This document shows positions 1 through 64,000 of a stretch of DNA of 64,000 nucleotides, piece by piece. The notes under the pieces are model-generated. The model saw nothing but the letters and a program-made list of their open reading frames with translations. It ran no database searches and had not been told where the DNA came from. Position numbers and translations under genes: made by a program. Source of the DNA: Cystobasidiomycetes sp. EMM_F5 (lineage: Eukaryota); NCBI GenBank assembly GCA_051047955.1, contig JBPGPT010000012.1, positions 62,001-126,000 on the forward strand. The letters are read 5' to 3'. How positions within the stretch are numbered: position 1 is the stretch's first letter; every line of letters begins with the position of its first letter.

Positions 1-713
1 AGATGTTGGTGCAAAGATTACGGGTCCCTAAATCACACGCCGATCAGCCCACAGTATGCTTCTACGGTCTAGTAGCAGGAAAGCCTTACAGGTACGTAGC
101 CAAGCACGAAGAGCGAGATGCCGAGGACACCAACTTCGCTCGAGATGCCAAATTCGCGACCAACGTAAGGAATTGCGGGGGAATAGACGGAGGATGCAAA
201 TGTAGATGACATGGTGGACAGACCAAAGAGCATAGTCATGACGGTCTTTCTTCGAGGACTCCAGTTCTTTGGATTTTGCGGATCGGCTTTGTTATCGAAA
301 GCAACAACGTTATCTGGCCATTCTCTGGTTTCCGGCGGGCCTTTGGAGTCTGCTCTTCGTCGACGCATATTATTCTTGCCCTTCTCGGCTGCGCTCAAGC
401 CATCTTTCGCTTGAGGAACAGCAGTCCCCTGCATCACATCATTTCTTGCAGAATGTGCCGCCGTAGGATCTTGCAAAGTCTGATCCGATTGCGTTGAGAG
501 GCGTTCACTATCATTGCCAGGCTGCGCATTATGATCTTCTGCTTCCTCGTCCTCTGAATGATAATGCTCATCGTATTCGTCGAATAGAGCGCTGTCGGGA
601 TGGTCCGAAATCGCGCGTCGCACGTTGTGGAAGCCCGGCTGCGAATAGCTTCGTCCTCGAGTATTCATGGCAGTAGTTGGGCGCCTTTGCGCAGAAGCTG
701 CAATAGTTTCCAT
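1..713 (-). CDS. MFS multidrug transporter, DHA1-like; 5' part, runs off the window start
   Basis: ORF 69..737 has DPQNPKNWSPRRK followed by TM1 (STMSSTFASSVYSPA) and LGISLFVLGY; after a GT-AG intron (~29-90) it continues GPVIFAPTS. The start is Met at 713 or 737. Confidence 0.88.
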
Positions 714-1201
714 GGTTGTTCTTCCAGGCGCATGCAACTGTACGATTCAGCCGAAATTAATCTGGCAGATCTGGCGGGGAAGGGAGCTTGCGAAGGGTCA
801 ACTGGATGCAGATTTCAAGTTAATGGAAGAGGCAAAGCAGCTCTGTCGATGTAATATAAGAGTGAAATCTAGATTGCTTGTCTCATGCGGTACTCCGGGC
901 TTCCGAAAATACTCCATCGGCCAGGCACAGTTGCGTCATGGAAATCAGCTGCAGCTGATATACCGGCATAACATCTGGCATTCAACGGGCTCATACAACA
1001 GAGCATTATGGAATGATTCACTCAAATGACCGAACAGAACATTGTAGAGAAACGAATGATATTAGATCTGTGGGCTTCATGGCCACACTGGGCATACACG
1101 TCTACTGCTGAAAAATTGCTGGACATTTCATTCTATGCACCGCCTGCGCCAGCTTGCATGCCCTGAAGATTCAAATGCATTAGATATAATCCTAGTTACT
1201 A

Positions 1202-3692
1202 TCATCTATTGCTCACCTTGATGCTGTGCCACCGGAAGAGCGGAGTGACTAGGAGAGAAATGGCGATGGCTACGACCGTGGGAATGAAGGCCGCTCGAAT
1301 AGCAGTCATACTGGACGCAAGGACTGGTCCGAGCTGCTCTGGCGTGACAATGTTCCGGAATCCAGTCTCTCCGGCAGCAATAATTGAGGCCTTGTCAAGA
1401 CCAGCCACGTTCAGATTATTGATCTGCCTTTTGAATAGATTGGCGAAAATGCTCTGGCTGGCGGCTTTTTTGCGTTAAAATCAAGTATCGAAGCAGTAAT
1501 TGACGAATTGTGATGGTTGGGAAGTCGGGAAACGAAGAGAGGGAAGGGAACGTGAGAAGGAAGAGTGGAGGGTCAAAGTAATCACAGAGGGAGAGACAAC
1601 AGTCAGTAATGCCCGCTCGCTCGCAAGATTGCGCTCCACGAGCCTGTCGACTTACCCACTATGAGAGCCCCGCCGAGGGTCTGGAAGAAAATGGTGACAC
1701 TACTGCCGACTTCAGTCTCATTGGTATTCTTGCCGCATGTTTGACTGTAGATGAACGGCGCCTGGAAACAAGTACCGATGCCGAGACCGTACAAGAATGT
1801 GATGCCGACCCAGAGTGCCTGTCCGGTCGATTCCTTGAAAAGCTGGAAAAGACCAGAGCCGACGACAGCGAAGACGGTACCGACATACATGAATGGCTGA
1901 ATGTATCCGACGACCGGCATGGAACCACCGGAGACTGAATCAAAAGTTAGCATCGTCACACGGCGATCGTCGTAAATTCGCGTATACTCACTTGTGACTG
2001 AGAAAATGACACCGCAAACCTGTTGGAAGATGCAACAATCAGCACTTTGCGCTTGTTTTAGTGAGACCCGCCATCCGCTTACCAAAGGCAACAATTGCAC
2101 GCCGGAACGAATGGACGACGAGCCGTTGAGCTGGAAGTATACGGGCAGGAAGATAGCAGCACTGAAATATGACGCGCCAATGCCAAAGTTTGCAATGGCG
2201 GCTGTTGCGATATCTCTGCTGCCGATGATGCGCAGTGGAATCATGGCATCGTCCTTCATCCACCACTCATTGACGATGAAAACCAGAACGATGACGACCG
2301 TGCCGACAAGGAGACCAATCTCGTAGGACGAGCCCCACTCTCGGTGGATGCCGCCGTCTTGCATAGCCAGAAGGAAGGTAATCATAGCTCCTAGCGCGAG
2401 AACTGTACCGGTAATGTCGAGGCTGAATAAGAGCTTGAACAGGTTCTTCTTTGGTCCCTTGGTGGTGCGTTTAGCCGGGTGGAAGAACAGCAGAATAGTT
2501 GCGATAGTGACACCGCCTAAAGGCAGAGAAAGCCAGAAGCACCACTATAGCAGGCAATGTCAGGATCATTGTCGAGTAGTTCGATAGCAAACGCTCGCAC
2601 CCTCCAGGTAACTTCAGATGTGAATACACCACCTAAGGGAGCCAATGTCATGGTCAGTATTGTCTTAAACCTGGCGATTCTCGTACTGAAGCCCTACCAA
2701 TGAGGGGACCGGTGATTGCGCCAATACTTGAGGAAATTAAGACAGCATCAGGTAAAGCTCGCGCCTTACGTAATGACGATGCTTACCCATACACGGCACC
2801 GATGCCTCCACTCCATACTGGTACTTTGTTTAGCGGGACAGAAGCAGCAACAATGGTCTGAGACAAACGTTTAGCCTTCGCTTAAGATCATTATATTGAG
2901 CTCGACTAACCAAAGTTCCAATGTATCCGCCGGCAACACCGACACCAGCAATTGCACGACCAACGATAAAAGTCTTGGAGTCTTGAGCTACGGCACAGAT
3001 GATTGACCCAATCTCGAAAATGACAATGCACGAGATGTATGGCCATTTCAGATTGAGACGATAGAGGCGTCCATAGAGTGGTTGCAAAGCAGTAGATGTG
3101 GCGAAGTAGGCTGTAGGAATCGAGAGCGCTCAGACATCAGACTTTGACGTCTCCGCACAGTTCATGAGAATGCTGGACTAACCGGAACCGTACCAGCCGA
3201 CATCGGCCAGAGCTTGGAATTGATTTGAAATGATGGGAATTGCAGGGCTGACAATTGTTTGGCTAAACAAGCAGTGAAGATGTGTCAGCGACAACTGTAC
3301 ATTTAGCCCGCACATGTTTTCAAGCGGCCAAACAGGGAATTTCGCGGGCGAGAATTTCCAACTCACTCCAGTGACACGACGTAGACCGCCATGAATAGAC
3401 CGAGCATGAGCAGATACAATTTCGCACCAGTAGGCATGGCTGCCAGACGTTGAGCCTCGTCATTGTCAACTTCGGCCTCTGCTGCACCAGGTGCGCCTGG
3501 GGCGATCTGCGGTGCCATAGCCTTCTCTTCCGCCTTTACGCGACTGTCGTGGGCAGCATAGTCTGCTGAGTTTGCCGGTTTGCCAATCGTCTGTCGATGT
3601 TCCTTATCGGCATCGGCCAGAGTGGAATGGTCAACGGCCGTATTGGTCGGGCTTGGGGTTCGAGTCGGGACAGCTGTTGCTTCGCCAGACAT
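1202..3692 (-). CDS. MFS transporter, DHA2/14-TMS drug or toxin efflux type; multi-exon
   Basis: Exons encode TIVSPAIPIISNQFQALADVGWYGS, QPLYGRLY, FEIGSIICAVAQDSKTFIVGRAIAGVG, FLPVYFQ and FFQTLGGAL, which are typical of fungal DHA2 pumps. Confidence 0.9.
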
Positions 3693-6076
3693 GTTGTTGG
3701 TCTCTAGTTGCAGTATTGCCAGCTGCAAGAGGAAGAACGAAGTCAGCCGACGCCGTTGAGGGCGAGGATGAGGCGACCGACGTAAATATGGTCCTCAGAA
3801 TCCGAGGACGGCTGCCGCTGATATCGAGCGTTCAAAGTGGTCGCAGGAGGGAAGAAGAGCAGAGCAGAGTGGGGAACTCCTTTTGTACGCTCACGTTACT
3901 GCCGAAAGTCCGCTTGTGACTACGCGTCGAATGCTGAGGAATCATGTGTAAATGGGATTCCGTATCGCCGAAGTGCAGAAATTCGGGCTTATCGACAATT
4001 TGGCAGAACCAAGACCGAAGACCGAGTTCCTGGTGCTGCCCCGTAAGCGAAGGACTTACGTATTTGGTCGGCATAGTGAATGCCTGTAACTCCTGCGTTA
4101 GTAAGTATTCTCAGAAACAGTTGCACAGTTGTAAGCGGTCAGCCAAATCGTGAACAGTCAGCAAAGACGCGCGTCCCTTGACAGCTCAGCACTCGAACAG
4201 CCTAGGATGTGTGGTCAACTGCACCAGATGCATTGGTATTGACAAGCCTCGCCTTCAGACTAGAAGAATGAATCCATCGGTGCCACAGAATATTTGTGTG
4301 CCGAAAGCTTCAATTTGAAGTCAATGAACCGCTAGCGTTGATTCGGCATATGGACAAGCACAAGGATGCTGGACGTTCCATGTATGGGTGCTGCATCAGT
4401 TGGAGTGGAGAATGCTCGACATTGGTGCACGCGGTCGTGACTGGGATTGGACCTAGCCGTCTGCCTCTACGTCAACTAGAGAAGCGGAATTGAAATTCGG
4501 CACAAGCATGACATGACGGTCGCCTGCAGTACTCCTAGTGACTGTTGCATGAGCTGCAACTGCAATGCTGCGTCGATTTGCTGAAAGGCTGTCCAGCTCT
4601 ATCTTGTAGGAGCCTGAGACGGCGTGCGCACGCAGAGGCCTTCGGATGTTCCATGATTCATCGATTTCGCAAATCCAGCACACCGAACATTGTGGTAGAA
4701 GAGTAAGGCTGACGGTGCTGCCCGGTATTCTGCAGCCAAACCCTCTCACCGAGCTCCGGACACCCCCTCTCCGAGATTTTTACGTGTTTCGGATGTGGTC
4801 ATGTCCGGAACGCGGACGGGGTTGCTTTCGCTGTCCGCTCTGATTACAGCAAACACTGAAACTTATCACTCTGATGTAACCAAGCCCCTAGATCAACATC
4901 GCGTGTTGCACAGTGTCGACAAACTACTAATATTTTCACGATTTCCTCGTCTGACATCTATAGTATGGGCTGAACACGCACGTTACAAGAGCCTCTCGTT
5001 CTTCTGCGCAAAATCGCATACTAATTCCTATCTGCGTCACAGCGGCTTTGACCAGTAATGACGGGTGCAGGCCATGTCCCTTAACTACTTCGTATTGGTT
5101 AAATAATATTCTGGCTAAACAAACGGACAATGTCTAATGAGCTGGGCATGCTTGCGAACAGTGGTGATGATTACCGCATATTCCGGGTTGTTGAAGGACG
5201 GCAGCGGCCGCATGCGCACTCGTTGGCAACTCGGACACGAACGCCCAGAAATTTCCATCAGACGGTAGACGATTTACTGCAATGCATCGTAGATCGCGTC
5301 AAAATTAGCGATTTGTATTGACAAAGTAGGTCGGAATGAATTTCTTCTGTTGAACATATAGATTTTCGAAATACATCGTAGATAGCGAGAATGCACGACC
5401 CAGACGAATGAAATGCGACCAAGATACATCGCTTAGGTACCCATCTCGTGCTGACATTGAACTTCTTCTTGCCCTACAACGTACAATTTTTCCAGCCGCT
5501 GCCGTACATGCTATCGATATTACAAGTTGTCACTTTGCACGGCTTTTGCACGTATTGGCAATCTACTCTGGAATCCACTTGCGTTCTCCAGCATTCCCGC
5601 ACCCTCCGCGTCTAATTGACCACATGTCATATTCCACCCGCTTTACGCGTCATGCATCTGTCATTCCTCCAGAGGCATGCATGAAAATTCTGATTCCGTG
5701 CCTGGCCACCGTGATCTCGGTTCGAGCAGAATTTTCACAAAGAGGGAAGCTCTGGCATTTTTGAGAGAGCCGAGGACTTTTCTTCGCCACCGGTTTTTCC
5801 GATTCAACGCGACGCAGAATTTTCAGAACTCGCGGCCAACGTGTTTTTCTGACAAAGGCAGGCAACCCTCTCGTCTCTTTCTCTCCTGTCTCGACACAAA
5901 CACCAACCTCGACTGTAACAAGTCTGGTCTATACTCAACACTCTCAACACCTGCACAGGCTTGCACTCTCTGCAGTCTGAGTGCCTGTCACGGTCACTAC
6001 CCGCTACAGTCTGCCGTATAAACTCTGTCTGGCGACCAGACACCTAGAGAAGCAGTTCGTCTAGACAGTCCTCATT

Positions 6077-6307
6077 GTGAGTTGCATGCTACATCCAGGT
6101 CTCGCTGCTCCCTCTGCGATACGCGTAATTCCTTTGCTGCTCGGTTTGGCGTCTGCCGTGCAAAGTCTGCCTCTGCTTGGGCACGCGAAAAAAACCGGGT
6201 GGCTACGGCCAGGAACCGGGCTGCTGACAATGGGCAGGCAGATGAGACCTGGCAAAGATGAAAACATGGACTTGTACAAACGCTGACGTCGCATTCTCTC
6301 GTCCTAG
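6077..6307 (+). other. Probable 5'-UTR intron of the eEF3 gene
   Basis: GTGAGT donor at 6077, GCTGAC branch-like site at ~6282 and CCTAG acceptor ending 6307, 54 nt before the ATG. The flanking leader has no ATG while the intron has several. Confidence 0.6.
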
Positions 6308-6361
6308 AGAAACCTAGAAACGCATTTATAGCACCCATATCAGCAAAGCAAACCCGCAATC

Positions 6362-9300
6362 ATGCCTGCTCCAGCATCAAAGAAGCACGAGACTGCAAAC
6401 GTCGCCGTACCAACTCCAGTCAAGATCGCACCCGCTCAAGTAGCACTAGAGGGTAGCCATGCTGCTACCGCCGAGGAAGCCGGCAACGCTGGCGGCGAAG
6501 CCAAGGTCGACATTCACGCTCTATTGAGCAACACCGATGGCCTGGTTCGTGAGAATGCGGCCAACGAACTCGCCAACCTCGTCAAAATGGAGGGACCCCA
6601 AGCCTTTGTCCGTCTCGGCCTCGCAGACGCAATTTCCAAAGGTCTCAACGACAAGAAGGTCGCTGTTGCCCGTGAAGGCGCATGCCAGCTCATCGCTGTT
6701 CTCTGCCAGCAAGGCGTTGGACAAGCTGTAGAGCCATTCGTATTCGAAAAAGTCCTTCCTCTCATCATATCCGAGACTTTCGCCGACAAGGAGAAGCAAG
6801 TTCGCGCTGCTGCCGTCGAGGCCATCAAGCAATTCGCACGCATCATGTCACCATGGGCTGTCAACTTGATGTTGCCCGTTCTTCTTGAGCAAGTCCAAAC
6901 TGCCGGCAAATGGCAGGTCAAGACCGGTTCCCTTGAAATCATGGACCAGCTCATCACCACCCACCCTGCGCAAATGGCGTTGCAAATGCCAAACATTATT
7001 CCAGTCATGACTTTGGCTATCTGGGACACAAAGGCAGACGTAAAGAAGGCTGCCCGCGCCACCTTGAAGAAGGCCACCATTCTCGTATCCAACAAGGATA
7101 TCGAAAAGTTCATTCCAGCCCTTCTTATAGCGCTCGAGAAGCCAGTCGAAGAGACTGTCAAGACTATCCAGCTCCTCGGTGCTACCACTTTCGTATCTGA
7201 AGTCGACTCTCCCACTCTCTCCCTTATGGTACCGCTGCTGTCTCGAGGTCTCGATGAGCGACTCACTGCTACCCGAAGAAAGGTTGCCGTCATCGCTGAC
7301 AACATGGCTAAGCTTGTAGACAATGAGCACACCGTTCGTCCATTTTTGCCAAAGCTCCTTCCTAAGCTCGTCAAGATTGAAGAGACTGTCGCCGATCCAG
7401 AGGCTCGTGGTGTCGTTGGCAAGGCTATCAAGACCTTGCGCGAAGTCGGCAAGATTGAGGGCGATGGTACCGACATCCCACCTGCCAAGGTTCACACCGC
7501 CAAGGAAACCGCTCCCGTCGTCATTGCTGCCATCAAGAAGGCCAACGCTCAGACCCAGATGTCTGCAGAGTCTCCTTTGATTGTTTACATTGCCGAGCTG
7601 GTCGCTTCGCTTCTCAACGCTCGCAACTACGAGGCTACCGAATGGGACCTTGCTTTGCTCCCTTACGTCAACCTCGGTGTCCCTGAAGTTTCCAAGGCTC
7701 AGCCTATTGTACGTGACATACTCGACAAGTCTGCCAAAGTTGCAGGCGAGGCTGTCGAAGTCTTCGAAGACGAGGAGGAGGGCGAGGATCTCTGCAACTG
7801 TAACTTCTCCCTTGCCTACGGTGCCAAGATTCTCTTGAACACTGCTACTCTGCGTCTCAAGCGTGGTCATCGTTATGGCCTGTGCGGTCGCAATGGTTCC
7901 GGTAAATCCACTCTGATGCGAGCCATCCACAATGGCCAGGTCGAGGGCTTCCCATCGCCAGATGAGGTCCGCACTTTCTACGTCGAGCACGATATCGACG
8001 GATCTGAAGAGACCACCACCATCCTGCAATTCATCCTTAACGACAAGCGTATTTTGGCCGACGAGACCGAGGTCAGAGAGACCCTCAGAACTGTTGGTTT
8101 CTCTGATGACAGACAGCAACATGGTATCGGATCATTATCTGGTGGATGGAAGATGAAGTTGGCTCTGGCTCGTGCCATCCTCTTCAAGGCTGATATCCTC
8201 TTACTCGACGAGCCTACCAATCACTTGGACGTACTCAACGTGACTTGGCTCATCAATTACCTCACTTCCCTCACCACCTGCACATCCATCATCGTATCAC
8301 ACGACTCTGACTTCCTCAACCGCACTGTCACCGATATTCTGCACATCGACCGGTTCAAGGTCAAGCGCTACCCAGGCAATCTGGAATCTTTTGTCAAGCA
8401 CGTCCCGTCAGCGAAGGCGTACTACGAGCTTAACCCAGCCGATGACTACAACTTCAAGTTGCCAGAACCACCTCTTCTTGACGGTGTAAAGACCAAGGAG
8501 AAGAGTTTGCTCAAGATGCGAAAGGTGCATTTCCAATACCCAGGTTCACCAGCTCCGCAATTGCAGGACATCACCCTACAAGTCTCTCTCTCCTCCCGTG
8601 TCGCTGTCCTCGGACCAAATGGTTCCGGTAAATCCACCCTCGTCAAGCTGCTCGTCGGCGAGACTGAGCCCGGTTCGGGTGAGGTATGGAAGCACCCGAA
8701 CTTGGTTCTCGGGTACGTCGCACAACACGCCTTCCACCACATTGATCAGCATCTCGACAAGACTCCTCTCGAATACCTCTTGTTCCGTTACCAGACCGGT
8801 GAAGACATTGAAGAGTTGAGCAAAGCTACCCGCCAAATTTCCGAGGCTGAGGCGCAGAAGATGAAGGAAGGTGCCAACGTCGTCATTGAAGGCCAGAAGC
8901 GCGTCATCGACGAGATCTCAAACCGAAAGAAGCTCAAGCAATCTTACGAGTACGAAGTTTCGTTCAAGGCTATGTCCTCGTCCGAAAACGTGTGGATGTC
9001 TCGTGACGAGCTGATCAAGCGTGGCTTTGAGAAGAAGGTGCTCGAAATCGATACTCGCGAAGCTCAAAGATTGGGTCTCATGCGCCCCTTGGTCCGAAAG
9101 GAAATCGAGTCGCACATGGCAGACTTCGGCTTAGAAGCTGAGTTTGTTACTCACAATACTATGCGAGGTCTGTCTGGTGGTCAGAAAGTGAAGGTAGTGC
9201 TCGCTGCTGCCACTTGGCGTCGCCCGCACGTCGTCATCCTCGACGAACCTACGAATTACCTCGACCGCGAGTCCCTTGCTGCCCTGATCTCGGCATTGAA

Positions 9301-9667
9301 GAGCTTTGCAGGTGAGTGTGGCCGTCTTGAAGTTACGTATAGTCCTGACTTCATTGTTTGAACAGGTGGCTGTCTTATCATCACACACTCTTCTGAATTC
9401 AGCAGCAGTGTGTGCTCTGAAGTTTGGGCGATGAACAACGGAAACCTTGTAGCCTCTGGACATAACTGGGTTGAGGGACAGGGTTCCGGTCCACGGATCG
9501 ACCAAGGAAAGGAAGAGGAGGAGGACAAGTTCGATTCTATGGGCAACAAGATTGCCGGCACCGCAAAGGCCAAGAAATTGACCTCTGCAGAGGCGAGGAA
9601 GAAGAAGAAGGAGCGGATGGCCGCTCGTAAGAGAGGAGAGGAAGTATTTACTGATGATGAACTTTAA
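6362..9667 (+). CDS. YEF3: Translation elongation factor 3 (eEF3), ABC-F ATPase
   Basis: HEAT-repeat N-terminus, two ABC cassettes ([27 protein letters not shown] and [26 protein letters not shown]), chromodomain insert and basic C-tail. One intron at ~9312-9365. Confidence 0.97.
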
Positions 9668-9734
9668 ACGCACATCTCTTTCAGTCGGTGTTTTTCATCA
9701 TGCATTTTCGTCGTCATGTTGGTCGCCTGTATTT

Positions 9735-9759
9735 CTAGGAGAGTTGCTAGGAGAGTTGC
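9735..9759. repeat. 12-bp tandem duplication (CTAGGAGAGTTG x2) in the eEF3 3' region
   Basis: Read directly from the sequence. Confidence 0.8.
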
Positions 9760-10109
9760 GGTAATAATTATGCTACATTACATCGCATTACATCAACGTT
9801 TGCATTGTCGTCGCCTATGTAATTCTGCGTCAACGTCTGCATGTCTTGTAAGTCTTCTCGCTCTTATTGTCTGTTGTTTCCCGTTTTGCGGGGACGAAGA
9901 GCAGCACTGTGCGGCTTCGCACATGCTTCGCAACACGCCAATACGTTCGATATACTGCAACTGCATCCTCTCATCATTGCGCATCAGTGCTCAAGCGCAG
10001 TATCCCGTCGTCTCGGCGTCAAACGTCAACACTTTCAACAACTACGGCAAGCTTCCTGAGGCAGAATGGTCGCAGTCTGCAGCAGACCAGCCCGTACACC
10101 TGAACAAGC

Positions 10110-10819
10110 ATGGCACTCAGCGATAGTATAGTCCTCGTCATCATTCTCAGCAGCGTCTTTGGCGCTCTTCTCCTGCTCTTCTCGGTCCTCGTCTGCTGCT
10201 GCACATGGCGCCGCACATCCTTCCATCGGAATGCATCGCACTATTCAAACGGCCTCAGTGAGAAGCAGTTGTTACATGCTACAAGAGTAGAAAGAGTTAC
10301 GCGATGGAGTACCAACAAGCGCGGTCGTCAGATATCTTCGTCACTGTCCGCAAACCGCATGAACTTCGGCGCGACCATCGATGCTGTAACGGAGATGGGC
10401 ACTCTTCGCACCAAAGGACCAGACGTGGTATCCTCGACTATGAATCTCATTGATGAAGAGAAGCAAGAGCAAGCGGAAGCGCTCAGGTACCTGGATGACG
10501 ATGGTGATGCGAGACGCGTAGAATGGGGAGCAACAGTATCTGCGGATGGCACTCGAAGCTATCTGAATGGCTGGTAAGCTAATCTAACTGCTCTAAACCG
10601 TTGCGAAAGCAGTCTCATACGGTACCCTTTTATTGCAGGTTCGGCTTAGGCACGCCCATCGTGTCGACCGCACGCAGTCTCCCGCTTGGCCGTAGGGGAG
10701 GGTATCAAGAAGAGCGAGGGCACGCCAGCGACCACGATTGGGACGTGCGATCTATCAGCAGCGAGGAGGATGCAGAAACGTACACCTATCATGCGGCGAG
10801 AGGAGCAAATACTGTTTGA
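10110..10819 (+). CDS. Hypothetical single-pass membrane protein (N-terminal TM followed by CCC)
   Basis: IVLVIILSSVFGALLLLFSVLVCCCTWRR; a GTAAGC..TGCAG intron (~10574-10638) joins the second exon, which ends ARGANTV*. Confidence 0.65.
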
Positions 10820-11187
10820 AGCTGGTAGTGAAGAGCCAGGCAATTACGAGCTGTATTCCAACGAGATGTTTCTTCAAGACATTTTCATGCACACTGTTAC
10901 CCCTCTCACCCCCAGCTCGCCCCTCACGTCGCTTTGTTGTTTCCTGGGCGGCTGGTAATGCTGCTAGCCACCGGAAAAGTATTTGGTTTGCCCTTTCTTC
11001 CCACTTGCATTTCGGCTTTGCACCGTCCATGTTAACCAGACTATTGCACTGATAGCTGACAGCTGCTACTGCGTACCTGCTGCAATACCTCCTCCGTCTC
11101 CCGCAACTCCGTCGTGTGTCTGACGCTTCTACGCGTTCTGCCCCTATTTTCGTCGTCTCCCCTGCAGGACCCCAACTAGGTTCAATC

Positions 11188-13377
11188 ATGCCATTCGGAT
11201 ACAGCATCTCGACAAAAGTCGCACAAAACATACTCAATGTAACGACAAAAGTGTCTGAGTCTTCCGACGCGGGGGAAGCAAATGCGGGCGATGTGCAATT
11301 GAGCACTGCACTAGCCGCGGTCGACAAGTTGTTCAACGATGACCTGGCGGGCGCAAGAGCTACTCTCAACGATAACAAAGATTCACCTTACTCGGCTTTA
11401 ATGTTGGGCCTTCTAGAAGCGATTACTGCTCTCGTCAGCGGAGAAGAGGAAGCGAAGCGCAATGCTCATACTGCATTGTCAACGGCAAACACTCAGGCGA
11501 AGAAGATCAAGAAGTTGCAATACGCAGATGCGACAGCGTTCTGGGCACCCATGGCTCTACATTACGAGGTCTTCAACGCACTTGTTTCGGCTGTCACTAC
11601 AGTCAGTATTGCTTCATGTTGGCATACCGCTCCCGATTGCTGAGTTGTGTCTGACAGATTATCACGTATGACGCTGATGCGGGTCGTGCAGAGAAGGTCA
11701 AGATGTGCTATCACATCTGGAGTGTTCAGTCTACATACTTTAAACTATTCGGCTACATCTTCCCCAAGGGCATCCCTGAGTCTGCCTCAGTTAAGGCTAT
11801 CCTGAAAGACCTAAACGATCGCTGCGAAGCTGCTGCACTGGCCTCGAGAATCAAGCAAATGTGCAGCGAGAAAGCGGTCGACAATGGCAGAACGAGCTCG
11901 ATGGTCTGGTCTGCGAATCCGACAACTGCCTGGAGCGTCAGTGGTGTAGCATTTGGTATGGGCCTTTTTGAAGTCGCTCTGGCCCTTGTGCCGCCCAAGT
12001 ACAAGTATGTAGCCTCCTATTCAATATGGAATTACGGCACATCAATAACATTTGGGTACTTCCAGGTCCGTAGTAGGCATGTTGGTCGGTAAAGGCAGTC
12101 TAGATAGAGGCCTCAAGGTATGCGGTCGTGGCGAGGTGTGTCGTCGATTTAAACGCTGATTCTTGGTTGCTCTAGCTACTGCAAGTGTCGGCCGTGGCTG
12201 GCAATGATATCCACTCCTCCCTAGCTACAATGGCACTGACAACTTGTAAGCTCAGATGTCACGACTGTACATAGGACTGTCAACTGATGTAGGAACAACA
12301 GTCAACACCTACTCTCGCATGTTTGGCGGTTGGCAGTGCGATGCCGGCGCATTCCAGGCCTCCTGCGATGCGATATTGGACAAGCAGTTGGCAAGCCATC
12401 CGGACGGCAGTCTTTGGATTGTTGATAAAGCCAAAGCCCTGCGTAACGCCGGGAATTCCGACTCCGCCGAACACCTTCTCCGCACCGGCTTGGCTCGCGA
12501 AGCTGGCTACCATCAAGCGAAGCTGCTACTCAGCTTCGAACTCGGCTGGCTGCTCCTATCGCAGAGCAGATACGAGCCGGCATCGCAGCAGTTTGCTGCC
12601 ATAGCCGGCTACACCCGTTGGTCGCATGCGACCTGCTTCGCTCTTGCTGCCGGCTGTCTGCAAGAGCTCCGCAACCGAACAGCCACACAGCAAGACACGC
12701 TGATACAGCTGTACGACAAGATGTCAGCCAGCTTCACCCAAAAGGGCGAAAAGGGAACGCCGCCCTCTATGGATGTCTACCTGCAAGGTCGCATTTCCTT
12801 CTACGGAGCCAAGACACAGCGCTGGCTCGCAGAAGGTCGTCTGGTCTCGACTAAGGCGGCGCACTGGTCCGACAGTGTGTGTATCGGCCTTGCTACCGAG
12901 CTGGCTATCCTGTTTGCTCAATACACGGTCTACGACATTGCGACCGCAGAGCGACTGGTCGCACACTTCGAAAGCCTTGTCGGCTCCTGCAAATCTGGCC
13001 TTGATACACCAGAGGAGCAGAGTTTGTGCCAGCTCCTGCTGGGTATCTGCCATTTGCAGGCGCAGAATTTCCCCGCGTCCCGCAAACACCTCTCACGGGC
13101 GGAAACGCTCGCGCTTGGTGGGAGCCTTCACAAAGCGTATGGCTTCATCCTCCCGCTCTCCCGCTTCTGGCTGGCTCTTCTAGAGTGCCGCGAGGCGGAT
13201 GCCGATACCGTCAAGGCCAAAGATGCGGAATGGTGGGCGCCACGCCTGGCTGCTGCGGAGCAAAGGCTGGCGCAGGTCATGGCACAATCCGACTACGATA
13301 TGAACGGACGGACAGAAACGCGTGTTGGTCTGCTTCGAAGCCAGATTGCCATCAAGAAGTCCAGTCTGGCCATTTAG
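11188..13377 (+). CDS. Iml2/TTC39-like TPR protein (DUF3808-like), divergent
   Basis: VDKLFNDDLAGA, GVAFGMGLFEVALALVPP, HPDGSLWIVDKAK, LSFELGW and TRWSHATCFALAAGC resemble the Iml2/TTC39 family; multi-exon. Confidence 0.75.
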
Positions 13378-13886
13378 CGGGACTCGAGCCGGCATGCATT
13401 CCATGTCCGCACAAATCTAATAAAACTCGGTGCCTATTGCGGGCTACATGAGTAGATAGTCCTAATGTTTCGTCTTTCTTGTAATAGCTACTTGGAAATT
13501 GTTTTCTCAAGCCATGTTATCTTCTTGCCGAATAAGAAAGCTTCGGCTGTCCTGCTTTTGTGATATCGGACTCACGCATGTCCAGACATCGCCTCCGCTC
13601 TCCACGAAGATGTGCTTTACGGCGATGAGCAAGCATGCTGGTGTCGTCTCCCAAACATGCTTTCTGCTTCCTTGCGGCGATGTGACCGTTCGAACGGGCA
13701 ACGGGAACTCGAGGTGGAAGCATTGCTCTCGCTGCCAATCTGCCAAAAAGTCCTCAAACTCTTGACCACTACCTATGTGTGGACGACTTGCTGATCTTTC
13801 GTAGTCGCTCTTGAGATCCCCTGCGAGGGACAGCGCGTACCTCAGGGCCATTCGGGACCCGGTAACGCTTTGGCGCATGCGACCGT

Positions 13887-16800
13887 ATGCCGTATGCAGA
13901 GCCGAATCGAGCTGGTCAATCGTTTCCGCACACCTCAAACACTGGAGTGGGCAATTTGGGACTTCGCCAGAGACCTCTGCCAGCACCTCCTCAGCAAATA
14001 AAGCGAGTACCGGCACCGGCGATCCTGGCACCCGTGCTACATCTGGCGACTGCACAGCGTCCAGCAGGCAGTGTACCAATACTCGACCTGGATCTAGGAC
14101 GCAGTGATAGCGCCGCATCCAGTCTAAGCGTCCAAGTCCGCAACCTGGTGGACAGGCACAGACTAATCAACGCCGAGGCCGGACGTGCTAGGCCAAACGA
14201 GATGGCTGACTTTGTATCAACGACGAGGAGACCCTTGCCCGGCCTGCCAGAGGATAGAGTCAACGTGCCATTTACGATATCAGGCCAAACGATTCATACT
14301 ACCATACATCCAACCCACGCTGCCACTTACGGGCCTTCTCAATCACGAATCATTCAACATGCTTCGCATCATCCCAATTGCCTGCCGAGCGGTGCTGCTC
14401 GTCAGCCTACGTCACTTCGCGCAGGGCTTGGTCAAGCGGCCTTTGCGCAGCAATCTCTAGGTTTACCCCCACGCGACGGTACTCTGGCGAGATCTTTCGC
14501 GAAGGGCGGATCGTCTATCCTTCTTCACAAGGGTTTCTTTGATCTGCTTTCGGTTACGACGAAGCCCCTAGTCGATCCAGGCGAAGCGACACCTCCCGGA
14601 AGCCTTCGTGCCGGAAAGAACGGTTGGTCTGTTGATACACCTTCGAAGAGTCCTACGACAGCTACTGCCTATGCGGAAGCGAATGGCGTAAAGTACGACC
14701 AGATGGTAACTGCCCCCTTACGATATCTGCAGCAGACACCACCGATGACTTCCAACAACAAGTATCGGCGCATTTCGGTCGATATGATAGGTCGACCCAC
14801 GGGATTCACGTAAGTTTCCGAATGTAGGATGCAGCAATGATCTATGTCGATACTGACTGCTGCGAAATTGCTTAGCCATTTGGTACATGCATCGGATGCT
14901 GAACAAGCTGAAGCCATTTTGACGCGATGGCGAGTAGATGCAAGCGGAAAGCTGCCAGGTACGCACGGTCCCAATCTACACATCTTTTTCTATACTGAAA
15001 GATTGTACCCCATATATTGAAATGGTTAGAACCAGCGTGGGCTGCTGCTCTGAAACATGCAGCAGTCGAGCGTGCTCGGGCACGCGCTGTAGCTCAAGTA
15101 CAAGCCAATCTTGACGAAGAATATGCAAAGGGATCCTTGAAAGTCGTGAACGGGAATCCCGATTCATTCCTGAGCCAAAGCTCTGATAGAGCCGATTTGG
15201 GGTCGCATGGCCACTCGCCGAAATCTGACAATCAGGGAGCGGCGCGATGGACAGGAATGCCTCTAGCATCACCGCCTCCTCTGCTAAGTGGTGAAGGAGC
15301 ATCTCCTGCCTTGCGTTCCTCAGCCCGCTTGTCCGAGAATAGACAAGAGGGCGGAGCAAGCGTCGATGACGAAATTGTTGTGCGGGAGGATCTGCCTGTA
15401 CAGGCTATTCACCCACGCCCATCCACATACAGACTACCTCCAGAAGATATAGTACGTACGCCAGATACTGTCGTCTTGCGCAATGCCGAGACTGCAACAG
15501 GGCTACGGGCCGCCTTCTTCGATGACGAAGGTCGCAGCACTACCAGCCAACAGAGCGATGGTTTGCGCAAGGCTTTAGCAACGTCGATCAATGGCAAAGC
15601 GTTCAAGCCCTCGTTAGAAACGGTGGAAAGGTCCGTCGCGACCAAAGTATACCTCGAAAATCATTACTATGGCATTCTCAAAAGGCCACGGGACCGAGAT
15701 CAACGGCGCGCCGCATTGGAGCGGGAATTGTCGAATGCAAATATGACTGATGCGCAGCGCCGAGCGATACGAACGGCATGGATGACATCAGAGACCGAGC
15801 ATCTCCGCAATCTTCGTCAGCGCATATCAGCAAACTCTTTTGCCAAGCTGAAAACGATCGGTCATGGAGCATTTGGTGTTGTATCTCTCGTCAAGGAGCG
15901 CGGAAGTGGTCAACTCTTCGCAATGAAACAATTGCGAAAGGCAGACATGCTACGGAAAGGACAAGAAGGTCACGTTCGAGCGGAAAGAGACATCATGAGC
16001 GCAGCGAGTGCATCAGCAGATTCTCGTTGGATCGTCAGACTGGTATATTCTTTCCAGGATGTCGACCATCTTTATTTGGTAATGGAGTACACCAGCGGCG
16101 GGGATCTTCTCAATCTTCTGATCGAGCGAGATATCTTTCCTGAAGATTTCACGAGATTTTACATTGCAGAAATGATTCTTGCCATTCAGGAAACGCACAG
16201 GCTGGGGTATATCCATAGAGATATCAAGCCAGACAACTTCTTATTCTCCAGCAGCGGACATATCAAGATTTCAGATTTTGGCTTAGCAACCGACTTTCAT
16301 TGGGCGCACGATGGCGCTTACTATGAGCAACAACGTCGACAACTGCTCCGTAAACATGGCATAGATTTGGACGAAGGGCCTGCCCTTCATGCAAACACTG
16401 GCAAGCGGTTCAACGCAACTCTGGATGTCGACTTTTCCGACATACCCGTAGTCGACGGCGAGAGGCCAGGCCACAAAGGAGTATTAACTTGGCGTGACAA
16501 GAACAGGAAGAAGCTTGCGTACTCCGTCGTTGGCACCAATTCATACATGTGTCCAGAGGTCATTAGAGGCACAGGTTACGATCAGTCGTGCGACTGGTGG
16601 TCGTAAGTTACTTCTTTTGCGTTGCGGTCCCATTCGGAAGCTTAATAATCTCTCTTCGCCAACTAGACTTGGCGTAATCATGTTTGAGTGCCTATTTGGT
16701 AATTCCACCTTTCACCGCTCATTCCACATGCCATGCTGAAGTGCACTTGTCAGGATATCCGCCTTTTGTATCGAAGTCTCGGCACATTACCCGCCAAAAG

Positions 16801-17543
16801 ATTCTCAACTGGCGTTCTCATCTTCGCATACCCGGAAAGCCTGCTATAAGTTCCACGGCGCAGCACTTGATTGAGTCGCTCATCTGCGAGCAAGATGACC
16901 GCCTAGGTCGTGCCATCGGTCCATCCACCGTTGGTCGGAGCGCAAACTCATACGACAGGTCAAGTGCACTAAGGGATGGAGCTGAAGACATCAAAGCGCA
17001 CAGTAAGAACATTACGTGACCTGTCGGCTTGCTCTGGCTAATGCACGTATTTTAGGGTGGTTTAAAGGCCTCGACTTTCAGACACTTCACCTTCAAACGC
17101 CCCCCTTCATTCCAGAGCTGCGTAGTCCCGGTGATACGCGATACTTTGAAGACGACATCAAGCCAGAACCGCTCGGTAAGGTATACTGTGAAGTAGGTGG
17201 AAAGAATGCTAAATGTCAAATCTAGCTGCTCCAGACGCACAGCCTGGACAAGCTGAGGCCACGAAAGATCCCTTGCTACGTGATAAGGAGCATGGCAAGT
17301 ATCTGCTGGAAGTCAGGAAGCAGCTTGCATTTCAGGGATACACCTTTGTCAGTGGTCTTGCCTCTTTCTTGAAAATCATGCGCTGAAAGTTGTTCTACCC
17401 AGAAATCGCCGAAGCAAAAGGTGTATGACCCTCTCACTGGTATTCGTCATATTGCGGGAGAGCTAGAAGCAGCTCATGCTGACAGAGGGCGTTCCACTTT
17501 GCGCGAATCGAGTTCAGGATTCAGGAGAGCAATGTCCATTTGA
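13887..17543 (+). CDS. AGC Ser/Thr kinase of the NDR/LATS family with a long N-terminal extension
   Basis: Mob-binding NTR (ETEHLRNLRQR), GHGAFG, AMK, HRDIKPDN, DFG followed by a long insert, AYSVVGTNSYMCPE, and hydrophobic motif FQGYTF; spliced from the 13887 exon to the stop at 17543. Confidence 0.9.
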
Positions 17544-17707
17544 TTCTGTTTCATCTTCCGACTGCGCAAAATATGTAGATAGCAACATATCATACAGGAT
17601 CACTAATTCCCGGGTGGACGTACATCACGCATCTCTCAATTTTGCATTAACTGCCCGTATCTGTTGTAGTGTGTCGTCCCCTCCGACCCATTGCCAGCTT
17701 TCCGGAA

Positions 17708-18527
17708 ATGTCAGTCGAACACTGGCGTAGCAATGACAAGCCGCTGATGCCTACCGCAGGGCATTCCGTCCACCGCGTACAGGCCTCGCGACAGCAACTC
17801 CAGATGGCTCCACACCCAATGTAGAGAGCCGTGGTGGCACACCGGCACCAGAGGTGTGAAATCAGCACACAGACGAGCCAAACGACGGTACTGATTCTAA
17901 TGATGCACCTAGACCGCGACACTCATTGAGCAATGCAACTATGCAAATGCTCCGAGGCCGTTCAAGAATCCGGAATGGGGAAAGAAGTCGGGCAACAGGC
18001 GACCAAAGACAGCCAAACAGATCATTCAGATGGAGCGAGAACGCTACATGAAGCCTACAAAGAAACGTGGCAGAGCTGCGCAGTCTGCTTTAGCATCCGC
18101 GGCCGTCACGACCGCGAACACACCAGTCGACGGTGTTGACGAAGATGCCGAGACCTCGCAGAATGTCACACTCGAGCCAGAAATTGTCAGGAAGGAGCAC
18201 TATATCGCTTGTGAGCTTTAGCAGAGACTGCGCAACTGCCATGACAATACGCTGAAACGGACGAACACGGCAGATCACGAGTATGACGCTCCTCCATCTC
18301 TAAAGCCCGCGAAGAAATACTGCGATGTGACTGGCTTGGAAGCTCTGTACACCGATCCAAAAAGCCGCTTACGATATCACAATGCGGACATCTTGTACGT
18401 ATCGCAAAAGAGTCTGCGCCACAGTCATGCGCTGACAATCTGCAACAGTCAAATGCTCCGCAATTTTTCTGCAGGGTCAGAACAAGAGTATCTAGGCCTG
18501 CGCGGGCAGTACACAATGATTCGATGA
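17708..18527 (+). CDS. IES6: INO80 complex subunit Ies6 (YL1 C-terminal domain)
   Basis: PRPFKNP..KTAKQII and PSLKPAKKYCDVTGLEALYTDPKSRLRYHNA, then QEYLGLRG. The first exon is uncertain. Confidence 0.88.
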
Positions 18528-18611
18528 GCTGTCGTTTGCTCCGATCGCATTGGCCATGTCATCGCTAGATTGCGCTGTGTCGCTCCCGTGCACTCGTGCG
18601 GGCCTGTTTCT

Positions 18612-21489
18612 TCAGCTAGTAAAGGAGGGCACGGAGTGCATTTTGGTGTTAGCCAGCGGTCGATAGTCACCGGTGGGTGAATCAACTCGATACATCTGAA
18701 TGCGAGGTCAGCGAACTCCATCGGGAGCGACATGTTGGCTTACCTTGGTTTTAACAGGTATGGGCAGCCCGCGAGAGTCGATGATGCGATCCTGCGCTTC
18801 GGTTGGGGCCAAATCTGGCAAACCATTCGATATAGGCGGGGCCAATCCGTTTGCTTCCACAACGACCTTCTCCGCCTTTTTGGGTGCTGCAGGTGCAGCT
18901 TTCAAGGCAATGGAAGATGCTTTACCATCGGGAACATAGATCAACTCCATGAGATCGTCGCCGCTGGCGACTTTATCGACAATGTAGAAGCCTTTCCGCT
19001 CAAATTGGATCGTGTCGCCTTTCTTCAGGTCGCGCAAATTGGGGTCTGCGAACGCCTCCTGCCGGAACTCGGTAACTGGGTTGATGTAATCTGTCCATTC
19101 GTCCGAGTCTTCGATTCGCCGCTTAGTGATGAGGTAGTCGTAGTCTTTCAGTATGACAGAAAGTAAAGGTGCAGACTCTGTCACCGCCAGCCAAGTGATC
19201 TTTTTACTTGTCGCTTTAAAATCGCCAGCAAGATGCAGTTTGAAATTCAATGACTTGATCGGCGAAGAGACGTCCTGATTGTCCACTACAGCGTTGCCCC
19301 AATCCATTAGCGTGACTTCCTCGTTCGCTGCGAATGATACGGCATCTTCCTGCTCGATGTACATTTTTGACGAGTAGAAGGTCGTTTTGCTTCCAGCACC
19401 GGCGTACTTCTTGTGCTTCGGCAGGACGGCAGAACTTGTCGAGACTGGCTTACCCTCCTCGTCGACTACGTGACACTCGACACTGCCACGTCGCTCGTGT
19501 CAGATAAACAGACAATCATGGGGAAATCAAGGCTTACAGGCCCTCCTTCAGTACGGCGGTGTGCCGGGGTACGACCGGATCCAAAACTTTCTTGTTTGCA
19601 GTCCAGATACCATCCCAATCCAGGGTGTTATTCTGTTGCGACGGACCCTGAGCCAGCATGTATTGAGTGAGCGCCTCTACCGCCATTCCACGTCTTCGCA
19701 CGCCACGTATAGTGGGGAAACGGGGATCATCCCAGCCTTCGACCATTTGTCGATCTTCCACCATAGCCTTCAGCTTTCGCTTGGATAGCAATGTATAAGC
19801 AAAGTTGATGCGTCCATAATCCCATATCGCCACTTTACGCAATCCGAGCGCTTTCTGCATCCACCAGTATTGAGGATTCCGATCGCGGTATTCATTCGTA
19901 CGAAGAGCATGAGTAACACCTTCAAGCGAATCCTGTGTTGTCGAACTCAGTATCACATATGGCAACGAGGAGAATTCGGGCGACTCACGACTACCGGGCA
20001 AGCAAAGTCGTACGTTGGGTACACCTTCCACTGCGTGCCCGTACGATGATGAGGCTCAATATTGCATCGGTAGATGACGGGATCGCGCAAGGCCTTGTTG
20101 GGATTATTATACGACAATTTTGCCCGTACACACCATCGCAGACCTTCCACGCTGCCTGTAGTCATTTCGGCGAATCTTGCTAGGTTGTCTTCAACCGAGG
20201 CGTCACGTCGAGAGGACGGTATGCCTTCGCGCCGCTCGTGCTGCATTTGCTCTTGTGGAGTATCGTCCGCGTAAGCCTTATCGTTCTTTATAGCCTCGAT
20301 TGCAAACTTGTAGATATCGTCGAAGAAGTCCGATGTGTATGAGACTTTGTCACCGACAATGTCCAGGAGTGCCAGATCTTCGATGATTGATTGCTGAAAC
20401 TCTGCCTTCTCTTTGCTTGGATTGGTATCATCGTATCGCACGATAAATTTACCTTGATACATCCTCGCGAAATACTTGTTCAAGATGGCTGTAATCGTGA
20501 TTAGCCTTCGCACAAAAAGCATACCCTTTCGCTTTTATGCGACCAACCTGCTTTCGCATGTCCTATATGTAGGTAACCAGAGGGTTCGGGCGGCAATCGA
20601 GTTACCACCTTACCCATCTCTGCGCCTTCTAGACCCAGCTCAAAGGTCGCGTTTGAGGTACGGTTGCGTAATTTGTCCTTTTGAGCAGCTACGTAGGCCG
20701 ACACGGATGACTGTACAGCAGGCAGGGATTCGATGTGAGAGTACCACCGCGCAACATTGGCGTGCTGCGCTCTTTTCAGCAGTCCGAGAAAGACAGTACT
20801 GCCTAATGACGAAAAGAGCAGGCAATTGCTCAGCACATAGCCTGGCGAGTGGAGCTGAACGTGTTCCCACCCTTGGCTGCTCCCCATAGAGCAAAGTCCG
20901 CCGCAGTCGGCCTGTATCCAACAAGAAATGACCGCAGTGTGAGGTGATGATCCAACTGATCTACGACAGCTGTAACGCTGGCGAAATCAGCAGTCTTTCC
21001 GAATTCGCGTTCCGCAAAGGCGATCCAGGTGGTTATCTGTCGCGAAACTTGGGGTTAGACATGACGATAGATAGCCACTGTATTGTATTGTATTGTATTG
21101 ACCTTCTCAGACTCGGCTTTGTCGTGGCCGAGCACTCCAACAGATGCGAATGCTTCGGCGAGTGACCTTATAACGCTAGATAGGGTATTGCAGGATGCGC
21201 TGTTCAGTCAACGCAATACCAGTCAACATTTGCCGTTAGCAAAGTAAATGTGAATTTCATCAGCATGATGACTGAGATCAATGGATTCCTGAGCCTCTTG
21301 TACGAGAGCCACGCACCGCCCGCTGTCTAGCCTGCAGATTTCGTTTGGATCCTCGGACTTTTCCTCGTACTCGATGCTAATTACGTTTTCTGTGCCAGAG
21401 GCCTGCGTGATGTGACTCGCCAATGCCAAAGGGCCGTACGCTGGCGGTGAGCTCTTCGTGTACACCGTCAGTCTCGACGTCGATGCCAT
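18612..21489 (-). CDS. GUS1: Cytosolic glutamyl-tRNA synthetase with a GST-like N-terminal domain
   Basis: RLPPEPSGYLHIGHAKA (HIGH), RYDDTNPSKEK, YPTYDFACP, LLSKRKL, GWDDPRFPTIRG and IQFERKGFY. The last exon encodes MYRVDS..SFTS*. Confidence 0.96.
21079..21100. repeat. (TGTAT)4 microsatellite in a GluRS intron region
   Basis: tgtattgtattgtattgtattg read directly. Confidence 0.8.
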
Positions 21490-21670
21490 CGTTCTCGCGA
21501 GGACGCAGTCTGCAGAGGATTTGTGCGAAGTCAACATCCCAAGCCGGTCAAAATAATGCATTGCAGCCTTTGACCGATTCACTATCTTTCAGTGATGCCT
21601 AGACGACTGCTATGAGTCTGCATGGAATCTTCAAGAGCGTTCACGCTGTACATCGCTGCCAATCTCTGCT

Positions 21671-22862
21671 ATGCGCGTACCCGGCGTGGACGCATTGCGT
21701 GAAGCACTTGGTGCCCTAAGCCTAGATACTCGTGGCCGCAAGGATACGCTCAGAAAGCGGCTAAGAAACGCAAAGTCGCTGCAGAGCAGTCGGCTTGAAG
21801 TAGACCCTGCTACTCCCAAGTCTGGGTCACCAAGCCATCAAGACTTTGACTCGTATCTGGTTATCGATTTCGAAGCTACGTGTCAGCGCTGGGAGCCGCA
21901 TCACGGCGAGTTCTTTGGCTTTCCGAACGAAGTGCGTCTGATGTTGTTAGGAATTAGCATTACTAGCCCCATGCTGAGACTGTGCAATAGATTATCGAGT
22001 TTCCCGTTGTACTGCTACAATGGCGAAAAGACGTTCTTCACAACTCCTCGAACTCAGACAGTAATGATTCGGACAGTGACGCTTCCTCTGTCCAAACCTC
22101 GTCTTCGTCATCGGCTGTCCGTACTCCAGACGAGGGTGAAGTCAAGCCTAATCAGGACGAACATGATAACGAATACACACTCGAAGTTGTGGATGAGTAT
22201 AGACAGTTTGTTAAACCGACATGGCGACCACAGCTCTCGTCCTTCTGCACTGAGCTCACTGGTATAACGCAAAAGGATGTAGATGCGGCTGATACGTTTC
22301 CTGGCGTGTTGAACGACTTTGCCTGCACTTTTATGGCAAAATACCAGCTATTCACGCCTGGAAACAGAACCGTATGGGTGACAGACGGACCCTGGGTAGG
22401 TCACATGAAGACGCTTGTCACATCACTCATGCTATCGCGCACGTACAGGATCTTCGTGACTTTGTCGCTAAACAATGTTACATATCTCGTGTGGCCCGCC
22501 CGGCTTGGCTAGGAGGGAAATATATTGATCTCCGATCTACCGCTGGAGCCTACTTTCAACGAAACGACCCTTCCAGAACATCAGCAAATCCCGCAGACCA
22601 ACTAGCGTCTCTAGCGAAGCGGAATCTGGCCAACCCAAACATACCAGCTGTATTGGCTGCACTAGGACTGCCTCCGTTTCAAGGGCGTCAGCACTCGGGC
22701 ATCGATGATGTACGCAATATTGCCAGGATCTTGCAGGAGTTAGCGTCGTACGAGCGTGGCTGGCGCATCATCGCCAATGCACGCGTTCCAGGCAAGGAAC
22801 AGCGATGGAAGTGGATGGATGCCAGTGGGAGAGTCAAGTGGGAGCATCCGCCTGAGCTCTAA
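21671..22862 (+). CDS. ERI1: ERI1-like DEDDh 3'-5' exoribonuclease with an N-terminal SAP-like domain
   Basis: LREALGALSLDTRGRKDTLRKRL (SAP-like), VIDFEATC, NE|IIEFP, FCTELTGITQ, TDGPW|D and HSGIDDVRNI. Confidence 0.88.
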
Positions 22863-23187
22863 GACTGCTATCGTTGCGCATCAGTCCACATGCAGTTGTA
22901 TTTTGTTGTAGACTTAGGGCGGAGCTAATTTAGGCGGTGAATTGCATCACTCACATGTTGACACCACAACAATGGTAGGGCTCAACAATCACTTCGTTAA
23001 GATGCATTCTTACCATTTTTCAATGACAACAAGCAAGGACACGAGCTATTTACATAACGCTACACATGATTTGACTAATTTTACCGACGACAGTGCACAA
23101 GACCGAGTACCCTGTTTCAACCTATTTCGCAGCATGCCGCTCATCCAAGTCCTTCAGAGATCCGCATTATAGTAATTCATTCATCCG

Positions 23188-24636
23188 TCAAAGCATTGTA
23201 AAGCTCGCAAAGCCACGAGGCTGAGCCAGTCTGATGCGCCTCGCTGCTTCTCGCCGTTGAACTACCTCGTTTTCGATGGGTAGCGCGACACCATACTCAT
23301 TGACTCCTCCGCCCGTCTCCTCGTCCATTTCTTGAAGCGGAAGTCCCAATCCATCACCGACGTAATGAAGTTCGAGTTGCTGGTAGGGGTCGCTTGACGA
23401 CGAAAAGTAGAATCCGCACATGGTTGCATGCGCCCAAGCACCTCTGTAGCCCGACTTTGCATTGTAGAAATTTGTGGATTGCAGCGGGGACCGAGCCGTC
23501 ATACTTCGTGCTCGCTGTACGCTCTTTGAAACACAAATCGGTGTGGCAGTGACTGAACGAGAACGACGACGGCTTTCGAGATAGCTTGTAGAAAAGTTTG
23601 TGAACGCCAAGGGAGAGTGAGGCGGAGGAGGAAAGTCGTCAAGAGACGGCGAATATGGAGGGGGAGGAGACACAGCAAGAACTGACGCCATGGACGGAGA
23701 TGTAGTATTTAAGGCATCATCAGCCTTGCAAGCCAACTCGATGCCAGAGCGGGAGGGATCTTGACACGCGGCATCAGTCTCGAGCCCTTTGACTATTGCA
23801 GCATAAGAGATTGGATGTGCTGGGGCAAAGGGATGGCTGTTTGTAGACATGCAACGAAGTGCTTCGGACAGTAGAGACTCGCTGGATCGAGCAGTCCCTG
23901 TGCCGCGCATAGATTGTTTGAGGAACATGCTGTCATAGTCGTCACTGCGTTCACTGAAAGAAGGGGAAGGATTGAGCTTGATGGCAATGTAGTAGAAGCC
24001 TGGGAAGGAAACAGTTTACAGTCAGCCTGGCGAGTATAGCGGGACAACTAGACATAAGCAACTAACCCTCGAAGCTCGCTCCTCCAACGTCGTTCTCCTG
24101 ACTTGGCTCCAGTATGCAACGCTCTTTCAGCCGCATAAAGATTACGTCCTCTGGAAGGTCTGCGTGGAGATCATCTACTCCTGGAATGCCAAGGTCGTGC
24201 TTGAAGCGAGACCAGTGATGTTCATCATCTTCTCTGGTAGCGCCCCACTTATTATCTACGAGATTGTGGTGGTCGCCAATGACCTACATCGCGAGATAAG
24301 CATCTCCCCTGCAGACTGAGATATACTACTGAGACATACCTCGCCGTCAAAGTAGGTCACGAGCTTTGGAAGACTGGGCGTGAGATTACGAATCGTCAAA
24401 GTGCCTGTATAGACGCAACCCACGCAATGATCAGCTGATTGTTCTGCGCTTTGGCCTCTCGTCGGACAAAGAAAGCACGCACCGCAGAGGTCGCCCCTGT
24501 CAGTTTTCCCGCAGATACGTACTTCAACATCGTAGGAAGTGTGTCCACCAGACGCTTGCTTGCCTCGCCATACCGCACCAGCGGACAATGGCATGCTCTG
24601 CAGAGCGGCATGGGACCTTGCACTCGGTGGCGACAT
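23188..24636 (-). CDS. GID4: Gid4/Vid24 Pro/N-degron recognin (GID E3 substrate receptor)
   Basis: Spliced WRGKQ..YDVEVRI, GTLTIRNLT..LVTYFDGE, KWGATREDDEHHWSRF, IFMRLKE, GASFE|GFYYI ... MCGFYF..DPYQQLELHYV. The 23188..23928 ORF is part of its last exon. Confidence 0.88.
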
Positions 24637-25240
24637 GGCGGAACCGAGTCGGCCGGGTAATCACGGACGGATAGAGTGACAGCTAGCGCTTCACTGGGAG
24701 ATGCGGTGGAGTGTGGACAAGTGGCTGCATATATATGCCATGCTATTCTCAAGGGTGGGGGAGCTAGGTCGAGGCTCCCCCGTCTAGAGAATGGTCTGGA
24801 AGACGGGCATATTATTGGGTGATTGCAGTGACGGGACAGATAGGGTTGGCGATTAAAATGTTGATGTGTCGGCGATTGAAGAGCACTCGCTTGCTGTTCT
24901 GCTCAGCACTCGTCAGCTGCTTTGGCTGCTGTCGCACTCGCGCGTGGGTTGGAAGAAGTCTGACAGCTTTCCCCCCTCACCCCAGTCTCGCGCTCTGCCC
25001 CACGGGGTTGTCGGCTGGACCTGCTGACCTCCGCGCCCCTCAACCGCTGACAAAGCGATCGTACTATTGTATAGCTACACACTCTTGACTGAAAGCAGAA
25101 CACTCCTACATTGTATCTGGTATACAAAGACTTTCCCACCCATATGCTCCTTCCAGAGGCGTTCCCCCAGTCCCTACATTACTTTGACTGCGATTCGATA
25201 GACTGCCCACTTAAAACCATTGACTGCCATGGTGTTCACC

Positions 25241-26273
25241 CTACTTGTAGTCTGATATAAGACTGGGATACTTCTTCACTGCTGTGTCGTAGTCAAATAT
25301 CTTGACTCCGCTCGCCTCGACCACTGCCAGATTGCAAGCTGACAATGCCTCGTTTTCGTGATCTGGTACATCCTGTTCCTTGATATCCCTCAGACTTCGC
25401 CGGTAAAAGGACAGGCAAGCAACGCAGCCAAATAAGCTGAATGTCGGCGCGCGCAGAGTGTGCTTGTAGATGTTGTCGTGCGTGTCTTTGAACGCTGGAA
25501 TCTCGGCCTTGAAGCTCTGCGCTGGAAAGTACTGCCGCGAGACTTGATGAGCATATTTGTTGCCAACACAATGGTGTGCAGCGACCTACCTGTATTCCTA
25601 CTTTGATGCCGCCGCCCGTAGCGGATGCGTTGGCTTCCATTTCCGTAACGCGAGCTTTGCTACGCTCGCGGTGCACGATGACCGTAAGAGGTGTGTTCGG
25701 GTCCAGGTTCATGACCCAGATGTAGTTTCGACCTTTCAGAGCCGACGGTACAGGCTGTTGTGAAGGCCCGCGCGTGTTCATTGATGTTGCCCTGCCATGC
25801 TCCTCCGTGCGAATATTGGCAGTGTACTTTGTATTCACGTAGGAGTCTCCAGTAGAATTGCGCAGGACCTTCGATTCTCCTGAATTTGAAGTATCCGACT
25901 TCCTGCTGGCGGATGGTGACATCCGACTCGAACCCTGTCGTAGCGCATGAGTGGTTGTCAAGGGAGCTCCATCATGGCTCCGGGTGAGGTGTTTAGGTGG
26001 AGGTGTACCGTGATGACTGCTCGTCAAGGATGTCTCTGTCCACTGGCGAGTGATACCTGCAATTCTCGATTCATCGTCTTGACCAGGACGAGTATCTGTT
26101 TCCGCTTGTTCGGTGCGTTTGATGAGGTCGACAATAGTATTCTCGTCGTGCGGTAGAGTCAATAGGCTGGAAAGCTGTAGAACCCCTTGGCTGCTGCCGC
26201 TTGCGGGGTGCAATAGCGAGCCAGCCTGAAGACCCACTTCATGTCGGACGGAGTGTTCGCTGTGGTCGGCCAT
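25241..26273 (-). CDS. Hypothetical protein: low-complexity N-terminus plus a small beta-rich C-terminal domain
   Basis: ORF from 26273; an intron after GIKVGIQ (GTAGGT..GGCAG) gives YFPAQSFKAEIPAF...YPSLISDYK*. Confidence 0.6.
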
Positions 26274-26996
26274 TGCAACGTCAGAGGATGAGAAAGAGAG
26301 ATGGATAGCAGATGCTTGATTTTCTGCGTTGTAAGTAGAGGCCGAAATGACTCGAATATCCTTGCCCCTTGCAGTGTACCGTGCAGTGCGACTTGGGCTG
26401 CGGAGACGGCAGAGTGTTTGCGATACAGCGTAAGCAGCGTAGAAGTGCCTACGAGTGCATGTAGACTAGCAGGTATAGACAGGACAGCTGGCCCCAGTCC
26501 AGCAGCCGCAAACCCTCCCCGGGCACAGCCTGCCGCTGCCTCCCCGATTGTCTCTGAAAGTCCACCAGTGAGTTCGAAAGTATGCAACTCCGAAAAGCTG
26601 GCTTTACTGAGCTTTGGATCTTTTGGTGACTATTGAGTGCATATCATGGTGCTCTCGTTGTGTATAAAAAACTGCAAGGCTGTTCTCTCGTCTCGACGGA
26701 AGCGCTCGAATTCTCCAGGCTCCATCATACCTCGGCTTGGGTTGCAGCTTCCAACGGCCTGCATCAAGCAGTCTGCCTGACGAGCGTCCTGAGAGAATGT
26801 CGCAGTCATGGAATCGCGTCCATCTCGGCTCTTCCAGACTCCCTTGGATCTAACGCAGCTACAGTACCGGTCAACGTCTTGTTTACCGCAGCCCGTTCAA
26901 CGTGTTGCAAAGATGTTGAAGCGAAGAGACGACAGCTCGGCACACTGACTGCTGCTTTCAGCGTACCCAAGCTCACGTTCATTGTTCACTGACCTG

Positions 26997-28755
26997 ATGA
27001 CACCTCGTCTGAGCGCCTGCACCGTCACTTCGTGCATATGGCTGGCCTTGTCCTGTGTTTGCACGGCTCTCCAATCTGGCGACATGACATGTAAATCTGT
27101 AACGTCGTCGGCTAGCTCGCCGTTGCCGTCCATTCGAGGTATGTAAGCTTGTAGCCATGGTGCTATCGTACTGATTCTGGTGCAGGCCATCGCTTGGATG
27201 CTCGTCAAACATATGGGACAGATACCAAGTACACGACGACCACGACAACTGTCTACGTGTAGGTCATGTTTCCTGCACCATTGCGCTCGACACTAAATGA
27301 AACTTGTCCCTCGAGTAGCGGAAATCCAGTAGCAAGCGCGACTGCCGTAGTGACGCAGACGATTTTCACAACACCAGGAGCTCCGCGACCTCCGACTACC
27401 ATAGTACAGGCTGGAGGTGTCCTGACAACAACGGTGACGGTCACTCCTTCAACCACCACATTTCTGGGAGTCCTGACCACAACTACAACGACCTACTTGC
27501 CGGTCTCCCGCTCAACTACCACTACGACATTGGAACCATCTCCTACGTATCAAGAGCCTCCGCCAGCAGCAGTGAATACTGCCGTACCTCTCGACACGGT
27601 CTGTGCGCCCGGCGACGCAGGGCAGAAGTATGATGGTATACTATCGGCCACTCCTCCTCAGCGGACCACATTGTGCAAGTGTCACATTTTCTGTTAGATA
27701 ATTCCCGTTTTGACAGATCGATGCGTTCACAGATATCATGGGTATCTATATCTTCGGCATTCTCGTTGCATGGAATTTCATCGGCCTGCGCACTCTGTTA
27801 TACCCTGTCAAGATGCTGATTGTAGCATATCATGAAGTATGTGCGAAGCTGCCTCTTTGTGTGCAACGTAAAATCACTTACGCTCTACCGCTCAGTTCTG
27901 GCACATCCTGGTTGGGGTTTGTCTGGGGCAAAAAGTAGTGGCCGTCCAGATAGATCCGGGGCAAGGCGGATGGACTAACTTCATCGAGGGTGCGCCTGTC
28001 CATGCATCGCCTCAGCCAGTGGCAGCATATTTCGTGCGTCCTATTTTCCATGAAACCTTTTCTTACTCACTGTTGCAACATGACCAGGCTGCAATGGTTG
28101 GAAGTGCGCTTTTGGGCTCTCTGCTCGTATTTTGTGGCTTCAATACTCTTGCAAGCAAGATAGTCAGCTTCTTTATTGGTCTTAGTTTCTGTGCCGTTAG
28201 TCCGAAGGGGCCACCAGTATAAACGTCTTGGCTGATCACGGCGCGCAGATCTTGTGGTATGCCCACACTCCTGTTCTGTTAGGTCTCACAGTGGCATGGG
28301 TAGGATTGATGCAAGTCTACAGCAAAGTCGATTCAATTGGAAGCTGACTGAATGTATACACAGGGTCGGATTATGGTTCATCGAGCATGCACTCTATCTA
28401 AAATACTACGTCCTTTTCATCGGAGTGATGTGTGCTCTATACGCCTTCTGGGACGTCAGTAAGTCGAATGATGCGCTGCTACACATACGGGAGAGCTGTA
28501 TCGATGCTGATTCCTTCATTCGCTCGCATAGTGGACGACTTCGTTTTCCGAAAAGCACATCCCTGTTGTCCGATGCAAGTTCAATTGCGTTTTACGATAG
28601 ATGGCGCTCCGGCAGTGATGGCATTCCCCATCGTACTGGGATGGATAGGTTTGTCCATACTGCTGTTCTCGATCTTCGTCATTCTGGCTATACTAGTCTT
28701 TCGCCAGACACCGCATGGCGAATATTGCCAAGCTGCCACCTTTCTGCCGACTTGA
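26997..28755 (+). CDS. Peptidase M50B-like multi-pass membrane protein with a signal peptide and a Thr/Ser/Pro-rich ectodomain
   Basis: Signal-like MTPRLSACTVTSCIWLALSCVCTA; Thr-rich stalk; LLYPVKMLIVAYHE|FWHIL (HExxH across intron 27837-27895); IDPGQGGWT; GSALLGSLLVFCGFNTLASKIVS; YYVLFIGVM..FWD. Confidence 0.82.
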
Positions 28756-29756
28756 TATCGGAATCCAAGGGCTTCCTCAGGAAATGCTTAGGACGCTATC
28801 GAAGCAGAGGCACCTTCCTGACCAAAACTGTCTATAGACTTGAAGATCGTAAACATGCATTCATGGCTGGAGTACTCAGTGTTCTGACGGAACATCGTTA
28901 ATCTTCACACAGCTTAGGCAACGGGGACATGGGGAGCGTGTTAGCTTCCAATTTCCAATTTCGCACGCACAAGGCACAAAGGCATCAGCAACTGCCGCCG
29001 CTGCTTTACTAGCAAAACGGGGCACCTTCACGTACAACGCGCTTGTGCACGTGTCAGACGCAGCAGAAACGTACATTTAGGGGCCGACGGGAACGTCTGC
29101 TGAAGTGCCGGTGTTTTCACTGATGCCTGACGCTGACAAGACCAATGCATAAGAGCAGACCACCGATACTCCAGAGATACTTCCATGCCTTGCTTGGCTG
29201 CGACGCTCGTAGAACATCCCCAGGCACCACGTCGAAACAGATCTCAAGTAGCGTACGCTTCGAAGCAGCCTCCGTCTGTTTGCCAACGCACATATCGGCC
29301 GAGCGAGTCCCGCAAACTCTTCGTACATGGACATGGTCGCTTGTTACGGCTATCAAAAAATAGCCGTTTATAACGCGACGATTTTCTCCACAGCCTCAAA
29401 AGTACAACGGGAATTGGGGTATTGAAATTTTGAGCTGGTTTCATTACAGGTTCGAACGGATTTCTAATCACTCAGATTGTAATGGTCGGACACCTGCCGA
29501 CCCTCCGCTTCGCCTCCTTGCCAGAGGTGCTCATCTGACAGGTCGACCCTTTGGGCAGCGACTGATATATGTTCACTTACTCCTGTTGGTCTTGATTTTT
29601 CTACAAATCTCTCTGCTAACTAACTTCCCTCAGCTTGCTGTTACCGTTCACCGACAAGAGACATGATATCAAAATCATGTTGCGTAGCGCACGCGTATTT
29701 GCGCGGTCCGCATCTCAAAATCCCTAGTATTGCGAAATCTGAACTCTCAATATTAT

Positions 29757-29794
29757 CTCGCTGTCATGGCTCGCTGTCATGGCTCGCTGTCATG
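29757..29794. repeat. 13-bp tandem repeat (CTCGCTGTCATGG) in about 3 copies
   Basis: Read directly in the long intergenic region. Confidence 0.9.
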
Positions 29795-31859
29795 TAACGC
29801 TGCTTATTTGATCCATCAGTTGCGCTTGGCAGGTTTTCCTTAGCCGGTAGCTCCCACGACAATCCACATTGAATCCAGCCAGCTAGCAGGTTGAGCGAGT
29901 CTGACAGTTTAGATACTGATATTTCAGCCCGTTTACGCGCGCTAACTACCCGTAAATGCGATTCTAACTGAATACACAGCATGTTGCCTGCACAATGTGG
30001 TGCGAATCACCTAATAACAACGCTTTGCCCCGTCGTAAATAGCTTGTCCTGCGTGGAAGCTGACCCCGGAACATGTTAAGCTGATCTCAAACGCCCATAA
30101 AAAACGCGGGCGACCGGAGTCATCGGCAAGGGCGCCAGCCCGCTGCCGATGGCGAGGGAGCCAAGCGCAGCTAGGTAGCACGTCTGCCCATTTTCCCGAT
30201 CTGCTGCTGCTGTCGTCCCAGTCCGTGCGTCAAGAAGCAATTCGTACTTCAGCTGACTCGTATCTGCTACACCGATGTGCTGCGATTAGAAAAATCACTG
30301 TCCGTAGCAAGCTTGGTATCTTAGCCCGGCAGCATCATTACCTTTGAGTTGGGTGTACCGGGATCTATAAGCACGACAGAAGTGATAGCCGTGGAAGAGC
30401 ACGCAGTGCTGCTTCATACTGGTCCATTATCCCAATTCTTCGCCAGAGTCCAGCCGTCCCTGTGTAGTAAACGGGTCACGGTAAAGTACGATGCTTGAAA
30501 CCCTGGCACCCTACAACTCGCGTGCCACAGTACATTATTCATCTCCAGATCTACCCTTGAGGCACAGCTGGGAGGCGAGACCTGTTTGCTCGACGTTTGT
30601 TGTTTGGCAACGCAATACGGTAGTGCACGAATGCCAAATTGCAATGCGAAGTTTCAGTGAGTGGCTTATGATTACATAGCTGACAAGCTTTTGAAAATCG
30701 TGATCCTGACGGGAACAGTAGTTATATAGTCTACCGAAGTCGTACTGAGCCAAGTAGCAGTATAGACGGGAGAGACCAACTACCAAGATGCTGCTCGCTG
30801 ATGTCGCTGCCACTACCGCCGCTGCAGTTGCTGGACGGAATGTTTAATTGGAAACGTTTGCGGCAGAATGATGTGCGGACAATTCGAATTGCACAATGCA
30901 TGGCAGATTGTCCTGGTTTCGGACATCGTGACCTGGCAGCCACATGCAAAATGCCTGAATCTTATGGCAGAAAACCAACGCGCGCCTATCACGGAACCCG
31001 TTCCGCCAGGCTTCCGAAGGGTTGCAGGTCGTCGATCATGCCAGAAACTAGGTTTGAGGCTTTTTGATGGGCGTAAAGTGCTTACGGAGGGACGGGGCGG
31101 GTCAGGTGGCGTGACGGATTTCGCCCGTTTCGATGCCGTAAATGGCAGGCGCAGGCATCGGCCTAGGGAGCAGATCCGCAGGAAACGAGCAAAGCAACCA
31201 CATAGCAGCCGAGATTGACGATGGTATACACCTGCACACGTATCCTGTGAACTACTGAAGAACCTGTTGCGAGCAGACGCTGTGCAGAAACGAGTGCTGT
31301 AGAGGTGTTCCCGAGCACTACCAGCCACTTTACACGACGGAAGGGGAAGGAGCCAATACAGCAGCAACGGAGGGTCAAAAAAACGGCTAGCAACGCAGGA
31401 CAGCGCCAGAATACACAAGATAGAGGCTGGATGCTCGTCCCCGTATAGCATCGCAGCCTCTGTGGCAGCAGAAGCAACTACTGCGACGCGAAGGCAGGCC
31501 TGCGATATCGGGCCAGCCCCCTGTTGAGGCTAGGAGAACGCCATACCAACAGAACCGGAAGCCAGCTCTACAGCAGCCGCATCAAGCATACGAGCGGTAG
31601 TAGCGTACAACTAGGAGCGGTGCCGTCAAATACGAATCTGGCAGTCTGAACCAGAAGCATTTAGCCTCCGCCGGTGCGACAACACCGCACTGCCCACAAG
31701 CGTCGAAGACGGAACATTCCAGCCAGCTTGATACTTGCTCTCATCTACTCGTTTCCGACATCGGTAGGCCTTCGAGGTTGAGGACAATTGTATTTTCCTC
31801 TTTGCGCGCCTTCCTGCATCATCGGCCCGTACTGCTTTACGCGGTTGTCGAAATTTCAG

Positions 31860-32037
31860 GTACGGTTTCAACTTCCTAATGCGTAACCCGCATAATACTT
31901 TCCCTTTTGATAATGACTTACAAATGCATTACTGCTTTCAATCTTCTGCTGCAATGCATCTACTCTGTCTCACGTTCGAATATTGACTACACCTTGGGTC
32001 AACCTTCTGTCTTCTCTTCTCATCGGTCGTCCACCAG
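31860..32037 (+). other. Probable 5'-UTR intron of the Ran1-like kinase
   Basis: CAG|GTACGG donor, TTGAC branch-like site at ~31983, pyrimidine tract and CCACCAG acceptor. The flanks have no ATG. Confidence 0.5.
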
Positions 32038-32120
32038 GCAGCTTTCAAGTTTCACCTCTATCACAACGTTCATTCTTTCTTTTTAACAAGTCTTTTACAC
32101 ATATCGACATCTAGGCAAGC

Positions 32121-34004
32121 ATGACGAACCCTACACAGCAACTCAACCAGAACTTGACGGGCACATTCATCGATAACGGAGCTTTGGAACTGGTTTCAAT
32201 AATCGGCATCGGGGCATATGGCGTCGTATACAAAGCGCTGGCGAGGGATGGCAAGTTTTATGCAGTGAAGTGCCTCAATAAAACCGGTCTCGACACCCGG
32301 CAACGGTCATTTCAGCGCCGAGAAATCGCCTTGCACACCCTGGCCTCCTCTCATCCTAACATTGTTACGCTACACAACGTGATCGAGACATCAACCTGCA
32401 TCTATGTTGTCTTGTCCTATTGCACAGACGGAGATCTATTCAGTCAAATCACTGAGAAATCCCGCTACCTCGGGAACGATGCTCTCATCAAGGACGTCTT
32501 TCTGCAGATCGTTGATGCTGTGGAATACTGTCACCGGCTCGGAATATACCACCGTGACCTCAAGCCGGAAAATATTCTGTGCGACGCGCAGGGTGCACGT
32601 CTCGTACTGGCCGACTTCGGCCTCGCCACTGCTGAAAAGACGTCGGGCGACTTTGGCTGCGGTAGCACATTCTACATGTCCCCTGGTGAGCAATCTGTTT
32701 TCAGCTTTACCTCGGACTCCCTAATGTTTTTCTGCAAATTCCCCAGAGTGTCAGGGCGGTCTTTTTCAACGCCTTGGATCATATTCAACCCTTCATAACG
32801 ATGTCTGGTCTCTTGGTGTCATGTGAGTGTCAGTCTACTATGGAGATTTGCTATCAGCTCATGTGATTGCCCTCGCAGTCTTGTCAATCTGACCTGCGGG
32901 CGCAACCCATGGAAACAAGCATGCCCCTCTGATGAAACATTCCGCGCCTATCTCTCAAATCCGGATTTTCTCCGATCCATTCTCCCTATTTCCAAGCAAT
33001 GCAACGAGTTGCTGAAGCGAATATTCGCATTGAATCCGGCGTCACGTATCAGCATCAAAGAGCTGAAGGCCGAAGTTAAACGCATGACCAGATGGACTAT
33101 GACTTTTGAAGAGCTCCGGTACGCAACACGCGCAACGAAAGAGGCTGCTCGCGCATGGGCCCCAGCGCATATACTTGATGAGCCAAGCATGGCAGAACCC
33201 ACACCAGCAAAGTGTCCATCACCAGCGCCCGTACAACATAACAACAATAACACCACCACCCCGCATGCAGCGACGCGACCAAAAATACATCGTGATGTGT
33301 TTGATACTACAGATTCGTCGACTGTATCATCTGTAGATTCCGCTGTCGAATGGCGACGCATGCAACAGCAGGAACAGCTATTGCAGCAGAGTCACCAAAG
33401 ACAGCAGGCACGGCAGCAGTACGCAAGTCCTGTGGTACCATCCCCCATCACATCGCCCTCATCATCTTCTGCCTATCAAGAACCATTACCTCAGCCGGTA
33501 ATCAAGCCTTCCCCAGTGACGGTGGTCCCAAAGTCAATTATAAACATGCGTTCCAATTTCTCCCTATCCGACAGCGAAGACACATCAAGCGACGAAGACG
33601 AAGAAATGCCGTATGCCGGACGCTCCCAAGCCTACACTTCCAAAAACCGTTTACAAGAGCAGTCACACCACACTTCACATCAGCAAAAATACAACACTAC
33701 AATACCCACAAAACAACACGACTATGCGACGCGATCTAGGAAGGTGACTCCACCGCCTCTTGCTGAACAAGCGCCCCGAACACCAAGGCCCTTATTCAGC
33801 TCCCAGCCGCACAGGCAGAGGAAGCAGTCTATCGAGTCGACTTCTTCATCCAGCTCGGCGTCGTCTGATGCCAGCTGGACCGGCTTGCCGCCGACGCCAG
33901 ATACGCCCATATTTACAAAGCGACCGCAAGGTGCGGAGGTCGCGCAGGAAAAAACTCCAACGCGTGGTTTCTCTCTCGGCAACACCAAGCTCAAGCTCTT
34001 CTAA
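32121..34004 (+). CDS. Ran1/Pat1 (Sks1/Vhs1-like) Ser/Thr kinase with an S/Q/P-rich tail
   Basis: GIGAYGVVY, YAVKCL, FQRREIALH, HRDLKPENIL, DFGLAT..DFGCGSTFYMSPE and LVNLTCGRNPWKQA are characteristic of RAN-family kinases; two coding introns. Confidence 0.92.
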
Positions 34005-34424
34005 GTCTCGCAACCGAAGCCGGTCTTCGCGCCTCTGTTACGGCGCCATGTATCCGTATAATCACTCGCACGGCCGCAAGTCGTGCTCATCGTGCCCCTC
34101 ACGATACTGTCGTTCGTTCCTCCTGCATTTCGCATCTCGCATGAGTAGAGCTCAATGTTACATATCTTACATCATAAACTATAGCATTATAAACTAGCGA
34201 TCTTCTGTAGAGGAGCCTGGTCAACCGCGACCAACGGGCCATAGAGTAACCTTCATTGTTGTTATCATCATCAATGAACGCTTTCCCTGAAGAATTCTTT
34301 CGTTTGTTACTGGAACTCTTCTCGTTTACGCGTCGACGTCCTACAAGTTTCATATTTGCGCAGCTTTCGACGACAGACCAACTCCGATCTGAGAATACAA
34401 AACACGGCAACAAGGTCCACTACC

Positions 34425-35686
34425 ATGAGTGCGCGTGCCATACGGCCGCTGTAAACCTGATGCACCATACTGACGACGGAAATGCTACTTGACTGAATGA
34501 ACAGGCGGAGGATATGCGGGCGGCTTCATGCCTGGAGGAAGCCAGGGCGGCAGTCCAGGGAGCAGAGTGAGCAGCTCACTTGCGTGATACTTGTTAGTCA
34601 TCGTCTGGGCTAAGCTGTTGCTGACTTTGCTCGTTCCAATTGCTTACCAAAAGAAACAACAATCCAATCACACTCACCGGCCAGTAACGATTCGACAGCT
34701 TCTAGAAGCGTATCAAGCTCACGCCGATGCGGAGTGGAAGATTGACGACGTGGAGCTCGAACATGTGCGCTTGCAAAAAGCACACTGTGTGGGCTGCCCG
34801 GTGCTAACGCGCCGCACCTATCTCCAGGTCACTTTTGTCGGCAATATCACAAACATGGGCAAGAGCAACACAAATTGCTCATGCACAATCGAGGACGGCA
34901 CAGGCAGTATCGATGTGAGACTCTGGCTCGAGACGGCCGACGACGACAGCGGACGCCTCGAGGGTATTGAGTGAGTCGCGACTGGTGCACGACCCACAGG
35001 CAGCTCTAATCCTCAACAAACTGTGCAGAGAGAATGTTTACGTTCGTGTCATTGGCAACCTGAAGAGCTTCAACAATAAGCGCAGTGTCAACGCAACTGT
35101 CGTGAAACCCGTCAAGGATCTGAATGAAGTACAATATCACCTGCTCGAAGCTATCCGTGTGCACCTGTATCACACACGAGGACCGCTTGACGTCAGTGCT
35201 TGCACATAGACGCCGCGGACTATTTTTGACAAATTTGTACAGCAGCAAAGTGCCGCAGGTCACGGTCAAGGCACATCGAGGCAAGCTCCAGCTCAGCGAA
35301 ATGGTCAAGATCCATATGCCGCCAAGTAAGGACCATCGCTCTTCGTTTATGTATGCTAGACTGACATTTATTTCATAGTGGGAATACTTCAGTATCTGGC
35401 AACGACTACTCGGAGCTGAAGCCCCTCGGCAGGAAGATTATGATGCACATCGAGAAAGTTGGAGCTGATAACCTTCCACCGGAAGGTCTCAGTATTGAGT
35501 CTATCGCAAGAAGTATTCAAGGCACGACTGTACAAGCTATCGAATCCGAGATCGATAACCTCCTCGGCGACGGTCTGCTGTATACCACGACAGATACGTC
35601 ACAGTGAGTCGAGGGCGATGCTGTTGCGTTGACGCAAACATCTGATCACTGTCTATCATTCCAGCGTATTGCCAACCAGCTTCTGA
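34425..35686 (+). CDS. RFA2: Replication protein A 32 kDa subunit
   Basis: GGFMPGGSQGGSP, RPVTIRQL, IEDGTGSIDVRLW, YVRVIGNLKSFNNKRSV, NEVQYHLLEAI and the C-terminal winged helix (LLGDGLLYTT); many introns. Confidence 0.93.
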
Positions 35687-35826
35687 ACGGTCAGATTTCG
35701 AGGGTGTGACTGTTCCGGTTTCAGTATTCATGCCAGAGTAGTTCGAGAACACCGTTGTACCACATGTGCTCATCAACAATGCGCCGATAATCGTTATCCA
35801 AATAATGGTCTCGACAATTGACCAGC

Positions 35827-38800
35827 CTAAGGACCGGCTATGCGTTTCGTTATACTGACAGCCATCTGCGTGAGAGCCGCTTTGCGGACTTCAACTAGTT
35901 GAGTGGCAATGTCCATCAGAACGGCTTCAGCAATCTGTAATAGTATGTGCCTCAGCGAAACAGCCGTGACGCAATTCGCCTTCTCGTTCTCGTACCTCTC
36001 CACAATGCTGCAGTGATCGCAGATTCTCTAGCTTTTGTTTTCCTTTATATTGCTTTGCAAGCTCTTCGACTAGTGCTTTCAATCGTGATGATATGCCCTT
36101 CAACGAACTTTTTGCCTCTTGCCGCACCTGGCGGAGGCGTTTCATTTCCTTGAAAGCGATCTCACTCGCCGTTGTTGACATACTTTGATACGCAACATCG
36201 AGAAGAGCGTAGGCCTTTGAAGCGAACACTGTTTGAGCAGTATGCTAAGGTAGATATTCCAGACACACACCTCCAAAGCCGTCTGTGCAGTATGTAACAT
36301 AGTCCATGGCAGCGCAGACAAAGTGTAGGACGCAAGTTGTGCCTGGCATTCTGTGGAAACGGTATTAATACACAGATGGGAGAGCAGTATATTATGAACG
36401 GCACCTTTGAAGATTTTCTGCAGGTCGCCGTCTGTCGGTGATGGGTCTGCATGTCCCGACAGCCAAGCCAACATAGTCTTCGCCCACGACAACAAAAGGC
36501 CTTCCTGCGCTGAGCATTCTGAACTGTTCATTTCGGGCATCATATGCATTTGAGACAAGAAGTTGATATAGAGAGTGCCAATCGCGGCAATCCACGGCAT
36601 CTGATCAGGTGCGCATCAGCATTGCTACTGAACAACTCAGCAACGCGAACTCACATTGGTTCTAGGTGCAACACTGCAGCTTTCTTGGATCTTACGCCCG
36701 TGTAATGATGTGAGGCTGGGTAGGACAGTGTCATCACGATTGTCGTATACGATAGCTGAGATTCAAATAAGCGGCTGCATGTCTGCTTGCATAGACTTGA
36801 AATACTGACAGAGGTCTCCGAGCGTTCTGCGGATTCCCGCCAACAATTTCGTACTTTGTGCAGAGTCGAGACTTTCGGTCATTAACCTGACCCGCACGCT
36901 CTCCAGAGACAGTGCTTTTCGCGCTAGCGAATGTTGAAGGCGGCAACGCAGTAAGTCGAAGTCTTCGATCTGTGAGCAAGTTGGTCAACGGCACTGCATG
37001 GAGTCGTAATGTCGGCGCACTACTGAGAAGGACTCCCTCTGCCAAGCTTGCGTGGATGACTGTGTGATCTGACACCGTTGTGAGCTTACAGTAAAGGTTG
37101 GCTGCGATAATGTGCACTGATACTGACATCGCTATCAGCCCTGCTGGGATACCATGCGACTATCCACTTGAGAGCGTTACTGAGACTTGTCTCCACGTGT
37201 GATGCAGGTGCTTCTGGGGTTACCAGCATTGATGCAGTGTCCGTAGAAGCTACAGCCAAGACCGCCGCTCGGTCAAAAGCGAAGTGAGAAAGGGTGTCGT
37301 ACTGTATTTGCCGCACACCCATGCCGTCGAAGTGTTTCATGACGAGTCGCGGTGCTCCAAGCAGGGTATAGAGCCTGATCAGCAGCGCACGAATCTGATA
37401 GCGGTATTTGCTCCGTCGAACGGCAATTTCGAGTATGGCGACCGCGAGCTCAAGATGTGCGACGCGCCCTACGATCAGCAGAAGACATCAGCCCGGAGGC
37501 ATCGCTGCAAAACGATCGTATCATACCAGAAATCGTCCAAGCTGAGACGTAAGCCTGTCCAGCAAGCAAAGCTAAATCATCGGCTGGCTGCAGATCAGTT
37601 GGCGCGTACCCATCACCTATCAAAACGGTCAGGGCAGATCTGGTATCATCAAGCGCTCCCCGACGAAACTCACCCAACTTCATGTGAGCAAAATACGCCT
37701 TGGCGCAGCGATGTCCTCTATCGAGCTCATTTTCATAAGATGTAGCAGGCAGTCGTAAATGGCTTCGTATCTTCTCCGCATTCATCAATTGCTGAAGCTT
37801 CGAGATCGTCTGAGTAGTGCGAGTCTCAACACACGCCTATGCTTGTGCTTGAGATAACCTTACAGAGCTAACGCCAGCGTTGAGTCTATGTTGCCCATCC
37901 AAGTGCTGCAGCAGTGTACTGCTAGCAGCCTCGCTTGACGAGATCGATGCTATATAGGGTATAAGATCGTCAAAGCAGCACATCTTGTCAGCGTGTCGTC
38001 GAAAATAGAGCCAAATTAGGTCTGTGCAAGGTGTCTTTAGCGCGAACCAACTGCAACGTAACGCTGTCAACCTACCCGCCAGAACATCGAGGGAGCACGA
38101 GTCCTGTGAGCTCTGGGCGATGAGACGCAGGAGACCCAGTGTCAAGCCACGCTCCTTCTTGCTGGGTTCAAGCTCGTCTTGGCTACGACTTTCGAGGGTC
38201 TGTTTCATGCGGACCATTAATTGAAGGTATGGATCTTGGACATGATCACCAGCCGTCTGCCACCAATCCTTATTCTGTCCTATACTGGAAGCAGTGGGCT
38301 TACTGCCCGGATGCCTTCGCGTAGCTATACTGATGACTGTCTCTATGACAGACCAATCGGATTCGCCGGCATCCAGAGTGTCCAACATCTGTCTACCCAT
38401 TTCCAGCAGTCCAGCTTCATCTTCGTACTCCAAGAGGATTTGACGACACAGTAATGCCACGTCCAGACTCTTGCCGCATACTTCGATAACTTCTGAAGAC
38501 TTGATGAAGCGGATGAGTATTTCACGATGTTTTGCATGATCGACGTTACTTGATTCAAGCTGCTGCAGATGAACCTGGAGAAGGCGTATCACGAGATACA
38601 CCTTGTGCGGCGTATCAAGCGGTAAAATTGAGTGCTCGGGGTCACCCCTACCTTTAGAGTCGATATACGTTTCGAATATTCCCACGATTCTTGCGAGCTG
38701 AGAAGCAGCTTCCGTAGGCTTTGCACGCGCGTGTAACAGGATTGCCATGGCACCGTACCAGAAACCGAGATGGTGGGCTGCAGCCTCATCAGGCATAGAC

Positions 38801-39626
38801 GGGCTCCGTTGGCTTTTGATTGGTATAGTTGATGGTCGGGCAGAGGGTTGTGTAAGAAGAGTTATGCTATTGCAGGCCTTTGCCAGATGACCGTATGCTG
38901 CAATTTGCACGAAAAAGTAGGCTGCTTCGATGTTTAGCTGTATATTGTCGGTATGTCGTTCAACAGCGTCCTCCCATAGTCTGATAGCATCTTGCTCTAG
39001 CAATCATGCGTACGTAGCGCGCAACACACTTTCGCCATCAGTCAACTTGGTATGGAATCACTACTGCAAGAACGCACCCTTTCCAGCTTGTTGCATGATC
39101 CAAGACAGAAATGCCAACAGATCAGTGTCGCCCAAGGCCTTTCCCTTTCCCTTGTCGTCTCGGGCAATTTCTTGCGCTTGACCCAGTGCATCTTCAACAT
39201 GGCCTTGTCGTATCCAAATCACAGATTGCAATGCCTAGCAGGGAGACCATGAGTGACACCGTCATATGAAGCGTACCTCGCAATCTCCGCCAACCATACC
39301 TGCACAATTGGCCAGTATGGCTTAGCTTTCAGTGAGCGCTGGCAGTGCTGGCCAGCAGCCTTGAGCTGGCCTGTCAGTATCGCGTCTGGAGATTGTGAAT
39401 CCAACGGCCAATGGACCAAAAAGCGCACACATCAGCACCCGCAACTCGTCCGTTTAAGAGCAGCAGCAGCAGCAGGACAGCAGCCCGATTGTAGCGCTAC
39501 AGTAAACAGCGAGAACTGCGCTGGAAAGACAAACTGACTGCATATAGGTTCCAACGCTCGCCGGTCTGCAGGTCCAGCCGAGAAGCGCCGGGCCTGCCAA
39601 AACTCGCGGACCATGGGGTCCGACAT
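35827..39626 (-). CDS. MDM20: NatB N-acetyltransferase auxiliary subunit (Mdm20/NAA25)
   Basis: N-terminal RALEPI.|NAIL, ERGLTLGLL, YFRRHADKMCCFDDLIPYI, PTDLQPADDLALLAGQ and MGVRQIQYDTLSHF; multi-exon. Confidence 0.88.
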
Positions 39627-39814
39627 TGTGTCTGCGTGAACGATGTATCAGAGCATCTGCATATGTTGGCCAGGGATCACTGTGCAATCGCAGGAAAATG
39701 ATGCTGACTTTGGGAAATTCCGCCACCACGCAAAAAACATGACCGCGGGCAAGCTCTGCGAGTTTGCAATTGACTTCAAACGGACTGCACCAAATCATAT
39801 CCCAACTGCGCGCA

Positions 39815-41026
39815 ATGCTCAACGGCTCCACGTCGCAGCACTCGCTCGAGTGGAACAGTGCAGCGCCCTACCTCCAGTCGGCCTCCTACGATCTCGTCCC
39901 GGCCAGGATCAGCTACCCCATCTATCACGTCCAGGGCCGGGATGTGATGCCGGGGCTGAGCGACAAGTACCTCAGTCTCGCAACGCCCATCGTGTGCTAC
40001 TGGGTGTACAGCCTGCTCTGGCACTTTATCGATACCGCAGAGATTCCGTACTTTGAGCAGTATCGGATACACGAGCCAGAAGAGGTCAAGCGCAAGAATC
40101 GTGTGACGAGAACGACCGTCGTCCTCATGGTTGTCCTGCAGCACCTCATACAAACAGCGCTCGGCTGGTTCTGGCTCGAGGACGACCACGCCTTCTTGAC
40201 CGATCACCGGTCAGAGATGCAGCGGTACGCCGCATACACGGCAAAGGCAGCCTTTGCTCTGCTGGGTCCGAGGCTGGGTACAAAGGCACTCCGCTTTGGC
40301 GGACAAGAGTTTGTGAGCTGGATGTACTGGTGGGGTGTACCCATCATGCAGTTTGTTTGGGCAAGGTCAGTGAAACTAAACTCGGGCAGTGGCGGTTGGA
40401 CACCCTTGGTTGACATTTTCTGTAAATACAGCTTCATTATGGATACCTGGCAGTACTTTTGGCATCGTGCATTCCATGTCAACCGCTTCCTCTACAAGCA
40501 TATACACTCGGTTCACCACCGGTTGTACTGCCCGTACGCATATGGCGCTCTCTATAACCATCCGCTAGAGGGATTCATGCTGGACACTCTCGGTACCGTA
40601 GTAGCGCACGCTGCGAGTTTCCTATCTACACGTCAAGATATTCTCCTATTCGGCATATCGACCCTCAAAACCGTTGACGATCACTGCGGTTTTGCCCTGC
40701 CATGGGACCCATTCCAGCTCTTGTTTGGCAACAATGTTGCATACCACGACATTCACCACCAGCAATTTGGCATCAAGCGCAACTTTTCGCAGCCATACTT
40801 TACGCACTGGGATGTGCTACTCAATACACGCATGACGCCTGAGCAAGTCCCTGCCCGCATCAGAGATCGCTACAATGCCGGTCCATGCGCAGATATTGCA
40901 AAAGCGGACGCAGCGGCAGCTTTGGCCGCAGAAGCGGCTTCCGTTGCCGACGATGCATCTTCGACCGCTTCCTTCTCCTCTGAGCGTTCAACACCTGATG
41001 TCGTCGAGTCGAGAAAGGACTTGTGA
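39815..41026 (+). CDS. SUR2: Sphingolipid (sphinganine) C4-hydroxylase
   Basis: His boxes HRAFH, HSVHH, DDH and HDIHH; YCPYAYGALYNHPLEG; NFSQPYFTHWD; intron 40366-40431. Confidence 0.93.
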   Translation: MLNGSTSQHSLEWNSAAPYLQSASYDLVPARISYPIYHVQGRDVMPGLSDKYLSLATPIVCYWVYSLLWHFIDTAEIPYFEQYRIHEPEEVKRKNRVTRTTVVLMVVLQHLIQTALGWFWLEDDHAFLTDHRSEMQRYAAYTAKAAFALLGPRLGTKALRFGGQEFVSWMYWWGVPIMQFVWARSVKLNSGSGGWTPLVDIFCKYSFIMDTWQYFWHRAFHVNRFLYKHIHSVHHRLYCPYAYGALYNHPLEGFMLDTLGTVVAHAASFLSTRQDILLFGISTLKTVDDHCGFALPWDPFQLLFGNNVAYHDIHHQQFGIKRNFSQPYFTHWDVLLNTRMTPEQVPARIRDRYNAGPCADIAKADAAAALAAEAASVADDASSTASFSSERSTPDVVESRKDL

Positions 41027-41392
41027 TGCTCTCACAGTGTCCGTCTGCAAGTATCCATCTGTGTGCTTTGTGTACTACTACGCCGCTCGATATATCTATC
41101 AACCGTTGATCGGCGGATTGCCTTACGCCATAAAGCGTGATCGCTGCATTCAGGTTGCGCAACCCTTTCGTTTTCGCTCTTCCTACTCCTCCGCTCGGAG
41201 AAACCCAGACTGTTCTGCGGTCGTCGGATTTGGCCATTATTTCAGGTAGTTTCAGCGTTGTAGCATTCTTTAGTAACTGTATCTGCATAGTAAACCTAAT
41301 TCGTTGTTCTTGCAAGTCGAAGTCGTATGCGCGTTTGGAAGTTTGATAGACGTACTTGACTGGATTGCGTCTCCACTAACAAGTCTGGCGCC

Positions 41393-43069
41393 TCATCTAC
41401 GGAAACGGTTTAGGACTGACGTTTTCGGTAGCTTGGGTGGATTTGCAAGGCGGCCTGTGCGGGCATTATCGTAGAGGGCATTTTCAAAGTCGCCCAATAA
41501 AACGTCAAAAAAGCTCGTCACATCGGCTGCAGCGGTCGGTCCATCTACTTTGGAAGCATCAGCAGCAGCAGAACCAACGTTTGGAGGCGCAGAGATCAAT
41601 CCGAATAGGGCAGAATCTGGCGTCTCGTCACCAGAAGGATTGGCTCCCGTAATCTGAGCAGAAGAAGGTAGAGACAGCGAGTGATTTCGTGCGGCTGAAA
41701 AAGGTCCACGTGGATGCAGATTCTCTTCTTCCCTCCTGCGTCGCGCTTGCTCTTCTTCAGCTGCCTTGACCTGTCCAGCCGTCTTGGATGGCGCTACTTT
41801 GGGTTTTTTCGGCAGTCTCGACCGGCTCGTACCATTCTGGGGGTCCTTATGCACGCCTTCTGACTCCAAATCTTTCGAAATATGCTGCTGCTTTCGTTTG
41901 GCTTGCAACCGTGCCACCCGCTCAAGCTGTGCAGCTTTTTGGCTTTTCAATTTGGCTTCTTGGGTCTTAAGTAGCATTACTCGCCGTCTTGCAGTCTCCC
42001 GCGAATGCTCTATAAGCTCTACGCATATCTCATGTGCCAAAAAGCCGAGCATCTCGACAAGTTCGTCAGTGATGACCATGTCAATTGCTACGAGATGGGG
42101 ACTATTGCGAAAGCGGCGCAATGAGCAATGAGCCAACGAAGAGGGATTGAAGCATACCTGATAAATTCCATAAATCTCTTGCTAGGTGATTTATGTCCAA
42201 CGAAAGTCGCTTGACCACGTACTTCAGCAAACTGGATATAGTTTGCGAGTGACATATCTCGAGTAATCAGATCTGCATTGGCCAGCTTCCGAAAATGGTC
42301 GACAAGGCCGTCGTCCGCTAGCTCTTCTGCTACTTGATCAGCAGTCAATTGTTCCGGCTGCGCGTACTCCTCGAACAGCTGCAGTACATCGGTGTCTAAA
42401 GGATGCTGTTCCATGGCCGGCGTTACGGGAGTGTGATGTGCTGACACTTCAGAAGAGCACCATGCATCTTCCGGATCTTTATCTGGATCGTCGTCTTCGC
42501 CAGGCGCTTCGAGCTCTGATATGCCATATGCAGACTCCTTCGCCTTTCGTCGCGTCTCCTCCCACGACAAGTATTGACTCAAGCGATAAAATCTCGGCTT
42601 GTTTCGGAGATGTAGTAGCAGCAGCAGTAATCCATAGGGAGGTATCGGGGAAGCCGAGTTGGTGGGGCCAGCCGGTACCGACTGCCTCCGCATTTCGTGT
42701 TTGAGACGTGTGAGGATGTTTTTGAGGGCTGTCGTGAGGTAAGACTCGATAAAGGCTAGGACTGCGTGTGATGTGGAGGGTAACGAGTGTGCAATCAACT
42801 ATTGACAACGTGTGGCCGGAGGTTATAATCAGTACCGTCTGAGTTTCCCGCAGGCTGAGTTCTGAGCCGGCCGCCAGGCTCTGCCCAATCTCAATGAACT
42901 TACAAGCTGCGTGAGCTCCTGCTGGAAATGCATCGCAAGTTGGTGAGACAAAAGTGTGGCAATCTGGAAGCGTGTCACTTGAGCACCTTGTGCTCTCTCC
43001 AAACAAACGAAACATCTGACGCAGGCCGAGCAATATATCTGCTGAAGCACCTTGACATTCTGTAGTCAT
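41393..43069 (-). CDS. SPT3: SAGA subunit Spt3-like histone-fold protein, divergent
   Basis: RQMF, RLSQYLSWEETRRKAKE, KLANADLITRDMSLANYIQFAEVRGQATF..KRFMEFI and ELVEMLGFLAHEIC. Confidence 0.8.
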
Positions 43070-43158
43070 TGGCGAAGGGTGAGCGCAGGCAGCCTGCGGC
43101 GAATGACGGCACTCACGCAGACGCTCTTCAGTGTTGACAAATGAGAACAACGCAAACT

Positions 43159-43710
43159 ATGCTCAGTGACCGGTATACAGCGAGGTCCAGCTACTATGGA
43201 GCAACAGGCTACACAATGTCTCCTGGGCTCAAACGCGCGCGGGCTCCCTTTCGCTTTCGCAATGCCTTGACTGGACTAGCAATCGTCGGATTCGTCACTG
43301 CAGTTTACACCTATTCTATCAGCGCAGTCAGACAAGATGACTTTAGCGATCTCCCCGATGCATCCACACTACCTGGCAGCGCAAACGTAAAGACGATAGA
43401 GGAAGAATTGGCAGAAAAAGCTAAAGCTGGTGGCAGAGGTATCGGAGCAATGATGGGTTATGGAAGCAGCCCTCAAGGCGAAGGAGTCAAGCTACCACCA
43501 CAGCGGAGCAACTTTTCTTCACCGCAAACTTCGCCTCTATCCTCCTTGGCCACTTCATCACCAACGCCGTTGGAGACCCATCAGACCACTCCCGCTGCGT
43601 CTCAACGGTCGCAGAACAGGCTCATACCTGACGCACCAGACATTGATCGTCTTGGCAAGATGGGGGACAGACAAGATGTCATAACCAGCGAATCTCGTCG
43701 CCTGGTATAG
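43159..43710 (+). CDS. COA3: Cytochrome c oxidase assembly factor Coa3/CCDC56-like, with a C-terminal extension
   Basis: MSPGLKRARAPFRFRNALTGLAIVGFVTAVYTYSISAVRQDDFSDL; start at 43141 or 43159. Confidence 0.85.
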   Translation: MLSDRYTARSSYYGATGYTMSPGLKRARAPFRFRNALTGLAIVGFVTAVYTYSISAVRQDDFSDLPDASTLPGSANVKTIEEELAEKAKAGGRGIGAMMGYGSSPQGEGVKLPPQRSNFSSPQTSPLSSLATSSPTPLETHQTTPAASQRSQNRLIPDAPDIDRLGKMGDRQDVITSESRRLV

Positions 43711-43969
43711 CGCGTTTGACCAAATTCATTGTAGCATAGCCAAAACAGTCCATTTGCTCGCGTAGACGTGTATCTCTAATTCGAAGGTCATCTCGGCTAC
43801 GAAAGCCAGGCTTGCGGCTTTGGGTGGCCCAAAGCGCCATACTTTCGATTGCGCCTGGTCCGAGGATATGGTTTGCGTCAAGCCCACTCCCAAGGCCGAC
43901 ACAGGCAGCCCGGGCGGGCAACTCACGCTCCTTTCCAAAGCGCCCTGACCTCTTCGCCCGCAATGTGCC

Positions 43970-45190
43970 ATGTCGTGGCATAAGGACTCCCCGTACGAAG
44001 AAGGGTGAATTCCTAGCTATTTCGACCAACTTTCATCCTTGCCCGTTTCTGACCATCTAAATGTTCATACAGGCGCAGATCAGCCAGTACCAGTGGAGGT
44101 AGCTCCAACAATGGCTCAGTTGATGTCCTCCCACCGCGCAAAAAGTACCCGTCGCGCCGGTCTATACGGCATGATGCGTGAGTCCCGCAACGATGGCCAG
44201 TGTCAATTCACGCGATCCTGACATTCCTGCGTAATATACCTTCCGTAAAATCATCCACGGACCCCGACAGACCATGTCAGATAATCCCCATAAAAGGTCG
44301 CGGTTTGGGCATTGTTGCAACCCGTCCTTTGGAAGAAGGGGAGTTGATACTCCAGGAGCGAGCTCTCTTCAAACTGTGGCAGTCCCAACCTTCGGCAAGC
44401 GACATCAAAGCCCAGTTATCTCGCCTCTCTAAAGTCGATAAGGACACATTCTATGACCTTGCAAATAGCGAAAGTGAGGATGTTCCGATCGAGCAGGGGA
44501 TATGGGCGACCAACGTCTTTCAAATTGACAACACATACAAGGGCATCTTTCCCATAGCTTCGCGAATAAACTCCTCTTGTCGCCCTAATATAGCCTATTC
44601 TGAGGATCTCCGCGCTGGAGCATTACAGTTTCGCACTATCCGACCAGTGAAACGAGGCGAAGAGCTCTGCCATGCCTATGAGCCCGAACTGCATGTCCGC
44701 TCGGAACGCCAGAGAAGGTACAAGAGCAATTGGGATTTCGATTGCGCTTGCGAACTGTGCACAGCTTCGCAAGAGGATGTCGATGAGAGCGATGACCGCA
44801 TCTGCAGAATGAACAAGCTGGAGCAGCGAATCAAGCGAGAGAACCGAAGCCCAATCCTGCGCGATGCTGAGTACTATGAGATGGTCAGTAATCTCGGGTC
44901 CAAATGCTGTGTAATTACAAACAGCTAGTCTGACTTGTCGCATTCAGGTTTGGCGTATGCTGCAAATGCTCAAGACGGAGGGCAGACCCCATCTCCGTTA
45001 CGACTTCACTTCCGTAGCCTACAAGCGAGCGGTCGCAGGGGGAGATGCTGAACAATGCCGAAACTGGGCGAAACGTACGTACAAGTACGCGAAATTGCGC
45101 TTTGGCCGGAAAGACCCAAGGGCATTAGAATGGGCTGGTCTGACTCAGACGTGGGAGAAGAAGCTACTTCGCCAATCTGCCGAGCTGTAA
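43970..45190 (+). CDS. SET-domain (SMYD-like) lysine methyltransferase
   Basis: KGRGLGIVATRPLEEGELIL, IFPIASRINSSCRPN, GEELCHAY and post-SET WDFDCACELC; the 5' exons were reconstructed from splice sites. Confidence 0.85.
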
Positions 45191-45427
45191 CTATCCTTTC
45201 TCTAATCCACAATGGCTCTTCTCCCCTAGTTTACTGCGCTCGACCGCTCACAACGCGGCCTTGATTAATCAAATGAATCGGACTGTGTACTGCCCTGATT
45301 ACATACTGTTGTGACGGTTGATTGCAGTAAGATTCCAGATCCTACCTTGTCCTCGACTATCGTCATCCGATGTTAGTGGCAAAGTTGCCTGCTTGCATCC
45401 CATCATTTGAAAGTTACGCGCACAAAT

Positions 45428-46468
45428 ATGGCATGGCGGCAGTTCATCAACCGGAGTCTGGAGCACTTGCGCGAAGAGACCGCCAAGGGTGCAGCAGAGC
45501 TCCCTGCCATTCGTGCTCGCTTCGGCTGACCATTTGTGCTGGATCTGCGCCGTTCCTACAGTAATGCGAGCTTCTCCGCTCGATAGCAGCCTCAATACTA
45601 CTAGCTTGAAGATGGCTTCTCTCAGAAGCTCGGACGATGTTCAAAATTGGGTCATTGGCTGCGATTCAGACATTGGTGGTTTTTCGATTGCGAATCTCGA
45701 TACATATCCCTCCGGTAGTCCAGACGAAGGCAAAGGAAGGTTTTATGGTACTCTGAGCAGCAAAGTCAAACCTGGCCTCAAGCTCGGCGGGAACAAAATC
45801 GACCGAAGCGGTTATGCAGGCATTCGGACAAAGGTCTGTATCGACAAACAAAACTTTCTCTTCAGAATCCTAGGCTAACTACACGCACCACTCGCAGGCG
45901 AGACCGTCACTCTTTGGTCAACAGTTTTGGGATACTTCACGCTACACCTTCCTCAAAGTACGGGTGAAACCTGGCTTGGATGAGGGCATGAGGTATTTCA
46001 TCAACATACAGACAGACGGGCCAGGTCGGTCCATACTATTCGTGTATTTACACCCCAAAATCCTAATGACGATGCAACAGTCCAATCTGATCTCTTTCAA
46101 CATCGACTATGGCTAGGCGACCCAGGGAAATGGCAAGACGTGCTTGTACCGTTTCGCGACTTTACCCTAACCAACTCTGGATCTATGGCTGAGACCCAGA
46201 TTGAAATGTACAGAGAGAAGGTGGGTCATGGCGATATCTGTTAATATGAGAGTATGGGGGGCAGCTACCGACGCGTTTGTGACAGGTCCGGACAGTTGGT
46301 ATATCAATATTGGGTCCTGGAGAGGGTCCATTCGAGTTGGGGATTGAGAGCATCGAGAGCATCAACGTCGAAAGTCAGGATGCAGAATCTTTGTTGGCAA
46401 GCGGACGCAAGCGTGAACTCGCGGAACCCAGCATAGCCTATGTGATGAGTAAAGACAAGAACTCGTAA
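45428..46468 (+). CDS. CIA30: Complex I intermediate-associated protein 30 (CIA30/NDUFAF1)
   Basis: MAWRQFINRS, WVIGCDSDIGGFS, GRFYGTLS, SGYAGIRTK, YFINIQTDG, DLFQHRLW, WQDVLVPFRDFTLTN and FELGIESI. Confidence 0.9.
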
Positions 46469-47002
46469 GCGGATAGCGGATGCATAGTATGCTTCTGCGG
46501 TGAATATAGTGGGTACAGATCTCCGAGCTCATCGAATACGTGTATATTTCGGTAGACTTTGTTGACAATTTTAGTCCGGTAGCAACTGACCCCCAATATA
46601 AATGTACGTGAAATTGACAATTGCAGCGTATGTACGAGCGCGCGAAGTATTCTCATCCATGCTAGACTGACCCAGCGCTCGAAAAGACAAATGTTCACTT
46701 CGTATGACAGCCATACAGATTTGGCTCAGCATGGAGCAGCAGCAGCACCTCCACCACCAGGGACACAAAGCATAGGAGACAGCCAGCGCGAGATCGTCAC
46801 TAACGTTATCTCTCTAACTGCATTTCTTTCTAACTTACCCCTTGACCGCGTCATGTGCACCGGTCTGTGCGCACGTGCCCGCGTGCCGCTGTTTATTGTT
46901 CTGTCAGAATTGCATTCCTCAGGAGACATAGCGAGCCGTACGTACAGTGCTACTGTACGCGTTGCAACCGCTTGCCTGCTAATAACACTGAGCACAACCA
47001 CT

Positions 47003-48453
47003 ATGATCAGGACGAAGGGGCGTCGATATACGCGCTTCTTGACAGCAATTCTGGCCATGCATTGGGCAAGGGCAGCGGCGTTTGAGTCAACCCAATCGAA
47101 CCCGGACAATGCGCAAAAGTTCATTGTATATCAACCAGACGTGACGCTATATCCATATACCGTAGGTAGCTCGCTCTGAGTACATTGACATGGATGCTGA
47201 CAGCTTCTGTGCGTGCAGATACATCTCCCGGACAGGACTACGCGTAGCTTGTCCCCCTTGACCACGCCTCCACCCGTACTACTATCGTTGAGTGGCAGTG
47301 GAGCGCGAGGACCTGCCAGTCAAGCTGCAGTGGTGTGTATGCATCCCAGACTGTTCTTGAAGCGAAGACTGAGACGCATGCACAATACAGTTGTCTGGCT
47401 ATGACGGCGCGTCACGAAAAATACAAGAATACAACGGCGGTGCACGTACGCCAGCGCATTTGACGGCTGCTGAAGAGTCAGTCGTCTGCTATTGCGTGCC
47501 TCTCATGCACTCTTAATTGTATGTCGTTGCAGATTCTTGACGATCACGCCTATATGCCCGAACAATTCGCCCCAGAGTGATGCAAATGTGAGTCTGCGCG
47601 CCCTGAGACTTTGTAGAGATAATCAGCTGAATGTGCTCATTTCAGTGGGACGCGAGCAAATTCTTCAAGATCCTGTACGATGTCTCTCAGATGTACGAGG
47701 TCGACCTCACGCGTGTACGTATCACATCCGGCACTAGACTGTCTGCATATGCTCATGAGATTTCGTAGGTCTATCTGTCCGCGTATAGCATGGGAGCACG
47801 AGCTTCCTGGGACTTGCTCATGAGCAATCCAAATATATTCGCCGGCGCCGTTCTCGCTAGCGGGGCTACCTATGTCGGGCCGGCCGACCTGTCGAAGTTG
47901 GTGGGCATACCCATCCGGAACTACATCGGGTCACAAGACGATGTCGGCTTGTCACAGTCTGCCAACTTGACCTATGCATCATATGTAGGCTACAAAGCTG
48001 CTGGAGGATTGGATCTAGCTAATTCCGTCATACTACTAGTCGAAAGCGCTAAGTTCAGTACAATCATCTTTGCCCTCGCAAATCGTTGCAAGCACGCTGC
48101 AGATGCTTACTGTGCCGGGCGCTAATCATCTCACGATGACAAACCGGCCTTGGGATTCAGACGTGATTTTCGACGGCTACCCTGGCGCATTGAGCTGGCT
48201 TCTCGCACAGCATCGTCCACAGGGTGCTGCTATCCCAGGAGTTGATCTGGCTAGTTATCCTAGCTTTACTGTCAATGCTGCAAATGCTAGTCGGTCGGCT
48301 AGCAACAGCACAAATACTACGGCAACTGCACCGCAATTCACAGCGGCGGCGAAAGCTGCGGGAGTGCTCGACTCTGGCACCAGCCATCGTAATATGATAC
48401 CCTGCGCGATTCTACTGTCGCTGCCTCTGCTGTTGATCGGCAGGTTCGTGTGA
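47003..48453 (+). CDS. Secreted, probably GPI-anchored alpha/beta hydrolase (paralog 1)
   Basis: Signal peptide; LLSLSGSGARG; ITPICP; VDLTR|VYLSAYSMGA; NPNIFAG; GSQDD; ANH; S/T/A-rich linker and hydrophobic C-terminus. Confidence 0.8.
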
Positions 48454-48961
48454 CCTACGGCATATGGAAATGTGGGGCAGCTGGGCTTTATCGGGCTTTT
48501 GTTGTTGTGACTAGTATCGGAGTATGGAGGCGCGACATGGAAGTGTGACGAAGTCAGAGCGAAGCTTTCATGCGCCATCCTCATGTTGCTCTTTGGGCCC
48601 AGACCGCTCTTGGCTTTGTACGAACAGTTCGAGAACTAGTAAACTGCTCAATTGCCTACACCCGGGTTTGCACGCAGAGAACACCAGCGTGCTTATGCAG
48701 GGCCGTCAACACCACAGTAGCTGTATCCCATGCATTCACTTATTACCATGCCGAGTCTCGCCCGCTTCTCCGGCGCGAAGACAATGATGTCGATGGCGGT
48801 AATCGATGTTTGGCTGGACGAAGCGTTTGACGTAGCAACACTCTCCTGATCAGTGCCGTGCTGGTCATCTCCCAGCACTTTGTGGCCTGGATTTCCCTCA
48901 CCGTGACGTCTCACCTTCCACGCAGCTCAACACACACTGAAATTCTGAGCCTTATGCAACC

Positions 48962-50335
48962 ATGCAACTCATTCTGCTTGTGCTGATTGCTGAGATAGCA
49001 CGACTGGCTGACGCTGCCGGAGCATCGGAACGCTGGCTCGTTTTCAATCAAAATACAACTTTTTATCCTTATACTGTATGTTGGGACGCTTCTCGCCGGC
49101 TTGGAATCACACGGTGACATCAAGTAAACAGGTCCATCTTCCGGATAGGACCACACGAAACTTGCAAAATCTGACCGCTCCTCCGCCGCTCCTCCTGTCG
49201 CTGAGTGGAAGTGGTGCTAGAGGCCCTGCAAGTCAAGCTATCAGCGTACGTGAGAGTATATCACAGACTCGTCCGTGCTCATCAACGTTTTGCACGATCA
49301 GCTTTCGGGTTACGATGGAACGTCCAGACGCGTACGCGAGTACTATGAAGGCAATGTGTCTTTGTCGCATAGACAAGCAGCCGAGGAGTAAGTCAAGCCT
49401 TCCGGAATAATCGGCATTGTTCTTCTGATGTTTGCCCAAATATCTGTATCACCAGATTTTTAGTGGTAACTCCCATTTGTCCCGACTTGGTTCCGCAGCC
49501 TCAAGCTACCGTGAGCATCCTAGTCAGGACACTGCATTGGGCTGACGAGAAATCAGTGGAATATTACGCTCCTTCCCGATATCATCCGTGACGTCCAAAT
49601 GCAATTCCCTGTCGATACTACCAGAATCTACCTCACATCGTATTCAATGGGATGCTGGGCCACCTACGACCTCTTGATGAAGAATCCGACGCTCTTCGCT
49701 GGAGTCATCTGCAGTAGTGGAGCCACCGGTGCCAGCCAAGCAGAATTGTCCAAGCTACTTGGGATTCCCTTGCGTGTCTACTACGGCGAGAAGGACGCGG
49801 AGAGCATGGTCACACAGATCAAGGCAACGCAACAGCGCTATGTATGTGTCCCTTCCAATGACACGAGTGACGTTAGCTTAGCACGAGTCTTTACAGGACG
49901 CAGCCCTAGCTGCTGCAAAAGCGGGTGGTAACGTCACATTCAATACTTCAAACATACTTGAGACTATCTTAATACCAGGTGCAACGCATCTTGATATGAC
50001 GGATGATCCATGGGATGAATCGACAGTCACGGATGGTTATGCCGGCGCTCTGAGCTGGCTTCTAACTCAGCAGCGCGCAAGCAACAGTGAGCTAGCACAT
50101 TTTCGTCGCAGAGTTGTGCTGAAGTCTACGTGACACAGCAACCATGCTTGCAGCGGACCCTATCGTTACTTCTATATCGACCGGACTTGCGATACCTGTG
50201 GTTGCTGCTCAAACGGCAACACCACCGAAGGCTTCAATAACCAGTGGCGCCGCCGGACTACATCTTATACCGTTAAGGCTCTTTCTTGCTGTAGTCCTAA
50301 GCTTGCTTGTCACGCACCTTAAAGCGGGGATTTGA
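48962..50335 (+). CDS. Secreted, probably GPI-anchored alpha/beta hydrolase (paralog 2, tandem duplicate)
   Basis: MQLILLVLIAEIARLADA; HLPDRTTR..LLLSLSGSGARGPASQA shared with paralog 1; VDTTRIYLTSYSMGC; YGEKD; ATH; SGA followed by a hydrophobic tail. Confidence 0.8.
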
Positions 50336-50543
50336 CTTAGTTGTGTGGCGCGCACCAGTATATCTTTGTGATTTCTAGGAAGCGCAGAGCGGACACTGGA
50401 TTTGCCGCAGGAGACGTTGTATTTCACACCCCAACAGAACATTCGTATGGACGTACTGGATTCTACGTGTTTACCAGCGAATGCCGATCATGTGCACTTA
50501 GAAAGCTGCTCCTTCCCGACACACAAACGCTGACTCCGTCAAC

Positions 50544-51346
50544 ATGGGCTTTCGGACTGCGGCAGTTGTTACGACAACATGCTTTCTGCTAGGTTGGCTC
50601 CCATTGAGCCATTTCGGGCAACAGACTGGCGTTTCTTACGATGTGTCTTTTGCAGGAGTACTGTTGATTGGTCTGGCTAGCGCAGATTTCCCTATTCTCT
50701 ACAGCCAAAAGAGCACCGCTGCCGACCTGGACAGAGCCGAGCGCTACTATCTGACGCTGTTCAATGCCCCTGGAGCGATACCGGCCCTACTTCACGCAAT
50801 GGTGGGTTCAGCCATTCGGTATCGCACGTAATGCATATTGCGGATGGGCTGCTTACCTGAATATGTCCATAGATTGGCGTCGGTCTTCTCAGTTTGTGTA
50901 CCAAGTTCGCTCGATGGGAAGAGACGAATCTCTTCTTTGACGGATCTTCAATAGGTAAGTCATGTCATATCAAGACAAACCGTAACGCTGATGAAGATTC
51001 TCCACCAGCTCTGATGATTGCAGCGGTTGGCATGTATGCATCAGTCAGCATACCCAATCTGCGGATTCTGGCGCGCCAACCCATCCAACAGCAACAAAAT
51101 ACGCTCGGTGGCAGGCTTCGGGCCTTCTTATCACAGCCAATGGCGACTCCGGAGGAAGCTGCAGAAGTGCCGGAGCCGTTGAGCGATATTATGCGCTTCG
51201 AGACAACAAGTCTGCTATGCGCTGCCAACAATCTGATCATTGCAGCGTTGGTCGGCGTTCTAATGTTTCAGGCTGCCCAGGCATATGCGCACAGACAATA
51301 CCTCAAGGAGATGGCCAAGATGAATTCTGTGAAAAAGACGCAGTAA
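50544..51346 (+). CDS. SHR3: ER membrane chaperone for amino-acid permeases, Shr3
   Basis: MGFRTAAVV..CFLLG, YYLTLFNAP, KFARWEETNLFFDGSSI, LCAANNLII..LMFQAAQAYA; ends in KKTQ (KKxx ER retrieval signal). Confidence 0.88.
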
Positions 51347-51576
51347 AACATGTGTCCATTGCAATCGTGCTACTTAAACAGTAAACAAGCAATAACTGTC
51401 AACCGTGTATATACTGTCTAGTGCTACAGATTGCAAGCAGAACTCATCACACAATACCGTTTGCCGTCCCTAAGCTCACTTCTTCCGTTGACTGAATCTA
51501 GAATCTGTTGTTCCCATATTTACTTAATTCCAGCACTGAAAACGTCCATCGGGTATTCACGCTGGCTTGACTTTTT

Positions 51577-52810
51577 TCACAGGCTGACCTTACAGATTTC
51601 ATCCATGCGCACTGTCTGGGAGACGGTACTCGTCGATGAGATGGCAAACGGGGCTAGCGGACGCGCAGACCAGTCTATAGGCCCGCCTTGGTACACTCGG
51701 GGAGACGGCGTTTGCGACACGGCCGGAGAGAGCGGAGTACTGTAGCTTCGTGTATGACCATATGGAAATGATGGTATTATGCCTACTGCTGGTGATGCTG
51801 TCCGGGCTGGACTGCCGGGTATGTACAGACAGAGGCCGGATGGCGACTCGTTCGACATCGATGGATACGACATGGGCGAACTCTGAGCGCAGTCAGAAGC
51901 AAACATATAGCTCTGATGAACAATATGTGATTGATCTGTCGCGCTTTGGACATATCCAGGTATCGTGGTGTTGCTTGTGCGATGTGGGTCCCTAAAATTG
52001 TGGACTGGACCCGCAGAAGAGCCCGCAGCAATGCTGTAGTCGAGGGCTTTGTAGCTTCTTGAATATTGATAGGGTGCAACAGGAGACGCAGAGCTCAGTG
52101 CCGCTTCGTAATCGCTTGGCAGAGACGATGTCGAAGACGAATACTCGAAGTAGGTGTTTGGCGTAGCAAGCCCAGCGATATCTTCGTTGCTCTCGCTGAA
52201 AGCGCCATCGATATAGTGGCTATCGCCAATTGGCGACAAGTAATACGACTCGTCTACCGGCAGAGCTTGTATGTCAAGCTGAGGTGCTGCAACCGGCACA
52301 TCGGTCAGCCCGGTGACCTTGTTCTTTTTGACGCTGAATTTCCGGCCGAGTTTTGGCATCGATGGGGCAGATGGCAGTTTAGGCAGCGTCACTTTTATTC
52401 CTTTGGTACGATTCGCTTTGGACAAAGCCTTCTTTTCTCGAGCTACCAGATTTTCTTCCCTAAGACGCGGTCGGGTGAGTTGCGAACCTGGGAAACGGGG
52501 TCGAGCAGACTCACTTTGTAACAGCCACATACTCGCACTTAGTTCCTGCTGCTGTACATTTATTGCATATCCGCTCGCCGTCGCAGCGTATCTTTCTGCG
52601 AAGTGGCCAACTTATCAGCTTCGGGTCACTCGGCTTTTGAGGTTTCTGCCCGCACCGCATACGACATCTCCCGCACGCAAGCGTGATACGATTGCGCTTC
52701 TTGGAGTCTGCATCTCCATCATCACTGCTATCCCTGCTGGTGAATGGTCGTATCCCCAGCATGCTGGTTCCTCCATCCGAAGAGACGCTGAGACTCTTCG
52801 GCCTGGCCAT
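51577..52810 (-). CDS. Zn(II)2Cys6 transcription factor with an S/P-rich C-terminus
   Basis: Spliced cluster CGRCRMR|KIRCDGERICNKCTAAGTKC (CX2CX6CX5CX2CX6C), preceded by KKRNRITLA. The 3' end may have a further intron. Confidence 0.88.
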
Positions 52811-53952
52811 GTTCCGCACGTGTTCGTAGAAAGAGGGGGCGGCGTATGTTGCGACAGAAGAGGACTGGCTTCCAGCAATTCAGTCGACAGAAGCTGTTCT
52901 GTCAATGTCACAGCATGTGTTGGCTTGTCGTCTTTCGAAAGGCACTGTATGGCTGTTAGCAGCGCAAGTGAGGGAGCTGAAGGCGAAAAGAAGTGGCGGA
53001 TTCTTGTCAAACTCGCAACAGCAAGCAGCCTTCGGAAGAAACTGCAGGAGGTGGAGGAAACTGGCGAGGCAGAAACAGGAAAAGGGCAGATTTGGAGAAA
53101 GGGTGGTGCTGACGATAGAGGCCCTCCACCCAAGAATACGTCACTCTGATTGGCTGGGGAGAGAGATTTGGCAGAAACAATTAGATTCCGCGCGCTGCGC
53201 CTGACTTTCAGGCCAACTCGGTACGCGAGGCTTTGCCCAAAACTCGCAGCCCATAAATTGCCGCGTAAATTGACTGCGATTACCGAACGATCGGTCGGCT
53301 TAAAGATGACGATAAGACCGTTTTTCTCAAGCGGTTTAAATTTACCGCACGGTTCAGATAGCGGTTTTTTGAAGTGGTATACGCATGTTACGTATACAGC
53401 TGCAGCTGGTCACAGCCTCGCTACGGCCGGGAAGATCCCATTATCACTGGCTGCGACGCTCAAAAGTCTACATCGTTTATGCACAAGCTCGAGGCTTTCC
53501 AGGAGCAATGTAAACAACCGTCTTCTGCCCCCGCAAATTCCGCATAGCATCGCAAACAGATCTAGAGGATCTGCGACTGCACACGCTTGCAGCTGCAGGC
53601 AGTATGCGCACGTTCATGCGTTGACGCTCAACGCAAGCTCTTTCCACCAAGTCTCGCCCTTGGATTACAGCCACACTACTATTGTAGAGCTGTCCCAGCA
53701 GTGTAGACCTAGAGCTTGACCGTTACCGTATGATTTGGTTTGGCTGGCTCCGATTTGTCTCCGATTGCACGAGGTGGGGCCGGCGATCGAGGGGCTGGCC
53801 GGTCGAGACTGAAATGATCTACCGGGGCTCCGCTTTGCAGATACTCTCATCATAAGCTCTTTCAATTGTATTGGGCGTTTCCGAGGCTGTTGTCCGTGCC
53901 TTTTGCTGCAATTGTTTGGCTCGTAACATCAGTAGCAGCGCGCGTCCGTATA

Positions 53953-56900
53953 TCACGAAATGTAGGACATTATGAAGCCGTCGAGATGTTGCAGCAACGC
54001 TCGAGCGGTCACACGCTTGATGTCGGCCCGATACAATATTTCATCAAGGTGGTGTGTGCCGTCAAGCCAGGGCAGCATACTGAATATCGACACAGTCAAC
54101 ATCAGGCTTAAGAGAAAGTACAACTCGGGATTGACTGACCTGCGGAAGGTGCGCGTGATTGCTGATCCACCAGAAGCGGCCTCTAGATGAAGCTCGATTT
54201 CTGCAATCCACAACTCCTCCTCTGCCGTCGTCTCGGCAGGAGTCGCAATGATGGACGGCGCCGTGAGCGCTGACAGGAATATGCATCGCGACTTCTTGTC
54301 TTTGGAATGTCGAGCAGGTCGGTCGAAAGTGCCAAGATGGCTCTTCTTTGGATGAGCAGCTGCGGTCGCAGCCGCCGCAGACATGTACGGATAGCTTTGT
54401 GGGAAACTGCTTGGTAGCGGACTCCGCGGCACAGTATTCATACTCGGACCATCCGAAGATCCGGTTCGCTGGGTTGATGAGTTGGAAGTGATTGTGATAT
54501 TGGAATGTTCCGATACGCGCGATAGACTCTCCGACTCGTGAATGCTGGACAAGCCAGTATCACTCCTCTGAATAGGTCTACCAAACCTTGCGCTCCCGTC
54601 TTCGTCATCGCCATCGGTGGGGTCTCCTCCATTTGCGGAACCGTCCGATGACTCTCGGCGATGTTTCTGCCTCGCTTCCTCTCGCTCGTAAGCTTGCCTT
54701 TTGATGTCTGGCGAGGCTACCAAAACCATGTAAAGATGGGCCTGGACAATCAGTTCCCGCTGCAGCAACCACACTAGCGTCGCATTAGCCATCGACTTCG
54801 AGACATGCATTGCCTTGGTATGGACTTCAAAAGGCACCGGAGCAGACATTTCTGCGAGCAAAGTTGGAAGAGGCGGCATTTCGGGAAATTCGTGCGCAAA
54901 GGCAACTGCGTCGTTGGCGAAACTGTCGCAAGTAGCGTCAGCTACTGACATACTGACCGCTAAAAACTGAAGGAGACCAACGATCGCGGTAGCCCAGTCC
55001 CAGTCTCGCCGCAGGCTGGCATGTAAATCCCTTTGATGCTTATCGCGTCAATGAGGCGCGCCTTACGCCAGTAGATCAGATGTTCTGCGATCTCGATTAT
55101 TGTTTGAGTGTCAGTGTCGAGCAAGTGTTCGTACTCGGCAAAAGTAAGACTGGATATCAACAAGCATGTTTTCTTTAGGTGAAACGGGTGCGAATAACCA
55201 GCGAGTACTCACGTCGGATCGATGATTTGTAGGAATCGACAAAGTAGTCCCTCCGACTCGTCATCAATCTCTCGCAGCATTTCCTCCGGATCTCGTAAAG
55301 GCAGTAAAGTTTGCCAGGGGGCCAGGTCGAGATGTGAAGATTGGCCATGTAAAAGGCTGTGAGTTACAATGCTGACGAGCCTGGCAAAGCTGAGCCCATT
55401 GGCCGAGTTGGCGCCTTTGGGGTGTTGGTTTGACCGAAGATAGCCGTTGAACCTGCTATTAGAGGAAAGTCCGCCTAGAACCGAAGATAACACTCTCGCA
55501 TTAGCGAAGGATGGTCCGCGACTGTACATTGAGCCGGCAGGATTGCCGGCGGGACGAAAATTGTCTTGGAAGAGCTCAGTATGAAGCAGTACGGACATGT
55601 CAATGTCGTCGTTTAGGGTGAGATGCGCAATGCCGTCCTTCTTCATACTCTTGTAGAGAGACGCGAGCTGCGCACAAAGTGATGATCTCGTAATCAGATC
55701 CTCTATGTGCGGTGTCAACCCGGTCCCGGATTCGACTGCCTTTTCTCTGATGCTCAATATTGCTTCCGCCTCACGCGATACGTACGAGTCCCGCCTTTCT
55801 TCGTATTTAAGTCCTGCCATCAGTGGAACAACAATGTCGCGATAGTACACGCCGAGATGTTGGGAGAGATGCTGATCCGGGGGGTAGTCGATGACTAGGA
55901 CAACAGCCCAGGTATCGAGGGTAGCTGCCGGAGCGCCGGATGGCGACACATCGTACTGAGCTAGATGTCCCGATCCTGACGACACTTGCCGTCCACTTTT
56001 GTGTTGGAAGCCGACGGGATGCCCGTTATTGCGGCGGCTATCAGCGCTCAGGTCGCCGACTGATGTCGAGAGTTCCTCGATAGGAAGCGAACGGCCTTTT
56101 GAAAGAGTAGTCGACATGCTTGCTCCACCCAAGACCGAGCGAGCCAAGTCGGCTTTATTTGCCAAAGTACCAGGCATGTTACGATCAGGCTGGTATGAAT
56201 TCGACATCCTACGGCCTGCTCCAAGCGACTCTCTCGTTGCTGGCAGGATTGCGGATGCTGCAAGATTTGACAGCTGCGATGGATTCGCTATGGCGGGTAG
56301 CGGATTGAGCGAGCTTCTAGCAGGAACTGAACGTGATCCTCTGCGGGAAGGAAAGCCTGATGTTGACGTCGATGCAGCAGAAGAACTACCCCGCCGAGCT
56401 CGTCCAAGCCTTGCCGAGCGACTCAGAGCCCGCGGCAGAGACTCTGTATCGCTGGCGTCCGTGTGACTGGCAAGGCTCTCGTCTTCGTCTTCGCTGCTAT
56501 TTGTCAGAGCACTCTCGCTGACTCGAGTAGCCCCGCCTTCACGCTGATGGCGACGCCGTCGCGAAGGTGGGTCCTGTTGTATGTTCTCCTTCGTGGTCGT
56601 TCCGTGTTTTCCCCTTGTCGACTTTGCCTTGACGCTTGTTGGATGAGCGATGAATGCGAGATGGTTTATGACCATTTCGAAGCGCTTGTTGCATAGCTCC
56701 TTGCGCGGGCAAAGCAGAGTACCGAGCACGCCAGTATCGACTCCCAAATGATGCTTGAAAGTTTCCGTCTCCCGCTGTTCCTTTGTAGCATACTCGTCTT
56801 GGTCATGATACCACTCTCTTCTGCGAAGGGCAGAGTCCGAGTCTGGCATGTTGTCATTTCCGTACGAGAGCCTGTCTAGCTCGGCGTCCATGTCACTGTC

Positions 56901-57236
56901 GGCTTCTTCGCTGCTCGACGAGGACGATTCGCCGCGGATGAAGCGGGATCCAAGAATATCCAGACCGTGTTGTGCTAAATGAGCTTCTGCATCGTCATTA
57001 TCGTTGTCGTTGTTGTGCACCGACTCAGCGCTCCGGTGTTGACGTAGTCCGTTGCGCAATTCATCATCCGAGTTTCCTCCACTGCTGCGCTTCTGAGCAT
57101 CTCTGACAGCGCTCGACTTGCCATACAGTGGCTTCTGGACTCGCGGTGTTGCAGCAGCATTAGGCGGATATGCAAAAAGTAGCCGGGAACCGCTAGCCGA
57201 GCTTGCAACGAGCAAGACGGATAGCAGCGAGGCCAT
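53953..57236 (-). CDS. NPR3: Nitrogen permease regulator 3 (GATOR1/SEACIT subunit)
   Basis: LLSVLLVASSASGSRLLFAYPP, LLCPRKELCNKRFEMVINHLAFIAHP, GLKYEERRDSYVSRE, PWQTLL, AEHLIYWRKARLIDAI and PWLDGTHHLDEILYR. Confidence 0.92.
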
Positions 57237-57628
57237 TCTTCATTGATAGGGGTAAAAGTATTAGCACTAATGCGCGAAATGGGCGAGATTGGCTATCTTG
57301 ACTGTGCAACGTCGAGAAATGACGCTATTGCGACGCTTCTTTCTGCTACGGAATCAGCTAAACGGGGAGTATTTCGGAATCTCGACGCGATTTCAGTGTC
57401 TTGCGGCATGCAGGCACAGTCTCCGTTTGCCTGAAATCATGTTTTGACTCCAACCTAAGCCATCGTCGGTCGCCGCCACCAACTTTGGCCCCTGGAACCT
57501 CCTCGACGTCCACGCAACATGGACTTGACGACAATCCAACTAGGCCTGCGACTGTAACTTTCTGCCTGGTCACACCCACCAGACTCTGCACAAACGACAA
57601 GGACAACTGCCCATCTTTCCCGTCAGTC

Positions 57629-60595
<2,967 letters not shown>

Positions 60596-60886
60596 ACAAG
60601 GAAAGCCAAACGAAATTAGGCGATTGAATGAAGCAAAGTTTAGTGTTTTTAACAGTGCACGGCCCAACTGAGGTCTCTTCACTGTCTCGCGTGCTAGACT
60701 AGTTCTTACTGTATCCTGTAATAACACTGCAAGCTTCCGCAAGTGCAACGATGTGATTGTTTCGTGGTGCTTAGTCATCCAGTCTGGACCTGGCTGACGC
60801 GTTTGCGAGAGATGCAAAGGCTACTTCTGCTACAGTACTGATCTGCGAGACTTGGGAGAATTTCCTGATACTTGTGAACAGACGCC

Positions 60887-62419
<1,533 letters not shown>

Positions 62420-62560
62420 TGGCATGTCATTGGATCAGAAGGCTACCGCAGCTATTACATGTATCTTCAAACTTCCTGATCTATGCGATTGTCTACGCAA
62501 CAACAAGCTCAAACCACGGGCCACCACTGAGCCGACTGATGAAACTGTACTGACTGCCGA

Positions 62561-64000
62561 TCAAGCTGCTACGTAATGCCGAATTGCTTTTTCGAGAAGA
62601 CCAGCTTCTTTGATTGTCCATTCCTTCTCACACTCTGCTAGAATTTTGTCCCTCTTCTCTGGTACTATTTTTTTGACCTTGACGCTGAACAGTCCGCTGA
62701 TAGGCTTATGATCAGAGATATCCGCGGGCCAATCACGATACGCCAGTGGCGAGACCTTGCTACCATTCTGTAGTGGATTATGGGTCCTATACAGGATACG
62801 ATCGCACCACGCTGGTATACGTTCTTTTGCGGAGGTGTCGTAATTGTCGGTACCTCTTCAGTATGTTATCAGCTCGGTTTAGGCGCGATGCATGAGACAG
62901 CGACTTACGGATCATATTTGTAAGTTGGCGCGAATTTGATATCCGCTTCGCAAAAGCTGCGAAGTCGAAACCCTCGATTTGTCTTCATCTCCTTCAGTAG
63001 TTGATCGTGCTCTAGCAGCAGACTGTAATTCGCTGCTCGAACATTAGCCTGTACTACGCTCTTTGGCAAGTCGATGCGGTAGTTGAGATCCCCGCTTAGA
63101 AAGCATATTTCATGTTCGAACACAGTCTGACCCGGTCCATTGATGAATACTCCTGCTGACCGACTGGATGGCTGCAGGAATGCAGACTTGCTTTCGAGTA
63201 TATCGATGAGATCCTTGTTGCGTTGTCGCTTCGCACGTTGTCCCGCCTGTCCTTGCAGAGTCAGCCGAGAATCAGGATAGCGAATGCCTCAGAACCGACA
63301 GCTAGATGGCAATTGAGGAAGCAGATCGAACTATCGTCGAGAATGAGTCGTGCAAGAATCCCGCCCTGCTCCACAAGGTGAGTTGTGATCAGGTCAAATT
63401 GGCTTGTTGCGACCTACCTTGTTGCCGTATCGACCTCCCATTCCAGTCTTGACCTTTACGCTTGCAATGTCCGCTACACCTCTCATCTCGGTGTTGCGCA
63501 CAAAGATGCACATCAAGAGCCCCACCATGCTCTCGGCTATGATGACGGAGTACGGCGCAGTGGCCGGCAATGCTGTTCGTACCGCTTGCGCGAGGCAATC
63601 ATGCCATCTCTGGTATTGATGAGAGACATGATCTTGAAACTTGGTCTCCTGCTTCTTCAGCCCAAAGAGCATTGATTCTATACAAGAGCATCAGTTTCTG
63701 TACCTAGCAATGCCGCACCGGACTCACTGGCTGTGAGTTTCTTGTTCTCCAGATCAATGACCTCCTGCAAGCTGAAAGCAATAATCTCGGGGGGAGAGGT
63801 AGAAGCCGAAGCTGCGTCAAAGCTGGAAGTGAGCACGTCCTTCAGGAATGACGCACTCCTGTTCGAATTGAACAGCTCGGCAGGCTTGCTAGAATCGATG
63901 TTCCAAGAGCACACCAAACTCTTGATCTGCCGAAATTCGCAAAACTTGTTTTCCTTCAGAAGCATAGTCTTCTCCAGCCAATCAATCTGGAATAGGCCGT
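62561..64000 (-). CDS. Inositol polyphosphate 5-phosphatase; 3' part, starts beyond the window end
   Basis: CSWNIDS, FSLQEVIDLE, KTGMGGRYGNK|G, FLNCHLA, GDLNYRI, FAPTYKYD, PAWCDRILY and SDHKPI. Confidence 0.93.

Follow-up and report, generated by a model that had tools for sequence, protein, structure and literature searches.

A splice-assembled CRIB-like motif in an NDR-family kinase of Cystobasidiomycetes sp. EMM_F5 and its fungal homologues

Gene structure and the intron-split motif

The analysed stretch of DNA (64 kb, hereafter the window) contains, at 13887-17543 with the stop codon counted in, a gene for an NDR-family kinase of 1080 aa, composed of eight exons and seven GT-AG introns of 50-71 nt each; this gene and all features described below are on the plus strand. 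The gene model was built from the ORF list, tblastn of four orthologues and translation of the exon model, which has no internal stops and ends in a conserved C-terminal tail. Exon 1 (13887-14809) encodes the N-terminal extension, aa 1-307 plus 2 nt, and its ORF matched no Pfam family at E<=1e-4. Its 3' end carries a basic leader and then the first half of a CRIB-like motif (ATG ATA GGT CGA CCC ACG GGA TTC AC, ending at 14809). Intron 1 (14810-14875; 66 nt, GTAAGT...CTGAC...TAG) interrupts codon Thr308 in phase 2 and has a branch-like CTGAC site 23 nt from its 3' end. Exon 2 (14876-14958) starts with C CAT TTG GTA CAT GCA TCG GAT, encoding the second half of the motif, H-L-V-H-A-S-D, and continues as A-E-Q-A-E-A-I-L-T-R-W...G-K-L-P. 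After intron 2 (14959-15029; 71 nt, GTACGC...TAG, phase 1), the remainder of a conserved block of about 90 aa is found at 15030-15154 (E-P-A-W...A-V-A-Q-V-Q-A...L-K-V-V-N-G). A putative N-terminal regulatory region, of the Mob-binding type, and the kinase domain to subdomain IX occupy 15611-16602 by Pfam and PDB matches; exons 4-8 (16667-17543) encode the C-lobe, the AGC tail and the conserved C-terminal tail, and the later introns are at 16603-16666, 16699-16753, 17003-17055, 17176-17225 and 17348-17402. No Ras-family domain was found among the 94 long ORFs of the window.

Removal of intron 1 joins KYRRISVDMIGRPTGFT to HLVHASDAEQAE, within residues 292-320 of the protein. The basic leader and CRIB-like motif (14760-14894, aa 292-314) then read K-Y-R-R-I-S-V-D-M-I-G-R-P-T-G-F-T/H-L-V-H-A-S, the slash marking the intron. 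Thus the sequence M-I-G-R-P-T-G-F-T/H-L-V-H-A-S-D, which an earlier note on this DNA had obtained by joining the exons, is confirmed in the predicted transcript, with the intron in phase 2 within the Thr codon. After splicing, the core I301-H312 (I-G-R-P-T-G-F-T-H-L-V-H, 14787-14888) matches the consensus I-S-x-P-x(2-4)-F-x-H-x-x-H and its spacing, with Gly at the second position, where many orthologues have Ser. The final V-G of the CRIB consensus is absent; its place is taken by A-S in the window protein and in basidiomycetes, and by T-E or A-E in early-diverging lineages. An in-frame TAA at 14811-14813 excludes read-through of intron 1. When the window was translated in all six frames without splicing, the strict CRIB pattern, [ILVM][SGATN]xPx(1-5)[FYW]xHxxH, had no match, so the motif is indeed invisible until spliced, as the same note had stated. 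Its placement of the motif at the N-terminus was mistaken. The reading frame is open from 13866, the first ATG is at 13887, and the Met of the motif is internal residue 300; orthologues keep K-K-R-I-S-x-D-M before the motif and have about 20-370 residues further upstream. The motif is located about 300 residues into the N-terminal extension and about 300 residues upstream of the kinase domain.

The junction was compared with a profile of 98 columns made from 74 orthologues, the window protein being left out. The spliced protein scored 107.5 bits (E 1.9e-35) and aligned ungapped at both 14809/14876 and 14958/15030, while exon 1 by itself scored 12.6 bits and exon 2 by itself 40.2 bits. The exon 1-exon 2 junction, as predicted, is thus supported by homology. 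Five public orthologue gene models (P0059, P0063, P0096, P0099 and P0114) break at the point of the motif's intron. Because an intron commonly interrupts the motif, and five or more public models are broken there, domain scans of predicted proteomes under-report it.

Kinase domain and phylogenetic placement

The kinase domain has GxGxxG at 15860, HRD at 16214, DFG at 16274 (aa 751) and the activation-loop motif A-Y-S-V-V-G-T at 16517 (aa 832); the hydrophobic motif F-Q-G-Y-T-F is at 17330-17347 (aa 1029-1034). Between DFG and the activation loop, between subdomains VII and VIII, there is an insert of about 75 aa with a basic run K-N-R-K-K, and Pfam Pkinase was matched as two stretches. The best PDB match is Cbk1 (4LQP, 272 bits, in one stretch, query residues 197-523), ahead of STK38/NDR1 (6BXI, 222 bits) and DMPK/ROCK/MRCK (147-155 bits); the best 60 PDB matches listed are all AGC kinases, with no PAK among them. 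The pre-kinase region is conserved in the family and aligns in one stretch with Cbk1 from chain residue 31 onward. The assignment to the NDR family in the earlier note is therefore borne out by Cbk1 and STK38 as top PDB matches, by the insert, the activation-loop Ser and F-x-x-Y-T-F, and by the trees.

In the kinase-domain trees, which were built without Dbf2/Sid2, a branch with 100% support separates 73 fungal rows, including all 25 CRIB-bearing ones, from LATS and NDR/Cbk1, and a 63-row IQ-TREE agrees with a separate fungal lineage. The named Cbk1 of Candida (P0268) and the Cot1-length protein P0275 of a Leotiomycete group with STK38 and plant NDRs, across this branch from the clade of the window protein. 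These trees suggest that the window kinase is one of an ancient group of fungal paralogues, a separate and well-supported lineage apart from Cbk1/Cot1/Orb6. The simplest alternative, a plain Cbk1/Cot1/Orb6 orthologue (the kinase of the MOR/RAM pathway) with a lineage-specific N-terminal tail and an incidental motif, would agree with the top PDB match and with several orthologues being named 'related to CBK1' or 'Cbk1' in their sources. However, both trees put P0268 and P0275 beyond the fully supported branch, and the conservation of the motif reaches well past one lineage, so that we consider this alternative improbable.

A branch of Pezizomycotina kinases without the CRIB groups with the clade of the window protein, and the conserved block was absent from the Pezizomycotina proteins examined. 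Saitoella and Pezizomycotina are joined with 97% SH-aLRT. That Pezizomycotina lost the CRIB secondarily is the reading we prefer on the basis of the trees; it is not established, as a Pezizomycotina branch outside all CRIB-bearing lineages was not rejected by the AU test (p 0.453). This branch may include Fg01058 of Fusarium graminearum, which a published study (PMC3245316) describes as a Cbk1-like kinase with no distinct yeast orthologue, its deletion resulting in misshapen ascospores.

Conservation of the motif and its recognition as a CRIB

The strict CRIB pattern is present in 201 of 240 homologues (98/120 in the 'longer' and 103/120 in the 'near' set), whereas 12,000 shuffled homologues yielded it 16 times; it is commoner than chance. 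The carriers belong to Basidiomycota, Mortierellomycota, Glomeromycota, chytrids, Blastocladiomycota and Saitoella; early-diverging and other carriers include, by genus, Batrachochytrium, Terramyces, Globomyces, Sorochytrium, Blastocladiella and Saitoella itself. It could be suspected that the resemblance arose by chance, or from the choice of splice sites, because the pattern is short and the junction was modelled from sequence. Either is very improbable in view of these counts, of the many homologues from other sources that are single uninterrupted predicted proteins with a contiguous motif, and of the ungapped profile alignment across the junction. Conservation in orthologues, on which the proposal of the earlier note depended, proved to be strong, with P, H and H conserved in at least 90% of the alignment of all 120 unselected 'longer' matches. 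The Phe is replaced in the rusts, with P-L-T-S-R-H in five proteins and Met in two Melampsora-type proteins, and in some chytrid copies, which have Val or Leu; thus the constraint on this classical contact residue is not absolute. In most orthologues a basic run (K/R-K/R-R) lies ahead of the motif, and the chytrid proteins contain two or three tandem copies of the CRIB.

The conserved block extends past the core (A-S-D-A-E-Q-A-E-x-L-L-x-R-W...D-P-x-W-x-x-P-I-K...V-V-N-G) with conservation at least equal to that of the core, and its profile recovers 111 of the 120 'longer' homologues. Such conservation, above what the CRIB consensus needs, could reflect a different or extra partner. Upstream, at 14526-14549 (aa 214-221), there is another motif, H-x-G-F-x-D-L-L, whose H, G and D reach 90% conservation or more; it was found in 154 of the 240 homologues, and in 145 of them it lies ahead of the CRIB pattern. 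When a chytrid CRIB region was used for a region-limited homology search, the query was the sole match, the ESM Atlas search gave no usable matches, and a homology scan of genome contigs retrieved distant bacterial kinases only.

The Pfam PBD profile (PF00786), with which the earlier note had suggested checking the motif, gave a divided answer. It was run on 38 chosen orthologues as proxies for the spliced window protein, with E-value limits of 10, 1 and 0.5. The motif site was matched in 16 of the 38, but only two of them, the chytrid proteins P0112 (33.1 bits) and P0241 (25.2 bits), scored above the gathering cut-off of 21.3 bits. By lineage, matches were obtained in 15 of 22 non-Dikarya proteins, in one of 14 basidiomycete-type proteins (P0083, 15.0 bits, below the cut-off, so that none of the 14 exceeded it) and in neither of the two Saitoella proteins. 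The matches mostly cover profile positions 1-13 to 1-17, and 1-23 to 1-41 in five proteins, the profile having 59 positions; the downstream part, positions from about 16 to 59, was not matched in most of the 38 orthologues scanned. In classical effectors the beta-hairpin/helix part of the PBD adds to affinity. With matches confined to approximately positions 1-15, and rarely reaching position 41 of 59, this part is not recognisable here.

These observations bear on the most serious alternative, that the block is derived from a CRIB, or is CRIB-like, and no longer binds Rho GTPases, serving instead as an intramolecular autoinhibitory or dimerisation element, or as a site where another partner docks, for example Mob co-activators, upstream kinases or 14-3-3 proteins. 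It is in agreement with the conservation of the post-core segment, which has no counterpart in the PBD profile, with the silence of this profile on 13 of the 14 basidiomycete-type copies, and with the rusts, which lose the Phe yet keep the remaining block. An R-R-x-S site adjoining the core, with Ser changed to Asp in Tremellomycetes, is also consistent with it. On the other hand, I, S/G, P, F, H and H are found at CRIB spacing in chytrids, Blastocladiomycota, Mucoromycota and Dikarya, and the deepest-branching copies reach or come near the PBD threshold. Moreover, the chytrids repeat the core only, in tandem, a pattern better accounted for by avidity towards a GTPase on the membrane than by one intramolecular contact. 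On balance we regard the loss of GTPase binding as rather unlikely.

Proposed function and comparison with known systems

The best explanation of the data, and in our opinion a probable one, is that the window protein is a CRIB-bearing NDR kinase, outside the Cbk1 group, that engages GTP-bound Cdc42/Rac. On the strength of the motif and its conservation we infer, with good foundation, that the kinase would be a direct effector of Rho GTPases. The sequence analysis shows the gene model and the NDR features as well as the motif and how deeply it is conserved; for GTPase binding and everything downstream of it, we infer the following as the likeliest mechanism. The basic patch and the CRIB would bind GTP-loaded Cdc42 and/or Rac1 at the membrane, bringing the kinase to places where polarity GTPases are active, and this binding may also relieve an inhibitory N-terminal contact. 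Activation would then be completed by the usual controls of NDR kinases, namely binding of Mob at the N-terminal regulatory region and phosphorylation of both the activation-loop Ser (S834) and the hydrophobic-motif Thr (T1033).

The window kinase resembles Cbk1, Cot1, Orb6 and NDR1 (STK38) in the insert with its basic run, the activation-loop Ser and F-x-x-Y-T-F, but adds an N-terminal extension of about 600 residues with the basic patch, the CRIB core and the block of about 90 aa. Cbk1, Cot1 and Orb6 are, to our knowledge, not reported to contain a CRIB. Like p21-activated kinases (Ste20, Cla4, PAK1), the window kinase carries its basic patch and CRIB core ahead of a Ser/Thr kinase domain; in contrast to them, this domain is AGC/NDR rather than STE20-group, and the CRIB is separated from it by about 300 residues. 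As only PBD positions up to about 15 match, the part that forms the autoinhibitory switch of PAKs is not recognisable. MRCK kinases (CDC42BPA/B) are a metazoan family of DMPK-type AGC kinases with a C-terminal CRIB behind other domains, whereas the present family is fungal and combines an N-terminal CRIB with a kinase of the NDR type. In CRIBs of the WASP family the second consensus position is Gly (I-G-x-P), and a basic run lies shortly before the motif. By these features the window motif may be of a similar kind, but the protein has no WH1, proline-rich or VCA regions, and it lacks the downstream G-x-D/hairpin part that belongs to the GTPase-binding domain. In the part of the literature that was searched, no NDR kinase was described as bearing a CRIB. 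The combination thus appears to be a credible variant undescribed so far.

Control of cell polarity depends on two main supports, the NDR/LATS kinases and Cdc42/Rac. In model yeasts, according to the portion of the literature consulted, the link between them goes from the kinase to GTPase regulators, for example from Orb6 to a Cdc42 GEF. An NDR kinase that reads active Cdc42/Rac directly would constitute an input that model yeasts cannot show. The chances are about even that this is a third NDR-family kinase ancestral to fungi, acting as a direct Cdc42/Rac effector by means of one to three N-terminal CRIBs, that persists in chytrids, Blastocladiomycota, Mucoromycota, Basidiomycota and the early ascomycete Saitoella and has lost the CRIB in Pezizomycotina. 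The kinase was not seen in the small number of named yeast sequences, which would account for its having escaped notice. If this is true, polarity GTPases feed a Hippo/MOR-like kinase module directly in most fungal lineages, several plant and animal pathogens among them, and there is a testable hypothesis for how basidiomycetes, mucoromycetes and chytrids shape their hyphae and yeast cells. Separately, Cdc42 genes were located in metagenome contigs with a degenerate pattern, at 106 loci, and the 22 intronless full-length ORFs among them were aligned.

The kinase gene and its splice-assembled motif

The NDR-family kinase gene, modeled by tblastn with four orthologues and inspection of splice sites, comprises eight exons on the forward strand (13887-14809, 14876-14958, 15030-16602, 16667-16698, 16754-17002, 17056-17175, 17226-17347, and 17403-17543) separated by seven GT-AG introns of 50-71 nt, and its product is 1080 aa long. 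Intron 7 (17348-17402, forward strand; 55 nt, GTCAGT...CAG), located directly after the hydrophobic motif, was included because it restores the C-terminal tail common to the orthologues; the frame lacking it stops 12 codons past F-Q-G-Y-T-F. The sole public entry for this gene, P0121 (529 aa), covers the largest exon only.

In the region 14784-14900, upstream of intron 1, the forward strand reads ...AAG TAT CGG CGC ATT TCG GTC GAT ATG ATA GGT CGA CCC ACG GGA TTC AC; the intron has the ends GTAAGT...GCTTAG, and exon 2 opens with C CAT TTG GTA CAT GCA TCG GAT GCT GAA.... This 66-nt intron (14810-14875) was the top candidate in a scan for fungal-type introns, with a GTAAGT donor and CTGAC 23 nt before the TAG acceptor, and its read-through is impossible because of a TAA at 14811-14813. 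The predicted spliced product is K-Y-R-R-I-S-V-D-M-I-G-R-P-T-G-F-T-H-L-V-H-A-S-D-A-E-Q-A-E, with the Thr codon split by the intron in phase 2. The earlier note was right that the ORF track does not show this motif, since the unspliced six-frame translation of the window holds no match to the strict CRIB pattern, [ILVM][SGATN]xPx(1-5)[FYW]xHxxH. Its placement at the N-terminus of the kinase had to be revised: the open frame extends back to 13866 and has its first ATG at 13887, so that the Met preceding the core (aa 301-312) is residue 300, and the orthologues conserve residues preceding that Met.

Assembly of the motif by splicing is supported by homology. A 98-column profile, built by script from an alignment of 74 orthologues (A3, window excluded), aligned to residues 291-379 of the predicted spliced protein with no gap at either junction (107.5 bits, E 1.9e-35), versus 12.6 bits for exon 1 and 40.2 bits for exon 2 taken singly. 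Moreover, five public Rhizoctonia/Ceratobasidium and Naganishia models (P0059, P0063, P0096, P0099, and P0114) break, skip an exon, or run into non-homologous sequence at precisely the point between F-x and H, the pattern that mis-calling of the same intron would produce. These broken models suggest that the intron inside the CRIB is common to relatives and often mis-annotated.

Immediately before the core lies R-R-I-S (14769-14780, aa 295-298), a site of the basophilic-kinase type R-R-x-S, the Ser of which is replaced by Asp in Tremellomycete orthologues. One might speculate that it is a phospho-switch beside the core.

Conservation of the block and its relation to the PBD

A search with the kinase exon yielded 240 homologues, half of them long (918-1946 aa) and half near-length (288-917 aa). 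The strict pattern occurs in 98/120 and 103/120 of them, respectively (201/240 overall), against 16 of 12,000 shuffled versions of these sequences. The invariance of the motif in A3 is circular, as its 74 rows were picked by the CRIB pattern itself; in an unselected alignment of all 120 long homologues, Pro and both His are each at least 90% conserved.

The 22 long homologues lacking the strict pattern fall into six groups. Two Melampsora-type proteins (P0029 and P0037) have Met for Phe, and five rust proteins (P0043, P0046, P0051, P0057, and P0070) carry P-L-T-S-R-H with the Phe gone, the rest of the block being retained in both groups. P0028 has the post-core segment only. Six are broken gene models (the five interrupted between F-x and H, and P0052, which starts later in the block), two are chimeric early-fungal models (P0111 and P0113), and six are devoid of the whole block (five Eurotiomycete ascomycetes and P0117). 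By profile, the block was found in 111/120 long homologues.

The window's protein agrees with the core consensus in I, S/G, P, F, H, H, and spacing, but has A-S in place of the terminal V-G. The Pfam PBD model (PF00786), run on 38 orthologues at E-value limits of 10, 1, and 0.5, matched the motif site in 16, namely 15/22 non-Dikarya, 1/14 basidiomycete-type, and 0/2 Saitoella proteins. These matches rarely reach formal strength: only the multi-copy proteins P0112 (33.1 bits) and P0241 (25.2 bits) score above the cut-off of 21.3 bits, the remaining matches lie at 12.3-18.3 bits, and the basidiomycete copies fall outside formal Pfam PBD membership. All matches begin at profile position 1 or 2, mostly finishing near 15; together with the core consensus, this supports a putative CRIB core without the remainder of the classical PBD. 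A precomputed PF00786 tag is present on a chytrid homologue, so automatic annotation has already caught the motif at least once. ESM Atlas look-ups gave no usable match, and a region-limited homology search with the chytrid CRIB region returned the query only.

The conserved unit exceeds a CRIB, consisting of a basic run, I-S-x-D-M, the core, and a long post-core segment (A-S-D-A-E-Q-A-E-x-L-L-x-R-W...G-K...D-P-x-W-x-x-P-I-K...L-x-V-V-N-G). The strong conservation of this segment, which is not PBD-like, and the loss of the consensus Phe in rusts speak for the main rival explanation, that the block was repurposed for another contact, which we consider rather doubtful. Binding of the block to a Rho-family GTPase, the effector role proposed in the earlier note, is moderately probable.

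A second conserved motif, H-x-G-F-x-D-L-L (14526-14549, aa 214-221), lies upstream of the core, at a median distance of 79 residues in 145/240 homologues; it is absent from the sampled Mortierellomycota, Glomeromycota, chytrid, and Saitoella proteins.

Kinase type, phylogeny, and taxonomic spread

Assignment to the NDR family is well founded. The best PDB match of the kinase exon is Cbk1 (4LQP, 272 bits, in one stretch including the pre-kinase regulatory region), followed by STK38/NDR1 (222 bits) and by DMPK, ROCK, and MRCK (147-155 bits). The NDR hallmarks are present: a post-DFG insert of about 75 residues with K-N-R-K-K, A-Y-S-V-V-G-T, and F-Q-G-Y-T-F near the C-terminus.

In a FastTree phylogeny of 154 kinase regions, sampled outside Dbf2/Sid2, all 25 CRIB-bearing rows lie inside one 73-row clade (100% support), opposite metazoan LATS (34 rows) and NDR/STK38, plant NDR, and Cbk1/Cot1-type kinases (47 rows). 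The clade includes a 33-row CRIB-less branch of Pezizomycotina. A 63-row IQ-TREE phylogeny recovered the identical split (100), with Pezizomycotina adjoining Saitoella (97), mirroring the species tree; here the window's protein falls with Pucciniomycotina. Secondary loss of the CRIB in Pezizomycotina is therefore likely yet unproven, because placement of this group outside all CRIB lineages was not rejected by the AU test (p 0.453). A Fusarium kinome study describes Fg01058 as a "Cbk1-like" kinase with no yeast orthologue and an ascospore-shape phenotype (PMC3245316); it may be the Pezizomycotina counterpart of the window's kinase.

The motif and its context are old. Near-length homologues include those of Mortierellomycota (...K-R-R-I-S-K-N-M-I-S-E-P-K-N-F-E-H-L-I-H-T-E...) and Glomeromycota. 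Among named relatives, the one closest to the window's protein comes from Atractiella (72% over 64% of the query). A full HMMER search with chytrid P0112 against 1.84 billion cluster representatives retrieved 142 (141 new and the query), nine with the strict pattern and 11 with the pattern or the block profile; the cluster names of these matches are Batrachochytrium salamandrivorans, Terramyces, Globomyces, Sorochytrium, Blastocladiella emersonii, and the early-diverging ascomycete Saitoella. The chytrid proteins P0112, P0241, P0245, P0387, and P0388 have the CRIB-like core in two or three tandem copies, one of which is at the extreme N-terminus.

Possible mechanism and genomic neighborhood

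By analogy with established CRIB effectors, the basic patch together with the core would bind GTP-Cdc42/Rac at the membrane, which would localize and perhaps de-repress the kinase; activation might then follow from the binding of Mob and from phosphorylation at S834 and T1033, as in other NDR kinases. Such a protein would unite two kinds already known, the CRIB effector kinases and the NDR kinases. In the full-text literature searched, largely that of non-subscription journals, CRIB appears only as a reporter or as a feature of PAK, WASP, or MRCK, never in an NDR kinase, and the pairing appears new.

No tRNA or Rfam families were found within the 64-kb window. The neighboring genes, recognized by Pfam on long ORFs (6332-9358 and 11056-13374, forward; 18711-20986, 37089-39003, and 53956-57239, reverse; 58488-62215, forward), are ordinary housekeeping ones: elongation factor 3, Iml2/TTC39, class I Glu/Gln-tRNA synthetase, NatB subunit Mdm20, and Npr3, as well as a Cdc48-type AAA ATPase and a proteasomal ATPase. 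The window also contains another protein kinase gene, of the CAMK type (32115-34001, forward strand; best PDB match CaMK1, 98 bits), which has a long Ser/Gln-rich C-terminal ORF.
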